Shown one piece after another: positions 1 through 61,788 of a DNA stretch of 61,788 nucleotides. Made by a program: the position numbers and the translations under genes. Every line of letters starts with the position of its first letter. Within the stretch, counting starts at the first letter, position 1. The stretch is taken from NCBI GenBank assembly GCA_002269645.1, contig NIVC01004071.1, positions 1-61,788 on the forward strand. The letters run 5' to 3'. Source of the stretch: Macrostomum lignano (lineage: Eukaryota). The notes below the pieces were generated by a model that saw only the letters and a program-made list of their open reading frames with translations, made no database searches and had not been told where the DNA came from.

Positions 1-336
1 AGCATTCCTAATATTGCCTGACCCACTTGAAGTACATGGAAGCCTGAACCTGAGGTGCAGAGCAGCCCAGCGCCGGCACACTTCAGTCTCAAGCCAAAGT
101 TCCCAGGGTTTGATTTCATCCCGCGTGCGGCCACTTTTATTTGGAGATTCGTGCAGTTCTCGCCAATGAGAGTCATTCCCAAAACCCTGGTTGCGTGCAC
201 ATGTCTGAAGATAGGAAAGTCAGAGTCGCTGTACACCGTGTGTACACATGCGTGCTCAGTGATTAAGTGGAAAAACCATGACTGCTTGACTCATTGGCTG
301 TGGGTTGACTGTCTCGCGTGAGTCCCTGAGCCCGCC

Positions 337-2674
337 ATGCCGCCGACCCGTTGCAGGCGCTAACGCTCTCACCGCAGCTCGCTGCTGGCGGCCCCATTGA
401 GGAGGACAGCCTGGCGCTGGCCTCCAACAACAACAGCAGCAGCACCAACAATGGCACGGTGAATGACAATGGCAATGGCACCCGGACTTCCCGCCAGGAC
501 CGGGGCGGCAGCGGCAGCAGCAGCAGCGGCGGTGGCAAGTCCTCGGCGGACGGCGCCATGACCAAGACGGTGGACCACACGATTCCCGACCGCTACGTGG
601 GCCTGATGATCGGCAAGGGCGGGGACTCGATCTCCCGGCTTCAGGATGACTCTGGGGAAGATCCAGATCAGCCCGGAGAGTGTGGGCGCTCAGCGGCCCG
701 TCACCATCACGGGGACGCACATGCAGATCGAGCTGGCCAAGCAGCTCATGGACATCGTGATCCAGAATGCCGAGAAGAACACCATCGCTTTCAACCCGTC
801 CGACCTGCCCAGGGGCCAGGACTACCTGGAGATGGCCGTGCCCGGGCCCAAGGTCGGCCTGCTGATTGGCAAGAACGGCGAGACCATCAAGAGCCTGCAG
901 GAGAAGGCCGGCGTCAGGATGTTCCTCATCCAGGACTCCAGCACCGCCACGCTACAGGAGAAGCCGTTGAGGATCACCGGTGAGGCATGAGCGGCTTTTC
1001 ATTTTTCCAGTTAAATCCGGCCTGCCCTGAGCAGTTTGGCACCTCGGGTGCTGTGGGGAATCCGGCCTGCCCTGAGCAGTTTGGCACCTCGGGTGCTGTG
1101 GGGAATCCGGCCTGCCCTGAGCAGTTTGGCACCTCGGGTGCTGTGGGGAATCCGGCCTGCCCTGAGCAGTTTGGCACCTCGGGTGCTGTGGGGAATCCGG
1201 CCTGCCCTGAGCAGTTTGGCACCTCGGGTGCTGTGGGGAATCCGGCCTGCCCTGATCAATCGTTGGAATGTCTCATCAGCTTTTACTAAGAAGAGTGAAG
1301 CTTTAGCCAATACGAAATGAGTACGAAATTACATAGATTAATAATATTTACTGATGTGGTTTCGGGAGCACTTATAGTACAACGTGCACTGTCAAGAAGG
1401 AAACTCCAACTTTATCTCTTCAAAAACATCGCGGCCCTGACCTGTCACCCAACAGGCCCATCTGACCGGCTGCAGTACGCCAAGGAGCTGGTGCTGGAGC
1501 TGCTCACTCAAAGGACGCCAAGGAGTTTCCGCCCGGCCATCGGAGCGGAAACTATGGCGATTCGTTCCGCGAGATCTCTGTGCCCCGCCGCTGCGTCGGC
1601 GTGGTGATCGGCAAGGGCGGCGAAATGCTGCGCAAGATCAGCCAAGAGACGGGCGCCCGGGTGCAGTTCCGCCAGGAGGGCCCGCAGGACCACGACCTGC
1701 CCGAGCGGCTGCTGCAGGTGGGCGGCAGCGAGCAGGCGGTGGAGCAGGCCTTCGGCCGGGTGCAGCACCTCATCAACGCCGTGATGACCGGCGAGATCCC
1801 CGTGACCGACAGGCCGCGCGCATGGAGAAGAAGACGGCGACGTACGCTGTGCCAGCGGAGAAGGCCGGCCTGGTCATCGGCAAGGGCGGCGACACCGTCA
1901 AGGAGATCAACAGAGTGTCCGGCGCCTACGTGTCCATCCAGCGCGACCAGCACGGCGCCCAGCGAGACTGGCCTGAAGGTCTTCGACATCCAGGGCTCAG
2001 CCAGCCAGATCAGCGAAGCTGTGCGTCTCATCTGCGAGAAGGCCGGCCTGCCGCACGATCAGCACTTCTCCATCACAGCTGGCGGCGGCTCCTCGTCTTC
2101 GTCGTCCGCGGCTGCCGCAGCCGCTGCCGCAGCCGCCGCTGATCCGACGATGCCGGCGCCGCAGTTCAACAGCCAGACAGGGCAGCTGGACTACAGCTTG
2201 GCCTGGGCCGAGTACTACCGCCGCCAGGGCATGAACGAATACGCCGATGCCATCCTGCGCCAGTCTCAGCAGCAGCCACAGCAGCAGCCAGCCGGCGGAG
2301 CCGTTGCTAATGACAACCAATGGCAACAGTGGCAGTCGTGGCAGAACGGCCAGTCTCAGCAGCCACAGCAGCAGCAACAATCGCAGCAGCAGAACGCGGC
2401 CTGGGCCTGGGGCTCTTCAAGTCAAAGCGGCAGCGGTGGCGGAGGCGCTGGCGGGAGCAGCGGCGGCGGTGGCGGCGGCTGGGAGCAGTCCGCTGGTGGC
2501 GGCCAGGGCTGGGGCGGCTCCTCAAACGGCTGGGGCGGCGGCAGCGTCGGCCAGTGGAACAGCGGCGGCGGTGGCGGAGGTGAAGGCGGCGGCGGCCAAA
2601 CGAGCAGCGGCTGGGGCGGCTCCCAGGACGGGCAGCAGGCGAACTGGTGGGACGCTACGCCCAGTGGGCGGTGA
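337..2674 (+). CDS. FUBP1: Far upstream element-binding protein / KHSRP / PSI-like (4 KH domains plus C-terminal DUF1897-type motif); reading frame interrupted by about 5 small indels
   Basis: Four GxxG KH loops (LMIGKGG, LLIGKNG, VVIGKGG, LVIGKGG) and the DYSLAWAEYYR motif. Exon 1 ~337-979 (donor GTGAGG at 980); exon 2 1456-2674 (acceptor CAACAG). Frame changes near 340, 655, 1510, 1821 and 1946, with no in-frame stops in the rebuilt frame. Confidence 0.85.
1014..1255. repeat. 45-bp minisatellite, ~5.4 copies, in FUBP intron
   Basis: Unit AATCCGGCCTGCCCTGAGCAGTTTGGCACCTCGGGTGCTGTGGGG. Confidence 0.95.
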
Positions 2675-2831
2675 GGGATTTTGCTTGCGCTGGAAGCCGG
2701 CACTGCTTGCTGGCGAAGGAAACAGTATGGGCTCCGCTAGGAAGCAGTGCGGTTTCAAGTGCGTTTCATGTGCACAAGCTTGAAGAGGAAACTCAAAATT
2801 TCATGAGTTTCCCACTTTACACGTAAGACTT

Positions 2832-3388
2832 ATCGGCCTCAATTTACATCAGACTCCAGCTTCATCGGCCTCAATTTACATCAGACTCCAGCTTCATCGG
2901 CCTCAATTTACATCAGACTCCAGCTTCATCGGCCTCAATTTACATCAGACTCCAGCTTCATCGGCCTCAATTTACATCAGACTCCAGCTTCATCGGCCTC
3001 AATTTACATCAGACTCCAGCTTCATCGGCCTCAATTTACATCAGACTCCAGCTTCATCGGCCTCAATTTACATCAGACTCCAGCTTCATCGGCCTCAATT
3101 TACATCAGACTCCAGCTTCATCGGCCTCAATTTACATCAGACTCCAGCTTCATCGGCCTCAATTTACATCAGACTCCAGCTTCATCGGCCTCAATTTACA
3201 TCAGACTCCAGCTTCATCGGCCTCAATTTACATCAGACTCCAGCTTCATCGGCCTCAATTTACATCAGACTCCAGCTTCATCGGCCTCAATTTACATCAG
3301 ACTCCAGCTTCATCGGCCTCAATTTACATCAGACTCCAGCTTCATCGGCCTCAATTTACATCAGACTCCAGCTTCTTCGGCCTCAATT
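2832..3388. repeat. 32-bp minisatellite, ~17 copies, downstream of FUBP stop
   Basis: Unit ATCGGCCTCAATTTACATCAGACTCCAGCTTC, nearly invariant. Confidence 0.95.
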
Positions 3389-5535
3389 TCATAATAATTA
3401 ATTGTGACAACATTCGTACATCTTTAAATTAAAAATTAAATTAAAGTTAAAATGTCAGCACCTTCTACAACTCTGAGTAGCTCAGTACGATCCAAGTTCA
3501 ACTCGACCCCTCAAATTTCAGGTAATGAGGAGGCCGGCCCGCCGCAGCTTCGCAAGCCGGTTCGCCGCTTTTTTCTTTGCCGTTTTTTTGTGTCGATTTT
3601 TTTTGCCTGACTGATTTTGCCGTTTCCTAGAAAGCGATTCACCCGTCTTGTTTTACGCGTCTGCCCCTTCCCCTCTTGCACTACTAGGCTTTAGCTGTCC
3701 TTTTCCCTCACTAATACTCCAGCGTCATATTCATGTATTATCTATTGATTATTGTGTTTTGTTTCTCTCTGCTTTGGTTTGGCCACAGATACCAAAACAC
3801 TCGATGGGCCTCTCCTTAAAGGCAAAATCTGGCTTTCCACTGTCTATGGCCAAGACCGAGCCGACAGCAGGTAGCGAAAGGCCTGCCTGCCTGCTGAGCA
3901 TCAGTTGAAGTTCTTATATCTGTATGCAACTGGCCTTGGCGACAGAGTCTACATAATCATCATTAATTGTGCGCGCCCAGTTTTTGCAAATTTGCAGCTC
4001 GTTTAACCTAATAATTGAGTTCTGTGTTAGTTTCCTTTGCGTCTGTTTTGTACTGCCCTTGCCTGTTGCTATAATAACTGCAGTCATTGCTGCTCCGGGT
4101 TCATTGTTCTCTTTTAAATGCTGCGCGTTGATTCCACCGTCAGGAGGTTTTGCTCACACTGTGGCCGCGAGCTCAGCTGTCTGCCTGTTAGTCTGATTTA
4201 TTGCTTGGTTTGCGTTTTTGTGTTTCTTTTCCTGCGATCCTGTCTGTTGTTTTTCCTTCTTTTTATCAAATCCTGTTTATACGTAGCCGCGAGTGCAGAG
4301 CCTGTCTGGTGTGCATGCTCGGATGCCTACTATTTATGATTTTTGTTATTAATGTTAATTGTCTGCGAGTGAATCAACAGTCGTGTCCTGCAGCTATCAG
4401 TAATCCTGCATTGCCATATTTGCGTCAAGTATGGAGTTAATACTTAGTCTTAATAATAATTAATAATATAGTGTTTAATTTTTTATTTAACTTTCCTTAA
4501 TTGTTGCGCTTTGAGTCCTCGGATAGCTCTGCTTCTGTTTTGCTTTGTAAAATTATCTACTTATTAAATTATTCTAATAGTTTACCTGTGCGCTACTAAG
4601 AGTAGATCTATTGCGTTATTGGATAGCGATTTTGTCATTCTTTTTGCCTATCGAACTCTGCGCTAGCGGGACTTACCTACAGTTACTACTGACCGAGGTG
4701 AGGTGCTTATTTAATCAATATTCAATAGTGCAAAGCTTCTCCGATCCTGTATAATTGCTTTATATTTTCAGACTGCCATCTCACTGTTCCTTCTCTGCAC
4801 TTTTGTTATGCTAGCTGCATTTGCGTCTAAGCTTATAATTACTATTAATTAATAATATAATAACTGTTACTATTGTTATACGCCACTAATGTGCTTGTGT
4901 TGTGCCCGCTCGCCTTGACGGCGCAGCGGTTTGTACTGGTCATCTCTGTGATGAAGGAGCCGCTCTCTGTTTCTTAGTTGAGTATTTCTTGTCCCGCTCG
5001 AACAGAATGCTGGAACAGCTGCATCATAGCGTAGCCCCGATAATGCATAACAAATAACAAAGACCGAATTTTAATGCGCAGAACAAAGACGAGTTCCCAG
5101 TTTGGGTGAATCAGAAAGAGGCCCTTCAAATAATGAGAAAAAGTTTATTCGCTTTGCTAAAATGTGCGAAATTGCGTCTGGGGCTTTGGATTGCACGCGC
5201 AGCTCGGGAAGCACATGCAGGCGAGTGAATGTGCATAGCAGATCCAATGGGATCGAACTCAAAATGATGGCTACTAAATAGTAAAATGTAACAGGCGAGA
5301 TGAGGGCCAGCAAGATGACTAAACACGAATAGCTAATGCCGAATAGGAATTTACAGAATTGAAAATAAAACTTGTAGGAAATTTATTTAACAGGTAAAGC
5401 TCGCAACTGACAACTACTCATAGTAAGCGCTTAGTACATGATGTAATGTAACTGTCGGCAAGTTTTAATAAGTGACACAAAATTCTGCTTCTCTTGCACA
5501 AGATTAATAAAGTTATTGTAACCTGCTGATTGAGT

Positions 5536-5743
5536 ATCTGCTAGATCCTACCTACCCACACCGATCTATCTGCTAGATCCTACCTACCCACACCGATCTA
5601 TCTGCTAGATCCTACCTTCCCACACCGATCTATCTGCTAGCTCCTACCTACCCACACCTATCTATCTGCTAGATCTTACCCACCCACAGTCCCACACCAA
5701 TCTATCTGCTAGATCCTACCTACCCACACCGATCTACATCTAC
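5536..5743. repeat. 32-bp minisatellite, ~6 copies, downstream of AGPAT stop
   Basis: Unit TATCTGCTAGATCCTACCTACCCACACCGATC. Confidence 0.9.
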
Positions 5744-5825
5744 CTGCCCAAGTATGTACCGCACAGCTAGAGCAACAGCAAGACAGCCGTCTCTTCTACG
5801 AATTCGGCGTGCAGCCAGGTGGACT

Positions 5826-8800
5826 TCAGTCCGCCTTGCAGTCGCTGGCAGCGGACAGCCGGCTGTACTCAGCGCTCATGGCGTCCCGAACTCGCTTTGT
5901 CAGGTCGGCGACGTCCGCCTCGGTCAGGCCGGCGGTGGGCAGCGGCTCCAGCACTGTGGCCTCCACTTCGCCCTGCTGGAACAGGCCCGACCGCTTCGAG
6001 TAGAAGGAAGAGTAGTTTGAGAACACGATGGGCACCACCGGCACCTGGCGATGGGGGCGGGAATGACGGCGGGATTATCCCACAGTGACATCATGAAAAT
6101 CCCAGAGTGACATAATGTTAATCCCAGAGTGACATCATGAAAATCCCAGAGTGACATCATGAAAATCCCAGAGTGACGGCAGGATAATCCCAGAGTGACG
6201 GCAGGATAATCCCAGAGTGGCGGCATGATAATCTCAGAGTGACATGATAATCCCAGAGTGACATCAGGATAATCCCAGAGTGACGGGCTGACGGCATGAT
6301 AATTCCAGAGTGACGGCATGATAATCCCAGAGTGTGACGTCAGGATAATCCCAGAGTGACGGCAGGATAATCCCAGAGTGACAGCATGATAATCCCAGAG
6401 TGACATCAGGATAATCTCAGAGTGGCGGCATGATAATCCCAGAGTGACATCACGAAAATCCCAGAGTGACGGCAGGATAATCCTAAGCAACGTGAACCAA
6501 AATCTGCACTATATTAAGACACGCTTAAGGACGCAGTCACAGGGGCACAAAACACAAGGTCCAAAAGGCAGCACGGCGGCATACAATTTAGGTCAGGCAG
6601 CCTCATAGCTGCATGGAAGTCTAATTCCATGTTGTAAGGGCCCGAGCTGCAGGGCTCATGCCGCACAGCCCAGCCCCAGCAGCAGCTCAGAGAACAGTTG
6701 CTCTCAAACGCCCCCGAGCTACTCGCAGATAACGTGCTGGGTGATATTGGCGCGCGAGCAAAGTTGAAAAAAAAGCAAATTTCTTATCGCTAGTGGGGCC
6801 GGCACGGCCTGCAGTTCAATGCCTGTTTTAACTGCTTTCTCAATGCAGTGCCAATGTCTTATACAGGCCTCAGAAAATGAAAATAGGATTTTGAGTTCAC
6901 GATGACCCATAAGCATCCGCGATGACCCAGAAGCATCTAGGATTACCCAGGGGAATTCAAGTTGACCCAGATGAATCCACGATGACCCAGATGAGTTCAC
7001 GATGACCCTAGTGAATCTACGATGACCCAGATGAGTTCACGATGACCGTTGTGAATCCACGATGACCCAGATGAGTTCACGATGACCGTTGTGAATCCAC
7101 GATGACCCAGATGAGTTCACGATGACCCTAGTGAATCCACGATGACCCAGATGAGTTCACGATGACCGTTGTGAATCCACGACATACATGCGCAACCTTG
7201 GGAATCACCCGGCCGTTTCTATTGGCAACACACACATGTAAGTCGCTATTGGCTGAGAGCAGTCACGTGACTACTATTCTGTCCAATAGCGACTTACGTG
7301 TGTGTGTGTTGCCAATAGAAACGGCCGGGTGAATCCCTAGGTTGCACCCAAGCATGATCCACGATGACCCAGAAGCATCTAAAATAACACAGATGAATGA
7401 ATCCACGATGACCCAGATGAATCCACGATGACCCAGATGAATCCACGATGACCCAGATGAATCCAAAAAAACCCAGATGAATCCAAAATGACCCAGATGA
7501 ATCCACGATGACCCAGATGAATCCACGATGATCCAGATAAATTCACGATGACCCAGATGAATCCACGATGACCCAGATGAATCCACGATGACCCAGATGA
7601 ATCCACGATGACCCAGATGAGTTCACAATGACCCAGATGAATCCACGATGACCCAGATAAGTTCACAATGACCCAGATGAATTCCGATGACTCAAACTAA
7701 TCCACAAAGGCCTAAACGAATCCCGCGGTGCCGCACCTGCGCCTGCACAGCCAGATGGAAGGCGCCCTTCTTGAAGTCGCCCAGGTCGGCGCCGGAGACG
7801 CGGGTGCCCTCGGGGAAAATCCACACTCGCACGGTGTCGTCCTGCCGGGCCATGCGGGCGGCCAGGCGGCGCATCTCGGCCTGGGCGGACTGGCGGCCCC
7901 TGGAGACGAAGACGCAGCCGCAGAGCCAGGCGGCCAGGCCGAACCAGCCGGCGAACATCAGCGACTTCTTGGCAACGATGGTGCACTGGTACGGCCACAG
8001 CAGGCCCACGCCCATGAGGTCGATGCTGGACTGGTGGTTGGAGACCAGCACGTAGCTGCCCTGCAGCTGCCGGAGCCTCGCCAGGTTGTTAACCCGGTAG
8101 CGAAGGCCATACAGCCAGCGGGTGAAGGCCAGCGTGGCCATGGGGTACCTGTGAGGTATCAATTAGGGAAGAATTATTGAACTCATGGGAATCTTATGGC
8201 TTTAGGATTATTGTAATTTTATGTAAAATGGCCTGTGGTGAAACCAAGTAGTCATGACACCTGATATTAGGTATAGAATTGATTTTCTCATAGTCTTAAA
8301 GGTATTCTTATTGCTTTCTTTATTGATTTTAAGGATCTAGAGAAGGCTACTTGTACTTTTATGACTAATAATAATGCGTATATTAAGTCAAAACAATGTT
8401 TTGAAGTGATTAATCTATTTATTTATTTACAGCTTTATATAAAATAATGATAAATCATAACATAAATTTTGGTATCAACCCAGTCATTCAAATAAGCATG
8501 AGCAAGGGTTGAAAAACTCTGGCCCATGGGCCACATGCAGCCTATAAAGCCTCTCTATTTGACCCTCATGTCCTTTGAAAATTTGTTCACAATAGCAATC
8601 CAGCCCACTCAATGTTTATATCTCTTCTCTTATCTCTCCTCTTCTCTCTACTCCTCTCTTCTCTCTTCTTTATTCTTTCTCTCTTCTAGCCTGCAGTCAT
8701 TCTTTAGATTAAGGGTTGGCAAACTCCAGCCTGCAGGCCAAATCTGGCCCATGACACCTTCAAGCCTGGCCTGCAACACTCTTACTAACAATGTAAAAGT

Positions 8801-11498
8801 AGCCCATAAATCAATTTTGTGTTGAAACATTCAACTTTATAAGTAAAATTAGCTTTCACACCATCATTCCTATAGTTTTAACTGTAAAGTTGTTGGTTAT
8901 AGCTTGTATTTGGTCTAATAATCTAAAATGGTCATTTATAGCCACAATTTATGTATTTTTGCTAGCCCATTGCCTTAGCTCAGTCTTCCAAGCTGGCCTG
9001 GACTGAAAAGTCTACTAACCCTTGATTTAAAGAATATATATCTAATAGCTATAAAATGGCAATAAAATCTATTGAGTTAAACATTAAACATTGAATGATA
9101 TGTTATACTAATAAGTTAAATTTTCTTAACAATAACAAAAGAATATGAAGTTAGTGCAATTAGCACAGTTTAAGAGCTTTGATGCTATTATATGAATTAA
9201 TGCATTGATATAATTATATATAATTCTTAATTCTTCCAATAAGCTTACAATCAATAACCAAAAAGCTTTTTTATATAAGCTAACTTTAGTCTTTGATAGC
9301 AAAAATATACTTTGATATATTTTATAACTTTATGCTTAATTTTCTATTATCAAAAAAGATTTTTTATATTGTTTTATTCAAACTAATCAGATTTACATAG
9401 GTTAAATAAAGGGAACAAAGTGATCTTTTTAAATAATATAATAATTTGAAAAAAAAGTGATAATTAGTACCTTTTTTGAGTATCCTTAACAACAAGTGAC
9501 ATGCTTAACATTGGATATACTAACATTAGCTTTAGATATTTTGCAAGACTTAATATTGTATAGGTCTTGGGATTCTAGGAAAATATTATGATTTCTATTT
9601 GTTGTGGCAGTGGCATTAAATGTTAAACATTAAATGGCATTAAATGTTAAACATTAAATGGCATTAAATGTTAAACATTAAATGGCATTAAATGTTAAAC
9701 ATTAAATGGCATTAAATGTTAAACATTAAATGGCATTAAATGTTAAACATTAAATGGCATTAAATGTTAAACATTAAATGGCATTAAATGTTAAAGCATA
9801 AAATGCATATCTATTAAAACAATGATAAAAGTAAAGGAAATTGTAGTTAAACAGAAATACTATTAGTATTGAGTAATTAGAATTATTATTATGTTATTAC
9901 AAATTGATAATATAATAAAAGGGCCATCATCACAAGTTGGGTTTCATTTTAGATTTTTTTGATAAAAACTGAGTCATTGAATAGTAACTGGTTGTTTCAC
10001 CTATAAACCTATAAATTTTGCCCCAGACCATTTTGCCCACAGAACTGTTTTGCCCATAGACTGTTTTGGCCATGGACCATTTCTAAACTTTACAATTTTA
10101 AACTTTATACTTTGATTCTAAATTTTGGTGACAAATCATACTCTTTAAGTATTTCTGGCTTTACCTTGCATGTAACCGAAACCTTTTCTCACCTTTTGAT
10201 TGTTAAAATTGGCTTTAATTGTCACACTTTCAAAAGGAATGACTTTTTAAAAAAAACTCATAATCATTAATTGTAATAAACAAAATTGCAATAATACAAT
10301 TGTTGTAGTAACCATTTAAATAATATTTTATTACACATTAAAACTAAAAAATAGCATTAAAAAAGAAAATAAAGATACATGTATGGTTGTATCTCTAAAT
10401 TATTTAATTACCATTTTGGCTGAAATGCCTGTAGCCAAACTGGTTTAAGGGCAAAATAGATAATGGGCAAAATGGTCTGGGGACAAAATGCCCATTGCTA
10501 AAATGGTTTGAGAGCGAAAAGGTTGACGGTCATTTCGTCTGCCGCCAGTTCGTCTGCCACCCTTTCGTCTGCAAGAATACAATACAGTCGTTTCGTCTAC
10601 CAACGAATAATAAAGTTTTAATAAGTGTAAATATGTCAGTTGATGTCATTAATTTGAGATTTGAGATATTTGAGATATATTTCTTAGTAATAATGACTTA
10701 AACGAGTAATTTCTGAATATTTTTGTTTATATTTAATAAACTACGCAATTGAATGAATTCAATGCATTTTGTCATGATATGGCATGACGCCATACTATCT
10801 CTTAACCGTCTCAAAGCTTCAAAGCTCAAAAGCAATTAGTCGAGTTAGAATTATTTTACTTATTATAAGTAAGTTACACGCGCAGAAATTATAAATCCCA
10901 TTCACAGCTCACTACGTAGATTCAATTAAAGCTTATATACGAATAATTGTATTTCTTGGAAACATTGCGATAGCAAAAATAAAATACAAATACATCTAAT
11001 TCTAAATCTAAAAATTACTAGTAAATTCTACTTATTAAAAATAAACTATAAATTAATTTCAGCCATTTATAAAACTTATTTTGCTACTTATTTTAAAAAG
11101 TCATTTCGTCTGCCGGCAGACGAAAAGGCGGCAGACGAAATGACCGCGCACCATTCATGGAATTCATTTAAATTAGTAGAAGATTATAATTATGCTCTTC
11201 ATCAAATAGGCAACAATCAAAATCATAAAACAGAAAAAATAATTCTAACTTGCTTGATTTCTATGATTTGCTTATTAACATTTATATGAGCAATGTGTAC
11301 ATACTTATAGTTGCTTAATTGGCGAGGTGTAGCCAGCGCAAGAACGGTTGTGATAAATCCATAAATAAGGAGCAGCATGTAGTAAACGGACATCTTTGTT
11401 CTGTATTGCCATGCATTTGGCAACATAGGGATGATAACAAAGAAAAAAGTAATAAAAATGAAAAGACAAGCTCCTAAATACTGCAGAATTATATACAT
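5826..11498 (-). CDS. AGPAT: 1-acyl-sn-glycerol-3-phosphate acyltransferase (AGPAT1/2-like), 3 exons, 274 aa
   Basis: Exons 11305-11498 (phase 2), 7737-8148 and 5826-6044 join in frame with GT-AG boundaries. Motifs NHQSSID (NHxxxxD), FPEGTR, FKKGAFHLA and VPVVPIV; hydrophobic N-terminus. Confidence 0.92.
6072..6482. repeat. ~22-bp variable minisatellite, AGPAT intron 2
   Basis: Unit approximately GATAATCCCAGAGTGACGGCAG, with variants. Confidence 0.9.
6898..7690. repeat. 20-bp minisatellite interrupted by a palindromic insert, AGPAT intron 2
   Basis: Unit GATGACCCAGATGAATCCAC at 6898-7182 and 7357-7690. Confidence 0.9.
7192..7345. mobile_element. ~155-bp near-perfect palindrome (foldback / MITE-like)
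   Basis: Arms GCAACC..CACCCGGCCGTTTCTATTGGCAAC..GTAAGTCGCTATTGG and its reverse complement, centred on AGTCACGTGACT (7261-7272). Confidence 0.7.
8703..9030. mobile_element. Decayed hAT-like MITE
   Basis: Left end TAGATTAAGGGTTGGCAAACT..GGCCAAATCTGGCCC resembles hAT/Charlie-type termini; imperfect inverted match at ~9010-9030. Confidence 0.35.
9612..9795. repeat. 24-bp AT-rich minisatellite, ~7.5 copies
   Basis: Unit GGCATTAAATGTTAAACATTAAAT. Confidence 0.95.
10015..10489. mobile_element. MITE-like element with ~25-bp TIRs
   Basis: ATTTTGCCCCAGACCATTTTGCCCA (10015-10039) and TGGGCAAAATGGTCTGGGGACAAAAT (10464-10489); subterminal TTTTGCCC motifs. Confidence 0.7.
10527..11146. mobile_element. 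MITE-like element with perfect 20-bp TIRs
   Basis: CGGTCATTTCGTCTGCCGCC (10527-10546) and GGCGGCAGACGAAATGACCG (11127-11146); subterminal TTCGTCTGC repeats; AT-rich non-coding interior. Confidence 0.8.
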
Positions 11499-11915
11499 TA
11501 CTGCACTCGGCAAGTTAAATGAGTCAAGAGACAGATGTTGCTCAAGCTTAAATATAATACTAGAAAGAAAAAACAGCTCTCATCCAAAAAATAGGTTTTA
11601 AAAACTTTAAAAAATGACTGAGTTCACTGATGACTTTCATAGAAAATCAAGAATTTAAATAATGTAACTAATATGTTTATCAATATAACAAACAATCCAT
11701 ACACTAAAGCTTAAGAATGTGAAGACTGTTAAATTAAGTAAACATAAATTTTTATGGTTAGTAAAGTTTTTAAATAATCAACTGTATTTATTTATTAGAA
11801 TTTTATTTATTTATTTCTGTACTTTGGCTTAAATTAGTTACAATCTAAATGGCGGTTACATATGACGGTGTACGTGCATCATTTGGTTACCTGAATTTCT
11901 TATATGGAAAGAATG

Positions 11916-12097
11916 GTTGCAATCAGGGGGGCTGGGGAGCGGGGGTGGTCGCCCCCCCCCCTAGGCGCGGAGACCCAAAAAATCAAAGGGGGACCAAGCG
12001 AATTTTCGCCAAAAACAGAGCCACCCCTCCGCCCCCCCTCCCGGGACTTTACCCTCCAGAATCCGCCCCCCCCCTTCAAAAAATTTCTGGTTGCAAT
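11916..12097. mobile_element. ~170-bp GC-rich non-autonomous element
   Basis: GC island bounded by GTTGCAAT-CAG (11916-11926) and CTG-GTTGCAAT (12087-12097) in AT-rich DNA. Confidence 0.55.
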
Positions 12098-12858
12098 TTT
12101 CCTAAGAGTATATTAAAAATTAAAAAATAGCAAAGTTGCTACTACCTACTCTTCGATTCGATTCAGTAAAAGGCAGCCAGAAATTTTCAGATGCAATTGC
12201 AGAACTAGCGCATTATATGTAGATTTTGCGTTCTTCTGTATCTCTATGAGTTAAATGTAGCTCTAAATGACTAAATCTAATGTAGCTATACATGTAATTA
12301 CTGATCTTGACTGCACCATCGGGATACACCGATTTGTCTCTTAATTGCTGCTGTTTTTTAGTCTTAGTCACACTATGTTCACGTTGTCTATGGGCAGTCG
12401 ATTGTTTAGTTAGAACACCGAACGGTAAACACTTTAGACGGAAGGAAGACGGGGACTTCCAATCATTCTCCATAGCCACAACCACAATTCCCACCCCACT
12501 GGTATATTCTGTGCACAAACCCAGCAAGCATGGCAGTGAGCAGCTCTTTAGGAATTTGGGTGGGTGGGGCCATTTCCCTACTAGATCTCGTCCTCAATTC
12601 AAAGCGAGGCGCTCACCACACGCAAACGGAAAAGAAGCTTGTCTGACCCAAACCGGTCTGAACCGGATCTGCCTTTCCCTCACCCCTTACTTTCAATCTT
12701 GCGCACTTCCATGATTCACGGCTAGGCGTGACTTGGGCAAATTGGCCCGCCCGAACTTGTACGCACAACCAATGTACAACTGTGTACATTCTTATCGGGC
12801 ATTTCCCTTCCCCAACGCGCGTTGCCATAAACAACGGTGGAAAATTCTAGAATCGGCC

Positions 12859-12864
12859 TATAAA
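12859..12864 (+). promoter_or_regulatory. TATA box of alpha-tubulin
   Basis: TATAAA about 140 bp upstream of the ATG exon; CCAAT near 12769. Confidence 0.55.
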
Positions 12865-13000
12865 TTGGAGCCAACGCCCAGTGCGAGAGGCTCTGTATCG
12901 GCAAGCAGTGTCTCTTATAGACAGCTAACTGCTCTATTTGCAAAGTTTCAACTTTACTTTCTCTGCGATCTACTTCTACTAAGGCTATTTAGCAGCAAAA

Positions 13001-14660
<1,660 letters not shown>

Positions 14661-15095
14661 GCTGCTGCTGCTGGCCTGCCCCGATTGCAGAGCTGTGAAG
14701 TTTTGATTCCCGAATGAACTCGGAAATTCCAACTGGACAAACCCCAGTAGTGATTGACAGCCGCGACCCCGTTGGGCCTTTCGGGCTGTTCTGATTGATG
14801 ACTCATCAGTGACAGAATTCCAGTGAGAATAAATTGATTAGAAAATCGATGGTGTAACATCAGGAATCGCTCAACACCTTTTTGAATCAATAATTCGTGG
14901 CTTTTTGAACTCATTTTTCATTATAACAAGTTGAAATTAATGCCCGTTGCCATGGATACCCGTGGGAAAGGCAGACCAGCTCAGCGGTGAGCGACTCGCA
15001 CAACGCGACCCCTAGCTGATTCGATACCGCATTCATTTGGGGCTTGTCCTAAACCTGAAAATCCTGTATGCTGTACCTGAAAATCATAAAAATGC

Positions 15096-15216
15096 ATGGC
15101 ACAGCTCGAATATTTGATTTTATGAATCTATTTTATCATCTCTGTTACACACAGTTACACAGTCAGCTAAGAATGATTAAATAGATTCATAAAACCATTG
15201 AGCCGAGCTGTGCCAT
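15096..15216. mobile_element. ~120-bp hairpin element
   Basis: ATGGCACAGCTCG / CGAGCTGTGCCAT termini plus inner TTTTATGAATCTATT / AATAGATTCATAAAA. Confidence 0.6.
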
Positions 15217-15922
15217 TTTAATAGTTTTTAATAGAAGAATAGAATAAAAAATTGACATAGAATTCTTATTTTCTGAACGAAAGGCTTTCTGAACATCAAT
15301 AGAGCTATAAGAAAGGCAAGGAATATCAAAAATGAACACTGGGTCTGCCTCCTATCGAAAGCAGTAACAATTTTAATATGAAAAACTGAAAAGTTCCTAT
15401 CTCCATTGGTGTATTTTTCGGCGAAAACCAGCCTCATTAACATTTTCTAAGAAATGTAGTTTCTCGTTTTCAGGGCTGTATTCCAATAGCAGCTTTTACT
15501 TAGCAAGCCAAGCTTTCAGTCAATATTGCAATATTTCATGTGAAAGAAGAGATTCGAGCACAGGAAGTCACTGAATTTCATTTGACTTTGTGTCATGTTT
15601 ATCTTATCTCAGCGAATACGTAGGCTAGCAAAATGTAAGTCGCGTGTTTGGCATTGCAAATTAGCTGTTATATGCAGAATCTGCGAAGAAATTCGCCAGT
15701 AATGATTACAGCTAGAGGTTACATGTACAACTGCGGTCGTTGCAGTGCCTGGTCTTGCCAACCCGATATTGTCCTTGGAAACGTGTGAAAACATGCAGAA
15801 TTAGCTGATAAGAACTTCAATAATTAAGGACGTCATGGACTTTCTATGCAGAGTTGCGGCTTGTCTGACAGCAAATAAGGCAAATAATCGAATTCGCTGA
15901 CAGACATCTTACAAGTACGGCG

Positions 15923-16598
15923 TGGCAGAGCGGGAACGGGGAGTGGCAGAGCAGGGATCAGGGATTGGCAGAGCGGGTATCAGGGATTGGCAGAGCGGGG
16001 ATCAGGGAGTGGCAGAGCGGGGATCAGGGAGTGGCAGAGCGGGGATCAGGGAGTGGCAGAGCGGGGATCAGGGAGTGGCAGAGCGGGGATCAGGGAGTGG
16101 CAGAGCGGGGATCAGGGAGTGGCAGAGCGGGGATCAGGGAGTGGCAGAGCGGGGATCAGGGAGTGGCAGAGCGGGGATCAGGGAGTGGCAGAGCGGGGAT
16201 CAGGGAGTGGCAGAGCGGGGATCAGGGAGTGGCAGAGCGGGGATCAGGGAGTGGCAGAGCGGAGATCAGGGAGTGGCAGAGCGGGGATCAGGGATTGGCA
16301 GAGCGGGGATCAGGGAGTGGCAGAGCGGGGATCAGGGAGTGGCAGAGCGGGGATCAGGGAGTGGCAGAGCAGGGATCAGGGAGTGGCAGAGCGGGGATCA
16401 GGGAGTGGCAGAGCGGGGATCAGGGAGTGGCAGAGCAGGGATCAGGGAGTGGCAGAGCAGGGATCAGGGAGTGGCAGAGCGTGGATCAGGGAGTGGCAGA
16501 GCGGGGATCAGGGAGTGGCAGAGCGTGGATCAGGGAGTGGCAGAGCGGGGATCAGGGAGTGGCAGAGCGTGGATCAGGGAGTGGCAGAGCAGGGATCA
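15923..16598. repeat. 22-bp G-rich minisatellite, ~30 copies
   Basis: Unit GGGAGTGGCAGAGCGGGGATCA. Confidence 0.95.
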
Positions 16599-16599
16599 A

Positions 16600-17969
16600 A
16601 TCGGCGAGCGTAACTCGGGTTGAAGCGTAGCAAAAAAGGCCAGGGAATCCAACGCAGTTCGACCTCATGCGTGTGCGGCACAGTTGCTCGAACTCTGAGA
16701 GCCGGGTGGTTTTTTATTTTTACCATTACGGAATCTGCATGCAGACCCGAGCTGTTGCCTGGACCTTAAAATAAAAAAATGAATAATAAGAATAAGCTGG
16801 TGAAGTACATTTTGCCTACAGTTTTGTAAATTGTAAATAAATAAATGTTTTTTTCTGGCAAAAGGCACTCTCGTGTACTTTTAATATTGATTAGCAAACT
16901 TTGGAATAAATTGAATGTTATTTTTGTGCCTGCGTTTACGGGAAATTCTAAATAAAAAGAAAAAACTTGAACAATGCTGTTCTGTACAGGAACGGTTTAT
17001 ACTGTAAGCAGCTACTATAAGTAGCCAGATTAAGGAATATTTTCGGAGACAAAGAAAAACGTATCAAAAAAATTGCGGCAACAAAAGGCGCGCCATGCAG
17101 ATAAAGAGCGTTTTTACAGGTGTGTATGAGTCTTGACAAGGATGTAAAAAAGAGGTACTCATGGGATGTTGGCCCCTAGACTGTGTGACCCACTTCAGCT
17201 CCTGATCTGTGGTGCTGGCCAATCGACTGTGTGACCAGCCTCAGTTCCTGGTGTGGTGCTGGCCCATCGACTGTGTGACCAGCCTCAGTTCCTGGTGTGG
17301 TGTTGGCCCATCGACTGTGTGACCAGCCTCAGTTCCTGGTGTGGTGTTGGCCCATCGACTGTGTGACCAGCCTCAGTTCCTGGTGTGGTGTTGGCCCATC
17401 GACTGTGTGACCAGCCTCAGTTCCTGGTGTGGTGTTGGCCCATCAGCCTCAGTTTCTGGTGGGGTGTTGGCCCATAGACTGTGTGACCAGCCTCAGTTCC
17501 TGATGTGGTGTTGGCCCATAGACTGTGTGACCAGCCTCAGTTCCTGATGTGGTGTTGGCCCGTAGGCTGTGTGACCAGCCTCAGTTCCTGATGTGGTGTT
17601 GGCCCGTAGGCTGTGTGACCAGCCTCAGTTCCTGATGTGGTGTTGGCCCGTAGGCTGTGTGACCAGCCTCAGTTCCTGATGTGGTGTTGGCCCATAGACT
17701 AGGGATCGACCCGCCTCAGTTCTTGATCGACCCCACCCGGTCCCGAGAATCACCCCAAGCGGAGTGCCTCGGAGTGCCGAGAATCACATCAAGCGGCAGG
17801 ATTGTCGAGGGCCTCGATCGTGCCCGAGCAGAGCGGCTCGAGTTGCGGCTGCCTTATACTATTACCAATTCTCACCTGCTTCCCATCGACATGAAATTCG
17901 GTGACAAAATGCTCGAACACAGCAGGCACGTAGATGTTGCAGCGCTTGCTGAACACCACCAGCAGACAG
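16600..17969 (-). pseudogene. Rho-family GTPase remnant (two decayed exons)
   Basis: 17876-17969 reads CLLVVFSKRCNIYVPAVFEHFVTEFHVDGKQ followed by GTGAG, similar to RhoA [33 protein letters not shown]. 16600-16663 begins AG|GTCGAACTG (VEL) with an indel-riddled match to LWDTAG..RLRPLSY. Confidence 0.6.
17165..17698. repeat. 44-bp minisatellite, ~12 copies
   Basis: Unit GTGGTGTTGGCCCATCGACTGTGTGACCAGCCTCAGTTCCTGGT with variants. Confidence 0.92.
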
Positions 17970-18409
17970 CTAATTGACAGCAAATTTTTTCACCTTGTTA
18001 TAAAGGTTATAAAAACAAAAAAGAAGGAAAATACGCACTCAAAACAATTTCCCCTTTTTGAAAAGTGGCTCTCTCTTTCCAACAGACATTTTTTCGGCTA
18101 ATGTGCTTCAATCGAAAGTTTATATTTGAATATCTTTACATTTAAGTTCCTTAGTCTTCCATCACATGCTTCCAATGGCATTACACAGCGCAGCGACATT
18201 CCGTGTGGCCTATTGAACTTTTCACGATGTTTTGATTTGCTTTAATGCGCAGCGGGGTGACCATCATGTCATTGCCGAAGACTCCAGGAGGGCTCCAGGT
18301 GCAAGGAAGCCGCTTGGCGCTGCCGTGGGCGCACAGATGTTCACATAGTTGCCCCTTTGACCCTCACCGCTTCAGCCAGCCAGCAGCCGTCGGGCCAATC
18401 ACCGAGAAG

Positions 18410-20153
18410 CTAAGCGGCAAGAGCTGCTCCGGTGTTGGCGACGCCGTCGGTCAGAAAAGCCGGCGGCAGCCGCGTCAGCGGCAAGCAGAGCCGCAGGTCG
18501 CGGCCGGTAATGAGGGCGCGGTGCTGTTAGGCCGGCAGCAGGGAGGCGAGAAGGGCGTGGTCGCCCCGGTTCGCATGCGCAAAGTCGTTGAGTACGGTGT
18601 GAGCTCAGGACCGAGCAACTGGAAGGAGCGGCAGGCAGAGTTCCCGGTCCTGCGGCTGCCCCACGGCGGACTACAAGACTTTGAATAGTGACTCGAACGC
18701 CGGGTTCGCTGCCGACCAGGTGTGGAGGCTCATCAGGAGAAGCTACTCGGCGGGCACCGGCAAGATGAGAATCAGCACCGCCGCGGTCCATTCTGTTGCT
18801 GCTGTCCCCCTGCTGTTGCGGGCCGCCTGCAACGAAGCCGCTGGCTGTCTTTGAACCATCAAAGCCACCGACATCTCCGCCGAAGTTGCCGGCAAATCGA
18901 GTGGCCGCGCTGTCGACTGACCCTTGCTTCTCGGCCTTCTCGGACAGCGGACTCCGGCAGCCGATGACGAGTTTGCCAAAGCCGATCGTCTCGATTGAAG
19001 CGGACGCGATCGTCAGCCCGCTCCCCTGCCGGCCGTCCGACTGAAGCGAGCGGAGGCGCCGGGCGCGGAGCTCAGCCACCGGCTGCAGCAGCAGGCGCAG
19101 GCAGCTACAGCAGGCGTAGCACAAGTGCCTGCCAGCAGCGGCAACTGCGCCAAGGCCCTGGCTGATCTGCAGCTTGTCGATGGCGGCGTGGAATGGCGCC
19201 GTTGGGCCGAGCCGGCTGGCGACGGCGGGAGATTCGGCGGCGAATCGGCGGGGTGCGATGACTCGCGCAGATGCCGTTGGGCGGAGGAGCAGCCGGTGGG
19301 AGGCGCAACGTTTCTTCACCGACCCCGGCAGGTCAGTGAGCTGGTGCAGGCCGCAGCTGCAGAGCTTCACGGCTTCACGGCGCAGTTGCAGCGCAGCGGC
19401 TTCAGCAACCTGCGGAAGCTGGGGAGCCGCGGGCAGCTGCAGCGCCAAGCAGCAGTGCAGCGGCGGCTGCGGCGGACGCTGGTGACAAAGCAGCGACTGC
19501 ACCGGAGGCCGGTGCTGCGTGGCAAACCAGCTGGCCAGGTTAGCGTCCAGGATGGCGCAGCCGATGACCGGGCGCTGGCCCTGGCGGCAGCGCGCTTGGC
19601 CCTGCCTCGGCAGCCGAGAATGTTCAGCAGCGCAGCTTGGCCACTCAGCTTTTGCCAGGCAGAGGGCCAGTAAGCAGTCTCGAGGCGCACGGTTCTCGGG
19701 TCGGGTCTCGTGGAACGCCGGCAACTCCTCGCTTTCCGGGCCGCCGGCCTGGCTGAGCCGCAGGCTGGCAGTCGAGGTGGCCGCGGTGCCAGCCCGGTCC
19801 GTCAGCGGCAGCTGCAAGCACAAGCTGAAATGCCGCCGGCTCTGCGGCCTCTGCCTGGCCACCAGGAGCTCGACGCAGATTTCGATGCCGCGATTGTCTT
19901 CGGATTGGCTCAGCCCGCGTCGGCGATGCCGGTGTCTTGGTAACGGCGGGTGCCTCTGGGCGTCGCCCCGCTGCAAGAGGCAGAGGCTGAGCAGCTGGCG
20001 CTCGCGCAGCCGCCGGGAGATGCTCCGTGATCTCCGAGTCACGGACGAGGCAGCTTTCGTGTGGCTCTGGTGCCGCCTTACTCGGCTGCCTCGGTGCGGG
20101 ACCTCGCCGCGCCAGCCCGGCATGAGCAGCTGCTCCATGCTGCCCTGCCACAT
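18410..20153 (-). CDS. GC-rich, Leu/Ala-rich intronless coding segment, possibly AP-5 complex subunit beta-1-like; interrupted by frameshifts and stops
   Basis: Coding-like composition. Remembered similarity to AP5B1 in colinear order: RERQLLSLCLL, LLALCLAKAE, ISQGLGAV, SVALMVQRQPA (vs AALMVQEAPA), AFESLFKVL, RALITGRDLRLCLPL. In-frame TAG (18743-45) and TAA (18527-29). Not confirmed by search. Confidence 0.4.
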
Positions 20154-20407
20154 GCTGGCTTGCAGCGATCAAGTGAGCTTCGATTCGAATCTTGAGCTGA
20201 GCAGAATTAAGTCTTCAATTGTAAAGTGCCGTACTAGCTAGTGCACACCAAGATGGTTCTGAGCCTAAATTTAGCCCCTGGTCTATGGCAGGAACAAATT
20301 AAGGAGGCAGTTGGTTTTCTAAAGTGTCTAAAAAATTAGAAGTTGGATGCATATCAACAGCAACAAACTACAGCAACCCTGGGCAAGCCAATTAAGTTGG
20401 GTTGCTG

Positions 20408-21299
20408 TCAAAATGCGCGCGCAAGCACAGATTTGCGCAGAGCAGCGAGTCCGCGGGGGTCAGAGATTTCAGCGTCTCTTAAAAGCAGGTCGACAAAACG
20501 CAGACTTCTCGCCTGACCAAGCCGCCGCGGCCCTTGAAGGATAAGCAGCAGCACGTCTTGAAGCGGCTCAGGGCAGTACTGCTCTGTCCGGATGACGTGG
20601 CCGGCCAGCTGTAGGCGCCGGATGTGCAGCAGCTGGCTGGGTCGGGAGAGCTGGGCCCGTCGGTATAACTCGTCATTGCTGGTGTTGGTGCTGGCGGTCG
20701 GCGAATAGTGGACACCGAAGGCGGCTCTCAGGAGTCCAGCGTGAGCGGCGTCGAGTTGCCGCTCCTGCGGGCCGGTCAGTGTCCACGTTTCAGCGTTGTA
20801 AAGGAGGACGGTTTCAATGACGGCCTGGAACAGCAGCCCTCTCAGCCGATCCGGCAGCGCGGGACTCTGCAGGACAGTCCGCACGGTGCGGAATGCGCCC
20901 CACGCAAGCACCCTGCGCCGTGCCGTGTCCTCCGTGATGCTTGGCACCAGACCGCCGAGGTAGACGAACTCTTTGCAGCGGGGCAGCAACGCCATCTGCC
21001 CGTTCGTGCAGCGGCAGTAGATCTCAGTCCGATCGCAGCGGCCGCGCCGCCGTCAGCTGGTCTAGCAGGCGTTGAGCTCCTTCAGCTGTGCTAGGCAGCA
21101 GCGCTAGATCGTCTGCGTACGCTAGGACGGAGTCGCTTCTCGGGGTGCCGCCTGCTTGTTCTGCGGCAGAGCAAGAATCCTTTGGAGTCGTCAGGGAGGC
21201 CAGTGCGCAGTACCCAGTGCAGGACCAGGAAGAACAGAAAAGGAGAGCCAAGATGTCCCCTTGGAGAACGCCGGAAGACGTGTCGAAGAAGACACACAA
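20408..21299 (-). mobile_element. 5'-truncated non-LTR retrotransposon (RTE-like), RT C-terminal half
   Basis: GVLQGD, YADD, FVYLG, LLYNAETWTL and RLQLAGHVIR motifs in two frames. Confidence 0.85.
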
Positions 21300-21302
21300 A
21301 TA

Positions 21303-21734
21303 CTGCTAGTGGTCCTAGGTGACTAGGGAAGTTTCAACAAAATTGCAAGCCCTTCTATCCAGGAATAGAGGAATAACATGGATTGCTCATCTGAAATAAT
21401 CAATGGTCAATTTGACTGATTAAAGTAAAAAATAATTCCCAGTAGGATTTGACTCGCTGGTGAGCTGCTGGGAATCCAATAATGCATCTCCAAAACAATT
21501 CAAATCCTACGGGGGATTATCTAGATATTTTTACTTTCATCAACGAATAGTTTTCCTACGGGGATAAATTTCAAGTTCAGATGAGCAATCCATGTTATTC
21601 CTTCATCCATGCTTCTATCTGGTGCATTATGTGGTGTGGAGTGTGTTTAGACAAGATAGTCTATGGTAAAAACAATACGACGTCTAAAGTAAAGCACGTA
21701 CGATGTCTATGGTAAAGCCAAGGACCACTAGCAG
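21303..21734. mobile_element. Foldback MITE with nested inverted repeats
   Basis: Outer CTGCTAGTGGTCCT / AGGACCACTAGCAG; inner CATGGATTGCTCATCTGAA (21378-96) / TTCAGATGAGCAATCCATG (21576-94) plus a further inner arm pair. Confidence 0.7.
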
Positions 21735-22694
21735 GTATATCAGGACGGTAAACTCAAAGATGGTGTGTTTTTGGAGGCTGATTTCCGGCAAAAATACACT
21801 GCGGAGATAGAAAAAATTCTTTTTTTTTCATCACAAAACCAATGATTGCACTTGATTAAGTTTTGTAAAGATTACCTTTTTTAATCTAGCATACTTAAAA
21901 ATGGTACTCTGCTGTATTTTATATAGAAATAAACAACTCTAGCCTATAGAGGCCCAGTAAAAATAGTCAGGCCCTATTTTTGCTTTGTGACTTAAGCTAG
22001 GTCTGGCTTAAAAAAACTGATATAACTTTCTAAAGACAATGGTCAACAACAATATAAAAAACTATATTGGTAAACATTGTCTATAGTGGCAACAACCGGT
22101 GTAAGTGTAAACAAATCTTATTGTTAATTCAGCTCCACTGCATGGCGCCCCAAATTCCCTACACAGGAAGTTAAAGTTGCATGATTGAGAACGAGCGGCT
22201 GCGAAGAAGCCAAACTCAGAGAAGTCAGCAAAACTGCTTTTTTGTTTTGGTCCGAACTGCTGAAACCCAAGAAGAGTTATCTCAGAGCCGGAAGAAAAAG
22301 CAAAATGTTACAGTTTTCGGCACGGAGTTCCGTCAGTCAGTAGTGTATTTAAGGCGGCAAGCGCGAGATTACAAAAAAGAGAATTTCGAAGTTCACTGAG
22401 GTCGGACTGGGAAAGAGTTTGAGGAGGCAGAAAAAAGCAAAAAAGGAACGGATGAGAGCAGCGCATGGATACGGGTACATTGTAGTAGTATAGCATAATA
22501 TTATTACATACTGTAGGGCTGACAACACCCATTTGCACTAGGAATACATCTGGCTAGACTGCGCCACTCGCCACAGCTTTCACGACCGACTCACTCACAG
22601 CCCAGCTTCACAGACAGCTGCTGCGATTCACGACCCATTCACAATTCCCCCGTGACAGACACCATGGCATGACAGACACCAAAGTTCACAGAAC

Positions 22695-23015
22695 ACCCAT
22701 TCACAGATCCTGCAGTTACCGACCATCCATTCACAGAATATCTTTTTACCAATTCTATATTCATAGAGTACCCATTCACAGATTCTGTATTTACAGAGTA
22801 CCCATTCACAGATTCTGTATTTACAGAGTACCCATTCACAGATTCTGTATTCACTGAGTACCCATTCACAGATTCTGTATTCACTGAGTACCCATTCACA
22901 GATTCTGTATTCACAGAGCACCCATTCACAGATTCTGTATTCACAGAGTACCCATTCACAGATTCTGTATTCACAGAGTACCCATTCACAGATTCTGTAT
23001 TCACAGAGTACTCAT
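22695..23015. repeat. 30-bp minisatellite just downstream of EEIG1 stop
   Basis: Unit CCCATTCACAGATTCTGTATTCACAGAGTA. Confidence 0.9.
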
Positions 23016-23053
23016 TCACAAACAGCTCCCAAGGAGAAGCGGATTGTCCCAGG

Positions 23054-26000
23054 TCAGCTGTCTGCCAGCTCCGCTCCAACCAGGATGCCCTCCCGCTCGA
23101 GCACCTCCTTCACAATCTGGAAGTTGTCGGTCCGCGTGTTGGCGATGCGGCTGCTGAGCTCCCTGGCGGGCGTCAGCGCGGCCTGTCAGCAGAAAAATGG
23201 ACGAAATCCGCTGGTCATACTACTGACAGTAAAATGACGAGTAGTAGGTGCATACGGATAAGCCGTGTGAAAACTAAATATACGAACTAAATTCATTCAT
23301 AATGGTAGTCCATTAGCTACCCTCCCCTGTCCATTAGCTACCCTCCCCTGTCCATTAGCTACCCTCCCCTGTCCATTAGCTACCCTCCCCTGTCCATTAG
23401 CTACCCTCCCCTGTCCATTAGCTACCCTCCCCTGTCCATTAGCTACCCTCCCCTGTCCATTAGCTACCCTCCCCTGTCCATTAGCTACCCTCCCCTGCCA
23501 TTATCCAAGCCCACCAGACTACTAACAGTAGTCTGTCCTGAAAACCGCCCACAGCCAAGACTTACGCGCCTCCGCTCCAGGCTGGACGACAAGGCGAGGT
23601 CAAACGAGGGCACGCTGGAAGACTGGCTGGAGTTGGAGGTGCTGAAATTGCGAATTGGTGGGGAGGGGGGGGCGCAAGGTCAGGCGTTTATTGAAATTGG
23701 AAAGCTTGAGAGACACCTGGCGGACTTGGCAACGACGCCAATCGTCCCAGGCCCGACTGGAAACGCGGGCCAGCAGCACTGAAGAATAAAGCAATGCATG
23801 CGCTGGCGAGGGCCTCTTTAATTACATTTTAGTGCGCTGTTCACTCACTCACTCTTCACACCTATTCACCCACATGCTTTTAGTGGCATTGGCTGCTATT
23901 CAATAGCACACACTCCCACCTGTATTCACACCCACCTCTGCATTCACACACCCACCTCTGCATTCACACACACATATCTGCATTCACACCCACATATCTG
24001 CATTCACACCCACTCTTGCTTTCACATTCACACCCACATATCTGCATTCACACCCACTCTTGCTTTCACATTCACACCCACATATCTGCATTCACACCCA
24101 CTCTTGCTTTCACATTCACACCCACATATCTGCATTCACACCATATTATTCACACCACATATCTGCATTCACACACACACCTCTGCATTCACACCCACAT
24201 ATCTGCATTCACACCATATTATTCACACCACATATCTGCATTCACACCATATTATTCACACCACATATCTGCATTCACACCAGATTATTCACACCACATA
24301 TCTGCATTCACACCAGATTATTCACACCACATATCTGCATTCACACCAGATTATTCACACCACATATCTGCATTCACACCAGATTATTCACACCACATAT
24401 CTGCATTCACACCAGATTATTCACACCACATATCTGCATTCACACCAGATTATTCACACCACATATTTGCATTCACACCAGATTATTCACACCACATATC
24501 TGCATTCACACCAGATTATTCACACCACATATCTGCATTCACACCAGATTATTCACACCACATATCTGCATTCACACCAGATTATTCACACCACATATCT
24601 GCATTCACACCAGATTATTCACACCACATATCTGCATTCACACCATATTATTCACACCATATATCTGCATTCACACCACATTATTCACACCACATATCTG
24701 CATTCACACCACATTATTCACACCCACATATCTGCATTCACACCACATTATTCACACCACATATCTGCATTCACACCACACCATATAAATCATATTATCA
24801 GAAAAGCCAGAATTGTACTTTAAAGCCTGCAGTCGGTAAACATTGCTAAATAAAATAACTGACGGGTCGCATTACACCCAATGCGTGCGCAATACACGGC
24901 TCTGCATGGAATGTTTTAGTAAAGAAAAGTACGCAGAAAGGTGAAAGCCCACCTGCGCTACCTCACTCTGGCATTGCACGCGCTGGCAGAGCCCCCCCCC
25001 CACAACAAAACACACAGCTTAGCGGCCACCCTCACTCCCCTGTTTGCCAAGCCCGGGGCTTCCTCACGCGGGGACCGCCTTCCTATTATTTTCATATTTT
25101 TCCTGTCGGTTGCCGCTGGCTTGCGGCCAGATCGATCTAGCGGGAGAGGGGGCGGTCAGTCAGTCATGCGGAGGCGCCATTGATCTCAGGGCAGCGCGTG
25201 GAACCGGTCGGGAAAGTCAATGGGAAACTGGCTGGGGGTTTCCAGTCAGAAGGGTGACAGAGGGAACTTTAATCTTGTGACAGCCAGTGAAAGCAGCGGG
25301 ACTATGCCTGCACTGGGGAACTGAGTTTTGGCTGGCTGCTCAGCCTGAGGATCTGGGAGGCTGGCTGCTCAGCCTGAGGATCTGGGAGGCTGGCTGCTCA
25401 GCCTGAGAATCTGGGAGTCTGGCTGCTCAGCCTGAGGATCTGGGAGGCTGGCTGCTCAGCCTGAGGATCTGGGAGTCTGGCTGCTCAGCCTGAGGATCTG
25501 GGAGTCTGGCTGCTCAGCCTGAGGATCTGGGAGTCTGGCTGCTCAGCCTGAGGATCTGGGAGGCTGGCTGCTCAGCCTGAGGATCTGGGAGTCTGGCTGC
25601 TCAGCCTGAGGATCTGGGAGGCTGGCTGCTCAGCCTGAGGATCTGGGAGGCTGGCTGCTCAGCCTGTGGATCTGGGAGGCTGGCTGCTCAGCCTGAGGAT
25701 CTGGGAGTCTGGCTGCTCAGCCTGAGGATCTGGGAGTCTGGCTGCTCAGCCTGAGGATCTGGAAGTCTGGCTGCTCAGCCTGAGGATCTGGGAAGTTGAG
25801 ACAAAAACAGCTAGGCAGCATCAGTTTGAGCTCACATCACGGCCTCCTGCTCCAGACTGTTGGTTCTGCTGTGGGTCCGCACCGAGCAGGCGGAGAAATT
25901 CGATGCGTTCCGTCTGTGGCCGAGGCCGCCGCCGCCCAGGGTGCCGAGGGCTGCTGAGGAGGCGGAGGCGGACGTGAGGACGGGCGCCGCGCTGTCTGGC

Positions 26001-28235
26001 GTGGAGGCCGCAACGGCCGAGGCGACCGAGCCGTCTGCAGCCGTGGACGTGGCGGAGGGCAGCAGGGGCTGCAGGCTGAGGCGGAGGGTGCTGTTGTCCA
26101 GCCGCTGGCCCTGGCTGTAGGGGCTGAGGATGCACTTGTGCTCGGTGTCGCCTACCCAGGCCAGGTCCGTCAGGTCGATCACAGCGTAGCCGATCTTCGT
26201 ATACGAGCGGCCGCCTCGCTCCTCGCGCCGCACGGAGACGCGCAGGTGGACGGCCGGCGCGGCGGCGGGGGCGACAGGCGGTTGCAGGCCCAGCCGGCAG
26301 ACAAACTCCATGGGGGGCTGGTCGGACCAGGACACCTTGTTGTCCCGGATCTCCCTGCGGGTGGGCCGGAGGTGACCAGGGAGATTGGGACTGTGAGTGA
26401 CCAGGGAGATGGGACTGCGTGCGACCAGGGAGATGAGACTAAGTGACCAGGGAGATGAGACTGCGAGTGACCAGGGAGATGAGACTGCGAGTGACCAGGG
26501 AGATGAGACTGGGTGACCAGGGAGATGGGACTGCTGTGAGTGACCAGGGAGATGAGACTGAGTGACCAGGGAGATGAGACTGGGTGACCAGGGAGATGGG
26601 ACTGGGTGACCAGGGAGATGGGACTGAGTGACCAGGGAGATGAGACTGAGTGACCAGGGAGATGAGACTGAGTGACCAGGGAGATGACACTGCGTGTGAC
26701 CAAGGGAGATGAGACTGAGTGACCAGGGAGATGAGACTGCGTGTGACCAAGGGAGATGAGACTGAGTGACCAGGGAGATGAGACTGAGTGACCAGGGAGA
26801 TGAGACTGAGTGACCAAGGAGATGAGACTGAGTGAACAGGGAGATGAGACTGGGTGACCAGGGAGATGAGACTGGGTGACCAGGGAGATGAGACTGAGTG
26901 AACAGGGAGATGAGACTGGGTGACCAGGGAGATGAGACTGCGTGACCAGGGAGATGAGACTGCGTGACCAGGGAGATGAGACTGAGTGACCAAGGAGATG
27001 AGACTGAGTGAACAGGGAGATGAGACTGGGTGACCAGGGAGATGAGACTGGGTGACCAGGGAGATGAGACTGAGTGACCAAGGAGATGAGACTGAGTGAA
27101 CAGGGAGATGAGACTGGGTGACCAGGGAGATGAGACTGGGTGACCAGGGAGATGAGACTGCGTGACCAGGGAGATGAGACTGCGTGACCAGGGAGATGAG
27201 ACTGAGTGACCAAGGAGATGAGACTGAGTGAACAGGGAGATGAGACTGGGTGACCAGGGAGATGAGACTGGGTGACCAGGGAGATGAGACTGAGTGAACA
27301 GGGAGATGAGACTGGGTGACCAGGGAGATGAGACTGGGTGACCAGGGAGATGAGACTGCGTGACCAGGGAGATGAGACTGCGTGACCAGGGAGATGAGAC
27401 TGGGTGACCAGGGAGATGGGACTTCGTGTTGCAATGGGATGGAAGACGGGAGTCACTGTGTGTTACCAGAGATATTATCCAGGAGGATACAAAGCAGACT
27501 AACTGAAACGAAAACAGCTAGAAAAAATGGAGCAGCTCAGCGTATAAATAGAAGTGCAGACATTTGAGGCAAAATATAAAATGCACTCCTGACTGACGCT
27601 GGCTGCCCGAACGGGCGCTCACATTGCGTGGGCGCCATCGGTAGAGCTTCAGACTGACTTTCTGTTTATTTCAATTCACTCTGCTGCATCCCAGCAGCCC
27701 ATTGTGAGCGGGGCGCAGCTAAATTTAGCCAAGGGCTCTCAAGAGTTGAACGGGTGCGCAGCTCACCTGTGCTCGGAGTGCTGGCAGAACCGGCCGCCCC
27801 GAAGCAGGCGCACCTTAGCAAATAAAATGCCATGGCTCAGCGTGACGCCTTCCAGCTCAAGGAGGCGCAGGCGGACTCGCACCTGGTGGTATTAAAAATA
27901 AATCAATTTGTGAGTTTCAGAAACTATAAGCGTGAATCCCAAGAGCTAAATGTGTGAATCTTAAGAGTTCTCTTTAAAACTGTGTGCGTTTTAGGCTAAA
28001 CAGCGCACAGGCACTGACAGTCGAAACAGCGCACAGACACTGATATTTGAATGGCCATCAGAAACAAACAGAAAACAATCTGCACCTTTGCTGGACGGCA
28101 GCGGCTGCTGGGAGGCGGCGCGCCAGTGGCAGCAATGGAGTTGGCACCAACGGAGGCCACGTCTGGCTCAAGCTGCTGCTGTGGGCTGAGCTGCTGCTGC
28201 TGCTGCTGCTCAGGGGGCCGCACGCAGTTGAACAT
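23054..28235 (-). CDS. EEIG1: EEIG1/FAM102-like protein (N-terminal C2 domain, NT-C2)
   Basis: Exons 28086-28235, 27767-27882, 25836/25841-26354, optional 23717-23778, 23566-23641 and 23054-23182, with consistent phases. LFAKVRLLRGG, VSW..EFVC, RVSVRREERGGRSYTKIGYAVIDL, RLDNSTL and C-terminal TRTDNFQIVKEVL match my recollection of the family. Confidence 0.8.
23309..23497. repeat. 21-bp minisatellite, 9 copies
   Basis: Unit TCCATTAGCTACCCTCCCCTG. Confidence 0.95.
23920..24785. repeat. 33-bp minisatellite with CA-rich degenerate flank
   Basis: Unit CACACCAGATTATTCACACCACATATCTGCATT. Confidence 0.93.
25332..25793. repeat. 29-bp minisatellite, ~16 copies
   Basis: Unit GGCTGGCTGCTCAGCCTGAGGATCTGGGA. 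Confidence 0.95.
26375..27422. repeat. ~23-bp minisatellite, ~45 copies
   Basis: Unit GAGATGAGACTGAGTGACCAGGG with variants. Confidence 0.95.
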
Positions 28236-29419
28236 CTTGGTGTGTCACATGGGCTCAGAGCCAAGCATAGCATGCAATACAAATTCGATGTGTTCTGGTG
28301 CTTCAGAAACTAACAATGCAAACTTGTTAAATTGAAAATAAGCAAAGCTATGTTAATAATAATGAAAATGCCTATGGCCCTCAAAATATGGGAGTAGTAT
28401 TCTATGTACTACTTGTAAAATGTTATAGGCTGTTTGAAACATTGTAACCCTCAGAATTTACACTTGCCATGTGATTGCTTCAACCAAAAATGCAACCTAG
28501 TTATGTTCTTTTTGCAACTTGCTTTGTTTTTTAAATTTACCTATACCACTTTTTATTGTCTTTCTTTTTTGTTTTTCATTTTTAACTTTGTTATTTACCC
28601 TTCTTTGGTGTCATAATTTATGCTAGCTAGATTGGCTAGACTAGCTAGCTATTATGCATATATATATGCCCTTTGGTAGCACTAGAGCTACTAATCTTAG
28701 TTAAATAAGTAATTAAAAATAAGATTTTTTCAAAAAAATTGTAAAGTAAATCAAGAATTAAGAAATTAATTATTTATATAAATTTCTAAATATCAATATA
28801 AATAAGCTTTTTCTTATTGAATATTAACTATAAAAAATTATTAAATCATACATAATATAGTATCTTTATTATACAAAAAACTTTAGCATTCTTTCTTGTA
28901 CATATTTCTTATTATAAAGGCGAAAAATTAGAAATAAATTTAACCTTATTCAATAAATTTTTTTTCATCAAAACATAATGTTAGATAAAATGCAAAGATG
29001 GATATAAAGATGGGAAATATCTAGCTAGTAAAAGTGCATATATATAAACTATCTAGTACCTTCTATATGAGGAAGGGCTTTTTATAATACAGTATGAATG
29101 CTTTAAAACCTACTCATGTCACATTTATTTCTTAGAAAGACCATTGTTTGAATTCCCACAAAATGCTAATTTTTTTGTTTTAATGTTGTGAACACAATTA
29201 ATATTGTACGAAACCAATTTTGTTTTAAATACATAGGCAAAACTGTATAAATAGGAGCTCAGAATGGGCCAAGAGGATAACTCCTTCGTCCTGCATGCTC
29301 AGGCAAGACAGTGACAATTAGTTCACTCGATAAATATTCTAAAGCATTCTTATTCGACTTCACTCATTGCGATAGCATAAGACCCCAAATTGGGAGTATT
29401 ACTAAAAGGACCGCTAGAA

Positions 29420-29794
29420 AGCGAGAATTGCCTCTATTTTTTTATTAGAGGCAGGGGGGTTGTGTGCACCCTGGCGCAATTTAAGCAACATTGGCACACA
29501 ACCGGCGAGAGGCATTACTGCCCATTCCGCCGACTCCCCTGAGCAGGCATACAAGCGCGCGGATACATTACGCAGGCACACACTCACACAGGAGTGTACA
29601 GCGGCCCTAACTTTAATAATTGTTAGGCATGTACACTTCACTGCGCCTTGGGGGGTTGGCTCTCAAGGCCGTTAATTGCACAAGCGAGCCAAGCCAAGAT
29701 TCCAATCCAGCCCCAAATTAATGTGGCTGCACTTGGAATCGAGCCTGGGTCGCGGCACACCAGAGCAGCTGCGCTACTGCTAGGCTACGGCCCC
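29420..29794 (-). mobile_element. tRNA-derived SINE (degenerate tRNA head at 29722-29794)
   Basis: Minus strand GGGGCCGTAGCCTAGCAGTAG (A box) and GGCTCGATTCC (B box); acceptor stem not intact; body shared with 32870-33105. Confidence 0.65.
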
Positions 29795-32700
29795 CTTGAG
29801 AATCGCCTCAGGGCAGTAATTGTAAATTTGCCTCAGGGCAGGAGAACCACCTCATATCGAGAGAAAGTCGCCTCAGGGCAGGGAAAACGCATAAAGCTGT
29901 GACCCTCTGATCCCAGGAACACCAGGACTGAGAGACTAAGAAGTAGACAGTGCCAATAGACCGCTCAGGCCAAAAATAGAGAAGTAGACGCTACCAATAG
30001 AAGTAGATAAGTAGACGCTACCAATAATAGTACATTTATGCAAAAGTAGGAAATAGAAGATTAACACTAGCACAACTTAGTGGCAGCAAGTAAGATCAAT
30101 AAGAGAATAAATAAGAGCCCTGAGACAACTTGGTGGCAATTAGTGGGATAGTTGAAAGACAGAAATAAGCCCTACGTCAACTTTGGTGTCAGCGGTTAAG
30201 ATTTATATAGAGAGAACAATAACCATTGTCACAACTTTAGTACCAGCGGTGGGATAAGTGACTAGACAAGGGCTAACGATTAGGAAGACAGAGCCAACAG
30301 GCCTGTCACATATATATAAACTATCTAGTACCTTCAACTCTTGCATTGCATCACAGTGAAATATATATAGAAAATAAACATTATAAAATGACAAAATGTT
30401 AATATTAAACAAAATGCATATTTGCCTATATAATCTATCTTTTATTGATTATTAATATTGTATTTAGTGGTGGATCAATGGATCCTGAGTTTTGCCCTCG
30501 GCTCTTCCCATGGCCAAGGGGTCGCCGCGGGCCAGAAGCTCCCAGCATCAGGATTTTAAAAACGGGGGACAGATTGGCCCAACCTTTAATAAGTATATTG
30601 AAATTATTTTGGTGGTTCTAGTATTTCTGCTTTGTTGGCGGCGTCACAAAAATTAAACTACCTTTTTCTTCTTATATGCAAGTCCAGACTCTAGCCACGG
30701 AAAAATAGGGGTGGCCCCCCTAGTATAGTAGTGTCGAATTCTTTGTAAATGCTATAAAATTCTGAAAGTGAAATGGTGAGATAAAAACAACGAAAATGCC
30801 AGCTTTGTAAACCAAAGCTACAGGCAAATACAAATACTGATTACAATTTAAAAAGACAACACATAAATTTGAGATTCAGTGATTCATTGAAAATATCATT
30901 TCAACTAATAATTATTTTCAATTAAACATGACAAAAAAATTTGTGAAACGTAAATACATAATTTACAGCAAAGATTTTTAAAAAATCTTATTTGCAGCTT
31001 AAATCTCTCTAAATCACTTTGTTATAGCCTATACCAGTTTTACGAAAATTTGTTACGGAAATTTGCTTTTTAGCAAGATTTATCTTCTTTGTTGCTACCA
31101 CAGCTTTCGAATACGATCAATTTGCAAAGAACTGAAGGAAACAAGTGCATTCTTACAAAATTTTTCTGAATGTTCCAAAAAATATAGTAGTCTTTACGAT
31201 CGCACATAAGCCCATTTCTATCGAAAAAGATGGAATTGAAGGCATTTATCATTACTCCTCTATCCTTAGAGTATACTGGCTAATAAACAACTTCGTAAAA
31301 GACTCTTCAAAAAGCATCGGTGATCGAATTAAGGCTCGCGCTTTATTTCCTCTTCAGTAGCTTATATTTATATTAGCTGCTTAATTTGCTTCGTAATGAA
31401 AATGTTGACAAGCGGTGGGAATCAATATCCAGGGACTCTGTAGCAATTCGAGATACGCTAATGCTCGAACTCGAACTTTTGACATAAAAGTTAATAATGC
31501 TATTCGGTATTCGTCTGCGCCGTTCACATAAAATTAATTGCGTTTTATTCGATCACTCAACATTAGTTAAACTGTAATTTTTTTTACAGTTGTGCTGCGC
31601 TTCCTAATCATAAAAGAATGACGCTCCATTTTAGGTTAGTGAACAATGCATGAAATTAAGTTTCCATTTCCCCCCAGTTGCAGTTTAAAAGTACAGACGT
31701 GAAAATTCGTGGCAACAAAATCAAACAATGTTTCGGCCAGTGAGCTAAGATATAGACAGGAAAGTCTTTAAAAAGTAAATGATATATTTTCGCACATAAT
31801 CTAGAGAGACAAACTGAAAACAAGAAGCTGAGACGCAAACAAGAATGCACTAACAGGCGCTTTCCTGTAGAGCAAACAGGTAGAAGCGATAACGAATGTT
31901 AAAAGACTGGAGGAGTAAACGCGCAGGAAAGGTTTGCATTTCAGCCACTAGTCTTGTGGAGCAGTCGGGCAAAAAAACAAAAAAAGCAACCGGCGCAGTT
32001 GACACGGGCGGCTCGGGGCGCGAGCTCCGGCAGGTAAGGCCACGCTGATCAGTAAAGTAGCAAACAGGGCTGACAAAAAAGCATTGGGATCAATTAAGCA
32101 TTAATAATAAAATAGCCTCGCAGCCAAGATTTGCTGGGATATCACAGCCAGATTGTCGGGGACTAATAATAAGGGGGGCATTGGCCAACAGTGAGTTTGT
32201 GAATTTGTGAACATAAAAGTCGTAGAGTAAACATTGCTCAGGCCAATAGCTACATGATTAGGAATAACTATATAAAGTATATTATAATACTATACACTAT
32301 GAACAACACTTGTGCAGCAAAGTGCGGGCGTGCGGAACCGCAACCTGTGACGCAATCAACAAAGTGCAGCTCTGTCGCAGTCTGTGCAAGCGGCGAGGCC
32401 TGCAAATAGGATGCAAACTCTATGGCAAAAAGGTGAAATCGGCGCGGGCCAATGCAAATAATTACAGGTTGGATCAAAGATTAGAGCCATCAACAAGATG
32501 GACCGCGCAGTATTGAATGAATGAACAGGCATAAGTCTATCTAGCTTGAATAAATTTAGCTTGAATAAACTTGCAGATAAATTTGCTCAATCATGCTCGA
32601 CCAGTTCAACTAAATGTTCGACTCTACACAATCAGACCGGCGAGCACCCTGTCGAGTACTAAGCATAGTCAGGAAATTCCCAGTCTCCATCTGCATCATC

Positions 32701-32869
32701 ATAAAAAATCGAGATCGAATAGTCCCTGCAATATGCGCATCAGCTACTGAATTAATAGTGTGCATGACCTGCACAGCGGAGAGAAGAGAGCGGACAAGCG
32801 ACACGGGAAACTATCCCTCCAAAAATGATTGATTTTATTCAGGACAATTTGAAAACTCGGGACCGGAAA

Positions 32870-33105
32870 CCAATGAGTTGCCCTTGGATTTCTAATAGAC
32901 CTCTAGAATGCCTCAAGAGATTGCCGCGTGGGCACCCTGGCGGCGGCTTCGGCCCAAAGCCAGCGGCGAGGCAATTCTGACCAGCTCGCTGGCTCCTGAG
33001 CACTAACAAGCGCGCCAACACTCGCTCACACAGGGTGTACAGCGGCCCTGGCTTCCTAATCGTCAGGCATGTACACTCCTGTATGCCTTGGGGGCTGGCC
33101 CTCCG
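32870..33105 (-). mobile_element. Headless, diverged relative of the SINE at 29420
   Basis: Shares CCCCAAGGC..AGTGTACATGCCT..AGGGCCGCTGTACAC..TGTGTGAG, GCGCGCTTGT..TGCTCAGG and GCCAGGGTGC in the same order. Confidence 0.55.
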
Positions 33106-33343
33106 CTCTGTTCTTCACTCTGCATCTTGCTGTCACCTGTAATCCTTGGGATGATCGGTAATCAATTCAGTAATCAGTGGCCGAATCGCTGGGTTTGGCG
33201 ATGGCTCGAAAAAATTTCGTCACAACAATGAAAAAGTTAGGTAGAAGCAGAAAAACAAATAAAAATGAACATGGCTCTCGGGGATGCAGGAGGCGAGTCG
33301 GAGCCGCAGCTGATCGGGCTTCGGACTCTGGCAAGCGTGGCCC

Positions 33344-36300
33344 TCACGGCTGCTGGCTGTACTTGGCGTGCATCCGCTGGGCCACCTCGTACACGTAGGA
33401 GATGTCAGGCCTGGCGTCCGGGCTGGGCTGGATCATGGCACTGACCAGGTCGCGCAGCTGCGGGCGGCGGCGATGGGGAATTAGAGGCCAGTAAGCTACT
33501 GTCAGTAGTACATGTATACGTAACAGACTGGTGGCGTAAAACAGGAATGCATAAACTCTTGCAGATATTTGAGAAAGCCGTGACTTTTTACGCAATTTTT
33601 GACAAACTTTTTAACCTCAAGAACAGAATAAAAAATCCAGCTCATGGCTTCAGCTCTCCTTCTCACTCTCCTCACTCTCCAGAGAGTAGGAAGGAGAGGG
33701 AATAGAAGATAAGAGATGAGAGAAGAGAGGAGAGGCGAGAGATGGGATGAGAGAAAAGATAGAAGAGTAAAGAGGGGAGAGAGATCAGAGAGGAGAGAGG
33801 GCAGAGGAGAGAGGAGAGCGGAGAGAAAAAGAGGGGAGAGTGGAGAGGGGAGAGGGAAGAGAGGGGAGAGAAAGGAGAGAGAGGAGAGAGTAGAGGGGCG
33901 AGGGGAGAGGGAAGAGAGAGGAGAGAGTAGAGGGGAGAGAAGAGAAAGGGGGGAGAAGGGAGAAGAGAGGAGAGGGGAGAGGAGAGAGAGGGGAGAGAAG
34001 GGAGAGGAGAGGAGAGAGGAGAGAGGAGAGAGGAGAGAGGAGAGAGGAGAGAGGGGAGAGGGGAGAGGGGCGAGAGAGGAGAGGGGAGAGGAGAGAGGGG
34101 GAGAGAAGGGAGAGGAGAGGAGAGAGGAGAGAGGAGAGAGGAGAGAGGAGAGAGGAGAGAGGCGAGATGGGAGAGGAAAAAGGGGAGAAGAGAGAGGGGA
34201 GAGGGGAGGAGTGCTTAAAAGAGATATGAACCATGAGCGGACGGGCTCGCTATTGTGAAGTTTCAAAGGACCCGATGGCCGGATAGAGAGGCTTTGCGGG
34301 TCGGAGTTTGCCGACCCCAGGGTTAGCCCAATTAAACAGGTATGTTGATAATAAAATTAGATTTCAAAATGAGGCGATTTTTAAAGTACTACTGAAAATC
34401 AGAAATATAAAAACAGCTTATTAAACTTGATAACAAGTTTACCTCGCTCGAATAGATGTCCGCAGGCAGGGGCGGATAGTCGCACTGCTCAATCTTCTTG
34501 CACAGCGAGTACAGGTTCATCTTGTCTCCATAGAAGGGGCTCTGCAGGGCGGCCATCTCGTACAGCAGGCAGCCCAGGGACCACAGGTCCGACTTGAAGT
34601 TGTAGCCGTTCTCGTGGATGCGCTCGGGGCTCATGTAGTAGGGCGTGCCGACTGGGGGGGGGCGGCGGGCTGCTATGAGTGATCTAACAGTCCAGACTCC
34701 TGACCCAACAGTCCCGACTCCTGACCCAACAGTCCCAACTCCTGAAACAAGAGTCCAGACTCCTGACATAACAGTCCCGACTCCTGACATAACAGTCCCG
34801 ACTCCTGACCCAACAGTCCAGACTCCTGAAACAAGAGTCCAGACTTTTGACATAACAGTCCCGACTCCTGACCCAACAGTCCCGACTCCTGACCCAACAG
34901 TCCCGACTCCTGACCCAACAGTCCCGACTCCTGACCCAACAGTCCCGACTCCTGACCCAACAGTCCCGACTCCTGACCCAACAGTCCCAACTCCTGACCC
35001 AACAGTCCCGACTCCTGACCCAACAGAGCAGCAACCACTCACCAAGCGAGTGGGCATTGGTGGTCTTGGAGCTGAAGAAGCGACCAAGGCCTAGGTCTCC
35101 CAGCTTAACCTGGCCGCTGGCCGTGATGAACACGTTAGCCGGCTTGATGTCTGCGGGTATCAAAGCCGATGCATACTACTCATTAGTGATATGGACGCCA
35201 ATTTCTAAATGCTTTTAGAGATCTTTGGTGCAATCAATGCAGAACCGGATCCTGAATTTCGCTCCGGTTCAAATCAATAACCAGCTTTAACAAAGGCGAA
35301 GCGATGGAAATGAGTTCACAGTCTTTGACTCTTGGCTCTTTCAGGGGCCACTATTGAGAGAAAAGTCATGCTGAGACTGCCTGCTCCCCACACCCTCAAG
35401 TGAGAAGGCAATGCCCTCAAGCCATGGCAATAGCAGCCCACCTCTGTGCATAATCCGCTTGGAGTGCATGTGGTCCAGGCCGCTGCAGATCTGCACAAAG
35501 TACTTCCAGATGGTCTTCTCCGGGATGAGGCGCTGCTGCTTCTTGAAGTGCTGCAAGGCGGGTTGCAACGGGGCGGCGAGGGGATATGAGAGCGGGGCGG
35601 CCATTGTGCTGTGCGTGAGGATAGGGAAGAGGAAAAGTGGCACTAAGAATTCATTAAGGCACGGAGTGCTAAACCTACACATCTGGAGACTGAGCAGCTT
35701 GAAGAAGTAGTGAGAGCGGAGGGGGTTTCCACTCCAGATATTTCTATCTAGAAGTCTGTGAGATAGTGAAATCAGAGTTTCCACTCCTGATGCTTCTATC
35801 CAGGAGTCCGTGAGGCAGTAGTGAAAGCGGAGGGGATTTCTACTCCAGATGTTTATACCCAGGAGTCCGTGAGGCAGTAGTGAAAGCGGAGGGGATTTCT
35901 ACTCCAGATGTTTATACCCAGGAGTCCGTGAGGCAGTAGTGAAAGTGGAGGGGTTTTCACTCCAGATGTTTATACCCAGGAGTCCGTGAGGCAGTAGTGA
36001 AAGTGAAGGGGTTTTCACTCCAGATGTTTATACCCAGGAGTCCGTGAGGCAGTAGTGAAAGTGAAGGGGTTTTCACTCCAGATGTTTATACCCAAGAGTC
36101 CGTGAGGCAGTAGTGAAAGTGAAGGGGTTTTCACTCCAGATTTTTATACCCAGGAGTCCGTGAGGCAGTAGTGAAAGTGAAGGGGTTTTCACTCCAGATG
36201 TATATATCCAGGAGTCCGTGAGGCAGTAGTGAAAGTGAAGGGGTTTCCACTCCAGAAGTTTATACCCAAGAGTCCGTGAGGCATCAGCAGCTCACCTTGA

Positions 36301-39300
36301 TCATGCGGGACAGGTCCCCGGCGTCGGCCAGCTCCAGCACAATGTTCAGCTCATTGTTCTCAATAAATGAGGCCAGGTAGCGAATGACGTTCGGGTGGTC
36401 CAGTTGCTGCGGTGTGCCGGGCGAGCATAAATTATTCATGAGCAAAACCGGTGGGTCAATAATTCATCTGAGGACTTTTCTTCACACAGCGCCTGCATAA
36501 CCCCCTATCCCATGCCACCTGAGCCTGAGGCTTGGGGGATTAAAAGGCCGGGGCTTCGGCCCTCCATTTGTACCCACCTTGAGCAAGTCGATCTCCTTGA
36601 TGCAGTCCTGCCGCGCCTTGGCGTCCATCATCTCGAAGATCTGCGGGTTGTGGCGGGCGGGCGAGCTCTGCGTTTTGCCTGTTTGATCTCTGCTGGGCCG
36701 TGCTCAAATCTCTCTCTTGAGTTGAGAAAGTTGAGCACTTTGTAAAGTCAATCAAGAATTAGGCAAAAAATCAGCCGAGTTGTGAGTTGCAATCAGGCAA
36801 AAGTGCAAATATGTTAGTTTGCCAGGCGCTTGGCAAATCAAGACTATTTGACGGCCTGCATGGGATTCTGAAAGCTGCCTTTAGGCCGATGTGGGAAGTG
36901 AGGGTCAAGCCGGAGCTAGAGATCAGATCCCAATATGGGAAGTGAGGGTCAAGCCGGAGCTAGAGATCAGATCCCAATATGGGAAGTGAGGGTCAAGCCG
37001 GAGCTAGAGATCAGATCCCAATATGGGAAGTGAGGGTCAAGCCGGAGCTAGAGATCAGATCCCAATATGGGAAGTGAGGGTCAAGCCGGAGCTAGAGATT
37101 AGATCCCAATATGGGAAGTGAGGGTCAAGCCGGAGCTAGAGATCAGATCCCAATATGGGAAGTGAGGGTCAAGCCGGAGCTAGAGATCAGATCCCAATAT
37201 GGGAAGTGAGGGTCAAGCCGGAGCTAGAGATCAGATCCCAATATGGGAAGTGAGGGTCAAGCTGGAGCTAGAGATCAGATCCCAATATGGGAAGTGAGGG
37301 TCAAGCCGGAGCTAGAGATCAGATCCCAATATGGGAAGTGAGGGTCAAGCCGGAGCTAGAGATCAGATCCCAATATGGGAAGTGAGGGTCAAGCCGGAGC
37401 TAGAGATCAGATCCCAATATGGGAAGTGAGGGTCAAGCCGGAGCTAGAGATCAGATCCCAATATGGGAAGTGAGGGTCAAGCCGGAGCTAGAGATCAGAT
37501 CCCAATATGGGAAGTGAGGGTCAAGCCGGAGCTAGAGATCAGATCCCAATATGGGAAGTGAGGGTCAAGCCGGAGCTAGAGATCAGATCCCAATATGGGA
37601 AGTGAGGGTCAAGCCGGAGCTAGAGATCAGATCCCAATATGGGAAGTGAGGGTCAAGCCGGAGCTAGAGATCAGATCCCAATATGGGAAGTGAGGGTCAA
37701 GCCGGAGCTAAGAGATCAGATCCCAATATGGGAAGTGAGGGTCAAGCCGGAGCTAGAGATCAGATCCCAATATGGGAAGTGAGGGTCAAGCCGGAGCTAG
37801 AGATCAGATCCCAATATGGGAAGTGAGGGTCAAGCCGGAGCTAGAGATCAGATCCCAATATGGGAAGTGAGGGTCAAGCCGGAGCTAGAGATCAGATCCC
37901 AATATGGGAAGTGAGGGTCAAGCCGGAGCTAGAGATCAGATCCCAATATGGGAAGTGAGGGTCAAGCCGGAGCTAGAGATCAGATCCCAATATGGGAAGT
38001 GAGGGTCAAGCCGGAGCTAGAGATTAGATCCCAATATGGGAAGTGAGGGTCAAGCCGGAGCTAGAGATCAGATCCCAATATGGGAAGTGAGGGTCAAGCC
38101 GGAGCTAGAGATCAGATCCCAATATGGGAAGTGAGGGTCAAGCCGGAGCTAGAGATCAGATCCCAATATGGGAAGTGAGGGTCAAGCCGGAGCTAGAGAT
38201 CAGATCCCAATATGGGAAGTGAGGGTCAAGCCGGAGCTAGAGATCAGATCCCAATATGGGAAGTGAGGGTCAAGCCGGAGCTAGAGATCAGATCCCAATA
38301 TGGGAAGTGAGGGTCAAGCCGGAGCTAGAGATCAGATCCCAATATGGGAAGTGAGGGTCAAGCCGGAGCTAAGAGATCAGATCCCAATATGGGAAGTGAG
38401 GGTCAAGCCAGAGCTAGAGATCAGATCCCAATATGGGAAGTGAGGGTCAAGCCGGAGCTAGAGATCAGATCCCAATATGGGAAGTGAGGGTCAAGCCGGA
38501 GCTAGAGATCAGATCCCAATATGGGAAGTGAGGGTCAAGCCGGAGCTAGAGATCAGATCCCAATATGGGAAGTGAGGGTCAAGCCGGAGCTAGAGATCAG
38601 ATCCCAATATGGGAAGTGAGGGTCAAGCCGGAGCTAGAGATCAGATCCCAATATGGGAAGTGAGGGTCAAGCCGGAGCTAAGAGATCAGATCCCAATATG
38701 GGAAGTGAGGGTCAAGCCGGAGCTAGAGATCAGATCCCAATATGGGAAGTGAGGGTCAAGCCGGAGCTAGAGATCAGATCCCAATATGGGAAGTGAGGGT
38801 CAAGCCGGAGCTAGAGATCAGATCCCAATATGGGAAGTGAGGGTCAAGCCGGAGCTAAGAGATCAGATCCCAATATGGGAAGTGAGGGTCAAGCCGGAGC
38901 TAGAGATCAGATCCCAATATGGGAAGTGAGGGTCAAGCCGGAGAGAACAATCCAGGAATCCCAGTGCAGAATCCAGCGCAAGGGGCAGCCGAGGCCCTAC
39001 CTGGACCTTCTTAAGTGCCACCACGCATTCGTCCTCGCGGCAGATGGCGCGCCAAACCTCGCTGAACTGGCCCTTGCCAATTTTTTTATCAATTTTGAAC
39101 TTGGCCAGGGAACCGTACTTATTTTCCGGGTCGTGATTCGGCACCACAAAGTCAGCGTCCATGGCTGCTGCAAGACGCGCATTGTTTGAATTTAAATTAG
39201 CAGTTTTGATTGAGTGGCGCTCGGGTTACTAATATTAAATCAGCTGATCAGCAGATCGATAATTAGCCTTGCCAAAATTTGTTATTGCAGTTATTGATCG

Positions 39301-39736
39301 ATTTGTTAGATCGAATTTGATTAGAAAGCTGTATGGCTAAGAAATGATTAGAGAGCAGCGCCGAGTTAGCAAGTTCGAAGCGGCACACTGCATAGCAACA
39401 GGCACAATTGCCTTAGCAACGAATCGAGGCTACATTAGCTACCTGAACTTTCTTGAGCGCCACAACCCTGCCATCAACAATGCAGTGAGCTTTGTACACA
39501 ACCGAGAACTGGCCCTTCCCTATGCGCTTCTCAATCTGCAGGTTGGCCAGCGCGGAGTAGGGGTTCTCTTGGGGCAGCTGCACTGGATAGCTGAAGTCTG
39601 CATCATAGGCAGCAGCTGCCGCCGGCACATGAGGAGCAGCAAGTGCAGTATAGTACAGAGTGCCCTGCTGTGGCTGCTGCTGCTGTTGAAGAAAAGCCTC
39701 GCCAATGTTATAGCGATAGTCCTGCTGACCGTCCAT
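33344..39736 (-). CDS. NEK7: Serine/threonine kinase NEK6/7-like with two alternative first exons
   Basis: Exons 1a 39443-39736 or 1b 39001-39162, then 36578-36640, 36296-36406, 35442-35550, 35043-35150, 34443-34651 and 33344-33457, all in phase. GKGQFS, VALKK, HRDIKPAN, DLG (typical of NEK6/7), GTPYYMSPE and SDLWSLG motifs; 291 aa with exon 1b. Confidence 0.95.
33655..34210. repeat. Polypurine GA-rich low-complexity tract
   Basis: (GAGAG/GGAGA)-type repeats in the last NEK intron. Confidence 0.95.
34688..35023. repeat. 21-bp minisatellite, ~16 copies
   Basis: Unit CCCGACTCCTGACCCAACAGT. Confidence 0.95.
35705..36283. repeat. 59-bp minisatellite, ~9-10 copies
   Basis: Period 59 (GGAGTCCGTGAGG at 35803 and 35862); each unit carries an AGTGAAA/TTTCACT stem. 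Confidence 0.92.
36892..38942. repeat. 44-bp minisatellite, ~46 copies, highly homogeneous
   Basis: Unit GGGAAGTGAGGGTCAAGCCGGAGCTAGAGATCAGATCCCAATAT. Confidence 0.97.
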
Positions 39737-42060
39737 TGTATGCTCTGTGTGCAGCCTACAGACTGTCAGTTGTCTAGCAAATCAGGTTGGCATGGCAACC
39801 AATGTTACAGTGATGACCCCAGATTTCATTACTGACTTAATTATGATCTTTTTGAAGAAAAGTAGAAAAAGTAGAAGAAAAGCATTATATGTTAACAAAA
39901 GCTCCTATAATAAAGCATTCCTACTAGAAATTAATGTTTAAAACCTATAGAATTTTGCTACTAAATCTCAAGAATTACCAGCTTATAAGTCTTAATAAAC
40001 ATTAGCCTATTGCTTTGCTAAAAAATTGTCACTAAACATTTGCTAAAAAAACTAAGAGCATGCTAATTTTTCTAGATACCTGCATATTTACAAAATATCA
40101 CTTATTTTAACAAAATTGTTTGACTTTATATAAAGTAATAGTTTCTATTAGACCATCTTAGAAGGAACATGTTTCTTAAATCTTGATTTTTCCTTAACAT
40201 TTCTAATTAGCTTCAATTTTATTTTATCACTTTATTGACAATTAATAAGTCAATAGAAATATATTATTTTTTATTATTCAAGCAATATAGCTTAATTATA
40301 GTTGTTAAAAAATAAGAGTAAAATTAACATAAAATAAACTAAAAATCTGATTTCTTTAACAGTAACAAAGATTTTCTTTGATTAATTAATATTCTATAGA
40401 TCACATTATACTTATCTAAATAAATACATTAGGGTAGAAATTATTTTTGTAATGAGAACAATAACTTTGACTTAAGATAGCTTTGAGCAAAAATTAAAAT
40501 TAAATTAAAATTATTCTAAAAGTACTATATTTCTTGTTAAAGGTTGCAAATACTTTTAAAACAGAAATAAAACATTAGAAAGCAATCAAAATATGGTCAC
40601 AGTCACATAACTATAACTATTTATTAGTTGAAAATTGATTGGATTACTTTATTATTGAACTTTAAAATGAAGGTTAAAAAACAATGTTAAGAAATATCTT
40701 TATGTTTTTTAGGCCTAGCCTTACGCTAAAAGGCTTAGTCTAAGATAGGCCTAGCAAAGCCTGTCTACAACAGCAATAATGCTTACTAAGCTTATAATTG
40801 TAGGGTAGGCAAGCTGCTGCTGGCAACAGTGGCAAGGGGCAAGGGCCAAGGCTTTTAGTTTGGGCAAGGGCAGGAGCATGGTACAAGCTAATTAATACAT
40901 GTACAGTATCCTTATAGCACGTTAATTTTTAACATTACATTTAAAACATTAATTTTGCTCGTCTATTAACGTTATATACACAAAATTACTAAATATTTAA
41001 TGATGTAGGTATGGTTAAACTGGTAATAAAAACGGCATTCTTAAGCAATCTAAATTTTTCTGCTCTAGCTTTTCTTCGAACTGTCCTGTGGCAATGGTGT
41101 AAGAAAGGGCCTGCAATTTTAGACAAGAAATTTAGATTTAGCTTGCTAATAAAAAATTAATTTTCTGCTTTTTAGAAAGCGACGTCTAGTGAATTAGATT
41201 TAATACTACGTTTGTTTAAATTTTCGCTTCTTTGCTTTACGGAGTAGGCTACAGATCGATAGATGTGTTGTTGCTTTTCAGTTGGGGACCATTGTATTGT
41301 TATATACAGTGGTCCTTGCTCACTTGCTCAGTGTTATATACAGTGGTCCTTGCTCAGTCACTTGCTCAGTGTTATGTACAGTAGGTCCTTGTGACTGAGC
41401 ACTTAGAAAGGCATTGCAAGAATTTGTCAACTATGTAAAACGGATTAGAGATATAGATGCATTATGTGGGTAGCATTTTTCCATTCAAAATTTATTACAC
41501 GTCCAAGCTTAGTGAGTTGTTCATGGGGTTGGGGACCATGCACAGCTCATTGATAATTTTCTTGTCTCTTCACTTGTGATGTCTGTGTTGTGGTGGCCGG
41601 GCCTAGCTGATTGCCCTAGAATCTGGTGGTAAAGTACATGTACAAGCCCAATATGCAGATAGCCCTTAATGTTACATGTGTACGAGATATGTACATGTAA
41701 ATATGATGCGCTAACTATTTTCGATCCGCACACAATTCCATTTTTGAGCTGCATGTTACAACTGTATACATTTTCTGAAATCAATAGTCTCCTATAAGTG
41801 TCCTTCAACGTCAATTTTTCGCTTATAGTCAATCGTGCTGCAGGTCCTGTCCCACTGGGAATTTAAATGTTCTATCAAGGACCAATAGCAGTATATAATT
41901 ATGGTTAATAGTACGAAGCAAGAACTGTTTCTTTGATAAGTGCAGGCCGTTTAATTACTACATCGATAAAACACTGCCTCTTTGGGAGGCTAAACTACAA
42001 TTTGGATTTTTTTAGTTCAGAGCAGCTTGACTGTCTCATTTCGGTGTGCGATTATAGGCA

Positions 42061-61788
<19,728 letters not shown>

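Follow-up and report, generated by a model that had tools for sequence, protein, structure and literature searches.

Can a single gene supply two different kinases by choosing between two versions of its first coding exon? This question is raised by the NEK6/7 gene of Macrostomum lignano, a flatworm amenable to transgenesis and RNAi. A preliminary description of the locus had noted two tandem first exons, each with its own Gly loop and catalytic lysine, and had proposed that one locus thereby makes two kinases. Here, we have followed up this proposal by a computational analysis of the entire stretch of DNA concerned (61,788 nucleotides of contig NIVC01004071.1, referred to below as the window). 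The best explanation, to which we assign a probability of roughly 0.8, is a NEK6/7 gene in which an ancient tandem duplication has produced a pair of homologous first coding exons, used alternatively to give two kinases.

Results

Gene structure

The M. lignano NEK6/7 gene lies on the minus strand of the window and consists of two alternative first coding exons and six common exons. The a-type first coding exon, 1a (39443–39736), comprises 294 nt, i.e. 98 codons, with its ATG at 39736–39734. It is separated by an AT-rich interval of 280 bp (39163–39442), with CAGCC at its 3' end, from the b-type first coding exon, 1b (39001–39162), which comprises 162 nt or 54 codons with the ATG at 39162–39160. 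Exon 2 (36578–36640) begins at 36640 directly after cccgcag, an acceptor common to both first exons, and encodes 21 residues at the start of helix alphaC. The gene model continues with exon 3 (36296–36406), exon 4 (35442–35550), exon 5 (35043–35150), into which the HRDIKPAN motif continues and which also contains DLGLG, exon 6 (34443–34651) and exon 7, the coding part of which (33344–33457) includes the stop codon TGA at 33346–33344. Exactly two Gly-loop exons were found in the 61.8-kb window by tblastn. The tandem arrangement noted in the preliminary description is borne out at the positions given there.

The intron between exons 1b and 2 (36641–39000) carries a minisatellite with a 44-bp unit, present in 46.5 copies at 36892–38943. 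M. lignano has another copy of this locus (L002, on scaffold NIVC01000020.1), which shows the same exon layout; in it, this intron measures 855 bp and its minisatellite array is much shorter. When the window was scanned for Rfam families and tRNAs, there were no matches, and hence no spliced-leader (SL) RNA gene, and a PSMB7-like gene was not found in the window, though such a gene is adjacent to NEK6/7 in other phyla. Upstream of NEK6/7, a glutamate-receptor gene is located on the same strand and ends at approximately 42062.

Predicted protein products

Both first exons are intact, start with an ATG of their own and are in phase 0 with the same exon 2, as had been described before. The part encoded by exon 1a has a Q/A-rich leader ahead of its Gly loop, GKGQFS, and of VALKK with the beta3 lysine; the exon ends with a 33-residue stretch and has the phase-0 donor CAG/gtagct. 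Exon 1b encodes a short leader with the motif VPxxDPxNxY, followed by GKGQFS and VALKK, and likewise ends with a 33-residue stretch in front of a phase-0 donor (CAG/gtaggg). Joined to the common exons, 1a yields an intact kinase of 335 amino acids (isoform A) and 1b one of 291 amino acids (isoform B), with GKGQFS, VALKK, HRDIKPAN and DLGLG as catalytic motifs in the translation. In both isoforms, the Pfam Pkinase match (E about 1e-65, covering profile positions 2–256) starts at profile position 2 within the alternative exon; the kinase domain corresponds to residues 67–319 of 335 in isoform A and to residues 23–275 of 291 in isoform B. A Pfam search of both isoforms detected no domain besides Pkinase.

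In the PDB, the top-ranking matches are without exception human NEK7 (E 3e-157, residues 12–285 aligned, approximately 80% identity), in which the exon 1/exon 2 boundary falls at Q66/I67, and the best database matches, with 80–85% identity, are named NEK6-subfamily or Nek7. Among representative proteins clustered at 50% identity, the matches were for the most part vertebrate or fused models, and close relatives did not stand out. The architecture, i.e. a short N-terminal extension plus a kinase domain without a C-terminal regulatory domain, agrees with that described for NEK6/7 (PMC7750478). By these similarities, the predicted protein is a member of the NEK6/7 subfamily of NIMA-related kinases. 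Isoform A features a long low-complexity leader and a loop region (IEK.IG.GQFSVVY) which, to judge from sequence, is of the ancestral type, with the 16-residue loop region of isoform B being the derived one.

Age of the exon pair and selection

Between exons 1a and 1b, 26 of 46 amino acids are identical, and the likeness reaches back to DADF, a motif at the beginning of 1b. Third codon positions agree at 14 of 46 sites, with pS at 0.78–0.79 and pN at 0.30–0.33. This saturation of synonymous sites shows that neither exon is a recent copy of the other; in their pattern of divergence they are old tandem duplicates under purifying selection. In L002, the non-coding DNA of which is 3–5% diverged from the window locus, all eight first-exon differences (six in 1a, two in 1b) are synonymous changes at third positions, and stop codons are found 15 and 13 codons upstream of the ATGs of 1a and 1b, respectively. 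With only two synonymous changes in 1b, this within-species selection signal is weak on its own for that exon.

A paralog in M. lignano carries a b-type exon and no a-type one; a low-stringency search within 10 kb upstream of it did not reveal an a-type relic. Comparison of 1b with the b exon of this paralog gives a pN of 0.12 at a pS of 0.96, a low non-synonymous divergence that could partly reflect selection on what is the paralog's sole first exon.

The exon pair in other animals

The order a, b, exon 2 also occurs in the annelid Paralvinella and the brachiopod Lingula. In both, the b exon has its own ATG 53–57 codons before a phase-0 CAG/gta donor, with a stop codon shortly upstream, and in Lingula it is located approximately 800 bp downstream of the a exon. 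The b isoform predicted for Lingula is identical to XP_013412664.1, annotated as ‘Nek7 isoform X2’, and the a isoform corresponds to X1. A single exon was found in Lottia, Priapulus and amphioxus within the sequence examined.

A phylogeny of the individual exons, suggested in the preliminary description, separates a from b: the a and b exons of one species never group together (0 of 500 bootstraps in all three species), and the b exons cluster across phyla, with 1b of the window being an ortholog of the Lingula and Paralvinella b exons. By sequence and position in the tree, the exon pair is conserved across Platyhelminthes, Annelida and Brachiopoda. The exon-1 peptides of the two vertebrate proteins, NEK6 and NEK7, form a group of their own, apart from the spiralian a or b types. 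As both vertebrate genes group together, the a/b split is a separate spiralian event and not the source of the vertebrate pair; the comparison with NEK6 and NEK7 drawn in the preliminary description is a fair functional analogy and does not extend to origin. The residue following GQFS (V versus E) was considered as a marker of exon type and rejected, because E is found in the apparently single a-like exons of crinoids, sea urchins and vertebrates; a 14-residue motif together with tree position is a better marker of the b type.

Transcript and protein evidence

In M. lignano, transcript-derived NCBI models (P0269, P0390) show a direct junction of exon 1a with exon 2. The partial proteins PAA93825.1 (P0269) and PAA48738.1/PAA67148.1 (P0390) begin with stretches of 11 and 12 residues, the leading residues of which are the in-frame translation of the 30–33 nt upstream of the ATG at 39736; read from these proteins, the 5'UTR of the isoform-A transcript is colinear with the genome and extends at least over 39737–39769. 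The junction of 1b with exon 2 of the window locus was not found among transcript or protein records, whereas a b-to-exon-2 junction is seen in the b-only paralog and annotated in Lingula. The exact sequences of isoforms A and B are absent from the protein collection, as are the window's open reading frames for alpha-tubulin, 1a and 1b. In principle, the b function could come from the b-only paralog. Joint inclusion of both exons, using the normal donor of 1a, results in a frameshift and a stop codon in exon 2.

It had also been noted that an AG is present shortly upstream of each ATG, as a possible alternative trans-splice acceptor. These AGs do exist, but those near the ATG of 1a are inside the 5'UTR of the transcript-derived models; because the models run colinearly with the genome through them, exon 1a does not begin at these AGs there. 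Moreover, the models give no sign of trans-splicing at 1a, and no TTGCAG-type hexamer is present in the 33 nt before its ATG. Exon 1b is preceded by TTGCAG (39173–39168), 5 nt upstream of its ATG and kept in L002. This acceptor-like hexamer matches [T/C]TNCAG, a motif enriched at the SL trans-splice acceptors of M. lignano, where approximately 30% of the genes are SL trans-spliced (PMC8629364). It is possibly a trans-splice acceptor; concatenated UniProt models take it as a cis acceptor.

Discussion

How could two kinases arise from this gene? Each first exon would bring its own start codon and encode both an N-terminal regulatory tail and strands beta1–beta3 of the N-lobe with the Gly-rich loop and the VALKK lysine, and would splice in phase 0 to the common exon 2, which begins helix alphaC. 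Isoforms A and B would thus have an identical catalytic core from alphaC onward and differ in their ATP-lid and tail modules. For isoform A, transcription would start upstream of 1a, with 1b being removed within the intron. For isoform B, transcripts may start within the 280 bp that separate 1a from 1b, where we infer that an internal start site or an outron may be located, and they might be capped by SL trans-splicing at TTGCAG, 5 nt before the ATG. The proposal of one locus and two kinases has good, if indirect, support from the constraint on both exons, the occurrence of the pair in three phyla, the Lingula isoforms and the observed 1a junction, against which stands the unseen 1b junction at the locus itself.

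Two exons in tandem could also be chosen by classical mutually exclusive splicing, i.e. from a single promoter or from a non-coding exon further upstream that both have in common, with each spliced in as an internal exon through the AG in front of its ATG and with frameshift and NMD enforcing exclusivity. The AG dinucleotides before both ATGs and the premature stop after double inclusion fit such a scheme, and mutual exclusivity is frequent among exons duplicated in tandem (PMC9013439). However, the isoform-A models continue colinearly through the AGs nearest to the ATG of 1a, which means that 1a acts as a first exon in these models. In addition, an upstream exon is not known, and the glutamate-receptor gene ends at about 42062; we therefore regard this mode of choice as unlikely. 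Still less probable is that 1b is a non-expressed relic, with the window locus making isoform A only and the b-type kinase coming from the b-only paralog. This paralog does exist, and the transcript-based NCBI annotation has only isoform-A models for the locus, but 1b has stayed open in two diverged copies, with its ATG, Gly loop, lysine and GT donor retained and with solely synonymous differences. A relic old enough to show a pS of 0.96 against the paralog would have decayed, yet the pN of 1b is only 0.12, and the pair has been kept in Lingula with both isoforms annotated.

Two further readings have very little in their favour. UniProt A0A1I8GQY4 and A0A1I8ICQ9 translate both exons in series, which would produce a kinase in which the first part of the N-lobe is present twice. 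An in-frame path for this indeed exists: it leads from a GT that lies 22 nt beyond the regular donor of 1a to TTGCAG and inserts VANVASIPA, and a similar concatenated model has been generated for Paralvinella. Yet the donor required (C/GTTGCT) is poor, transcript-derived models and RefSeq isoforms take one exon at a time, and two consecutive beta1–beta3 segments do not suit a kinase fold. The Pfam domain starts only once, in whichever of the two exons is used. The preference of gene finders for the longest open frame would account for the fused models, so that serial translation seems highly improbable. An assembly artefact, i.e. a collapsed or misjoined duplicate, which the preliminary description had named as a potential refutation, could come to mind since M. 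lignano, according to a published account (PMC10468722), is a hidden polyploid in which near-identical copies abound. This reading has next to no probability in view of the identical arrangement on the independent scaffold NIVC01000020.1, the synonymous saturation between the two exons and the orthologous arrangement in two other phyla.

Within the alternative first exon explanation, the retention of the pair since before the divergence of flatworms, annelids and brachiopods argues that the two versions do different jobs. We lean, if only by a modest degree, towards a spiralian NEK6/7 exon switch that predates this split, exchanges the Gly-rich loop, the beta3 strand and the N-terminal docking tail, and represents an undescribed, deeply conserved way to two functionally distinct kinases, independently paralleling NEK6/NEK7 and in M. 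lignano perhaps involving an internal SL trans-splice site. Literature searches found no published description of alternative first exons in NEK6/7; what is already known is that the two Lingula products are listed in RefSeq as Nek7 isoforms.

More generally, a kinase can diversify its ATP-lid together with its N-terminal regulatory tail through exon choice. The gene can serve as a natural experiment to find the part of NEK6/7 on which specificity for partners or substrates depends, a question that is usually framed via the tails of vertebrate NEK6 and NEK7. With its b-only paralog, M. lignano further exemplifies how alternative exons and gene duplicates can be exchanged for one another. At a practical level, the two exons have been wrongly fused in some database models (UniProt A0A1I8GQY4 and A0A1I8ICQ9, GenBank KAK2145145.1).

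Relation to known systems

The closest known counterpart is Nek7 of Lingula anatina, with isoforms X1 (XP_013412663.1) and X2 (XP_013412664.1/XP_013412665.1), which shares with M. lignano the order a, b, exon 2 and an ATG in each first exon, with an alternative use that is annotated in Lingula and predicted in M. lignano, but belongs to another phylum, has a short a leader and is known from RefSeq annotation only. To our knowledge, SL trans-splicing has not been reported in brachiopods. Vertebrate NEK6 and NEK7, which differ chiefly in their tails, are also two NEK6/7-type kinases with short N-terminal extensions, and the spiralian locus would reach a similar outcome by exon choice. Their catalytic domains are more than 85% identical in sequence (PMC7750478). 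Whereas the vertebrate pair arose by whole-gene duplication, the spiralian a/b split also alters residues in beta1–beta3.

In human UGT1A and Drosophila hydra, tandem homologous first exons with promoters of their own are chosen singly and joined to common exons, which yields different N-terminal functional modules on one C-terminal part (PMC9013439); exons 1a and 1b would be chosen likewise. In contrast to these, M. lignano NEK6/7 has only two such exons, the swapped module consists of the ATP-lid (beta1–beta3) and the regulatory tail, and the separate promoters are putative. Exons 1a and 1b resemble exons 6a and 6b of JNK in that tandem-duplicated exons swap a structural segment of the kinase domain. 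JNK 6a and 6b are internal, mutually exclusive tandem exons of the kinase C-lobe without a start codon of their own, whereas 1a and 1b are first coding exons and encode the N-lobe. A closer parallel to JNK is the NEK7-like C-lobe exon pair of echinoderms: the isoforms of Acanthaster and Anneissia differ in a C-lobe exon and not in the N-lobe exon.

Results

A NEK6/7 gene with two homologous first coding exons

The minus strand of the window encodes, between positions 39736 and 33344, a kinase that by the subfamily criteria tested is of the NEK6/7 type. With a human NEK7 sequence used solely as a probe, tblastn gave seven colinear blocks in the window, and the Gly-loop/beta3 segment was matched twice, separately, at 39559-39404 and 39129-38998. 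Reading the DNA and assembling the gene gave, all on the minus strand, exon 1a (39736-39443; 98 codons), exon 1b (39162-39001; 54 codons) and the common exons 2 (36640-36578), 3 (36406-36296), 4 (35550-35442), 5 (35150-35043), 6 (34651-34443) and 7 (33457-33344, terminating with TGA), with every intron being GT..AG. Exons 1a and 1b both start with ATG and end in phase 0 at VALKKVQ followed by gta, and isoform A (1a plus exons 2-7) and isoform B (1b plus exons 2-7) are proteins of 335 and 291 amino acids, respectively, open without interruption. The two tandem first exons of the preliminary description were thus correct in all details, i.e. coordinates, ATGs, phase and fit to exon 2.

The Pkinase domain (Pfam) starts, at profile position 2, within the first exon, be it 1a or 1b. 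In an alignment to human NEK7 structures, the boundary with exon 2 corresponds to Q66/I67; by the secondary structure of NEK7, the alternative exons therefore encode the N-terminal extension and strands beta1 to beta3, together with the Gly-rich loop and the catalytic lysine of beta3, and helix alphaC begins with exon 2. The N-terminal tails differ between the isoforms, VPxxDPxNxY being common to b-type tails across phyla, and around the ATP lid there are approximately 16 differences in the final 42 residues of the exons, one of them being W in place of Y behind the Gly loop. Such differences might, hypothetically, affect how partners dock, how nucleotide is handled, or both.

Over their last 46 codons, 1a and 1b share 26 amino acids, with identity at 33/46 first, 32/46 second but only 14/46 third codon positions, and Nei-Gojobori proportions of 0.78-0.79 for synonymous (pS; saturated) and 0.30-0.33 for nonsynonymous differences (pN). 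These values indicate that the duplication is old and that the protein sequence has been conserved since. Homology extends to the first residues of 1b (MDADF, compared with YDADF in 1a), and 1b is therefore the counterpart of the last ~55 codons of 1a, which has an extra Q/A-rich leader beyond this part.

Further copies in M. lignano and surroundings of the gene

An assembly artefact is ruled out by a second copy (L002) on the independent scaffold NIVC01000020.1, with non-coding DNA diverged by 3-5% and the same order of 1a, 1b and exon 2. It differs from the window at six sites in exon 1a and two in exon 1b, and since all eight changes are synonymous and in third position, the comparison shows purifying selection, with strong evidence for 1a and weak evidence for 1b taken by itself. 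Most of the intron between 1b and exon 2 is occupied by a 44-bp minisatellite (36892-38943; 46.5 copies, 99% match), an array that is far shorter in L002; three more arrays in introns are found at 34686-35026 (21-bp unit), 35706-36283 (58-bp unit) and, AG-rich, at 33712-34211.

A second M. lignano NEK6/7 gene (L001; NIVC01002209.1, 9986-12850) has a single first exon, of the b type; a search of the 10 kb upstream of it, also at low stringency, revealed no remnant of an a-type exon. Its models (PAA59953.1, PAA52793.1 and A0A1I8HED8) are 84% identical and have the b-type start MEVDFTVPSYDPQNKY. Between 1b and the b exon of this paralog, pS is 0.96 (saturated) and pN 0.12; the paralog is AT-rich in codon composition and the window gene GC-rich. 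The role of one isoform may here have moved to a separate gene. The two alternative first coding exons, 1a and 1b, are shown to be intact and under selection.

Elsewhere, the window contains ionotropic glutamate receptor exons (42062-43803, minus strand) ending ~2.3 kb upstream of exon 1a, a near-intronless alpha-tubulin (13302-14660, plus), a KH-domain/Q-rich protein (351-2674, plus), an acyltransferase-like fragment (7692-8162, minus), these four genes being recognised as ORFs, two long, GC-rich gag-pol open reading frames of LTR-retrotransposon type with protease, reverse transcriptase and integrase-like sequence (47113-51014 and 55221-59050, both plus) and a (GTT)n/(AAC)n microsatellite that is about 450 bp long (53208-53813).

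Database models

A profile search with both isoforms identified M. lignano, for which there are three kinds of model, one being that of the paralog above. The NCBI transcript-based partial proteins PAA93825.1 and PAA48738.1/PAA67148.1 equal isoform A exactly and show 1a spliced straight to exon 2; they begin with 10-11 residues read from the 5'UTR, and this stretch is colinear with the genomic sequence that precedes the ATG at 39736. UniProt A0A1I8GQY4 and A0A1I8ICQ9 have 1a and 1b in series via VANVAS(I/L)PA, a path that we could reproduce: it requires a poor donor whose last exon base is 39421, 22 nt past the normal one, and TTGCAG in front of 1b as the acceptor. We consider this path a gene-finder artefact. 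With the normal donor, inclusion of 1b after 1a makes the transcript 164 or 167 nt longer and leads to a stop in exon 2. In GenBank KAK2145145.1 of the annelid Paralvinella palmiformis, two Gly-loop exons are likewise concatenated, and all three proteins with two Gly loops are very likely mis-annotations.

The exon pair in other phyla

In Paralvinella, an a-type exon is followed ~600 bp downstream by a b-type exon and then exon 2, an order also found in the brachiopod Lingula anatina. In both species the b exon has an ATG of its own, which lies 53-57 codons ahead of a CAG/gta donor in phase 0 and has a stop codon close upstream. The Lingula b isoform built from the genome equals XP_013412664.1/XP_013412665.1 ('Nek7 isoform X2') exactly and the a isoform equals X1, i.e. 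RefSeq already annotates alternative use in a brachiopod. In P0274, a protein from a Logan-assembled contig in the 90%-identity cluster of the Paralvinella protein, the a-type exon is spliced straight to exon 2. Within the gene and 10 kb upstream, a single exon is present in the mollusc Lottia (b-like), Priapulus and Branchiostoma lanceolatum (both a-like).

Phylogeny of each exon was a check proposed in the preliminary description. In a neighbour-joining tree of 42-residue exon peptides (500 bootstraps; few characters, with weak deep nodes), a and b of one species never grouped (0/500 bootstraps for every one of the three species). The b exons cluster across the three phyla, and the single exons found in molluscs, in Lamellibrachia and in a bryozoan fall in with them; a-type exons resemble those of cnidarian, sponge, amphioxus and ecdysozoan genes. 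The simplest reading is one duplication before the flatworm/annelid/brachiopod split, with the a-type keeping the ancestral sequence, the b-type being derived and one exon lost later in some lineages.

A proteasome beta-subunit gene (Pfam Proteasome and Pr_beta_C) adjoins NEK6/7 in Paralvinella, Lingula, Lottia and Branchiostoma (loci L003, L004, L005 and L007), and none is present in the M. lignano window; the human NEK6-PSMB7 neighbourhood is a parallel.

Discussion

How might one first exon be chosen? Isoform A would start from a conventional promoter located in the 2.3 kb of AT-rich spacer that follows the glutamate receptor gene. The preliminary description had suggested alternative promoters or alternative trans-splice acceptors, with an AG just upstream of each ATG; since isoform-A models begin 30-33 nt before the 1a ATG and read colinearly through the nearest AGs, a trans-splice acceptor immediately before 1a is unsupported. 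A non-coding leader exon shared by both isoforms, combined with classical mutually exclusive splicing, seems rather improbable to us. Isoform B would probably start within the 280-bp interval between 1a and 1b. In M. lignano, a 35-nt spliced leader is found on ~30% of genes, with acceptors enriched for [T/C]TNCAG (PMC8629364); the TTGCAG that lies 5 nt ahead of the 1b ATG, and is conserved in L002, fits this motif. Because acceptors preceded by a cis donor tend to be cis-spliced (as noted in PMC8629364), leader addition at 1b would be expected mainly on transcripts initiating downstream of the 1a donor.

That one locus makes two kinases by exon choice, as initially proposed, is a reading largely supported by the conserved and constrained exon pair, Lingula X1/X2 and the 1a-exon 2 models, whereas an exact look-up in the protein collection gave no match to isoform B of this locus. 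Alternative exons derived from tandem duplication are a known class, to which the arrangement belongs, with homologous variable first exons as in UGT1A or Drosophila hydra (PMC9013439) being the more specific likeness. Vertebrate NEK6 and NEK7 are >85% identical, each with a short N-terminal extension (PMC7750478). Their exon peptides group with each other; the vertebrate gene pair therefore arose independently, and the parallel drawn in the preliminary description is apt for the outcome but not for ancestry.

Searches of the open-access literature gave no account of duplicated exons in NEK6/7 or of a kinase Gly loop encoded by alternative exons; the Lingula ortholog, already in RefSeq, has apparently never been discussed in print. 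What makes the arrangement of interest is how deeply it is conserved and how unusual the swapped module is. Echinoderm NEK7-like genes (starfish, sea urchins and crinoids; protein records P0272 and P0430-P0443) have another homologous alternative exon pair, one of them MAALDSPFYSEGLDLWTLCEKIDKCEYPPLP, in the C-lobe, and NEK6/7 has thus had an independent tandem exon duplication in another part of the kinase; some RefSeq isoforms, e.g. Acanthaster X1/X2, Asterias X1 and Antedon X3, contain both C-lobe exons in series.
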